A stretch of 62,526 nt of DNA, the filler included, from Platydemus manokwari (taxonomy: Eukaryota): assembly GCA_037951405.1 (NCBI GenBank). It is 6 parts of 6 records of this genome, joined end to end, with 100 filler letters (N's around TTAATTAATTAA, not from the genome) between each part and the next. Parts side by side here need not be neighbours in the genome. Positions count along the whole stretch, not along the records: positions 53,181 to 62,526 come from JBBMOY011261207.1; 5 more parts are not named here. One strand, given 5' to 3'. Positions 1 through 62,526 of this stretch are shown here, piece by piece; positions within the stretch are counted from its first letter, which is position 1, and each line of letters opens with the position of its first letter. Under the pieces are notes generated by a model. The model searched no databases. It was not told the origin of the DNA and saw only the letters and a list, made by a program, of their open reading frames with translations. The translations under genes were made by a program, and so were the position numbers.

Positions 1-59
1 GGCAAACTCTCTAATAACTGTTTCTTCTGCTGGTTCCTTGTTATTGCGTTGATTTGTAT

Positions 60-182
60 GGCGTGGTCGCCAGTTACGTCATACGAACATTCATGCATAA
101 TATATATTTGAAAAAACTACACTAAAGCACCAATCAATTATTTAAACAAATACCACGTATTTATTTATTCAATCACGTTACT
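60..182 (-). mobile_element. Ty3/gypsy 5' LTR (111 bp, AGT...ACT termini) with primer-binding site
   Basis: Minus strand reads AGTAACGTGATT...GACGTAACT then TGGCGACCACG (PBS). The same LTR start follows the purine tract at ~46652 downstream of an integrase, and an internal LTR piece recurs at ~50560-50637. Confidence 0.7.
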
Positions 183-221
183 GATATAAATATACGTTAA
201 AATAAATCAAAATATGTATAG

Positions 222-2300
222 GAATCTCTTGCACAAAATGTTTAACAATACAAATATCCTCATAATTTCTTGTTGATAATAAAAACAAAGCAACTGCTAT
301 TTCATTTCTAAATTTCTGAGAGTCAATTATACAATTGGAATACAATTGATGAAGTATTTTGTTTACAGACAGTGTTTATAGAAACAAAGAAATATTCTCC
401 TAGAAGCATTCTATTGTCATTTTAAATAGGAAATGTTTCATACAAATATTATTAACAAAAACATCATGGCAAACCAACATAGTAACTTTTTATTGTTATT
501 AACGTATTCAACATAGTTTTCAGAAACAGGAATGTTTCTAATTAATTAGCTGTATTATAATTTTGATACATTTCGGAACTCAGTTGGGAACCATTCAGCT
601 ACCATACGTTGGCATAGTTTTACCAAAATTACTGCAATTGTAATCTATTTAAAAATGTATGCATTACTCATTCGATTTTTGTATATGCTTTTATACCTAT
701 TCGGATTAGTAATATATTTTGTCATTTATTTGAGTTATTCTTAATTTATCATATCTTCATGTGAATCCAATAAATTATACTCAGCTTATTCTGTTAGGTG
801 TGCCAGAATAGTAGCTGAGTTTATTAATATTAAATCACATAATTAATTAACTTTATTTATTCTTCTAAATTAAATAGATATTATCAATAATCTATTGTAG
901 AAATATCTATATTAGTAATCACCACTCTCAAAAGCATAAATCCTATCATTTAATACAATTTACGACAAGCTTCTATTTAACTTTTTATTATTTTTAAATA
1001 TTGTAGAGAACTTTTTGCAAGGCTGTTAATAGATGCATAAAGCATCAAATATTGGAAAGCGCTGCATTAGATTATTGATCTTATTAAATAGTTTTTCTTT
1101 TGTATCCACTAGGACACATTAAGCAGCTTTTACATTACACCTTTCCGTTTAAACTAACTAATTCAGAATTCTGCGAAATGATGCATTCTCAAAAGAATTA
1201 TCATTTTCGTAATAGTAATCAATTAAGTTTGTCATCACGATTTTACTCATATTTAGTATAGAATTAAAATTTTTAAGGCTAATTCAAAATGATTATGTTT
1301 ATTTATTATTATTATTATTAGTGGCTTTAGACTAGGTTAAACCATACAAAAATTATGATTATATTTTAGATATGTAATATTCAATATTATTATTTCGAAT
1401 AATTCGTTACAATGATATTAAAGAACATTTCATTTTTCCAATAAATTGTTATCGAGTTAGAATTAGAAGAAATTCTGGATTGAAATACATGAAGATAATA
1501 AATAGTGAATACATTCAAATGTAAATCATAATGATGTTTCGAAATGTGTAATTGGATCATAATTTGAATTGATGTTGTTTACTTCTGGCATAGAAGGATT
1601 TATTCTGTAACAATGACTTGGATTTTGGAAGACAAAATTTAGATTACCTAAGTTATCCAGCAGATAAATGTTTGGATTCTTGAATGAAGAAATATAACAA
1701 TCACTTATTTGGCTTCTTAAATCAAGCTGGAGACATCATTACATGTTTTATAAAAAGTATGATTAAACATTTTTAATACAGCAGTTAATTCAATTTTTAA
1801 AATGTAAGTAAAATGAAAAGAAAAGTTAGTTAAAAATTCTTCAAAATTAAATGAATACCAAATTTCTTAAAAATAGAAGTAAAGACACAACATCTAATGA
1901 TGCTTGACCTCGTATCATTAACACATTAATTCTACTTTCAGAAGTTGCAATTTCATATGATCCTGTGTATTATAATCATTGTGTTATACCATTTTCTAGT
2001 CTATTATGAGAAAAACTTTTAAAACAGGATCTTTTCAATCATATTGTGAAGTCCATTTTCATTCAGTTTCTATGCTTTTTACGCTATTTGAATTTTCCCT
2101 TGCAGTTATGAAATCATATTTCTAGGTGGTATTTTGAATCCATTTTTCAAAAATATATGTATGGTTGCTTAAACCTCTTTTCAGATGGGAAGAAATTATT
2201 AGTGTTCTACTAGGTTGGATTGTTAATGACGAAGTTCATTCTATTTTTATTGTTTAAATGTTATTATCATGTGTCTCGCTGTTCCCATAAACTATTTCAC
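222..2300 (+). pseudogene. Heavily eroded Ly6-like cassettes (several)
   Basis: TAG|GISCTKC..SNCYF..YRQCL..FYCHF at 222-435; YCNCNLF at ~630; DKCLDS*..IITCF at ~1665-1750. A further candidate VCNMCT..RLCPKN lies at ~6605-6690. Confidence 0.35.
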
Positions 2301-2452
2301 TAATCTATTCAACAGATATTAGTAAATTCTGTTTAATTCAAAGCTTTTAACAGATATATTTTATGTATTGAATTTAAAATTATTTCCCTTGATCGATCAA
2401 AATGCTTTCACCAATTGAATCAATCATGCATAACCGATGTGGGATTTCTAAT

Positions 2453-2945
2453 AAATTGAGATTTGGAAAATTTTATAATCAAATTTTTATAAAATATTTA
2501 TTTATATGAATGATTGTAATTAAAATATAATTTGGTGTCTTCACTTTTAAGTTCGTTTTCAATGCGTGCTTTGTAAAAAGTAGCGGCATACATGGTGACC
2601 ACACATTTGGATTCGATTATGATAATGTATATGGCATGGAAGTATAGAAAAGATGTGGAGAAGATACAGCAAAATTGTAGAGGAGACGTCGAGAAGATAT
2701 AAAGAAGATTTAGAGATAATATTAAGTAAAGAAGAAATAGAAAATTTTATAAACATAAATATCTATAGAATTCGATTCAGAAAGTCAAAGATTTTAAAGA
2801 AAGAGGGAATATAAGAATTTTTAAATTGAAATTTGGAAAATTTTATAATTAAATTTTTATAAAATACTTATTTGTTTGAATGATTATAAATAAAATATTA
2901 TTTGACTTTTGGATTCGTTTTCAATGTATGTTTTATAAAATAGTA
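2453..2945 (+). repeat. Dispersed ~130-bp repeat (copies at ~2453-2583, ~2823-2945 and ~7570-7697)
   Basis: Shared AAATTGARATTTGRAAAATTT..TATAA..TTCGTTTTCAAYG.RTG. Confidence 0.7.
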
Positions 2946-2959
2946 CCAGCTTACAACTG

Positions 2960-4110
2960 GAATTTTCTTGAAAACTTGAAAGCTTCATTCTTTAAATTAT
3001 TACATTTGGTAGTCAATTTCAATGACTTATAATTTTATCAGAATTTTTATAATTTCAGCCTTTCATATTGCATGACCTACTTTATAGTTAATGAAACTGC
3101 ATTTATCCGGATTTATTGCGACATTATCAAGGTAAACTACAACATCATAGTTTTATGGAGATCACTATTTCTTATGATTTCTATTTTTCTTCGATTAGTT
3201 GCAGTGTCTTCAAATTTCCTCCCTTGATGCATTGAGTTAATAGGTCTATAATTTAATTGGGTACCAATGTTGTTCTACCAAGATCTAATTTTAAGATGAT
3301 AAACATATTATGCCTTTTATTAGAAATCTGTTTTCATTTCTTTTCATCAATGTTATTGTGATAGTTTTGATGAAATTTTTAAAAACTTAATTTCGAATAT
3401 ATTTATTATGTCAATTGTTCCTATGGAATGATGATGGATTCTTTATGCAACTAATATTCTTTAATTCCACCAACATCTTAGTATGATCCATCACTTGTTG
3501 AAAGACTTCGTCTTCATATGATTACGCTGGTTTTATTCGATGACTATCTAATTTCCTCCAGTATTCTGGGTTAATTATTGTAATCAAAATTACGCCAATC
3601 TACCGTGCATTGCACATGTTGTGAGAAAATTTTGAATATTTAGTTTTTCATTGGTTCCGTTTCAGTTCGAAATTTTATTAATATTTTGACTCGTTTTTTA
3701 ATTTCAATCTACTTCATGCGACATTTGTTAATATTCTGTGTCGTATAGACCATCACTTTCGTCTTGAATGTAGAATTTTGTTCGTTCAAATCTCTGAAGA
3801 GTACCTCATGGTAGTTCTAAAATTAAGAGGTCCACAAATTAAAAGTTGGTTTCTCAATGACCACTATCTTTTAAAATGAAAAATCTTTTACCTATAAGTG
3901 CTGTAAACTTTCGTTTATGACTAGTTAGATTTCTGGTAACTGTTTTCTTATATTAGCAGATTGTAGCTCTCTTTTCTACAATTAATACAAAATTAAAATG
4001 TTTTGACTGGTAGATTATCAGTTTAATATTTGCTTTCTTACTGCTCTAATAAAGCCCTGTGTTTCAATTATGCTAGTAGCACACCCTGACTATTTAAGTT
4101 GGAATAACTT
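2960..4110 (-). mobile_element. Highly degraded Ty3/gypsy pol relic
   Basis: DVVVYLDN (YxDD-like) at ~3125-3148 and EIIRNSD upstream; many stops. Confidence 0.35.
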
Positions 4111-5599
4111 CTTGAACAGAAGATACTAACACTCAGTATTATAATATTCTGCATCGATCTATTTTCATATGATTTCGTAGTTTATTTGTATCTAAAGACT
4201 CGTTTTATTCTACATTTTAGCTCGATTTGGAAGTAATATTTTGAAGATAGTTTCCAGAAACTCGCTATAATATTTCAAAGACCTGAAGATTAAGAATGCC
4301 AAAAATTAAGTTAATTTGCAAATATTTTGGATTTAATTTACATAAACATGCGAATTTGTATCAATTTCTCTTCACGTGATATATCCCAAATTAAAGGATC
4401 ATTTTTGAATGAATATGAACTCAACCATCTTTCAGTTATCATCATCCAGTTATGGTATTGCTATCGGAGGGATTTAGAGTTGTTTTCAGGTTAAAATTCA
4501 TCTGAAAAACCATGTTTACATCCAAAAAATTAATAATTTTTCCATATCTCATAATATATGTTAAAATTTAAAACTCTGGTAATATTTCTGAAGAACGTCA
4601 AAGAAAATAAGTTCCTATTTTTCTATTTTATTTGATAAGATTGAAGAGACAAATGTGTTAGATGAATTAAGAAATGTTATTGTAGATATTTATGATCAAT
4701 CTGTTTAAAAATAATAATTATGTTCTAAGATTTTTTAATTTCAATAAATTTTTGATTAAAAGATATTAAAACTATCGCTGACACACAACAATGCATTATA
4801 CACACATTTTCGTATACCTTGGTTTCGCTAACCAGAATTGCAAGCGTGATGATTTACACACCGAGTCAGATAAGTTCATATATATTTTTGTAGAATTTGA
4901 ATAGGAATTTTAATGGCTAGGGTATTATATTTAGTAAATTATATTTAACTAAGCAGTTTTAACTAGACTACGCTTTAAAAATAGTTGTTGTTATTTTATT
5001 ATGAACATATGATATTTTACATGAAATTGTCTGCATATATCGGAGGAGTAAAAGCAGCAATTATCAACAATTAATAGCAATTAATTCGTCTTTAAATCTA
5101 AAATATCACTCTTGGTTTGATATAATTTGTAGAGGAATTGGATAATTTTTGCAATAAATATAAAAGCACAGATGGTAAAATAATAAGCAATTTCTCATAA
5201 GATAAAAGATTTTATTAATTTCTTGCGTATTTAATTTTTTCGAACAAATAATTTGTTTATCTTAATTTTCTGGAGAATTTTCAAGAATTCTTGCGTTTAT
5301 TAATATTACAATAATCTTTTTCAATAAATAAGTAGAATTATACATTTGAGTTCATGACATTTTTAGTCAAAGAAGAAATCTGTTTATTTTGGATATATTT
5401 TGTTAGTAATGTTTCCGCTAGTTGTTTAAACGCGCTCTACTTTTCAAGCACATTTTGTAACAAGAAGTTCTTTAAAGATATTTGGAGATTTGTGATTAGG
5501 ATTGTCTTAATTTTTAATATTTTAGGGTTTTAGAATTCGACAAATTTTATTGTTTTTTATATTTGATTTATTTTAACATTTTCTTTATAACCTCATCCT

Positions 5600-6410
5600 T
5601 TTATGTAACCCGGTAAACTATAAGCTATCAAGTAATCACTACTTTTATTTAAAAATCGGGCTATAATAAGTTAAGCGGCATCATATTTTGTATTAGTCTC
5701 CAAAAAATCGATAATTATGTTACCTTTGTTTATAACTTTATAATATCACTAATGTCCTGATACCAAGACTTAATTTCTTTAACCACTACCTGAATATTTC
5801 AGCAGTCATCCATGTATTTTTATTCGCCCAATATTTAACTGGAATTTGTTTCACATTTTTAAATGCAGGTAGTTTATTAACTTTCCTTATTAAGAATCAT
5901 GGCAGCTTATCCAAACCTGACTTATTGGACGCTACTTGCACTGTCATTCACATTTTACTCTGGTTAGACCCATGAACTTTAGCTCTAATAATTCTGAGAC
6001 ATTTCGACTTGCATCTACCAGAAAAGTCATGTTTCATCGTCAATGTAGATATCAGTTGCATTGTAATTTTTTAGTATCTCCTTCAATATGTGACCAAGAT
6101 ATATGCATCCATACGTAAATCTATTTTGATGTGCGTTATTTTCTGAACCAAATCATGGGCACCGGGTTTATCAACCAAAGACACAGTTTGCAATCTCATT
6201 ATGAAATTCTTTTGTGCATTACCTGGTTTTACCACTGTTTTATTTATCCTTTCTTTGTTTTGGAAGATTTCCTGTGGCGTTCGGGGTTACATTTTATGAA
6301 CAGCAGCAATATTTTTCTTCATCGTATTCGCGTGTTCCTCAACAAACTTGATGATCTTATTCTTTTATCATATTTTTTAGTCTGAAACTTGCCTTTTTTA
6401 ATTCATTATG
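5600..6410 (-). mobile_element. pogo/Tigger (CENP-B/DDE_1) transposase relic
   Basis: KIIKFVEEH.. (CENP-B HTH), DIYIDDET*LFW*M, KSGLDKLP*FLIRK..PAFKNVKQIPVKYWANKNTWMTAEIF. Confidence 0.8.
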
Positions 6411-8099
6411 AATGGATAAACCAATCATAAAAAAGTGTATTTCTGTAAGACCTCTAAAGCAGTTGCATATTAAAAAAGTAAAGAAAACTCAAGTCATATA
6501 ATTTGTGAAAGTGTACCTATTAAAAGACACTAATTATCAAATTGACAATTGAAATTGAATAAAATTATTGTACAATTTCAATTAAAACCATGTACTGACA
6601 GCGAATGTATGTAATATGTGCACACCAGTAGCAATAACTAAGACATAATCAAAATATAACTCATTTATACGACTTTGTCCGAAAAATTTGTATGAATTTT
6701 AAAATTAAAAATTCGATGTTTTGAAAGCACTACGGCATATGTCTAAATTCTTAATATCTTGATCCGATTAAAGCGAGGTCGGCTACATATATACTATTTA
6801 GTCCAGTTTATATGAACCATGTAAAATGAATGCGGAGCAGAAGTCCAGGATATTACAAAACTAATATATATTGTAGAACTTAAAATTTGAATATTGGTGA
6901 TAAAATGAAAATATAAAATTAAACAAAAATAAGCCAACATTAATAAATTTTAATGCATCAGTAAATCATAAGTTATTCTAAGGCCACAATACTGATAAAT
7001 TGACCCAAACGCCCAATAAATCAAGTGGTTTTATCTTGATAAATGAAGCGAAACGGTTTCAATTTGTCTTGTAAATCGATTTTTTGAAAATTACTGCATA
7101 TTTGAATTTGAATTAATTATTTGATAATAATCCTTTCCAAAATTTTCCTCACCAAATGAAAATCCCTCATCTAAAAATGGAAAGCATTAATCTTTTGATA
7201 GGAAAAAAATAAGACATTATATTTTCAAACAATTAATTTTCTCATTATCATGGAGAGAAAAATTATTTGGAAAAAAAAACGAAATCAAAAACACTTATTT
7301 ATTTGAACTGAGCCAGACTTACAAACGCTAATAAAATTGGTTGGCGGTGAAAACTATGTTGTTTGATGAAGAATCAATCGAATCAAACAGTAAAATATAA
7401 ATGGCTATGAAAATAGTCATTGACATTATTGCTACGAACCGATTGTTTCAATTAAAATTTCCCTACGAATCATTTATTATTAAAATGAACTTCTACAATA
7501 TTTGATTAATTTTCAAATAAAAATGAAAAATTAGTTTAAAAATAAATAAATAAAGTGAAAATTGATAATAAATTGAAATTTGAAAAATTTATAACCATAT
7601 TTTTAAAAAAAATTTAATTTGTCTGTATAATTGTAGTTAAGATATAATTTGATCTCTTGACTTTTAAGTTCGTTTTCAACGCATGCTTTAACAAGTGAGT
7701 TGTTGATTTTATTTAGTAGATTATATATTTAAAATCTTTATTTAAATTGAACATAATAATTTTGTCTGCAGAGAAATATAGTATAATCTATGAAGATCTA
7801 GCCAATTTGGTCAAATTTTGTGTCATAATTTGATTTGTTAACCACAAGTTTAGTTAATTTTAAAATTAATTTACGAAAAAAATTAAAAAACAACAACTTC
7901 AAATTCATTCATCGATAAAATTTTCTTTCACTGAGAATGAATGAAAGTTATTCGATATCCAATTAATCAACCGTGTTGTTGATCGTGAAAGGATAATATT
8001 GTTATAATATTTTAAATTTTCGATAAATAAATGTTTTTATGCAATATAATTGAAAAAATATCTCTCCTAGAGAATTAACAAAAGAACTCTAAATGAAAA

Positions 8100-8900
8100 T
8101 TTTCTTTATTCTATCAGTGAATTTTTTTGTTTCTTGTTACAAGTTTTAATTTTGAATATATAGTTTTAGAACATAGTTATCAACTTATGAATTGAAATAT
8201 TCTGGGATTATTTATAATGGTTTTTTGTTCGAAGTAATCCTTAAAGAATTATTTAGGCATTCATTTTGGATTTATTTTTGACATTTAATGCAGTCAATAT
8301 AACATTTTACCAATCTACTTTTTATATAATTAACCGCGCAATAAAAACAATCCAAATTGAAAATATCAGCGTTTGAATCTCTTAATTCGTCAACTATCCA
8401 GCTAATTTTTCTGAAGAAAACCGTTTATAAATTTTTTTATATATTTTTTTTTAGTTTGTTCATTGAAACATTTTCCAAGACATAAACCATTTTATTATCG
8501 AATAATTTTGATAACATTTTTTAAAATTCGTTTAAAGCTCTAGCAATTTCTGAAAATCATTTTCAATCGAAAAGAATATAACATTTCTTTGGAAAGACTT
8601 ATGTCGTAGGAATCTATCCAATATTTTTCAAGATTTTAATGAAAATTAAATTCCCCAATAACATTGAAAGTCGAATTATTCGATGTTTTCCATTTAAATC
8701 ATCTCGTAAAATTCAATATCTGTATTTCGGAATTAGAATTAGTTTTTAAATTAATTCGAAGATTTGTTTAAATATTCAAAAAATAACATGTGTCGTTCGA
8801 ACTAATAAATTTTCGTGGAAACAAATGGCGTTTTTTACTATCTGAATACCAAACAATCTCTTTCTATAATGAAATTTTTTCTCAAAGAAAAGGTCGAATA
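8100..8900 (-). mobile_element. Possible Polinton polB N-terminal relic
   Basis: WIVDEL..NYIK..ALNVKN pattern resembles the GSGW..YI.LP..INIKN region; very decayed. Confidence 0.25.
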
Positions 8901-9321
8901 TTTTATGAATATTGTAAACATCCTAATCTAAAATGTGTTAATGAATGAATTTACCAATTAAGAATAGCCAGGGATCAAAATTTTGATTTAATATTTCGAA
9001 AAAATTAAATTTTACAATAAAATCATTAATCATGAAATAACTTATTGCCAGATTGAGTAATGCAGCTCATTTGATATTTAATTGTTTTTGTATAGAGTTT
9101 TTTCTCGCATCATAAGTTAATTGAATCAAGGATTGAATTATCATGAGGAGATTTTATTGTTTAAATTAAATTACGTACTTGTATAAATAAGCATTTTGAG
9201 AAAGATAATCAAATTTGAATGTGTGTGTGTGTTCTGTAAGTAAATACACAGATGTTAATTTGTGATTTTTGAATAAAATACTATAAAAATTATAATTACT
9301 TGAGATTCGTTCTAAAAGTAT

Positions 9322-9421
9322 NNNNNNNNNNNNNNNNNNNNNNNNNNNNNNNNNNNNNNNNNNNNTTAATTAATTAANNNNNNNNNNNNNNNNNNNNNNN
9401 NNNNNNNNNNNNNNNNNNNNN
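9322..9421. other. Artificial contig linker N44-TTAATTAATTAA-N44 (also at 22081-22180, 31244-31343, 40336-40435, 53081-53180)
   Basis: Five identical 100-bp spacers whose core gives stops in all six frames. Confidence 0.97.
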
Positions 9422-10635
9422 CAATCGATTAATAACATTTGAATTTAAAAACTCCAAAAATCATATAGAAGTGCTATGATTAGATTAGAAACTTGGTTTA
9501 GCCATTCTAAGTTTTTAAATTTAAATTATTTTATTTAAAATGTTTAATTATCCAATGTTACTTAATTTAATGAAATAATTGTAAAGATTTCGAAGATCTT
9601 TCAATTTGCTTCTAATGTCAAAAAGGGGGTCCTGAATAATTTTCAATTTAACCTACTTTGACGCATTTTTTAAATAATCAAATTTTAGGAAATTTTGTAG
9701 CTCTAGTGTATATTATATTTCTTTTAAAACAAATAAATTTCTTAAGTACTTATAAAATATTCAAAATGTTTTTAAAGAATATAATTAAATAAACTATTTG
9801 CAACACACTCAACATATTAACAATTTTATTTCAGGATTTCATTTTTAATTTTTAGTCCATAACTAATACGTGTATCGAATTAAAGTTGTAAATTTTTTGT
9901 TTAATTAGATTTTGTTTATATGTTACATTTACAAAATACGAAATATATAAACGATTTAAATTGGTTGGAGCAAATAATTTGTTATACAACTATATACGGA
10001 TTGATTATCGAAGTTTAACCCATTCATAAAATTAATTCGAGTAAGTTAATTTGATATCTTTTATACCACAAACCACGAATGAATAAATAAAAACCTTAAT
10101 GAATTTCATCTTATAAATAGCAGTTCCTAAGGGATATAATCCTCTATTTTTCAAATTTAACTTTGTAATATTATTTAATTCACAAGAGGCTTATTAATTA
10201 ATTGATGATTTAATTGATGTTGAATTTTGTGAAAAGTTTTGTGAAATGTGACGTTATAATTATAAACTCTATGATAAAACTTATTATTAAGATTTTCGAT
10301 TTATATTTTTAGCTTTATCCAAATATCATTATTAGCAGTATATCAGATTAAATATTTCCGATAAGTGTTGTAATAAATGTCTGTCATATTTCTGTTTATT
10401 GAGGTGTAATCTTCATTTTAATAATTGTTTATAAAATTCCTATTATTTATTTAATGAAAAATTAGTTTTTCGATTAATTAACAAGTTAATAATTATTCAG
10501 CTGTATAAATCAACATTTTTCATTTAAATAAAAGTTAAACAATTAAATTTTTTAATTTTTATTTTCAACTAAAATCTTAACGAAAGACCAGCATCGAAAA
10601 GGCTCGAAAATCCTAATTTTGTGTTGTTTGATGGA

Positions 10636-13600
10636 TTACTCATCTGTTGACAACACAGATTTTCTTGCAGAAGACAATCCTCGAGTCATTGAAGGTCCTC
10701 TCGAGCCAGTCGATCCAGAGGATAAAGGTCTAGCCACTGACAATGAGCTTCTATTTTTAGCACGCAATTTTTGTAAAGCTTGTTCTGCTTCATTGGCTCG
10801 TTCTTCAGATTCTTCAAGTTCGGCTTGAGTCTTCTTAAATTTGGCAATGTTTAAGGCAGCTAATTCTTCAGCTTCATCCAATTGTTTTCGATATGTTTTG
10901 ATTTGAGATTGGAATTTCTCAATCACTTGATTTGATTTCACTTGTTGAGCTTTTTCATCTTCGAATTGTAGAGTTACTTCCTTGAGTCTTCTGTCAACTT
11001 TACGATAATTCTTTTGTGTTTCAATATGTTTCCTTTGTTCTGATTCAAGATTTGTTTCTAATTCACGGATTCTAGATTCTAATTTAGCCAATGTTTTCTT
11101 TCCACCAGACAAAACATTGCTTTCAGCATCTTCCAATTGGTTTTGAAGTTCTTTTATCTAAATTATTTATTATAATCTTTATTAAAAAATAATTATCAAA
11201 TTTACTTGTATTTCCATTTGTTTCTTGGTCTTTTCCATATATGCACAATTTGATTGTTCCTGATGAAGTTGTTCAGAAATTTGAGCTGCATCTGCTGCTG
11301 CCTTGTTTGCTTGGTTTTGTGCTTGATGTAAATTGTTAGACATTTCATCCAGATCAGACTTAAATCGAACATAAATTATAAAATATATTTTATCAAATCA
11401 TCTTATAATATTACCTGCATAGCAACAATGTCCATTTCCATTTTCCTTTTTGAACTCTGAAGAGAAGAATTTAGAGCTTGAGATTCACTGAGTTTATCGT
11501 TAGAATCTTGTAATTCATTTTCTGCAGTTTTGCGAGCTCTATCAACTTGTTCGAATTTGTTTCGTAATTCTTCCAATTCTCCATTGATTGCAAGATATTT
11601 TCTTTCAGTCATTTGAGCATGTTCTTTAGCTTCAGTTTTGATGCGTTGTTCTTGTTCGATCTAGATAACAACACATGTTATGAATAAATGATTTCAATAG
11701 ATTACTTCTGAATGCAAATCTTGAATTTGTAATTGCATTCGTGACATATTTTTATCACTATCAGATTTCAATCTTTCAGTTTGATCCAATTTAGCTTCAA
11801 GTTCACTGATTTCTTGTTCCAACATCTTTTTGACTTTGATTGAGTCTTGTCGACCTTTAATCTCAGCATCAAGTGATGCTTGCATAGATTCCATGGCTCT
11901 TTGATGATTGCGTCGAGTACCTTCAAAATCTTCTTCTTTCTCAGCCAATCTCTTTTCAATATCAGATCTCATCTACAAATAGTTTATTATATTATTTATA
12001 ATTCAGAATTATAAAATTTACTTGACTCATTTCTAGAAGGGCTCTTTGTGATTTAGCTTCTTCATTTTCTATAGTAGACTCGGCTTCTTCAAGAGCTTGT
12101 GCTAATTCTTCCTTTTCCATTTCCAATCGTCGTTTAGCTTTTTCAATTTCATGAACTGATTTTCCACCATCGGATAATTGTTCAGTCAATTCATGAATTT
12201 CGTCTATAAATTATTATTTTGATAATGATCACTTTATAAATCATTAGATATTATTACCTTCGAGATTTTTCTTTTCTCTTATAAGATTGTTGATTTGAGA
12301 TAATAATTCTTCATTTTCGCTCCTGCATTTGAATACTTGTGTTGATAATGATCTCGATTCTTCATTAGCAACATTAATCTCTGACTGAAGACCAGAACAT
12401 TTTGATTGCCATTCGTTGATAGTTTTATCAAAGTTTTTCTGCTTCTTTTCTAATTGATTTGCCTAAATATATATATATATATTGAATGATTGAGAAATGT
12501 TATATTAATAAACACAAACCACTGCGTTAGCTCTATCAACATCCACACTCATATCTTCAAGTTCTCCTGACAAACGAACTTTAGTCTTTTCAAGTTGAGA
12601 ACATTTATTGTGAAGAGTATCCAATTCTTGTTCCATTTCTGAAAGTTTTGCTTGTAATTTTCTTTTAGAATCTTCTACTTCCTCTAATCGACCAGATCCT
12701 TCACTATCGATTTTCATTTTCATTTGTGACAATTCCGATTGTGCCTTGGCTAACAATCTCTGAACATCAGCTTTCGATTCTAATTCTTCTTCCAAGCTAG
12801 TTCTCAAATTATCCATTTCATCATTGAGATTTCGCATTTCATTCATAAGTTTAGATTTCATCTTTTCTTCATCTTCAAGAATGGATTTTGTTTCATTTAA
12901 TTGTTGTTGTAATTGTTGTTTGATTTTGTTCTGTTGTTTATTCTCAGTGTCTGATTGTTCCAACTGTTGTTGTAGAGTATCAATTGTTTGATTATTCTTT
13001 GATGATTGATTAGTAAGATCAAATAATTGATGGTTTTGTTCATCAAGTTTCTTTTGGAAATCTGAGATTTGATTCTCCAATTGTTTGCATTGTTTTTCAA
13101 AATTAGATTTTTGTTTGGTAACGGTATCTAATTGATTATTGACTTCATCGAGTTCTTGTCGGATGGAAGATTTTTCCTTCTCGATTCTATGAATTGATGA
13201 TTAAAACAAGTTTCAATTTGTAAATAATATTATTACTTAGATTTGGTTTTGTTCAACAAGTCCACTTGTTCAGAGAATTCATTAGTAATATCTTGATTCT
13301 TTTTCTTGAGACCATTTATCATTTGTTCGTGTTGTAAATTGGCTTCTTGTAATTCTTTTTTCAATTTCATCAATTCAGATTCTCTTTTCTTGGCCAATTC
13401 TACTTGAGCCATTGTAGCACCACCTTGTTCTTCAAGTCTATCAGCAAGATCTTCAAGTTCTTGTTCAGCCATTTGACGTGCTTTTTCACTTTTCGTTCTG
13501 CCTTGTCTTTCACCTTCCAAATCTTCTTCCATTTCTTGTACTTGTGACTGAATAAAAGAAATATTGATTTGTTATAAAATATTATTTTGTCTATCAATTG

Positions 13601-16600
13601 ATTACTTGTAAATCTTTGATTTTACGTTGCAATTGAGTGATTAATCCTGATTCATCTTCTAGTTTGCCATTTAATTTCGATAATTCGACATCTTTTTTAC
13701 GAATATTGTTTTCTAATTCTTGTTTAGATTTTTCCAACTCATCGAAATTATCTTGACTCGATTTAAGATCAGACTCTAATTTTCGTTTAGACTTTTCTAA
13801 ATCTCCACGAATCTTCTTTTCTCTTTCTAGATTTTCTTCCATCTAAATAATAATTTAATAGCAAAGGATTTTCAAAACAAATTATTCACCTCATCAAGTT
13901 CTGATTCCAATTTCGATTTTATCTTATTCAATTGATTAACTTTATCTTCCTCAGCATGTAGAGCATCTTGAGTTTGATTCAAGTTCTCTTCTAAAGTCTT
14001 CTTCTCTTTATTTGTTTTACTAATTGAATCTTCTTGTCTTTGAATTTCATCTTTAAGATTAGTAATTTGTTGATCACGAGCTTGTCTCTCTTGTTCTGAC
14101 TTCTGCAAAGCCACTTCAAGTTCGTCGATATCAGTTTTATATTCTTCCATTTCCATAAGGATTTTCTTCTTCTCTAATTCCAATTCATCTTGACCATCTT
14201 CAGCATCCATTAATTTTTCTTCAAGATCTTTCAGATTGGATTCTAATTCTGCTCGTTGATTGATAAATTTCTGGATCTTTTCTTCAGCATCATTGAGATT
14301 ATCTTGCTCGGTTTGTAATTGAAGGAAGAGATCGTTTTTCTGTTCTAATAAAACTACATTTTGAGTCTCAATTTCTTTTTTCGACTTTTCAAGCTTTTCA
14401 AATTCTTCTTTCAACTTGACCAATTCCTCAACAGCCTTTTTCATTTCTTCTTCTTGTCTAGCAATATTTAGAAGAGGCTTAACTTTGATGTACAATTTCC
14501 ACCAAGCCCAAGTTCTCAATACCAAGTATTTTCTAATGTTTCTCTGTATCAGAGACAAAGCAATACTAAAGAAAAATAATATTGATTCATCAAACTTATT
14601 AATTATTATTTTACCGTTGATCTTGTAATGTTTTGTATGCTTTTCTCATCAAATAACCTCGTACTTGAGCTTGGAAAGATGATAGAATTGAAGACAATTT
14701 TTCATCTCTCATATCTTCCAGTTGTGCAAGAACACCGGCTTTGAAGAAGATTTTAGTTGATCCGAGTCGATAAGTGTTTTTATCTAATTGAATTGCATCC
14801 ATTATCTTGGCAGTGCACTGTTTTCCATCAACAAATCCTTGTCCAATCACATCAGCAGCTAAAATTGAATATCTATAGAAAATACGAATGTTTTTTTACC
14901 ATTCATTTCTAAAATAACGGTTTTACCTTTGTTTAAATTCCGAATAAATCAATCGATTGGGGAACCCTTTCCTGCAAATTCTGATACCTTCCAACACACC
15001 ATTGCAATGAAGTTGATGCAAAACCAAATGTGAATCGATTAGACCAGGTTGTTTTAATTCGTTAGGAATAATACATCTAATGAAATGTGGACTTGTACTT
15101 TGAAGATTCTTCATTAATTTGTTCAATGATTCTCTGTGAACATAGGATACTGTCAAGAAACTGCCTCCCTTTTTCTTTTTACCCGTTCCATCATCTATAA
15201 TGATAATCATTACAATTATCCAATTATTATCCAATTATTAATCTAACCTTCAGTTTGAGCAAATAATTGTGCTACAAGTGCTTCTTTACTAGCTCCCAAA
15301 GTTTGCAAAACACTATCATTAACTGGATCTTTATTTTTAACCAACCATCCAGTGATGTTGTAAGCAACAGAGCCTGCATAATGATGTAATTCGAAATGAG
15401 CATTTGGATGATTTGAAGGTTTTGGTTTTCCGAAATTTGGACTTTTTCCGAGATGATTTTCATATAATTTTGCTACAAATGTATCATCGGTTGCTTTAGG
15501 AAACATACATTCTTCCTCGAGAATTGATAGAATACCCATTGGCTATTTGAAAATACAAAGATACATTATCAGATGAGATCATTTCCAATTCCTACCTTTT
15601 CAATCAACTCAATACAAGCCTGTAAATCCAATCCGAAATCTATAAATTCCCATTCAATAGCTTCTTTCTTATATTCTTCTTGTTCTAATACGAACATATG
15701 ATGATTGAAAAACTGTTGTAATCGTTCATTAGTGTAGTTGATACACAATTGTTCGAATCCGTTGTGCTACAGTTATATAATTGTGTTGTAAAAATATTGT
15801 TATTTCTAATTCATTTTACCTCAAAGATTTCAAAACCAGCAATATCCAAAACACCGATAAAACATTGTCTTTTCACTTTAGTATCCAAAGTTTTGTTGAC
15901 ACGAGTAACCAACCATGAGAACATACGGCTATAAATTGATTTTGCAAGAGCACCTTGAGCAAATAGCACCTAAATGAGATAATGTGTTTATTAAGAATAA
16001 ATATTGAAGCTTATATTTTTACCTGATCTTTCGTTTGTCCTTTGGTGACAAATTCCGTTCCGACTTTGACTCGTGGTTTCAAAAATGCTTGTAGCAAATC
16101 TTTTGCATTGACACCCAATAAGAATGCAACTTTTTCAGCTTCCGATGTACCATCAGCTTCAGCTTGTTCTTCTCTGGGTCGTTGTTTAAATTTCATTTCA
16201 CCCATATTCATAATAGCTGTAGTACATCTAAACAAACCCATTTTCTCTTCTGCAGAGAATCCTAAAATATCAAAAGCTTCCTAAAAGAAAATTCATTTTC
16301 AAATATCTTTCATCATTTTTAATTAATCTTCTTACATCAGTGATTGAAAATTCATCGGAATCATTGACGCCATCAATAGTTAATTCTCCTTGATTAATGA
16401 ATGAATACACTCCACAATCAGCTTCGACAAGAAGTTTCTCATGCAAATGTTTAGCACTGTTTGACAGAATTTGGTAGAAAATGTGATAATTTCTTTCACC
16501 TTTTTGTTGAGATACAACTCTTGATTTTTCGAGAAGATCTATTTCAAATATATCTCAATGAAAATTCTTAGATCAATTCATTCTTACAATATTCAATATC

Positions 16601-17693
16601 AGCTCCAGCAATTTTACCACTATTTCCGAAATGGATTCGAATGAATTTACCCTGAAAAATGATGAGAAAAATGTCATGAAAATCATTTATAAACAAATAA
16701 TAGAATTACAAATCTGGAAGAATTGTTATTTCTCTTAGTTTTTGCGTTACCGTAAGCTTCCAAAACTGGATTGGCTTGAACGATCTGATCTTCAAGTGTT
16801 CCCTGTTGATGAGAAATGAGTGATGATATGAAAATGATCTTTATCTCATATTTATTACCTTGGTCTTGTTTTCTTCTTTAGAAGCTGCTGCTGCTACTTG
16901 GGCAAAGTATGAAATAACTTTTTTCGTGTTTTCAGTTTTACCGGCACCACTCTCACCACTAAATGAATAATATTAAATTTACCATAAAATCACATCATTA
17001 ATATTACGTAATCAAAATTGATTGATTTTCACGATCTAAAATTGAAAATATTAAAACATTTATTGATATGAATAAATTAATTATTCTTACCTCTTAACAT
17101 GTTGTTATAAGCATTGTCTGAAACAGAGAAAACGTGTGGTGGCATTTCAGTCTTTCTCTTGCCCTTGAATCTCATTGCTACATTTGATGTATAAATTGGA
17201 ATTCTCTTGTATGGATTGATAGCCACACAAAACAGACCGGAGTAAGTCTATAATTGAAAAATGAGATGATCATTAATAAGTTGAATATGAATGATTTGTG
17301 TTGTCTTACATAAATCAAATCACGATAATATCGAGATTTCAAATTGTGTAAAACACTAGCATCATTAAGAAATGTTAGATTAGCCATATCATCAATCATT
17401 TCAAATTTTGGAGGATTCATTTGTTGAATATCGCTTTCTTTCACTTCTCGATTCTAAAGATGCCATATATTATAATCAAGTTTTTACAAAATTCTTCAAT
17501 TTACTTCTCCATTTTTCGTTTGAACTTTCAAAATATCTCCAGCCACAGATTTGATTTCAGCTGCTATGAACATTTCCTTCTCATCAGGCACCCAGCAATT
17601 TTTCTTACTATCGAATGATCCCATATCGAGACTTTTCAATAGTTCTTTACGATCAACAATCAAATATTTCATTTCATCTTCATTTGTATTCAT
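10636..17693 (-). CDS. MHC: Muscle (striated-type) myosin II heavy chain, paralogue 1; complete, 24 coding exons, 5844 nt / ~1947 aa
   Basis: Exons traced by hand with GT-AG: 17693-17505, 17453-17310, 17247-17091, 17035-17008, 16958-16859, 16802-16710, 16651-16588, 16538-16336, 16280-16023, 15969-15820, 15766-15596, 15542-15248, 15194-14927, 14872-14615, 14565-13890, 13842-13606, 13547-13237, 13186-12520, 12462-12258, 12203-12022, 11972-11706, 11660-11415, 11358-11206, 11157-10636; the lengths sum to a multiple of 3. Motifs: P-loop GESGAGKT, switch I NNNSSRF, switch II DIAGFE, SH1 helix [18 protein letters not shown] region with WAWWKLY..VKPLL, long coiled-coil rod. Confidence 0.97.
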
Positions 17694-17703
17694 TGTGTTC
17701 GTT

Positions 17704-17820
17704 CTAAATTAGATTTGTTTTAATTAAATCATTATTCGATAAATTCAAATATTTACTTTTGATTTATCAAGAATAAAGAAAAACTGATGTATTTTCAATG
17801 ATTTCGATTCTTTTTATACA
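17704..17820 (-). promoter_or_regulatory. Core promoter and 5'UTR intron of MHC paralogue 1
   Basis: TATAAAA on the minus strand at ~17818-17812; GT..AG 53-bp intron 17756-17704 ends 10 nt before the ATG; paralogue 2 has the same layout. Confidence 0.6.
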
Positions 17821-18479
17821 AAAATTTGATTGTCCCCACATGGTTCAATCAGTAAGCGAACCAATCAAATCATTTATCGCATTGTAAACAGTAATACATT
17901 TCCTATCTCAATATAAACATAAACAATTATATAACAGTATACAGTATAGATTTGATCGGGTGTATTTCTATTTGTTGTAATTTCTACTGAACATATTTCT
18001 AACGTGTTGTTGTGGTGATACAAACCACACATGCTAATACAAATCCACAAATCGGTTATCACAGTATATTCTCTATGGGTATCAGTTCATTGATTCGATT
18101 GTATTTCCTTTTATTTTCATCTCCTACATTTGGTTCATGATGATTCTGTTAACAGAGGTAAATGAATTTTTATTTTTCATTTTATTTATCAAATTTTCTT
18201 CCTAAATTTTCTCAAAAGAAAGAATTATTATATAGCCAAGTTTAATTATTTATAAAATTATGCAGTCAAGTTTGAATAAGAAGAATTGTATGAATAAATA
18301 AATAATAAAATTGTACAAAAATAATAAATAGATGATTAGTCAGAATCAGAGGACCGTTTTCACGAAAGAATTATCAAAATCAAAGCATTATATTGTTGAA
18401 AAGAAAATCTGGACAAAGATTTATAAGGATCCACCGAATGAATATTGTTGTAATCAAATATTATCAAGTATATTCAATT

Positions 18480-19470
18480 TAAAATTAATGATTGTTTTTA
18501 TGTTGTGGTATTATATATGGCATCAATGTCTGTTTTTTTCAGGCAAATATATAGCATTGATCTTTGATTGAGAATGAAATTTCTGCTGCACCACCGTGGA
18601 AAATGTTGCAGAAAGCATTCGGTGACCAGAGGATGCTGAAAACTTGTTAAAGACAAACCGCATTGGAGATGACAACACATTAACTTTTGCACAAGACGTC
18701 AAGAAAATCAAAGAACTAATACTTAATAATCGTTGTTTTAAAATCAGAGGCTTTGCTAATGCTGTAAACATTTTACATAAGTAAGTCCTTGTGCCTCAAA
18801 TGAATAATATCTAATTTGGTACTAAATCACTGGATTTTTGGAAATAACGCGTCGTGTAAAATAATTAATTTTGACTATTTGGGCGTCATTAAAAGCATCA
18901 TTATAGATGACGATATTTGGACTTATGCCTTTGATCCGGAAGAAAATTATCAATCCAGAAAATATCGGGTCAAAGCCAAGACAGTAAAACCATTTCATAG
19001 TCTCTCAAAAATCTATGTTATGTAAATAGCTTAGTACTTCCGCAGTGTTGCATATTATGAATTCATTCCTCCTTGACAAAATGTTAACACATTATATTGT
19101 TTGTGAGTTAATTTTGTTTGCTTGAAGATACCAACATAATGTATTGTATTAGAACACATTGATTCTTCGAAAATTTTTCATTTTTTCAAATCTAATTACA
19201 TTTTCAAATTTAATTAATGTTTATCTAAAAATACTGCCATCGCATGATTTAGCACTGTGTGACCTCTGGGTACTCAATAAACTCAAGAAACGCTCAAGAA
19301 ACACAGGTTTGACTCGATTGAATATATAGAAGGATAATTTCTTAAAACAACGTACACAATTGCTACCAGAATTGCATAATACATTGGCATAAGTGTTTTG
19401 TATCAAAGAGGAGTAACTTTGATATCGATTAAATTGATTCGGAGGAATACATGAAGATTTTTCATTTTAA
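18480..19470 (+). mobile_element. mariner transposase relic
   Basis: MLQKAFGD.., KKIKELILNNR, SIIIDDDIWTYAFDPE (compare ITGDETWVY.YDPE), SKIYVM, YEFIPP*QNVN. Confidence 0.8.
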
Positions 19471-22402
19471 TCAACAGTAATATAATGTTATAATTTATTA
19501 TGTCTTCAGGAACATTCCAAACTTCATTTATCAACATAGGATTGTTAACCACTAATTATCCCTGGAAAGAATAATAAAGGAAAATTGAAATCCAATTAAT
19601 TCATACAATTTTCTTAATAAATTAAATTTTTTACAAAAATAAACTTTAATGTTGTTTGAATCAAAATATAACTTGTCATCGATTTAGATTTTGCTTAGAC
19701 AGTTTTTGGTTTTGTGCTGTTGAAAATCCACTATCATACTCAGGATCCACACTTAATGTTCTCCAGATTTTATTACTTTTCGCCTGCTTGGCATTTCTAT
19801 TCTTCAGAAACTTCTATTATAGAGCTTTGTCCCAAATGTCTTGCAACTTTTTTGTCCCAACATTACGGAATAATGTATTCTAATCATCTTTCCAACAGAT
19901 CATAAGTCGTCGAAATTGTATCGTACAGTACATTATTAAGATCTCTGTGCCTTTCTCTTTGGTGTATTTTTATAATTGTAATTGTTTTGTCAATATGCGT
20001 GTTATCCGAATCCAGGTAGGTTATTGATCATATAGGGATCACATTCATTTTGATGAAGAAATCATCACCCAATATCATTCATCATCGAATCTTGAGGTTG
20101 AGGAATAAGAGACTGATGAAACTAATGATAGGGGATAATAAATTGAGGGAGCAAGTAAATAAGGTATAAAGTGATAAGTTGTTGAACGCCTATTTTTAAA
20201 AATCAAATAATTAAGGTTAACTTGCCACTTGAGAATCAAATAATAGCTCAAGAAAGTGGTTAAGCAAGATAACGAGAATAAATAAATCAAGATACAAAAA
20301 TAATAATAGGAAAAGTTAAGGTGACTTCACAAGTAATATGCATCTGTAGATTTGTCATAAAAACCTGATAATTTGGTGTAAAATCAAAAGAATTTTTGCA
20401 CTTATAGAATTGACCGAATAGGTGATAAACTGCGACTATGAAAATTCTCAAAATTATAAATTTAATGCAAATAAATAGTGTGGCACATTTTAAATAATTT
20501 GTGTGATTGGAATGCACTCAATTTTACACACACACATTTTGATTTATGCTGAAGGACTTATTTTTGTGATGCACATTTGGTTCAATCTAAAGTGTATTTG
20601 CATCATTTATATCATTTGCTTGAGGAATTATTACAGAACGTATTTATTGGATAAAAATAATTCCCGTGTAGTTAAAAATTATTAGTTCTTCGAAAAAGAT
20701 GTTATGTTTAATCAATACAGAGCAGATCTATATTGAAATTCAGCGATTTTTAATAGCTAATGAAAATAGAGTTTTACATAATTAATAATTTTTAATTAAT
20801 ATTTGATTGTTCGAGTTATTTAAACTTTTTTTTTATTCACTCACGGCTATCATATTTTTGTTAAATCGACACTTTTGTACATTTTAATGAAAACAGAATT
20901 AAAATGCTAATATTTTATTTTTGAATAAATAATAATATAAATTTAGCTGGTAATTAAATAGTGAATGAACGCTCTTTTATTTAAAAACTTTGTGTATCAG
21001 ATTCAAATGTTTAATTTTGATAATGTTGTCTTCAATAAGTTTTATATTTGAATTTTAAAATTAAATCGATTTCAGATTGCAAAATATTTAGGGTCGATTT
21101 GAATTAATGAAAGTTATTGACAAAATGAATAATTCAGACTAATATTTTGTACAATGTTGTTTAACAATTTTTATAATAATCATATCATAAATCCATTGCA
21201 ATATGCTTGACATGCGCATTAAATTTTATTTAATTATTAGCTTATTTTATGTCTTGACTATTCTTGGAACACTTGAGTGAAACCAATTTAAAATAGTATT
21301 TATAAAATAATATATTAGTATTTATCATAATTATTATCAGTAAATATCTAAAATAATAATACTAGTAAAACCTATCGAGAACCAATGACAACCCGTAATA
21401 TATTAGCACGCAATAACATTGACAAATAAATTTCCACCTATTATCGCGTACAATAAGTGATGTCACTAAATAAATTATTCAGTCGATCGAATTTTATCAG
21501 ATAGAATTTCTCTCTGTGATAAATAAATTCTAACCTGAAAAACAATGAAAACACTGCCGCATAAACACATTATCGAGGACACAGTTACATGTTACCACAA
21601 TTTTTATATACGGGGATGGGACAATACAAGAAAATCATTCAGTATAAATGATCAGGATTTGTATGGAATACCAATCTATATTATATCGTCTCTCTTATTA
21701 TAGAGTTTAACTTAATCATCTTGAAAGGTTGCGGGCTTTGCTCCACGAGGGGGAGTTTATTAACCGTTTTCATAATTCAAGAGTTGTTAATGTCCGTTAA
21801 AAGGTTTGATGTATAACATAGTATTAAAATAAAATTGTAATTCTTATTTTATTTAGTTGTCAATTTGTATCGTTGTTTTTTTTTTAATAATAAACATCTG
21901 TAGTAACAAGAATTAGTTATTGATAAAATATGGAACATAAATAATAGTGTTGGGGTAGCAACACATTTAAATTTACAAAAAACCACCAGAAAACCATATA
22001 AATTTCCCTAAACCATAAACTATAAAATAGTATAAAAACCCTAAGTTCCTGAATTCCCAAAACTAGATAAAAGCTTCCTANNNNNNNNNNNNNNNNNNNN
22101 NNNNNNNNNNNNNNNNNNNNNNNNTTAATTAATTAANNNNNNNNNNNNNNNNNNNNNNNNNNNNNNNNNNNNNNNNNNNNTACTTTTCCATTCAAAATTA
22201 GTGTTTCATTTTAACAAAAAACGCTCATTTCATACCGGTACACCTGGTATATATATAATCCTGATCAAGATTAAAATTAAATAATAAAGCTCTCCAAAAT
22301 TTGTTTGAACAATGTTTATTTGTTTTATCAAATAAATTTAAGAAAATCCTAGTCATGAGTTCTTTTGATGAAACACCAGTAACAAGTGAAGTAGCGGCCA
22401 CT

Positions 22403-22405
22403 AAC

Positions 22406-22433
<28 letters not shown>
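22403..22433. repeat. (AAT)n microsatellite
   Basis: About 9 AAT units. Confidence 0.85.
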
Positions 22434-22436
<3 letters not shown>

Positions 22437-22899
22437 TTGGGTCAGCTAGACGCTAAACACAACACAGGCTCGTAACTTTCTAAAATTCTATCTGACTCCA
22501 AAAGATAGACGTTGCTTTCACTAAGCTATACTTATATTACAATATATAGATATTTTCAATAAAAGTTCTGTCAAATTACGAAATAAATTCGCTCACAATA
22601 CTGCGATACCGGCCGAGGCACTACTCCTGGCATTTACTACGTTCCAGCGAGCGTAATTAAATTACGGGCGCTCTAGTCTACTATCTTCTGTTTACAATAC
22701 CTATATTCGAAGTTCACTACCCCGAATATCCTAATACAATGAGGTTCTACTAAAAAACCAATATTCGGGATGCACTATTCACGAATATTCTATTACTAAA
22801 CAACAAATAGTAAATAATAACGTGCTTCTTGGGTCCTTTAACTCCAAAAATTTCCAAAAGTTCTCGATAAAATTTTCTGATAATTCTTCAACCAAATCT

Positions 22900-24960
22900 T
22901 GTGGCAATCTATATTCATAGTCCTGTCTAAACTGTATCTGGTTTAACGCAAGTCAGCGTTTATATACTGCTATTGTGTTTGCACCACTTGCAGCACATTT
23001 CTCTTCCCCCGAGTTGATCTAAACCGTCAACTTCTATCTTAAAAACCCATTCTTTTCAAATGAGTACCGGGAAGCCGAAAAACCGACTCCGTAGTCACTT
23101 TATTCCTCACTTTTCTCCAGTTTCTATAAGCAATCATGGCTTTCATCAATCTCCTGAATGACTGCCAGTCTCCGGTTGTCGTAGGTTTCATTGTCGTAGT
23201 CGTGGGTAATGGCGACGACATTTTTTGAATGGATTTGAAGTTAAATCCTGGAATTATTATTTCTACTTCCTTATATTCTTTTACCCAAAATTTTTATAAC
23301 TCCTTACTCCACCAATTATACCATATGTAAGCTTGGCCTGGCCTCCTATCATCATATGATCTGTATAAAGAATTATTTTTCTTCTCCATAGATAATGTCG
23401 AAACTTCCTGACAGCAAATATTATTGCTAAAGCTTCTTTTTCTATTGTAGCATAATTCTTTTCATGCTTCTTTAAGCCTCTGCTCGCGTAGGCTATTGCA
23501 TGATCTTTTTCTCCTTCTTCTTGCTGTGTTAGTACTGCTCCGATTGCATATTCACTAGCATCTGTCATGATCAAAAATGGTTTACTGCCCACCTTAATCT
23601 TTTCAAGACACTTACTATGTCTTCAATATGCTTGTCCACACCCTCTGAAAAGATATACCATCTAGATATACCATTGCATGAGATATATCTATCAATACAA
23701 TGTTCATCATTCTTTGAAATGTAGTAGGCATCTTAAGAAATTCATATAGTTCTTTGGCCGTTGTTAACGCTGTAATTTTCCTGCTTTCTTCATTCATCAC
23801 TACTTTTCTTAATCTGTCAAACATCATGTCAATTACCGGTAAAGGGAAAGTATCTTTTCTAGTCACTTCGTTGACCTTCCTCTAATCTATACAAAATCTT
23901 TGAGTTTCATCTTTCTTCTTTACCACTATAAAAGATGATCCCCGTGGTGATGAACTCTCTCTTATAGTTTCATTACTTAACATTTCTTGAACCTGTGTAT
24001 CCACTTCTACTTCCAGTGCGTATGACACTCGATATGTTTGCTGTCTGATGGGCGTTGGACCTGTTAGTATAATCTCGTGTTTCGATATAGTACATTTCCC
24101 TAAATCGTACTCGTTTTTAGCAAACACATCGTGATACTCCTTAGATTCGTTTAGTAACTTTTTCTTCAAGTTTTCATTCAACATCTGACTTTCAATTGTA
24201 ATGGGCTTATAACTCACAACTTTGCTTATGTTTCCAATTACCGTTTCTTGTTTTAGTGACGATAATTTCCCCATCCTCATGTCTGGCATGAGTTTTCTTG
24301 TTCTTTCTTCAAAGTTGGCTGTCCAAATGGGTATTTTGCCGTTCTTAATCTGCACTATTTTATCCTAACGTTGAATTCCTTGGCCATTCGCTCGCTCGGT
24401 TCGAACAACATTGGTTCGGATCCTTGTATGCCTCTCTGTGCGAAGCATACTACTTCTGATCGCTCTGCTATTATCACTATTTCTGTTAAGTAAGCTTCAT
24501 CTTGTTTTCTTTTCCCTCGTTTCCTTTTCATTGCGATTAAATTAAATTTCCGGTGACCAAATCAAACACCATTCCGCCCATTTTTGCTAAGATATCCATT
24601 CCGATTAATATTTCGTATGGGCCATTTTTCATTACCCTCAATTCATGTGTGAACTTGTATTCACCGATTTGCACTTTGCATAAGATTTTTTCTTCAAATG
24701 CGATTTTCTCTCCTGTAACGGTTCTAGGCAAGCCTCCTCCCCTGAGTGGCTTTAATTCTTCCTTAGTTAACATTTCGTTTGAGATGATTGATACATTTGC
24801 TCCTGAATCTATTAATGCTACCATTTCGTAGTCATTAACTTTTAGTTTGATAAAACTTTTGCTGTGATTTGATTCATGTACCATATTTACTCTGTTATCC
24901 GGTATTGGCAACCCTGTTTTAGCCCAACTGTCTACCAAGTTGGTTTTTGAATTTATCTTT
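22900..24960 (-). mobile_element. Ty3/gypsy LTR retrotransposon, degraded pol (protease, RT, RNase H; integrase deleted)
   Basis: Protease ALIDSGANVS (24537-24938 ORF), RT PIRQ..Y..SSP..VVKKKD..RFCID, DTFPLP, FQRMM, VYLD, RNase H TDASEYAIGAVL..AYASRGL..EKEALAI; polypurine tract GGGGGAAGAGAAA at 23010-22998 followed by TGTG. Confidence 0.92.
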
Positions 24961-25443
24961 GATGATTTAGTAATCGGTTACTTCTCTTTAAAATTTGCCA
25001 ATTCATTTTTCGGATACAACTGTTCCAATTCACACGGTGCTGTGGGTTGTTTGGGATAACATCTGAACGTTTTACTTATATCTTTACAGATATCTTTATA
25101 ATAGAAGCAAGGCTGATAAAATTGATGGGAATATTTTATATCAAACCACCTGATTTCATATAATCGTTCTCAAACGCAACTGATCCCAAACATAATATAA
25201 AAGAAATGATCGAGAAAAGTTATTTTTCCATAATTTTATAATTTAAGCAAACTGTGATATAAGCTTTGAATTTTTTAAATATTTTTTTAAAAATTTATAA
25301 ATTTTGAATTAATAAATCAATAGATTCTCTAACAGCATATTGGAATTTGCGCATTATAGAAAATTTGATTTTATCCATGAGACCAATTTAAATTTTGTTT
25401 CAATGATTTATTTCTTTGTGATAATTATTAAGGTACTATAGTG

Positions 25444-25541
25444 CAGGGTGGCCAAACGATCAATCGCGATTGACTGGTCGATTGTGAGATGTTATTCAAA
25501 TGAAAAGTCGATCTTACGTACACAAAAGTTGGCCACCTCTG
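25444..25541. mobile_element. hAT-superfamily MITE, 98 bp
   Basis: TIRs CAGGGTGGCCAAAC / GTTGGCCACCTCTG flanked by a perfect 8-bp TSD CTATAGTG (25436-25443, 25542-25549). Confidence 0.9.
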
Positions 25542-26871
25542 CTATAGTGACCCTTGATAGATAGATAACTTCACCAATTTTTAATATATTCCTAATTACG
25601 AGAAAAGAATTTTATAAAGAAACACAATAATTTATTCAAATCAATACCGTATTTTCTGTTCTTCAAATTCAATATCTGATGTTTTTAATTTCATTTTCTC
25701 AATTGATGTATCGCGAAAGGAAATTGAATTTCACCATCAATTACATGTTATTTTATGATTTCAATAATTAACCGCTTGTTTTAATTAATTTAAGTGCGAA
25801 TATGAAAACGGATTCTGCTTCGCCCATGATCAGTGCTGTGGCAATCTCGTTTGCAAAGTTATAAATGGTAATTTATGGTTTTTTTTACATGTTTCGTTAT
25901 GAATTTATTAAATTAAACTGTTAAGCAATGCTAACTTATTGCTGGGTTGTTAATTTAGAGATATAATAAATTAAAATTGAAGTTAAAATTAAAATAATCC
26001 TTATCATAATCTTAGTAATAATGTGAAGAATGCTACCTCTACTAATGTTATTTATTGTCACTGTATATACACTATTAATAATAAAAGAATTAATTACAAT
26101 AGGACAATAATGATAAAAATCATGACAACATTGCNNNNNNNNNNNNNNNNNNNNNNNNNNNNNNNNNNNNNNNNNNNNNNNNNNNNNNNNNNNNNNNNNN
26201 NNNNNNNNNNNNNNNNNNNNNNNNNNNNNNNNNNNNNNNNNNNNNNNNNNNNNNNNNNNNNNNNNNNNNNNNNNNNNNNNNNNNNNNNNNNNNNNNNNNN
26301 NNNNNNNNNNNNNNNNNNNNNNNNNNNNNNNNTATGATTATTTTNNNNNNNNNNNNNNNNNNNNNNNNNNNNNNNNNNNNNNNNNNNNNNNNNNNNNNNN
26401 NNNNNNNNNNNNNNNNNNNNNNNNNNNNNNNNNNNNNNNNNNNNNNNNNNNNNNNNNNNNNNNNNNNNNNNNNNNNNNNNNNNAAAATTATTATTTATAA
26501 ATGCTATTCTAAGCACTTCTATAATTAAGGCTCAGCAGGAAATTTCAATTAGAATCTTAACGAAAAGCACTGGGTGATTTTGTTCTCGTTGTTTACTTGT
26601 CTATTCAAATAAAATTTCGATTTGCCATTTAGTTCAGTTGAGAAATCAATGAACCAAATATTGTACAAAAGACCATTTAGTAATAAATTCTATTTGCACT
26701 ACCTAAAAATCCATCGTTGTCTATGTCGATTTTCAATGAATTTTGGAAATGCCACAACGTACCGAATCTAATGATTCAATGCACTTAAACGAATCAAATA
26801 ACACGTTTCGGATAGAAAATCGTTAAATGTCACAAACCATTTTTTGAATGACACACAAGCTGCTTAGTTTT

Positions 26872-26985
26872 CTATATAAAACAACCATTTTTTTCCATTG
26901 AAATCATTTTCGAGTGTAATTTCTCTTAATTCAGGTAATTGTTGATGTATTCTACACTAGAATATTGATGTACTTTTAACTTTAG
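26872..26985 (+). promoter_or_regulatory. TATA box and 5'UTR intron of MHC paralogue 2
   Basis: CTATATAAAA at 26872-26881; CAG|GTAATT...TTTAG intron 26935-26985 (51 bp) upstream of the ATG at 27014. Confidence 0.6.
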
Positions 26986-27013
26986 CTAATTTCGAATTCT
27001 TAATTGACTAGCA

Positions 27014-30000
27014 ATGGACCCATCTGATCCCGATTTTCTTTATTTGGGTGTTGATAGAAAGGCTTTATTGAAGGAGTTTGGAGACAGCTTTGATAGCAAG
27101 AAAAATTTTTGGATACCAGATGAGAAGGAAGGTTATATTGCGATTACAGTGGAAGAAACATCTGGTGACAAAGTGACTGTAAAGACCGATAAAGGCGAAG
27201 TAAATAATCTTTATGAAATTATTTTTTGTTGTTTAAAAACCGATTCTTACAAAACAGACGAAAACCGTCAAGCAAGATTCACTGGAGCAAATGAATCCAC
27301 CAAAATTCATGATGATTGAAGATATGGCAAATTTAACATTTCTTAACGATGCGAGTGTCTTCGACAATTTACGAAAGAGATATTATAAAAATTTGATATA
27401 TGTAAATTTATTTTCATGATAATATTCGGAAACCATATTTGACTTTTCTTTCAGACTTATTCTGGCCTTTTTTGTATAGCTGTAAATCCATACAGGAGAT
27501 TTCCAATTTATACATCGCAGGTTATTATGAAATACAAAGGAAAGAGAAGAGCTGAAATGCCGCCCCATATCTTTTCGATATCTGACAATGCATATTCTAA
27601 TATGCTTGTTGGTAAGATGATTTATTTGTTTTATTATACATTATAAAGGTTCAATATGACCTCGGAATTTACATATTGATTATTTTACTTTTTTCTTGAT
27701 TCAATTTTAAAATTATTATACTTGAAAATACTTAATTACATTTTATAATTCAACTTATAAATGAATAAAAGAACCAATCAAAATGGGTTTATAATTAAAA
27801 TTACATAACATGCTTCAATGGTATTTATGGTCAACTGTAATAATATAAATCATTAAAATTACAAAAATAAAAAAATAAAATCAACATATATTAATGATAA
27901 GAAATTATATAAAATAAATAACGTCATAAATTCTTAAATAATAGAATACATGATATAAAAATATTTAATGATATAAAACTTTCGTCATCTCATATCTGTC
28001 ATCTATTCGGCTAATTAACCAACAGATAAAAATCTTTATTAAAATTTCAATTTTCTGAATCATTTATTCAAAGTTTTCTTAATAAATTTTTCATTACAGA
28101 TAGAGAAAACCAATCGGTATTGATTACGTAAACTATTATTTTGAAATGATATACAAATATAAATTTATCATTGTTCAGAGGTGAAAGCGGTGCTGGAAAG
28201 ACAGAAAACACGAAAAAAGTCATTACATATTTCGCCAATGTGGCTGCAGCAACGAAAAAAGATGATGACGATTCTTCTAAGAAAAAAGTAAGTCGTTGGA
28301 ATACGACCTATTGTTGACGCACTAAAATTTATTTTACGATTAATGTGAAAATAATATTCTCTGTTTCTTGAAGGGTACATTAGAAGATCAAATTGTTCAA
28401 GCCAATCCAGTCTTGGAAGCTTATGGAAATGCAAAAACAACAAGAAATAACAACTCTTCTCGTTTTGTAAGTAAATACAAAAGTACCAATCCTAATAAAC
28501 TGTTATCATGCAGGGAAAATTTATTCGAATTCATTTTGGCACCAGTGGAAAAATTGCCGGTGCTGATATCGAATTTTGTAATTCCTTTTTTCAACTAAAA
28601 TCGAACTTCTATCATTTATATTTTTAAAGATTTGTTGGAAAAATCTCGAGTTATATCTCAACAAAAAGGGGAAAGAAATTATCATATTTTTTATCAATTA
28701 CTTTCGGCAGGAGGAAAAAATTATCATGGTTAAAAAATAATTTTTTAAACCGGTTTGATGAATTTCAATAAATAATATTTTCAGATAAGCTTTTGGTATC
28801 ATCTGATCCAGCTCTGTATTCCTTCATTAATCAAGGAGAACTGACAATTGACGGTGTAGATGATGAAGAAGAAATGAAATTGACAGATGTTAGTGGCTGA
28901 AATGATAAATGAAAATATTAATTACCGCTAATAACATAGATTATAATTCTTCATTTAGAAATCAAAAATATACCGTAAATATAAAATTAATTTGCCGATA
29001 AATATATTATCATTATTTTTGTTATTATTGCTAATACTACTATTATAAAATTTAATAACATATCGAATTATAAAAATTATAAAATTATCTAATTCTGTCA
29101 AGAACTCTCTTTTTTAAATCAGGAGGCCTTCGGTGTTCTTGGTTTTACTGATGAAGAGAAAATGAGTTTATTTAAATGTACTTGTTCGATTATGAATATG
29201 GGTGAAATGAAATTTAAACAACGACCTCGAGAAGAACAAGCAGAGGCCGATGGAACTTCCGAAGCTGAGAAAGTTTCCTTCTTATTGGGAGTCAATGCTA
29301 AGGATTTAATGCAAGCAATCTTAAAACCCAAAGTAAAAGTCGGCAATGAATACGTCACTAAAGGACAAAGCAAGGACCAGGTTTGTAACGGTGTTGTTTT
29401 TGAAATGATTTACTTTGATGGTTTGATGTAGGTCATTTATTCAATCGGTGCTTTGGCAAAATCTCTATATAATAGAATGTTTGCTTGGCTTGTTACTCGA
29501 GTCAATAAAACTCTCGATACAAAAGTTAAAAGGCAATTTTTCATTGGTGTCCTGGATATCGCTGGATTTGAAATATTCGATGTAAATCTGTCATCAATCT
29601 GTTTCTGAGATATAATGATATAATTAATAATTCAGTTTAACGGTTTTGAACAAATTTGTATTAATTATACCAATGAACGATTACAACAATTCTTCAACCA
29701 TCACATGTTTGTCTTGGAACAAGAGGAATATAAAAAGGAAGCCATTGATTGGGAGTTTATCGATTTTGGAATGGACTTGCAAGCTTGTATTGAGTTAATA
29801 GAAAAGGTATTTTTTCTCAATATATAAACTACTATCAAATATAATTTTATATATTATATAAATAATTATTGATTATTAAAATATTAAATTTATTCAGCCT
29901 ATGGGTATATTGTCAATCCTAGAAGAAGAGTGCATGTTTCCCAAGGCGTCTGATCAAACATTAAAGGCGAAACTGTACGACAATCATTTAGGAAAAAGCC

Positions 30001-30401
30001 CAAATTTTGGCAAACCAAAACCACCAAAACCTGGCCAATCAGAAGCTCATTTTGAATTGCACCACTATGCCGGAAGTGTAAGTTTTGAGTTATTTATTGT
30101 GTTTATTATTAATTTTTTTTCTAAAGGTACCTTACAACGTCACTGGTTGGTTGGAGAAAAATAAGGATCCTCTCAATGAGACCGTTGTTGGACTGCTAGG
30201 AGCTTCCAAGGAATCATTAGTATCTTCTTTATTTGCACCAGCGGAAGGTATTACTCTTCGATGATTTTTATTTTATTATTTAACATGCTCTATGATGAAT
30301 AATTTTGAATAATGATTTACAAATGTTGTCTATCAGATACAGGTAAAGCAGGAACAAAGAAAAAGGGTGGATCATTTATGACTGTATCTTTTATGCACAG
30401 G
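27014..30401 (+). CDS. MHC: Muscle myosin II heavy chain, paralogue 2; 5'-partial model (motor domain to loop 2, ~643 aa), the remainder lies beyond the contig end
   Basis: Exons 27014-27199, 27258-27401, 27455-27611, 28100-28127, 28179-28287, 28374-28466, 28514-28577, 28630-28728, 28785-28888, 29123-29380, 29432-29581, 29636-29806, 29898-30077, 30127-30247, 30337-30401. Motifs [21 protein letters not shown] and [17 protein letters not shown]. The N-terminus [21 protein letters not shown] resembles flatworm MHC. Confidence 0.96.
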
Positions 30402-31479
30402 GTAAATTGAAAGGAATCGCATTTTATTCAACACTTGATTCAAGAATTTTTAAAATCATTTATTAAATAAAGCACGATATTAGTTTGATATCATCGATAT
30501 TAAATAATTATTAATTATGAGTATTGAATAATTATATTTCAATATCGAATGTCGAATGATAAAATTGAATTCATAAGAATTTTTATTTTCTATTCTTATC
30601 CATTTTTTCTTGTATCAGTTATCGTTTTCAATATGTCAAAAGATCTAGTGAAATAAATATCAAAAATTAACGTAGAATAACAACTGCATAATTTAAACAA
30701 TTCCAGATAACATGAATGACAAGGATAATTTAATTTTATTTACACGAGTGATTGTTTCAGATGCAGATCATTAATGTTACATAATTTCTGATATTGATCA
30801 AAGTTGTTTGGTAGATATTTCCGCAAATAATTTTTATATGTAATGCTAGGTCTTTACATTCTTAATTTATTTTGACTATCTATTGCAATTTTCCATATGA
30901 TGATTATTTAATAGAATAATTAACAAGTTAGGTTATTTTTATTATTACGTATATCAGTATTATTGTCAATATTATTTTGATTGATTAATTAATAAATGAT
31001 TTTTGACCTGACATCAGATATTATTATATTAATTAAGGATGAATAAATATGAATACAACTAAGATTTGACGATAAATTGAATTTATTTAAATATTTATTC
31101 ATTTAAAAATAATTTAATATTTCTACATTAAATATAAATTTTAATATAATTATTTAATTATTTTAAGAAATAGAATTGGATTAATCATATTAGGATTCAT
31201 CTTATTCTTACCTAAATAAACTTAAAACATATAAATCTAATAANNNNNNNNNNNNNNNNNNNNNNNNNNNNNNNNNNNNNNNNNNNNTTAATTAATTAAN
31301 NNNNNNNNNNNNNNNNNNNNNNNNNNNNNNNNNNNNNNNNNNNGTTCCATAATTAAAACAAATATGATGCGTATAAACAAATCAAACAATGTTGACTGAT
31401 TTTGATAGCTTATGAATAGAACTTCAAGATGACGTGTATGTTAATGATTTGCTACAACAAACATACAAGTGTTTACATC

Positions 31480-32200
31480 TGGTGTCAAATTCCGGTTATT
31501 AGGTTATAGACCCAATACATTTATTGTTATTTTTGTTTCCGAGAGACTGACTCTCTTCGTTATTTCTCCATTTAATAATCCTACATAAAGCATCGATACC
31601 TTAAAAGTTTTATTGATTATTGATACCTTCCCCTACACCTCTCATTAATAAGATTATAAATTGAGTAAAAGATCTGGCGCCATGAGTCTTCATCTGTATA
31701 TTGAGAAATTTGGGTGATATTTGAATGCCAGGGGTTTCATTTTTTCTACGCTCAATGTTGGATTTAATTTCATTTAACGATCTATGTATTCATTTTTGTC
31801 ATTATAGTAAAATTCCGTCTTTCGGACTCCCGAAAAATCTTAGATCACCCATTACTTATACGGATACTGAATCAGAAGTCTTTAAATTATTCGTACAAAG
31901 TTTTCGTTCTTGATTAGCTTGTTACCACCGGTACACTGTAATTAAATTTATATTGCTTACTAAATTCCATTCTCCAGTATAAGCCATCAACGTTTACATA
32001 ATAATTTAATATAATCCACTTACTAAATTTCTTTACACATGTTTTAGAGGCCCATTTGATAAATCTTATCCGATTCCTGAAAGCAATTCAAATAAAACTG
32101 TAATATATTTTGGAAATATTTTTATATCTGAAAACAATAATCTTTCGAATGGGAACTTCAAACATCAAATAATCGGATGCCTAGATCAGTTTCATTGGAA
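31480..32200 (-). mobile_element. Protein-primed family-B DNA polymerase relic (Polinton-like), catalytic region
   Basis: Motifs in the correct order: LFDV*SS (~32170), IKLL..LY.RM (~32010-31965), YTDEDS (31700-31683). Confidence 0.45.
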
Positions 32201-33064
32201 TCATAAATTACAGTCATTTCAAGACAATGGCAATTACTTCTCATCTAATTGCAGTCGTATTAATAATCACGGCACAAGTTATTGTTTATCTGCAAAGACT
32301 GGTGGCGGATTTCAATGCATTTTGTTGATAGAAAGAAAAAGTAAAATCATTCGAGCTAGTAAGCATAGAAAATTCGAAATATTTTAATAAAATATAATCA
32401 TATTTTTAATTATATAATTACATTTTGACAATTAATTGATGATTCGATAATGAGGGTTTTGCGAAAATGAAAATTATTAAATGTGCTATTCAAAATAATG
32501 AAAAATAATCAATAATAATAAAGATGAGCTTCTACATATAATTGGTAATAATGTCTCAGAACCCGTATGTTAAAATATGTAGAGTTACTCCGAGATTATA
32601 CGTAAAAGAATTTCTCGATCAATTAAGATTATTGATCGCTGCTTAAATAATGAAATACTCATGTGATTTAAAAGATTTGTTCGAATATCTTGAACATTCA
32701 TTGATTTTTATCAAGTCCCTGCTAATTTCTGGATTTGGAAAATATTTTCTTATATCATTTTCTTATATCAAGTTACAATGGTAAGACATTTAAAAGAGTT
32801 AATGCTGGACAAAAAAGATCATTGATTATTAGATGTATTATTTCGTCCAACAATATGTATATCAGATATAACTGTTAGAAAGCTTTTTGAATAACGCACT
32901 TTGAAAAATTCAAAAGTTATATGTAATCAATTCTTATATCTGTTTCCAAGTACTTTCAATTTTTCAGTGTCCCATAAGACTAGTCAAAATAATTAATTGG
33001 TGCATTCAAACAAACCACACATGTTCACTAATACTTCTCACTTGACTCTATAGTTTTTGTTGTC

Positions 33065-33765
33065 GAATTTTGGTTTCTAATTTAAGAAATAACATTTTAC
33101 AGAATTTAAGGTTAAACAGAACAGTAGGTGCAAGCAGAAACAGGTGTGCAAAAATTGATATCAGATCATGTTATGATACAAAAAATTCAATTTAAAATTT
33201 TATATCTACAGTTTATTTGTATATTTGAGATTTGGTGAACTTCTTTTTTACAATGAAAATTCATTAAAAATTATTTAATTAAAATTTAATTTTTGAAAAT
33301 AATACTTTATTTCAGTGTTTTTAAAAAGAAGGGTGGCAGAAATTTCTTTTCGATATTGCCTTATAGTAAGAAAGAATATCGATTTTGGTTTCAAATTCTA
33401 AACAAGAAATAACATTTTACACATTACATGTTTAACAAAACAATAGGTGCAAGAGGATACCAGATCATATTATGAAGCGAAAAATTCAATTTAAAAATCT
33501 ATGGCTACAGTTCATTTTTAAAATCAAAAGTATTACATAAGTAATAAAACGTAAAATCTATTGACAATTCACATATAAACTATTTATATTTGTATATTTT
33601 AGATTTGTTTAACTTTTTTTGTAATAAACATTCATTAAAAACCCATTAATAATTATTGAATTAAAATTTATTAATTTAAAAGAATACTTTAATTCAGTAT
33701 TTTTCAAAAAAACGGGGCGACAAATTTCATTTTCGATATTGACTTATGGTAACACAGAATATCGA
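33065..33765. repeat. Direct tandem duplication of a ~320-bp unit (second copy has a ~70-bp insertion)
   Basis: Both copies run TTTTGGTTTC..AAGAAATAACATTTTACA..TAGGTGCAAG..CAGATCAT..TTTTCGATATTG..GAATATCGA. Confidence 0.8.
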
Positions 33766-35099
33766 TAGAATTTTGAAAACATGGAATTTGTACTGAAACA
33801 AGCCATCACCGAAATAGATCAAAGATTTGATGTTTTATGCCAGAATATAAAAAATCAAACTTGTTATTATTAAATAATTTTTAATTTTTTGGTGTTAAAA
33901 ATATTTTTAATTAAAAATTTACTTTATTATTTTCATTTTAGTTCCTAAAAGTAGCGAAAAAATTTGGACTTTTATAGTTGGTCGCAAAAGTTTAATCGAA
34001 ATTTTTGAATTTTTGAGATATCTTAATTTTAATTATTAAGTGTTTAGAATTAGACCGTTCTATATTTTATTCTATTATTGATTTATCTAAATAAAAGAAA
34101 AAATAATTTAAATAAAGAAAATTATTAAATATCTAACATAATTGTGAAAATTGTTTAGTAAATTGTCTAAAATTAAATAATATTAAAATAAATGAAATTT
34201 TTTTGTTATTTTAATGTTACTTTAATCATTCATTTTTTGGTAATCCACTAACTGGCAGTATAATTGGAACAAATAAACTATCAACACCAATTAATATCGA
34301 AACAGAGAAACCTATTTAGAATTTTCAAATGTTATTGAATTAATTTTCATTGGACAATATAAGAAACAAATCAATATAAATTTATTGACAAATTTTTGAG
34401 AATAATTTATCGTGTATTGATTAATAAATAAATCTAATAAATACATCTTATTAGATATGAGTGAATTTAAGAAGCAGACAATTTCGTTCACCGAGCATGA
34501 AACTGTTCAGTTCCAATTAATGTGGCAACCATTTCGGATTAAAAATTATTGTGTGATGAAAATTATATTTTGGTAAATCTCTCTTATTTAAATTTTGATT
34601 TTTGATTTAAAAATGATTAGGGATGAATCATCGTTATTGATTTATCTGATTGGATTGGACGTGTTTATCCAGACCATGAACAATCAATCGCAAACAAATG
34701 AAATCAATACATTGCATAAAATCATCATCAATAACATGAACACAATAATTATTAATCAGAATAATTCAGAGATTGATATTCAGGTAATTGATTTGAAAAT
34801 GATAGGAATTGTATTTATTGAAATAATAGATGTCCAGTGGCAATTATCTGACAAAATGTATCAGATTCAATTCAGGCAATATCGAATACATTAATATCGG
34901 TTTCGGTAATAATAATAGTTTATGTGAAACACTGGAAGGATCAATAAGTTTGAATATTATCAATAAATTTTAAATTATTTACAAGAGTTTATAGATATCC
35001 AAACAAAATCTAGATTAAAAGAGCAAAGTAGAATCTACAGTGTAATTTTATTTAATTTCTATTATTGATTTTAAGAGAATATTGTAGCCTTTCCGAAAT

Positions 35100-38000
35100 C
35101 TAAATTTAAAATCATTCTAGCTCATATGTCTTTCTAGTTTTAATTTCGTAATACCGCATTATCAGATATTTCAAAATGATAAATCCTGATAAACTAAACA
35201 TTATACTTGATTTTTTGTTATTTACAGCAATGACATTTTCTGTAAATGTCTTTTGTCTTCTATAATTTATTTCGGAAATCAATTTGTCTTGTTATATAAA
35301 AATAAATTATTAAATAATTTAAACAATCCAATTGACATAGAATCCTTTTAGTTTTTATAATTAACTATCTATGGCTTTTTTGATCTCGCTTCTTGATATA
35401 AATAGAAATCTAAATAATATATCGTGATATGTTTATGTTTATTTTCTTGAGTTAACATTAGCATCTTTAATTCAACCTAATAAAGAAATTGATTAAAGAT
35501 TTTTATATTTCCATTGTAATCAAACACGTCTTTAATTTTTTCTATTCGTTCATAAGTTAAATCTTTATGCCTTTCCAAATCTGTGTTTCATTAAAAGTTA
35601 TTTCTGGTATTATTTCTACTCTATTTATAATTTCTATTGATTCATTTGCTTCAATTTGATCTAATATTTTAAAATCCTTTACTTTGTGGCTATTAATTTA
35701 AATAAAGAACTGATTCTCATCAAATTCCTCTTTCAAAAAATAATATTTTACTAAATGTCTACTTTTAATATTTTAAATTTATCCCATAATATTTAATCGT
35801 GCTTCCCAAGTTAAACCAGGTACTGAATAATAATAAAATAGATCAATTTATAATATTTTAAACAATCATTTATCAAATTTTTCTAATATTCTGATATCCT
35901 TTTTTAGTTATTCTTTTTGTTAATCTAAAATAAATTTTAAATATACTTGGAAACTTACCATTATCTAATTTTAAATCAAATTAATTAAATATATTACATT
36001 TACTCAAATGTTTATTTAATAAATATCTCGTTTTGTCAACTAATATTCCATTTTCACGTAGATAACAATTTAGTATTGATTTGACATTTATATTATATTT
36101 TGCAAGTTTTATAAATCCTTTATAACAATATTGACAATTTATATAATCTGAAAATTTATTTCACCTTTAGCTATCATTATCATTTTACTTCTTCCGTTTT
36201 CATTTAATCACTGATCTTGAAATCTGAAGTTTTCTTAATTACATCGCCTGCTTATAATCTAAAAAATTTCGATTCATAGATTTTAATAGTTACTTTTAAA
36301 ATAAATTCCAATCGATAATAGTTTTTGCTCAAACATATAATCTTTGCTAAACTAATGCTAACTTTGTTGGACCTTCTTCGTCAGAGAGCAACGTTTTTAT
36401 AGGAACATTATCACTTTTTAAATCAGCATAAATAACAAAAGGAACATCATTTTTTTATAAAACATTTTATTGGATAAATGTCCTACCTTAAATTTTTGTT
36501 TAATAGGTGGATGATTTTAGCATTGGTCAATTTGCGTTTTAAATGCATTTTCACAGCTAAATTTATTTAAAAATCTTAAACAGATTAACTATTTCCAAAT
36601 ATATTCATATTTTAAAAGAATTCATTATGACTTTTAAATAATGATAAATTATAACCAATTGGATTAGAGTGACAATTAAGTATTGGAGATAAGTTTTGTG
36701 CTTCATCAATTTCAAATGCATTAAAATTAATATTGTTCTAGTTTTGTAATTTATTCTAAAATAATTGGAAATTCAAGATTGGATAAATCCAATTCATATT
36801 TGAATGGAATATAATTTGTAACTCTATTTGGATTTGCAGTTAACGGATATAAATATCCTAAAATACTCGACACAAAACATTAAATATAATTTTTTTTAAT
36901 ATTTATTGTTAGTAGCATCAACCTCACTTGAAATTGAAGATAAAACAAAACAGTCATTATAACGAATTTCTTGACCTTTAATGCCAACAAATAAAAGATT
37001 TTTTTAAACAAATTTAAATTCCGGAGAGATTTTTGTACAGTCTTTTTCATAATGATCTGCCATAAATACATTCTTGCTATTACAAATAATCTCATGTAGC
37101 TGAGAACCTTCTTTTAGTGGCAAACATTATTAAGTTTTCTTAAATCTTTGGCGTTCTTAACTCCTTAAATTTTATTATTGTCGTTTCCATTTGTTCTTTG
37201 TCTTTTTCTTCACAAGTAAGAATTCTTTTTAGTTGAAAACTTTACATTCTTCTCTTGGGCTTTTTCATTTTTATGTATTGCCTGTATTAAATATTTATAT
37301 TTCTTTTTATACTATATACACTACTAATGTTATTTGACTTATCTATGTTAATTATTTTATTATTATACTCTTTACTTATATCATAAATATAAAAATGACT
37401 TATTGGATTGATCCGATACACTCTCCTAAGGTAAGCGCTTTGCCTTTTAATTCTCAATGCAGCTCTCATTCGCCAATTCATCATGTTCTATCGCAAACTG
37501 TATTTTGGCTTGTTGTTTTTTGAAATTTCTTTTCTTGTAAATAGGCGTTTCAATACCTCTAAAATTTCTCTAATGGATGTGCTTTTTCTGTACTTTTTTA
37601 AAATGTCCAAGTTTATCTAAATTTGTGAAAAATATTTTCGTGATGCTTTCGAGAAAGAGTTCTTTTGAACCTAATTATATTTGAATAATTTTTAGCTATG
37701 CGGCTTTTATAATGGCAAGTATAAGATGTTAAAATCTTCGTTTGGTTTCAGTTTAAAACTATATGACATGGTTTCTTATAATTGTAGCAATTTCCTGATA
37801 TCTTTTTTTATCTGCTCGTTGTGTTTTTGATTGGCTTATAATTCAATCATCCGATATTACAGCATTCATATCAAGCCATCTTTGTTTCAAATTTATCATA
37901 ATGAAATAATGAAATACATTTTTCACTTTAAAATGATATTTCAACAACTTTCTCCTCTAGTAAACAACAATAAGCCTTAAATTTTAAAATTAGAGGAGTT

Positions 38001-38640
38001 CCACTTTCAATGGTTACTTTTCTGAGCATTTACATCGAAACGAAATATTAGGTATAACTTTTGAAAATATAACAAATTCAATTGAGAATAATTTTTTTAA
38101 TACCTCACATAAATTAAGATTTGCGTCATAAAGGGTATCATGGGTGTTTGTCGTTATATTGAGTTGCATTTTATTGGTTGGATAGTTAGTGTATTTAATC
38201 TTACTTTTAATAAATGAACATTAGATTATTTACGCTAATTTCATAAAATGTTTTCTTATCATGTTATTTTTGAGTAAGACTAATTTAATCTTCATTAGAA
38301 ATAATGGTCTGAAAGTACCAATATATAGATGATGATTCCCATTAAATGTGTTTCTTCTTTTGAATCCTTTATTGTCTTCATTCATATCTTCTACTTTTAT
38401 CTGGCATTCATGATATTGATTCACTAGTTCTTTCAACACATTTATCTAATAATATACAATTTCATTATACTTGATATTTCTGCAACAATCTTATTAATTT
38501 CAATTTTAAAAGTCCCGAGATTTATCTCATAGTGTAAAATGAAAAAGAAGGAAATTATATTTCTAAAGTTATATTATGGTTAACTTCAACATTATCTTAC
38601 TTTGTTTTTTTAAATTCGATTTCAATTTCATATCTTAAGA
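35100..38640 (-). mobile_element. Polinton/Maverick DNA polymerase B relic
   Basis: FVSSILGYLYPLTANPNRVTNY (~36875-36810), VPFVIYAD (~36446-36423), YYSVPGLTWEA (~35833-35801), TFTENVIAV (~35250). The 37-38.6 kb part is less certain. Confidence 0.75.
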
Positions 38641-39589
38641 AAGTAAATAACAAATTATTATGTCATTCCTTTGTGTAATAAACTTACAGTATATTCGATC
38701 ATCAAATATTATCAACCCAGATATGGTACTGTTATAACCTGAGGCAATTGTCCAATTTTTTGCAAAAATAAGTACTTGGTCAATTCCTCATTTCATTTTA
38801 TTAAAATTTAAACCACCCCTCCTAATAGAAATCAGAAATTATCTAATTGATAAGCATTATTATTATTTTATATAATTTTAACAAATAATGTCTCTGTAGA
38901 TGTCCACATATTTGATGATTTTATTTATCGTATTATCACCAATCACATTAGTTACAATATGGTGTTTGTGGAAATTCAATCTATCGTTTATCAATAAAAA
39001 TATTTCGTAAGTGCTTTAATGAAAATTGTTCTTTAAATATATTTAAGAAATTACCAGCCAAAGATCAGCCTTCCTATGGTTTATCTACAAGAAGAAATTT
39101 TTGATGATTCAAGTGGTGTTCATATAAAAATAAATGATTCGTATTAAATAAATATAAATAGCTGTTGATGTATGTTTCATGTAAAAATGAGCTATAATCC
39201 AAAATTACCATTTAATATAATTTCTAGTGAAATAAAATGATTGGTTCTTATTAGTGCATTTGTAATCTCCATTTGTTTCTTTGATTTAGTACTTGTGAGG
39301 CTTTAAATCTAAATAAAATAATTTAAAAATTTAAATTAAATTATTTGAAAATTATTAAATGATTGTAAAAGAATTTAATTTAAAAAAATATTAAATTTAA
39401 TAATTTATAAAAANNNNNNNNNNNNNNNNNNNNNNNNNNNNNNNNNNNNNNNNNNNNNNNNNNNNNNNNNNNNNNNNNNNNNNNNNNNNNNNNNNNNNNN
39501 NNNNNNNNNNNNNNNNNNNNNNNNNNNNNNNNNNNNNNNNNNNNNTAACTCATTTGCAACAATATTTTAATCTAATTCAAAATTACACC

Positions 39590-40335
39590 GTTTGTTGTTT
39601 AATATTAAAACAAAGCTTTTTTTAAATAACTTCCCTCTCCCGTTGACTTTGATATCCTTTTTAGCCATTCAATTTTTCGAGGTTTTGGTTGTTCCTGGAA
39701 ATCAAGGAGAACTTGATGTGGACTTAAAAATTTCAAATTTTAGTGTGGAATTTCATAACGATCTCCGTTCTTCTTTATCTTATGTGGTTCTTTCTTCACT
39801 AAAACTTGTTCTCCAACTGTGAAAATTCTTCAATCTCTTTTCTTAGTATCGAATTTCTATAAGTTTCTGGCTACCGATCTTAGCTGATTTTCCGTTTCTT
39901 TGATGACCTGGTCGTGATGGCTTGGTTCATTTAGTCGTAATCCATGTATATTAATTCTTCGTTCAAACAATATTTCAAATGGAGAATTGAACTTTGATAT
40001 GTTGCATTGAAGATGAATTCTAATCCATCTCTTTAGTTTGCCCAATTTATACCTTCCGTTTAGCACAAGCATCACAATTCCGTACTTCCTGATCGATGCT
40101 TCGTGATATATTTGGACAGAAGTAATTTTTTTGAATATAATGGACCAATTTCTTATTACCAATATGGCACAACTCTTCATGAAGGTTTCTCGTAAATTTC
40201 TGCGAATAAAATATTTGTTAAAATATTTGCTTTTCTTGACCGCTAAATTGACTTCTGTTTCTGTTTTCCCTAACCATTTTCGAATGGAACCAACGACAGT
40301 ATCTTCTTGTTGAATCTTTCTTAGTTCGTCATTAT
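39590..40335 (-). mobile_element. Ty3/gypsy integrase-region fragment
   Basis: ELRKIQQED..., a degraded H2C2 region and YNISKFNSPFEILF-like (HxxTxxSPFEILF) sequence; similar in type to 45.6-46.7 kb. Confidence 0.5.
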
Positions 40336-43300
40336 NNNNNNNNNNNNNNNNNNNNNNNNNNNNNNNNNNNNNNNNNNNNTTAATTAATTAANNNNNNNNN
40401 NNNNNNNNNNNNNNNNNNNNNNNNNNNNNNNNNNNTGATTTATTTAATATTTTTCAAGTTTCAAAAAGGGTTTTAAAATTTGTATTATATTGTGTTATAT
40501 TAACAATTAGTAAATTGTATTGCTGATGATGTTGATTTAAGAAATAATGTATATGATCAAAAAATGTCTTATTTTCTTAGAATTGTCAATTTTCTTAAAA
40601 TAAAGTTATTTGATTCTAACTGACTTCTTATATTAATACGTCTTTTCAGAAAAAAAGTTGAACAGCATAATAACTAAACTTTTAGTCAACAGACGTTATC
40701 AAAAATAATTTTGAAAATGCATGAGAATTCATCATTTGTACGCAAAATCAGGAAAAACGGTTGAAATTATTCATGGAATCGAAGGCGTATTTTTAATTAT
40801 CAACCTATAAGAACCACATTAAATTTGAATAAATTAGAGCACATTCCAGTACCTTTAACGATAATCAATTTTACAACACACTATAAACATATGATTAGCT
40901 TGTAATCATCTCAGAGTTTCTCTGAAATCCAAATGAGATTGGTATGCCAGTTCAGTGATTCAGTGGAAGATTTTATATTAATGATTTCGTCACACGATAA
41001 CTTTTGTCGATAAACGGTCATTGTGATTTATATTAAAATACAAAGAAGTTTGAACGTAATGTATCAAAAATTATTGAATATTTATAGAATTTCAATAACT
41101 CATGTTTCGTCTATCTTGATACGATATTTACAAAATTACGAAACAAGTTTTGATTATTCTACTCTTGTTTGCAGAATGCGTTTATCATTTTAGATTGAAA
41201 ACTGTCATGTTCAGAATCAAAATGTGAAGAATCTTAATAAAATATAAAAAAACATTGCAAATTTATATGAATTACTGAATTAACAAGACGTCAATTTTAT
41301 ATATAATTTTCTTTTCGTTCAACTTTAAAATATTACGAAAATTGACAATTAACTTTTTCCAGAATATGAGGTCATGAAATAAAAATTCAATCACAGGATG
41401 CTTCCCCAGCCAACCGGTAAATAAAAGCGTAGTGATTTATTACGACACAAGTCAATCTGCAACCTACTTGATTACATATTTTTTTATTTAATTATAATGT
41501 ATATCATCCCAATACAACAAATATGATATAAGATATTTCATTGTATACAACTATTTTTCAAAACAAGTTAAGTAATATATAATTATTATTTAAATACCAT
41601 TGCAACTCCAATTAAGCTCTCATGATAATTTATATACCAAATTATTATTGTAATTATTATTAATTATAGTTGTTAATACATAATATATAATACAAAAAGA
41701 TAAATATTATGTAAAATTACAATATTTTTAAATGCGCCCGTGAAAATTATTAGACTAAAATTTTAAAATTAAATTGATTAATTGGGAAGGAAATCCGTTG
41801 TCATCGTGATTTCATAAAATGCCATAGATTTTTAAAATAAAATTCTTGTCACCATGACAACGTGGTCAATCACTTAAGTAAAAAATAAAGGATTGCAAAA
41901 TTATTCATTCCACCCACAGAACCAAATCATATACAATCTAGCATCACAAATCAGATTTTGCACAAAATTTTCTTGAAACAATTTTTTCACACAGACTTCA
42001 GCAAAATTATTCAAATAATAGCAGGCAGAATCATTCAGTTATTATTTCGTATTCTAAACCAAAAATTATTCAATTTCAATTCGAATTTCAACCTTAAAAT
42101 TCAAACATAATAATGATTATTATTATCGTTATTGTTATCTTATTCGCATTAATCACTAGCAGGAGACTTGTTGTGAAATATTACATTGATCACAAAAAGT
42201 CTATTAGAATTTATTTGGACCATAAAATCAAAGCTCCCATTCATTTTCAAAAACGCCATTAGTTCTCTCCGGTGATTGTTCAGACTTTCAGGGCACTACA
42301 TCTGTTCGGTTAATTTAAAAGCATAACACATTTGTTAATCATTATTATATTTGATAAAAAGATTGTTATTTCTGTTTGTATTATTTTTATTATCATATCA
42401 TGTAACGCAACATATTAATCTGTTAGGTATTAGATTTCTAGTGAAATCATCAACTATCTTAAGGGATAAATAACTTAGGAGATAAATCATCGATAACTCA
42501 AATATATAAACTGCCTATAAATTCCATCACACGAACTAAATAATAAACCAAAAAGATTATAAGATAATACATGCTATTATTTGACATTAGGATTCTGGCT
42601 TTAGATTTTAAATAAAAAAGTTTATTTCATTCTTTATTTCTATATTTTTCCTTTTTATCATTTCAAATTTTAAATTCATTTGGACATTTATTCTTGAGAC
42701 ATTCTTTTGCAATATTAAACTTTTAATGAATCAAGACAGTAAGATTTAATTAATATCAATAGTTATTAACAACATATGATTTCGATCTCAGATAATTCTC
42801 CAAATGTTGTGTAGAGCCATATAATTGGCTCTTAATCAATGAAAGTTAATTATATGAATCTTAATAATAATAGTTTTAGGGAAAAATTCAAATAAAGTGT
42901 TTTACAATTTTGGAGCTCAAATAAGTTAACTGTTTAAAAATGATCTATTGAGTTGTCATTATATTTACAATTTCAAAACGATATATTCAATTAATAATCT
43001 CATTAAGAATCTAAATTCCAAATCACATATAACAAAGAATCATTGGATTGAACTTTTAAAAAATACATATCTCAAATATAAGTAAAATAATTAAAACAAA
43101 TTAATAAAGTCGTTAACAATATTTATTGAAATGTTTAAGATTAATATTTAAATTAAACGATGCAACGAAATTAATTTGTATTAGTAAAATATTTATGCAA
43201 GTTTTTATATCAATCATTATGCTAATTATTATAGTAATTAAACTAAATTTTCAAATAGTAGACTAAATAAAGCAAATTAAGTTTACCATAAACATTTAAG

Positions 43301-43529
43301 TGCAGCTGTTTAAATAAGTTAGTGTGAATAAAAAATATAAGATATTTTGTAAACGTTAAGAGGAATAACAAGTAAATGATATTTAAAAAAATATTTATTT
43401 AAATACTTTATTTTTAGATTTAATTTTTAAGAGTTATATTATAATTTACATTATAAATAGAACAAGGTTTATGATATTTGCTAATTATCAAAATTTTCTA
43501 TCAAATGCATTTCAGATATCTGATGAAAT

Positions 43530-44090
43530 CTAATTTAACGAACAAAATTATCGCGAAACAGGAAAATTAACGGAGGTCAAAATATAGCTGTCAAAATCGA
43601 TGAGACCTATTTTGGAGGGCCAAATATAATCGAGGACGTCGAAAGCCTGAAATCTAAGTTGTTGGCTGACTTGAAATATACAACAAGAGGAATTTCTTCC
43701 TATTTTCAGTCCTCAACCGAATCGGTGCAACTCTTGAATCAATAATCACACATTAATATAATATTTAAAGAAATACTATATTGACATTACATTTTATTTA
43801 ATTGTAGGTGGGTGAAATCAGGATCCATTATATATACAGATTGCTGAAGATCGTACAGTTGTTTTCAAATTCTGTTAATCAATCGAAGTGCTTTGTAAAT
43901 CCAGACAAATGAGATATTTACACTCAGAATTTAGAAGCACAGTAGAAGGTGCTTAAGGATGGCTGTCCAAGAAATGAATCCAAAAGGAAATTTGCGTTAT
44001 CCTGTATTTACGCAAAATTATTGAGGTAACAATTTGAATATTGCGATACCTTTAATACTATGACAGACTTTCTGAGATCAACTATGAATT
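43530..44090 (+). mobile_element. Merlin (ISXO2/IS1016-like DDE) transposase relic
   Basis: GGQNIAVKIDETYFG, KYNRGR, NRIGATLESII, VKSGSIIYTDC*RSY, VNQSKCFVNPD..YTQNLEA. Confidence 0.82.
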
Positions 44091-44916
44091 ATAATTGCTG
44101 TTTAACCAATAGATTTTAGGTGTTTTTTCTTTTTGATCTAAAATTGAATTTTAATCAACAATTTCTTTAAATTATGATTAAAATTTATTTTTATATCAAA
44201 TTATGCACGAAGATAATATTAAAATTGAGTTATAGGACCTTTTTTTTTTAATATAAACCATATTTCCTATTTTAATCACAAACTTCGAAATTTTTTGATT
44301 TTGCAAATTTTTATACTTAAATTATAAATTCATATACTAAACTTATCATGTGTTCAATAACCCAATGTTACTTGAATTCATAAATTTATTGTAAACATTT
44401 ATGGTATCCCTGAATTTTATTCTAATGTCAAGAAGTTAGACTCGATAATCTTTAATAAATATAAACTAAATGACCTTTATTTGTTTATTAATTTAGATTA
44501 AAATCAATTCCTTCAAATTTATTTTGAATTATAAATTTTTTATTTTCCTTTAACAATTTAATTAATTTATTTGAAATACACGTTTTTCTTTAAAACAAAT
44601 TCAATTATATTTCAGCTTTCTAAAGTATTATTTAATTTATTTAGCCCTATGAGATGTTGATTTTAACAAAAGAGGAAGTAAATGAAAAAATTAATTGTTT
44701 TCGTAATTTAATAGGTTATAAAATATTCTGGATTAAATTTTATTGCATTATTTGCAATTATTTAGGAATTTACAATGCTAAAATAGATTTTTTACAGAAG
44801 CTTCTCATTTATTTTGAGGTAATGTCATATTTTTTTAAGTTATTACCAAACATTTGGATATCCAGAAAACTGGTCAAACAGTAGATTGTATTGTTTTAAA
44901 TATTTGTGTTAAAGGA

Positions 44917-47900
44917 ATGGCAGAAGAAATATTTCCATGTGAAGATCAGATTCAGGTTTTCTTCTAATTAGCTAATACAAATGACTAATTTTATTATTCT
45001 AGATTCGATCCCAAAATATAAAACTAAATGATAATATTTCGGTTAGTAAAATATATTACAGATTACCCATTTTTAATAAGAATATAATATAAAATTCCGT
45101 GTTTTGTAAAAATATTGCCCTTGGAGCTGGACTTATACAAGTGTAATTTTACAAGGAAAATTTATTTTGCCATAAACAAAAATGACCAAATTTTGGCGTT
45201 TGGAGTTGTGGACACGTCATATGTACCTGGTAAATGTTATATAAAAGGGGTCCCACATATGGCAGTTGCTACTTTAAGGTCTATTATTAAAGAAGTAGTG
45301 CTTTCATTATTCATAGCTATGAATAGAGGGCTAAAGTGATTGGGCTAAAAACAAAAGATGTAAAACAATAATAGGTATCAAAAAGGAATTTTTACAGGAT
45401 TAGTTAAATGAATTTGTGGAGAGAGAACGTTGGAGGAGAAAGTCTTGAAACAAATTTAGAATTATTAAGAAATTTTTATCGAAAAAATTGTTTACTGTTT
45501 GAAATTTTTTGTTTTTATTTTTTAAAATTATTTTTGTTGGGGCAGAATTTTTACAAGATCCAAAATTTCTAAATACCATTATATTTTACATGGTTAAGTT
45601 GCGCTGTCAGAATACGATTTCGATTTAAGAAACAGAAAAGGATAGAATCATAGCAACACAGATGGATTGTCTAGGATAAAGTGGACATTATGTTCCCAGT
45701 GCATGATGAGACATGATGAAGCAAAGACGAAAAGCCGAATATTTAGGTCAAATACAAATAAAGTCGGAGATAATGCAGAAAATACAGGAAGCACAGCACA
45801 ACGATGCAGAAATAGTGGAGACATTCATATTTCTAAATATTGAAAAAACTCTTACTAGCGCGTAATTCTGAAATAAACATTTATTTCCGAGAATAAAAGA
45901 TAACCTGAAGGTGATCGACAATACCCTGATGCTGGAGAAAGAGAAAGGTTTAGCTGCTATAATACCGAAAGATTTTGCCCGCTCAATCTGTCAAGACAAT
46001 TCGCGAGGAGCTCTGCCAAATAGGGTCAATGAAAACTTTCGCATATTTGAACGACAGGTTCAACACCAACAAAAAGATACTGAAAGAATGTATCATATGT
46101 GAAAAAGAGAAACATTGATAAATCCAGAACTTAGGAGTTCCTGCTCCCTCGGTTAGGCTTTGAGTTTCATCAGTAAATTATGGTGGATATTGCACAAATG
46201 GACGCGATGCATAGTAACAAGAAGTACTTAGTAGTCATTATCGACAGATTCGGCAAGGTAGTGAGTCTCACTGCTATATCTAAGCAAGACGAAAAGACAA
46301 TCTTCGAAGTCATTTAGAACTCGTGGATTTATCGTTTTGGAAATCCAAAGAGTTTTCTACCTGATAACGAGTAACAATTTGGAGGTAAATTTATGGGAGA
46401 TGCGTGTTCAAAATTGGGTATCAAACAAGAATTCAGCTCACCTTACCAGCATCAATCGAATGGGCTAGCGGAAAGAATCATCAGGACGGAATGAGATACT
46501 ATAACAGCCATAAGACGATGAAAAATGGATTCCATTACGAAGGTCCCTATCGAATTACCGGATTCAAGTCAGTGGGTATTCTATTCCCTCATGCGATAAA
46601 ATCCAGACGATTTGAGTGGCTGAAACGTTGGAGCGGGACTTAAGTGGAGGCGAGTAACGTGATTAAATAAAAAAAACGTAATTTTATTATTTCAAATTTT
46701 CTCAACACGTATGATCGGTTATTTAATTTTGCTACAACATGATCGTGAAATAGATTTTCATGATATAAAGGAAATGGAATGGATTTTCGCTACTATTTTA
46801 CAATTATTTAATCCTTTTTAAATATTATTTCAACCATTTTCACTGACACAGTACCTCAGAATTAATATATTACATTATTACAAGAATTCGATGCGAGGAT
46901 TTAACAGTGATATTTTTCTATATAATTATTTTCTTCTACCAGTAACATCAAGAGATAATGTGTATTATTTGATCACATTTATGGAATTTATTTATTTATT
47001 TTACAAATATTTTATTTACATTTGATGTATTTTTTAAGTATTATTAAAATTTCTTTTAAAAGTATCGAGATTTAATTATTTATTATGTCATGACCTTAAG
47101 GTCAATATTATTTAAATGAGTAAGTTTTTAAAAATTTTATTTCTTAATTTTTAGAACTGGGATGAATCGATTAATAAGATCAATTCTGATTCCAAAGATT
47201 TCTACGAATCATTATCTTCAATACAGTGCAATGAATTTCCTGTTAACAATGATAAAAATATATCAAATATTCATGAAGTGCTAAAGTTACCAAATCAAGA
47301 ACCAATGAGAAATAAAGACTCCAACGAGGATTATTCAATAGGTTCATTATTTCATATCACTTTTCCATATGATAAACCGTGGTTATTGATGAAGACTTTG
47401 AAATTGGAGGTTGGGTACTAACGAAATACTTTGTTTTGCTAAAATAAAATTTCCTTTATAGCCAACAGACTCACAACTGAGCAACTCTTCGAAATTTCAA
47501 CATTCTAACTACTCAGCAAACTCGGGTTCAAAACTTTTAAATAATGTCAAAATAAGTTAGTTTTTTTAGTAAATGCTAATTCTCTCATTTCCGAATGTCT
47601 AATCCTTAATAGTACTTTTATCAATCAATATAGACAGTAACCATACTTGACAAAAACTGTATAGTGAAACGTTAGATACGTTATTTATTATGAAATAAAT
47701 TATACTTAAAAAAATTGATATTCCGATAACTCGTATATATTACATAAAGTTACATAGCGAAAATTATTTGATATTTCAAGCGAAATGAAAATTTCGATAT
47801 TAACCTAATCATTACAAGTTACAAAACTCTAAATTTCCAGTGCAATAATAATTTTCATTTATTTCGTTATCTTTTAATGAATGGGAAATCAATACTCATT

Positions 47901-49868
47901 AGAAGAAATTTAATGTAAGCTCTGGTAATAACGAATATCTTTTAAAATGAAAATCTCCCAACAATTATTTCGTCCGTAACAAAAAATAAAATCGTGTCCA
48001 CTTATTATTGGTTGAAAATTCAATGCAGAATAAACAAGTTAACAATAAACTCCATATTCTGTCAAGTGTGCTAAAGTATGCATGCACAAAGATTCAGTTT
48101 GCTTTTGCATGGATTTGAAAACTTGGAGTATGTGTGTCAATAATGTCTAATCGATATTACGCCTCGTGGAGCACAGATAAATTTTTTTACAACTCTCAAT
48201 ATGCTTTTACTATAGTTAACCACAGAAATTAAATGGGGGTCTATTATCAATCAATAATTTTAATTATTAAAACAATTTTATGTTTTAATGATAGTGCAAA
48301 TTTAGAAAAATCAACCAATTCAAGTTATCATGATCAAATGAACAGTAAAAATATTTTTTTGTCCAACACTTCTTTTGATGACTTAAATCAGATTCATTCA
48401 ACAGTAAAAAGTAGGAATTTTCTGGTTTTTTCCTATTTAATATGGTTTATTTAAATTTTATATCAATGTTTAAACTTTGGATCAATGGATTTTATGAAAA
48501 TTATTTTAGGATTTCATAATTTCAATAGCTTTTAACCTGTAATCAAAGAATGCTTAAATATGCAAAGAAATATATTTGATAATGTTTAAATTTAATTTAA
48601 AATTATTATATTGAAAAGAATCTTAACAATATTAAATCATTTGCTATCAGCAAATATCGGATAAGTCAAATATCGAAATATCTTAATCAAAATGGTTTGA
48701 TTATTATAATTATTATAACCACGCTAGAGTGTACTTGAATTCAAAGTCACTTTGCTTAAGTTCAGAATAGTAGCACGAATTTTGTTAGTAAAGTCCGACC
48801 TTAAATAATTTTTTGAATCGTTTGTCCTTTCACAAACATATATTTTTCCCCATATAGTACACAATGAAATCTTATTAATTTTCAATATGAATTACAGATT
48901 TAATTGCATGATCATTTCTAGTAATTTTTGAAAATTTCTGTATAATTACCTTAATATTTTTTCTTAATTATTTAAATTTAAATTTGTGGGATAATAATAA
49001 TGATAAATTATACTTTAATATTATATTATTAGTAGTATTTTTATTTGTTATTATAATTATTGTCCTACTTCTTTTCTGTAACATTTGGTAATCATATAAA
49101 TATTTGAGATTTTCATAAAAAATGTTATTATAAAAATTCATACCAGCACACAAAGAATGAATACACTTTGTTCTTATGATTAAAGCAGACTTTAAACGTT
49201 TAACACTAAAATAATAATGGGTACAAAATTGTTATTTTTTGCAATTGCATTGACTAGGATGATACAAATTAGATTCATGATCATTGAATTGATTGGGATG
49301 AATGAGAAGTGATTGCATGTTAGGCCGTTGGAATACCAATACCAGTTAACTAGCGAGGCTTAAATAATAATATTTTGGAACTGAACTACATCGAATATTT
49401 TACGTATCACATATCAAAATTTGATTACTGATTGACCACCAAGTAGAGGTTGCATTTTTAAGTTCACTTAGCCATTTCTATTTCATAAGATGCGCATAAG
49501 CATATTTAACCAAATTATCTGAACACATTAATATTTATAATATAAATTCTGAATATAAAGCCTTTTAATTTTAATTCATTTTAAAATAATCAATAATTCA
49601 AATTATTAATTAAGATTTTTCTTAAGGTGAAGAAATGTCTTATTCTAAAAATGAAAAATCTAAATACCCAACATTGAAACAGTTCAAGTGCGAATTCTGT
49701 TCGAGTGCTTTTGCTCAGAAAGGTGTATTAAATCGCCACAAGTTTTTACGCCATTCACCCACAATTGTAAAGCCACACATTTGTCCAAAATGTCAAAAGG
49801 GTTTCACTTTGAAACATCATTTGAAAAATCATTTAAAATGCAAATCCGGTTGTCGCTATTTTTCGTAA
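44917..49868 (+). CDS. C2H2 zinc-finger protein (two C-terminal fingers), ~222 aa spliced model
   Basis: Last exon 49627-49868 encodes FKCEFCSSAFAQKGVLNRHKFLRH and KPHICPKCQKGFTLKHHLKNH. Frame-compatible upstream exons 44917-44955, 45003-45041, 47155-47409 and 47462-47555 have GT-AG boundaries. The upstream exons are less certain than the finger exon. Confidence 0.65.
45600..46680 (+). mobile_element. Ty3/gypsy integrase fragment plus PPT and LTR start, inside an intron of the zinc-finger gene
   Basis: MVDIA..KYLVVIIDRF..WIYRFGNP..DN..SPYQHQSNGLAERII (rve), YEGPYRI (GPY/F), then AAGTGGAGGCG-AGTAACGTGATT. Confidence 0.85.
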
Positions 49869-50559
49869 TATTTACTTCCTCATACGTTATATTTGGTATA
49901 TGTATTTGGTGTCAATTTCATTTCTTGTCGGTGCCTTATGGTACCATTTAATTGGATATCATAAATCAATTGTCTTATTCGTTTATTGAAAATTAATAAT
50001 TTTTGAAAATTTTTAAATTTTTAATTAATATTAAAGTTTTATTTTAATTTTATTCTATTAATGAAAGTACAACCCATAGAACTTCATTGATTTAAGCCAA
50101 TTCTACATCCAAGCTAAGTTGTGGTCAAGTTAGACCGACAATAAAATGCAAACATCTGCTCAATTCGTTAACAAACAATTTTACGAATAATTATGATTTG
50201 TATATAAGTCGAAATAGAAAAATATATTTTTATGTGGCTATGTTTGTTTTGTTATTTATCAAATATCTTGAAGTCCTTTAATGTATATTTTTTGTAACAT
50301 CATATTTCTTCGTGCAATAATAGAAATAATAAAGAATTAAAACAAATTTGAAAGTAAATTTCAAAGGTAAACTTCAACAAGTAATACATATATACCTTGA
50401 GTTGAATAATGAATTCCCTAGAACCCTTTGATAATTGTGTTGAGCTTGTCAAAAGAGTCTAGTCAAAAAAAGCAGACACAGCGTGAGGTTATAAGCACAA
50501 AAAGTAGATCAAGGTCTAATTTTATATTTTCTACAGTTTCATCACTGACACTTACAGAC

Positions 50560-51900
50560 ATAATATTTATTTAAAAATACTACACTAATCCGCCAATCAA
50601 TTATTTAAACAAATACAACGTGTTTCTTTATTTAACCACTTTTCTTAACAACCACTCTAATCATCTGGATTTTATCGCACGAGTGAATTGGATCTCCACT
50701 TGTCCCTATGACATCAATCCGGTAATTTGGTAGAGGCATTCTTATTGGTATCCATTCTTCTTCCTCTTATGAGGATCTACGTGAACCAGCACCATCTTTC
50801 CAACCTGAAAAGTTCGATGTGTTCTTCCTCGGTTGTCTCGGTTAGACATTATGTTTTCTGCCACTTTAGAATTTTCTTTAGCTTGGTTCTTGTGACTCAT
50901 ATCTGTATGAACATTGATCTTACGCCCGTAGATTATCTCAAAAGGCTAGAACTTCGTTGTTAATTGATGTGTTGCATCGATGCAGAACTCTATAATTGCA
51001 GCAATTCAGCCCAACTTTTCTCTGTTTTTTTACTCTTTAAAGTAGCTGTAGCGATATATTTGATGTTTTTCTTGAGATTATCAAACTTTCATTAATTTTC
51101 CAGATTTATACAAAAATAGAGACAATTTCGAGAAGCATTTTTTAGTTTATATTGATTTCAAATAATTTGAACTGTTTTGTCTAACACAGTTAGGAATTTT
51201 CACTAACTTTCATTGATTTTCTATAATTTACAAAATTTAGAGATTTAGCAATTTCCAAACCTTTTTCGTCGATATAACGTTTAGAGAAATATATAAGGTC
51301 TGGTAAGAGATAAATAAATTTCCTTAAATTTTTCATGTTTTAAGATAATCGATAATCATTTTTGAGACTTGACTCGCAATTTTTATCATGATTTTTGAAA
51401 TTAAATTTTTTCGTCATCCTGATTATGAAATTTTAAAATTTTCTATTGATTTTCTATTGAACATTATTCAAGCATTTTTTTGTCCATTTTGTCCAAAATA
51501 TTTTTGATATATTTCATGTTTTTTGGAGATTTCTGAACTTTCACGAACTTTCTACCGTTGTGATCACTTTTTCCGCATAGCCCGTTCGATTTATGCTGGT
51601 ATGGTGAGCTGAATTCTTGTTTGATTCCCAATTTCGAACACGCTTCCATTATAAATTTGCCTTCAAACTGTTTCCGGTTATCAATAAAATTGGTCTTTGG
51701 CTTCCAAACAACGATATATCCACGTGTTCAAAACGACTTGAAAGACTGTCATTTCGTCTTGCTTAGATGTAGCAGTGAGGCTCACCAGGTTGCTGAATCT
51801 GTTGATAATGACTACTAGATACTTCTTGTTACTATGTATTCCGTAATTTGGGCAATATTTACAACAATATGCTCTTGAAATCCAGAGTCTAACCGAAAGA
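50560..51900 (-). mobile_element. Second copy of the same gypsy integrase, split by a ~0.5-kb AT-rich insertion (~51080-51550)
   Basis: KKYLVVIINRF..WIYR and ACSKLGIKQEFSSPYQHKSNGL; the 3' part matches 46520-46625 and runs into LTR sequence. Confidence 0.8.
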
Positions 51901-51904
51901 GTAG

Positions 51905-53080
51905 GTTTTTTTAATTTTAGAAATAAAAACAAAAAATTCAAAATTTGTAAAAAATTGTTAAAACACGTCCTAAAATTAAATGAATTAAGCATTCGGGTAG
52001 AGTACGCCTATAGTGTTACTTATATTATCAGAGTTATTCAAAAATATTGATTTTCGAGGTTTCTTTAATTTTTGAAAAAAAAACAAAAAAATTTGAAATT
52101 TGTAAAAAAAATATAAAAACACGTCCTAAAATTAAATGAATTAGAAATTTGTGTAAACAATGTCTAAAACACATCGAAAAAATAAATGAATTTGACATAA
52201 GGGTAAACAACATCTAAAAGATTAGTAATGATATGAAAGTTTTTTAAAATTATCGATTTTTCATAATTTTTAAATTTTAAAAAAAATTTACAAAATTTCA
52301 AAATCGTAAAAAATCTTTAAAACACGTCGAATATTTGAATGAAGTTGACATTGGGGTAAAGAATCTTTAAGTGATTTCTTATGTTATCAAAATTTTTAAA
52401 AATTATGGAATTTTCGAGATTTTTTGAATTTTGAAAAAAAATAGAAAAATTCAAAAATCGTAAAAAATAAAAAAAAACTTCAAAAAAATAAATAAAATGA
52501 ATATTCAGATCACCACCATTTAGTAGATTTTTTATGATATGAAAATTTTTATAAATTATCAATTTTTCTAGATTTTTTGAATTTTTGACTAAAAAATAAA
52601 AAATTCAAAAATCGTAAAAAATCCTTAAAACACGTAGAAAAAATAAATGAATTGCACAATGGGATAATAAACATCTAGAAGATTACTTATTACATGAAAA
52701 TTTTTTAAAATGATCAAATTTTCTAGATTTTTTGAATTAAAAAAAAAATTCAAAAATCGTAAAAAATGCTTAAAACACGTTGAAAAAATAAATGAATTGG
52801 ACAACGGGGTAATCAACATTTAGGAGATTACTTATCATATGAAAATTTTTTAAAATTATCGAATTATCAAAATTTTTTGAATATTTGAAAAAAAATAAAA
52901 AATTCAAAAAATGTTAAAAATCATTAAAACACGTCGAAAAAAAAATGAAATACGCAAAAAATAATTATAACGCGTCGAATAAATAAATGAATTGGACATT
53001 GGAGTAATCAACATCTGGCAGATTTCCCATGACATGAAAATTTTTCAAAATTATCGATTTTTCCCCATTTTTTGAATTTT
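51905..53080. repeat. AT-rich tandem satellite, ~150-bp unit, ~7 diverged copies, running into the contig end
   Basis: Recurrent AAAACACGT..AAATGAATT..AAAATTATC..TTCAAAAATCGTAAAAAA near 51960, 52117, 52319, 52627, 52772 and 52926. Confidence 0.85.
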
Positions 53081-53180
53081 NNNNNNNNNNNNNNNNNNNN
53101 NNNNNNNNNNNNNNNNNNNNNNNNTTAATTAATTAANNNNNNNNNNNNNNNNNNNNNNNNNNNNNNNNNNNNNNNNNNNN

Positions 53181-53282
53181 CCAGAATCGGTACTTTTTTG
53201 ACAAAGGACATGTGGCCTGCAAACAGCCCAGATATTAATCCGTTAGACTTCGCAGTTCAGGGATTTATGGAGGAACAATTGT
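53181..53282 (+). mobile_element. Tc1/mariner transposase fragment
   Basis: WPANSPDINPLDFAV motif. Confidence 0.75.
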
Positions 53283-53724
53283 ATATATAAATTTTTATTT
53301 TAAAAAATTAAATTTTCCTTATAAAATTGTAAAACATTTTAAAATTTATTACATACTTTTTAAACATTTTATATGAAAATATTAAATTTTTATAATTTAT
53401 TAAATTCTTTAAAATCGTTATTTAAAAGTTGTTATATTTAATTATTTAATTTAAACCTCACAATTATTATTAGGAACATATTTAATATCGAACTATTTTG
53501 AGAAATATTTTACATTTATATTATTTTATAAATCATTTGAAGGAAGATCGAAATAAAAAAAACATGCGTTGAATGAGGGTTATTGGACAGATGCAATAAT
53601 CATAAAGCAGTTTGAGTAAAAACCTAAAAAAAACCATTCTGATATTAATCTTCCAAAAAATTCTAACTTTACTCAAAATATTGAAAGAAAATAAAATAAA
53701 AAATAAATGATAAATAATTATTAC

Positions 53725-53940
53725 TATCTATTAATCCACTTCTTTATTTTATTTGATAATCAAGCGTATTCAGCTCTCATAATGTTGTACAAATATTTTT
53801 GTAGTTAATAACAGAGACTTCGTTGGCACTCCATTGATAAATATTGTTGTATTGCTGATGAAAAAAGTTTTGACTTTCAAATAAACTCAAATAATTTATG
53901 CAAAACTAGAATTTGTGTGATACACTGAGTCTATGGCAAT
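53725..53940 (-). pseudogene. Eroded Ly6-like cassette exon
   Basis: TTCAG|DCHRL..*FCIN..KNICTTL*; phase-1 start like the other cassettes; GTAATA donor at 53724. Confidence 0.35.
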
Positions 53941-54289
53941 CTGAAATTAAAAAAAATAAATAGAAGATGGAAAAATGAGGAAAAATTAATAAAGAAATTA
54001 ATATTAAATTATAATAAATATAAATTATTCAAACACAATCATTCAAAAAACCAACACGATAAAGAATAATATTTTGGATGGAATTATTTTGTTGTTAGTT
54101 GAATTAACTGAATTTTTTGCATTAATTGTAACAGCTGCCAATCAAATAAAACCAATACCATAAAGCCGGAATTAAAATCAAATAATTTCAAGGGTTAAGG
54201 TTGCTGATCTTAAAATGACACATCAAATAAATAATATTCCTTATCCAACTTTAAAAGAAAAAGTAGAAAAATTAATCACGTTAATCAAT

Positions 54290-55750
54290 TAAGAAAATAT
54301 ATGACAACTTGGATGATGAAAGTATAAGCTTATCTATCCTCTACGAGTAGACTGATGCAGGAACTCTAGAAGACTGAATGCAATTAATTTGTTGGTATCC
54401 TTTATTAAGTACTTGTTGACAGGGCGTCACATCATTTTATTGGAGATTGTGAATCATGGGTTGAAAATTGATTGTTTATTACGGTGGATCCATTGTTTAT
54501 ATCGCCATCTAGGTAGTATTGAATGATCCAGATCAATTATATGAATAATTGGGTGAGATGAGTGTGGTGATTACCACGTTACGCATGTGTTAATCTAGGT
54601 TTATTTAAACTTGTATGGGAATTATAAGTGGCATTGGCTTATCTTAAAAGTGCTTTTATAATGAGCGGAGACAGCAAAATTGTACTAATGTTAAAATCAG
54701 TATTTTATCATTATATTTATCATTACAATCCCAATATCTCAATCTTAATTTAATTCGCTTATATCGTAATGTGGTAGCGGAACAATATGCCGAAATAATA
54801 TGCCAACATTGAACCGATTACTATAATTTCTATTTTTTGGACACAGTGAAGTCTCCGCCCAGAGCAACACGCTATAACAGTACCAACAGAACCTACACAA
54901 ACAACCACAATCATCAATCTTGACCTGAGTTCTTATAATGAAGTCATGGAAAATACTCGTCATTTATTAAAGATATTTATGAGAAATTTTATTCTGGAAG
55001 CATTGAGTGATTCGTTATCCCCTTTTAAACTATGGTCTTCTTTACCAACGATTTAGTCACGTTGTAACGCCTTTCATACAATCCATGGAATGCGTCTATA
55101 TAGTACTGACTGAAGTACCAAACCAACTGTTTAGTCCAACTGTGTAGAGTCAATTCTGTAATTCTAATCTATACAGAATTAAAAACATCCGAAGTCATAT
55201 CAATAGGATACTACTATCTTATAAAGATCAATTAACTACTTTAGGATGAATCACTGGACAAATTCAAAGGGAAAAGCTTTTGTTTACTTATGAACAACAC
55301 TGTTTGCCATACACAAATAACTAAATTCGTATTAACGAAAATGCCTGCAAAGTGGTAATTGAAGTTAACTAGGCAATGTGACACGTAATAATAGACATAT
55401 CAATAAAATGATGTGGAGAGGTTAGATAACTGGTTTTACTTGTCGTTTTATACAACAATCTAGGATTAACTTCTTGCTCCTGAACGCCTGCGCTTTAAAA
55501 AAAATATTGTCTTGAAACTCCGAGTATACATTTACTTAGAGAGCTACATGAGCAAGCGCATCTTCCTAGTTGACATCTTATGTCCCTTTGATGATCATCT
55601 AATTTTCAAAGGGGATAAGAGTAACCTTTCACATCATAAACCACTATGTTGGATGGTTAAGCAATATAAGCCACAACCGAACGTACCATTGTGATAGGAT
55701 AACTAGGGTCGATTCCCCAAAAAACTCTGAATTTCAAAGCTTTCTAACTT
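54290..55750 (+). mobile_element. Non-LTR retrotransposon relic with restriction-like endonuclease (R2/NeSL-type)
   Basis: RT remnants YLKSAF (~54640), SDSLSPF (~55010), FFTNDLV (~55040); NNRHI; RLE IFLVDILCPFD..TIVIG*LGS. Confidence 0.7.
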
Positions 55751-56984
55751 GATGTCACCTTCAAACATGCGAGAATCTGCTCGGATGTGACATCACCACT
55801 AAGCTGGGGTGCTACTTAGTGTAAAGGAAGTGTTAGATCTGCAAACCACGGTAAGATTCCAACATCATGGTCGTGTGATCACCTTCTAGCTACAGCATTG
55901 CAAACTCATCAGGCACTAATGTAAACTCAAGATATCGAAAACGTGGGCTTTTTCTATTCAACACCTCCCTCATCGTTCTTCGAACAATCGAGCTAAACAG
56001 AAGATGATCGGCCAGATGCAGTTTTTTTACTATACAAACCTTTGAATGAACAAAGATGATAGTCAATAAATTCGTTGCAGAATTGACCTTATTGTAGAAA
56101 GATGCGGTTGTAGTTTAAAAATAACATTGTTTGCTCATTTGATTTAATCTCTTAATGTCAACAAGCATAGATAGACTTAAAGCCTCAACGGACTTCAACA
56201 GATCGAGCCTCAAAGTTGCTAATCAGTCGGTTAATTAACCTCATAAATAATCGAAAATAAAAAAATTGCACTCGAGACTATCGCAAAACAGAGAACAGTT
56301 ATTAGAATTCCCGAAGAATCTGACGTTGTCAAATTCGTGCCAAAGGCAAAGTAGCGATTGTTGAACAAAAAACAAAGTGGAGATCCAGTACTGATGTCTA
56401 CTATCCAAAATGTCAAAGCTCAAGAGAACTCCTAATTCAACTTCTAGGAATCCAATCCACCAGTTCACTGCGCACAATTTTCTTTAACTTTTGTTTGGTT
56501 AGTCGAGTATCAATACCCTTCAAGCTTTTGATCTCATATTACTTGATTGGACAAGTTTCTCCTCGTTAACTATCATAATTTGGAGTATCAAGTATTAATA
56601 AATATTTCATTCCAGATTCAACCTTTGTATTAGCTTATTTGTATGTTGTTATTTAAATAATATTTTAACATTATTTTCCCTTCTTTAATCTTAATTGAAA
56701 ATTCTTATAGTTATGATTTTAAATTTTTATAATAGCTTACCTTAACATATCTTTTTATATTATAATTAAATTAGTAACGAACTTTAGTATTTAGTGTTTT
56801 ATAATTAAAATTGTATTTATATAATTTATATTATCTTATTTTTAATATTAATAGTTGAAAATAATAATTATTATTAAATGTAAAAATAAATTGATGCAGT
56901 ATCGCCTGGTAGTTGCATTTACTAATATTTGCATATGAAGTTTAAAACAGCAAATTTAAGTTTTAAATAATTAATAATACAAAG

Positions 56985-57230
56985 AAAATCAAATTTTATT
57001 ACAAATTTACAAATATGTCACAGCATGACAATTCTAACAAAGCCAGCAATAATTTGTTTTTGTTTAAGTATGTCAACGTGATAAAAACTTTAGACATATG
57101 TTCAATAAAATATAATTTTATTATCATTATAAATATGATGAATGAAAGTCTGTTATGAAATAATACTAGTTAGAAAATTAAAGAGTAAAATTGTAATATA
57201 CATATGCTAGGATTATAAGAAGAGAATTTT
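56985..57230 (-). pseudogene. Eroded Ly6-like cassette
   Basis: LELSCCD..CNKI remnant at ~57030-56995. Confidence 0.4.
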
Positions 57231-57370
57231 AATCGTTAATCAAGCGATATTTGACAATAATATGACTTAAATATGCATCAAATTTATGATTTATCTTTAC
57301 GAATTAAAATTATGCTAATATTTAAATTAATAAATGTGGAAATTTAATTTAATTATTAATTAAATTTTAC

Positions 57371-57613
57371 CATTGAGTCCACTTATCATTCCGTTGCACA
57401 AATCACTTGTGCAGCATACCCTCGAATCAATTTGTCTGAATTTTTAATTCCACAAGTTGACGAATAGTATTTTAATCAAATTTTGTCCTATTTAATTGAT
57501 CCACGTTACTGTCTTGATACAGACAGGACAACTGTTGTGCACTGATATTCGACTTCCTTACTTTTCACAGTTGTCGCACACAATACATTTAATATTTTTG
57601 ATAGAAATTAAAA
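57371..57613 (-). pseudogene. Ly6/uPAR (three-finger) domain cassette exon, 243 nt, phase 1-1, with in-frame stops
   Basis: AG|..IKCIVCDNC..SCPVCIK..VCCTSDLCN..G|GTAAAA; the N- and C-terminal Cys motifs are in the same frame. Confidence 0.8.
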
Positions 57614-58133
57614 CTAATTAATAATAAGAACAATAAAAATAACATATAATAATGCAAATATAATGAATAATTTTATATTTTAATTGAAATATTTTGATAT
57701 TGTCAATATTTTTGATACCCAATATCTGTATAATTGTATTTTAATAGAATTTAGGAAATGAAATGGATTGATTAATTTTTATTTTAAATCCTGGCCTTTA
57801 ACCATATACTGTAGCCGAAAGCTATGAAAATAGCATTCGCTATTTCCCTAATTATGTCTTCAAATACAAATTTGTATCATAATCCAAAATCTTTCTTATA
57901 ACGTTTCCTATTCTAGAAATAGACCAATGAAAATATCTGAAATCGGCATTAATTTCTGTTTCACGTGATTATGTGTTTCTGAATCTTGTGACAAAAAATC
58001 GTGGAGTCCCCAATTTTAAGTTTAAAATAAATATTAGAAGAAATTAGCATTCATTTAAAACATTAATTTATTTTGTCTCTTTAGGTGCTTTATTTCATAA
58101 TAATACTCTTTATAATTTATAAATATCACGTAC

Positions 58134-58376
58134 CTTTCAAATAACCTGGAGTTTTTTCGTTTCAATAATCTGTGTTCAGCATATGATTTGAGCTTTACTA
58201 AGAGCTATAACAGGACAATTTTGTAGACATAATTTTTTTGAATATTTATCATCATAATTTTTATTAACATTTTTAGTCACTGTGACACAAACAGTTTGCA
58301 TTGATTTGTATATACATTGCAATTTCATTACAATGCTGAAAAAATTTACGTTTGATTTCATTGCTCAGTGGACAAC
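58134..58376 (-). pseudogene. Ly6/uPAR cassette exon, 243 nt, decayed
   Basis: TTTCAG|GCPLSNEIK..QHC..; VCVTV..KKLCLQNCP..IIC*; donor AAG|GTACGT; internal frameshifts. Confidence 0.65.
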
Positions 58377-58717
58377 CTGAAAAAACCTGCTATATATGAT
58401 GCTAAAATACGCTGTATATATTTTATAATATTTTGTTTATAAATGTTTTGTAAATATTTTATCACCTAGAAACTTTTTAGAAAAATAAAAATTATAACCA
58501 CATATTGAATGAAAATATATCAATGAAACATGCGATTAAATGCGTGTCTCTAGAACATATATATATATTCTGCTAAATTTCATTTTTTCAAGAGAATTAA
58601 TAAAAATATAATTATATTTATTATTTTAAAATAGAATTAATTATAACATCTGAGATTTTGAATAATTTTACTGAAATATTAATAGGGCAAATTATATGTA
58701 TAAAAAACAGAAATAAC

Positions 58718-58953
58718 TGTTTTTCCCATGGTCGTTGCATTGTTAATAATTGCAACAAGAAATCTCAGCCAAATTGTTTGAATTTGTTGCTTGATAGTCT
58801 TTTAAACATGATTTATCAATTGTTATTCTATTTTCCTGATCTCGCTTTTTTTGAGTACTTTTATTTTGGTAATGACGCATATTGTCAGGATGTTTGCAAT
58901 TTTGCCATGCATCACAATAAACACTTGTTAGTTTTCATAAAATATTTTTTAAT
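58718..58953 (-). pseudogene. Ly6/uPAR cassette exon, decayed
   Basis: ..QNCK..DKSCLKD..EISCCNY*QCN followed by a GT donor; the acceptor appears mutated. Confidence 0.6.
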
Positions 58954-59023
58954 TTAGATATTGAATCAGGAAAACATTTTATTAAGGATTTCATTTTGAT
59001 CTCAATATAATCAGTGAAATTAC

Positions 59024-59284
59024 CAAATAATTTTCTAGTATTGCATAAATTGAAATTGCAGCAATAAATTGATGCTGAGGAATTGGCAATACTTTCATGG
59101 CATTTTTCAACGCATGAACTTGATATCGAAATTTTCTTATTGATTGTTGTTAATAGTGATTGTTGTTAATAATGATTGTTGTTAACATGCAAAATTTGCA
59201 TTTCTCATAAATTTCTAAAGAGGTTTCTAGGTATTTGTTAAAAACGTAATAATTACATGTAACAAATATAAAAACTTGTATAAT
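59024..59284 (-). pseudogene. Ly6/uPAR cassette exon frameshifted by an internal 16-bp triplication
   Basis: KCKFCMLTTI..SSSCVEKCHE..IYCCNFNLCN..G|GTAATT; three copies of gattgttgttaat(a/c) at 59142-59185. Confidence 0.75.
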
Positions 59285-59383
59285 CTTTAAGTATGATAAT
59301 TTAGAAATAAATACCTGTATGTTTTTGATAATATTTAATATATGTTTCATATAAGAACCCATTATTAAATATAAAACTCTTAC

Positions 59384-59626
59384 TTATTCTTCTTAAATCC
59401 TCACTTATTATGCTCAGTTACGATCAGTTACAGCAAATAATAGTTTGTTTGTTGTCAAATGGTGGTGCACAGCTAGATAAACAATATTTATTTATTGTAT
59501 CAATGTTTTTTTCAGACTTTTTATGTATTGTTGATACACAAAACGAGCAGGTTTTGTAAGTCTGTATTTTTTGTTTAGTATAGTTTTGACAAATATCGCA
59601 TGTAATTGCAAAGAATTGACAACAAT
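59384..59626 (-). pseudogene. Ly6/uPAR cassette exon, 243 nt, decayed
   Basis: TTAG|DCCQFFAITCDICQN..TCSFCVS..YCLSSCAP..IICCN*; donor GTAAGA at 59383. Confidence 0.72.
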
Positions 59627-59719
59627 CTAAAAATAAACAATTTCAATCATGTGTTTATATAAATTTCATTGTTATCAACTTAATTTAAATGATAAAATAA
59701 AGTTGTGAAATTAAATCGA

Positions 59720-60860
59720 ACTTTCTAATGATTGATTGATAAACAGACACAATGTCAAATGCGTTGTTGCACATGATAATCAGAAATTTCAGAGAACCAC
59801 CTAAAATTTAATGAATCTCTAAATCATAAATTGGTTATCTAGAAGAACTAAAACGGGTGAAAATTACATCATTAAAAATTAAACCTATGATAATCTAATA
59901 ATGTTGTAAGTAATGAAAATCACTTTGTTAAAAGTTCCCATCATAGATTTAAACCAAAAAGCGAATAAAAAGTTAAACAAATTAAATTTTAATAATTTAC
60001 TTAATAAAATATTGATAAATACAGCGCAGAGTAAAATCATTTTTCGAAGGAATATGAGAAATTCTTATCGTTGGCAATTATTTAAACATTCTAAATATTG
60101 TGTACATGGCTACATAAATAAATTCTTCACTTTGTACCATTACCTCAAGTCAATATTAAAAATAATCTGCAATACAGGCATCCATGGTATCTATTTAACA
60201 ATACATTAAAACGGTTTTGTCATTATTTAAAACACAAGAATTAAAAATTTGTTGATTTGTACAGTAGAATATGAAAAACAAAATTGTATCAATATATTAT
60301 GCAGCCACCTTGTTGAGGTTGAAACTATTGTTATTAATCAGCAAGAATTCTTTTCATGAATTATGAAAAAAATTCAATTACCATCCGTTACTTCTCTAAT
60401 GACGGTAAAGGAATTTCGATTTAGTTCTGGTACTTAACGAAAGAAATGAAACGTAAACATGTAGCAGTAAACAGTTTTGCATTTATAAATTTTATTTTAA
60501 AATTATATATTTTATAATTATATCTGAAATTTAAAACAAATAAATATGTGCTTATATTATTAATAAAAATAAAAATAAATATCATTCCTAACGTGTTAAA
60601 GTTTACATCACTTATATTTTAAATGAAAATACAAAATCAGAAAACAATGAATTATACAGGGTCAGATCTAATGTAATTAGTTTAAGTGACTTTTTTAATC
60701 CAAATCACCAATATTCCTAATCGTCCAATTAGATATCGGATACCGCAAATTTTTCTACTTCTTGCTTTGACTGTAATAACCATTGCTAATTCTTTTTTTA
60801 AAAATTACATTAATGATAGTGATATTGTCCTTATTTTTAAAAATAATCAATTAACGGTAT
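59720..60860 (-). pseudogene. Further, more eroded Ly6-like cassettes (~3)
   Basis: Remnant motifs MCNN (~59770), ATCLRF at ~60460 with Y*YNF (~60290), and KICG..SDPCN (~60750-60655). Confidence 0.4.
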
Positions 60861-62526
60861 TAAATATTTCATGACTTCTTATTCCATTTGAAATAAGTAT
60901 TTATTTTTTTATTGAATATGTTATTATTATTTAATTATCATATAATTATTATTAATGAATTATTTAATCTTTAATTTGAATAACTTACAAATTTATATTT
61001 GAAAATTTTCAATAACCATTCGTAGAAATAGCATAATTTGGAAATCTAGCCGATCTTGTATTTATTCCTTATTTCAACTTCGAATGTGCATATATTTTCC
61101 TTTAAATTAGTATTTGAGATAAAATACTTGCAAGTCAAGATTTTCATGTGTTAGTTGTTTAAAATTATTAATCCTCATAGTATGGATATAAAGTATAAAT
61201 TCTTTATTAATGTCTATTATCTAAAAATTGAAAATACTATAATCTGGCCACCATTGTTTGGGGTCATCTCTTAACAGCGTGTCAAATGCGAAAGACAGCG
61301 TCATTTAATTAAGTGCGGCGAATTGCTTGGTTGTTTTCAACCAATTTTCAGCAATTTGGATTGATAGATCGACGAACTACAGCTACGGAATCAATGACTC
61401 TTGAGTTTTCAAGGCGGATTCGAAAATTTTTTCTGATTCTCTTCTCTTTTGGCTTTCGTAAATGTATTTATCTGGACGTAGTCACAAGTTAACAAATCGA
61501 GAGTTTGCATCAATGTTTATTGTTTCAAAAGCAACACACGTATTTTTCGAATATTTAAACAAATCAAATATCTAAGATTTATATAACTTTTAAAAGCAAG
61601 ATTACTATCATTAAATTTGAAAGATTTTAGAAATTGGTTACATTTATGATAAACATTTTAAAGACAAATGTTCGATATATAAGATATCCATGAATATAAA
61701 TTTACTAACATTTAATATATTTAATAAAATATTGATTAAAATAAAAAGGATGAGATACCGAAAATGTTCACTTTTGTATACCTGATACTTCATAACGAAG
61801 GTTATTAGTAGGAAAGCTACTCTAAAATGATCTAAATAGATAATTCGGCTGATATAATAAAACTCAAAATTCATGCCCCAGACCAATATTATTTATTGTT
61901 AATCTTCCCATTAATATTAATAATATACACTGATTATTATCATTATTATTATTGTTGTTGTTATTGCTATTATTATTGCTATTATTATTATTCTAATTGT
62001 TAGTATTAATATGAAATTTTTTATTAAGACAGCATAAAAAAATAAATTAAAAACACATATTAAAGTAACAAAAAAAATTAAATATAGTAAAAGTGAGTGG
62101 AATGCGCCGGCGATATCTTTGTTAAATTGGATGTCGTCTTTTGGCCATGTTTCACGAGAGTGATTATCTATAGAGTGCGGCGCAGCCAAAAGAATTAAAA
62201 AATATGCCCATATCAATGAAAGTTCTGATTGCTGACCAGAGATAATATTAGGCCTACTTTTTGTTTTTTAATTAAAAAAATTATATCACAAATAACATGA
62301 AAAAATATAAATAAAATAAATTTAAATAATCACTTCATTTGTGTTAGTGGCTAACACTTCATTGCTTTTTATATTGTATTCGAAACTCATAACTAAGTGT
62401 AAAAATCTATTTCATATTAAAGATTATCTAAACAAAATTTCCTTCTTTAATAAATATATTAGGCTGAGTCAAAAGTTATTCATGTTTTTTAGTTGTTTAA
62501 AGTTTTTGTTTTACCAAATCATTTAA

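Follow-up and report, generated by a model that had tools for sequence, protein, structure and literature searches.

In the Ly6/CD59-like proteins of flatworms, exactly two residues separate C2 from C3 and C4 from C5, a spacing that is a signature of the platyhelminth family (PMC3812095), and one schistosome member, SmLy6D, has two domains (PMC4492491). The Platydemus manokwari locus described here resembles these proteins (SmLy6A-K, FgLy6/FhLy6 and SmLy6D/Sm29) in its C1-x2-C2, C2-x2-C3 and C4-x2-C5 spacings and in its CC-x4-CN end (PMC3812095, PMC4492491, PMC8763315), a likeness of cysteine spacing without a direct sequence match to a flatworm protein. The predicted signal peptide and GPI tail of the flatworm proteins may also have counterparts at the locus, in two candidate exons, of which the signal exon is at chance level. 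The described trematode proteins have one or two domains, whereas the locus has at least five, all of them broken.

LU domains are as a rule encoded by exon sets with phase-1 introns on either side, and such sets are repeated in LU-only proteins (PMC6600238); the multi-Ly6 genes of Drosophila encode from 2 to 44 LU domains. Together with uPAR, C4.4A and Haldisin, the Drosophila genes share with our locus tandem LU-only repeats, phase-1 introns and one anchor, a candidate at the locus (PMC6600238). They differ from it in their generic set of two exons per domain, where the locus has a single exon, and the candidate anchor signal at the locus has an exon of its own. In the medaka bouncer gene (Bncra/Bncrb), one of two LU exons is spliced to a common first exon (PMC10267171); there, as at the locus, whole LU domains lie on single exons, behind a common first exon for which the locus has a weak candidate. 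The two bouncer exons are alternative terminal exons that end the transcript, whereas the cassettes of the locus are internal, with donors, and are known from DNA alone. Clusters of the Dscam type are likewise made up of homologous exons in tandem, alike in length and phase. Their mutually exclusive splicing operates through docking/selector pairing; the locus, with five demonstrable units, has neither a docking/selector signal nor an intact cassette. Schistosome micro-exon genes (MEGs) skip symmetric exons (PMC8293314), and they resemble the locus in having symmetric exons in a gene for a surface or secreted protein, which the gene at the locus probably was. The exons of MEGs are, however, at most 36 nt long and encode no folded domains.

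We analysed positions 53181-62526 of a window of 62,526 nucleotides, joined from six parts of the P. manokwari assembly GCA_037951405.1. The DNA of 53181-62526 is AT-rich and animal-like (18-30% GC around the array); this part contains no long ORFs, and the portions of it that were searched gave no tRNA or Rfam match. Logan contigs of one sequencing run, probably the source sample, share 99% of sampled 31-mers with the stretch; this is the one run that contains it, and none is recorded as RNA. An imperfect microsatellite, (AAT)n with about 27 copies, occupies 61933-62012; a 99-codon ORF on the minus strand (61917-62216), possibly a transposon fragment, covers it and a GC-richer patch and has no credible Pfam match. 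A second small GC-richer patch lies upstream of the array at 61260-61480, with a plus-strand ORF that has no Pfam match.

The array itself had been read in a first-pass annotation as a candidate cluster of Ly6-type exons used in a mutually exclusive, Dscam-like manner. We consider it probable that it is instead a pseudogene whose GPI-anchored Ly6 product had at least five domains, the result of copying one symmetric exon in tandem. Five cassettes, labelled A to E in the direction of transcription, could be demonstrated:

59626-59384, minus strand: LU cassette A, 243 nt, AG and GT ends, phase 1-1
59284-59024, minus strand: LU cassette B, 261 nt, AG and GT ends
58942-58718, minus strand: LU cassette C, 225 nt in a single frame, donor weak, acceptor AG missing
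58376-58134, minus strand: LU cassette D, 243 nt, AG and GT ends, phase 1-1
57613-57371, minus strand: LU cassette E, 243 nt, AG and GT ends, phase 1-1, single frame

All five are in phase 1-1, and those free of frameshifts are multiples of three in length. The leader from the exon start to the first cysteine position is 27 nt long in B and 26 nt in the other four. The frame of cassette A is open up to the CC-N motif, after which two stops (59426 and 59420) interrupt it; as the last Cys-Asn of A lies outside this frame, the length of 243 nt is partly coincidental. Cassette B owes its 261 nt to a 16-nt tandem duplication (59141-59185); its frame changes there and in the leader, and its C-terminal half is intact. 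In cassette C the second C-x2-C has been lost in frame, and stops occur at 58937 and 58745. The frame of cassette D changes twice, near 58311 and near 58178, and four of its cysteine positions are altered. Cassette E has no frameshift, three stops (57560, 57494 and 57446, all TAA) and altered Cys6 and Cys7. The gaps between successive cassettes measure 99 nt (A-B), 81 nt (B-C), 341 nt (C-D) and 520 nt (D-E), and in the first of these an intact donor and acceptor face each other. The first-pass annotation was thus accurate in its three units of exactly 243 nt with AG/GT ends and phase 1-1 (A, D and E), in the cysteine motifs that it quoted, in gaps of about 70-100 bp between some neighbours, and in reporting stops or frameshifts in every cassette, which holds for all five units.

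The cassettes follow the spacing C-2-C-2-C-(10-12)-C-2-C-(18-19)-C-3-C-(11-12)-CC-4-CN. This is the ten-cysteine Ly6 pattern, beginning with C1-x2-C2 and ending with CC-x4-CN, and 35 of the 46 positions observable over the five units are still cysteine. No unit has the pattern complete, while the spacing is kept across all five, including the two residues between C2 and C3 and between C4 and C5. C2 or C3 is substituted in A to D, and C1-C3 are all intact only in E. The spacing by itself makes a flatworm the probable host. For database queries, pieces were taken exon by exon, with broken frames read with X. Against Pfam, the stop-free piece of cassette B matched Toxin_TOLIP (E 0.0019) and that of cassette D matched UPAR_LY6 (E 0.012), both below the cut-off, and the top PDB profile matches were three-finger proteins (E 0.03-0.07). 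In the Atlas, the neighbours of the C-terminal half of cassette B all belonged to the LU clan, with scores of 0.75-0.76 that serve as leads only; cassette A had none there. AlphaFold models of the pieces reached pLDDT values of 52 and 47, too low for fold searching. A profile search of 1.84 billion representatives gave zero matches, and no intact relative emerged from a word-indexed protein search, exact look-up of eight ORFs or related metagenome loci. Cassette E was the unique match in the window to a generic DNA pattern of the cysteine spacing; in metagenomes the same pattern retrieved just unrelated Cys-rich repeats and antisense frames. The identification of the cassettes as Ly6/three-finger domain exons is upheld by the cysteine pattern kept over five units, with profile matches below threshold.

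The number of units was put at about nine in the first-pass annotation. When a block profile was built from four cassettes, it recovered the fifth above shuffles every time. The scores for A to E were 40, 34, 25, 9 and 30, where the null maxima lay at 10-13, and D was the weakest (P 0.017). The same five are the highest peaks of a generic pattern of cysteines plus splice sites, whose spacing ranges were picked after the cassettes had been seen, and the pattern coincides with four AG sites. The other four claimed units (60860-59650 and 57300-56985) were at chance level against shuffles in both tests and in a further comparison; five units are well above shuffles, and the remaining four are candidates. 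In a DNA test of low power, the z of the upstream candidates (about 2) stayed below the noise maximum of 2.5, and windows near 57086-56677 reached z of 3-5.6 in very AT-rich DNA, with raw scores equal to background. The array therefore has five demonstrable units, and further ones are possible. On the minus strand, 60860-59690 and 57300-56985 contain partial cysteine motifs and good acceptors (60523, 59838 and 57165) that do not exceed shuffles; GC is slightly raised upstream of cassette A, at 60480-60260 and 59840-59700. The candidates in these two regions may be older, more decayed cassette remnants.

Two candidates for exons shared by the whole array were found:

60040-60001, minus strand: weak candidate for a signal-peptide exon, with an ATG, 13 codons (most of them hydrophobic) and a GTAAAT donor in phase 1
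54134-54043, minus strand: candidate for a shared terminal exon, with 29 open codons in phase 1 behind a CAG acceptor, then TGA

The terminal exon candidate encodes an Asn/Ser-rich spacer followed by a hydrophobic tail and the stop, in the manner of a GPI signal, and AATAAA occurs nearby at 53753 and 53748. It lies 3.2 kb past cassette E and is the only GPI-like terminal exon on either strand of 53181-62526; 0.9% of shuffles yield one, under criteria that were set after the exon had been seen. Tandem LU exons followed by one terminal anchor exon candidate in compatible phase correspond to the layout of a multi-LU GPI gene, and the shared anchor exon that had been predicted thus has a candidate. 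The signal exon candidate, 374 nt before cassette A, is the sole one upstream of A within the part, and, combined with the leader of A, would encode a signal peptide of the usual length. It is at chance level, since 2.9 kb of shuffled DNA should contain about 1.1 such candidates. If lesions are as dense as was assumed for the cassettes, the chance of staying open in a dead gene is about 0.3-0.4 for the terminal candidate and 0.6-0.7 for the signal candidate. Just beyond the anchor exon candidate, a strong T-rich AG acceptor at 53940 (minus strand) precedes a short Cys-containing stretch like the start of a Ly6 exon, with a score at chance.

Between cassette E and the anchor candidate, in the last intron and antisense to the Ly6 gene, there is a decayed transposon-like island on the plus strand (about 54200-56600, 32-40% GC; 35% over 54250-56600). 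Judged by eye, fragments at about 55550-56230 resemble reverse-transcriptase and RNase H motifs of the Ty3/gypsy type; Pfam was blank for the island, and no terminal repeat pair was found. Its insertion may relate to the death of the Ly6 gene.

Damage is spread evenly over the cassettes, and none of the five is functional. Cysteine codons have changed at 11 of 46 observable positions (1, 2, 2, 4 and 2 in A to E), from which we estimate a divergence of about 10% per site; the spread fits equal rates, without overdispersion (dispersion P 0.70). A simple simulation favoured synchronous over staggered death by about 3:1, a weak ratio. Nine of ten splice dinucleotides survive, where 8.1 are expected under neutral decay, and there is thus no sign of continued selection on splicing. 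The similar depth of damage in the five cassettes mildly favours one shared death. If all cassettes were joined constitutively into a polyprotein, one lesion would kill every domain; a cluster with mutually exclusive use can bear the loss of single cassettes and should show a mixture of intact and dead ones. DNA identity between cassettes is 56-65%, near shuffle level in AT-rich DNA, and a pool of gene-conversion donors was rejected on this account.

Prediction of mutually exclusive exons relies on equal length, phase and homology, and constitutive and differentially included exons are listed among its false positives (PMC3228551). The cassettes are homologous exons of similar length and the same phase, and their phase 1-1 symmetry is no pointer to exclusive use because phase 1 is the generic design of LU exons. 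We found no exclusion device: the joined cassettes stay in frame, the introns of 81-520 nt leave no steric obstacle, and no docking duplex, selector or common upstream motif exceeded shuffles, in a search of low power in decayed AT-rich DNA. Introns of 81 nt and up are long enough to be spliced, judging from invertebrate intron sizes. Close to their 3' ends, the two short introns contain a CTAAATT-like motif (59285-59310 and 58943-58965, minus strand) that resembles a branch point and is not significant against shuffles. The leaders do not discriminate between the splicing readings; a small residue suited to signal cleavage stands at their end only in A and C, and decay could have altered the others. 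[quoted passage not shown] On two tested features, the exclusion device and the functional cassette, the locus falls short of the Dscam-like class. The proposed exclusive use found no support as the leading account, and docking/selector complementarity in the introns did not exceed shuffles (a search of low power); the alternative that the first-pass annotation itself had offered, a dead multi-domain Ly6 gene, fits better.

It remains unlikely, in our estimation, that the array is a dead cluster of mutually exclusive LU exons, in which each transcript joined one cassette to shared signal and GPI exons and so produced single-domain surface variants. Equal length, phase and homology agree with the published criteria (PMC3228551), each cassette keeps a 26-nt leader where the tail of a signal peptide would sit, one anchor-like exon candidate is shared, the raised GC and partial cysteine motifs upstream hint at older dead cassettes, and fish Bouncer offers two alternative LU exons on a common first exon (PMC10267171). 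Against these stand the in-frame joining across introns of at least 81 nt with no docking/selector signal (at low power), the even decay, the lack of any intact cassette between the candidate shared exons and the silence of the literature searched. We give the same low credence to a multi-domain gene from which any subset of symmetric cassettes could be skipped, as in micro-exon genes but with whole domains. Its attractions are that all cassettes are in phase 1-1, with the frameshift-free ones multiples of three, that flatworms do vary surface proteins by skipping symmetric exons (PMC8293314), and that some upstream cassettes could have died early; yet micro-exon genes have exons of at most 36 nt and are reported to be restricted to schistosomes, and even decay needs no skipping.

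Remnants of tandem single-domain Ly6 genes, with their signal and anchor exons deleted or decayed beyond recognition, seem less likely still. Flatworm Ly6 genes do cluster, with four within 41 kb in S. mansoni, and the C-D and D-E gaps of 341 and 520 nt are the wider ones. The absence of an anchor-like exon between cassettes and the 99- and 81-nt A-B and B-C introns, the former with donor and acceptor intact and facing, nevertheless make stand-alone genes improbable, in agreement with the first-pass annotation. We find it hardly credible that the gene is alive and that its breaks reflect assembly errors or a non-standard genetic code. Some frame changes do fall in homopolymer runs, and in cassette E, which is free of frameshifts, the three stops are all TAA. 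However, eleven cysteine codons are substituted, the stops include both TAA and TGA, no change of code accounts for the frameshifts of A, B and D, and the stretch shares 99% of sampled 31-mers with contigs of the probable source sample. Stop reassignment of the ciliate type was rejected on the grounds of the frameshifts and cysteine loss.

A pseudogene of a multi-domain, GPI-anchored Ly6 protein could have arisen as follows. In the ancestral gene, a single LU exon, symmetric and in phase 1-1, would have stood between a signal exon and a GPI exon, and tandem duplication of this middle exon would have produced at least five copies. These copies presumably diverged while functional, because cysteine spacing and leader length were kept despite near-random DNA identity. 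Spliced head to tail, the cassettes would have encoded one beads-on-a-string protein, in which each tail plus the following leader formed a linker of 14-17 residues between domains. One inactivating event may then have ended selection on the gene as a whole; every exon has decayed since by about 10% per site. Older remnants upstream, if genuine, would imply staggered loss as a possibility.

A broader proposal, that the lineage has or had Ly6 genes that choose one of at least five three-finger exons between common signal and GPI exons in a Dscam-like way, with this locus as a dead example and live paralogues to be expected, appears doubtful to us. Under the reading that we prefer, the locus is a modest addition to the family: duplication of a single-exon LU domain into a protein of at least five domains with cysteine spacing of the flatworm type. 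The 26-nt leader, the length of about 243 nt and phase 1-1 provide an exon signature by which live paralogues may be found. If such paralogues splice one cassette at a time, they would represent a new, splicing-based form of Ly6 diversification, relevant to recognition and to contact with hosts.
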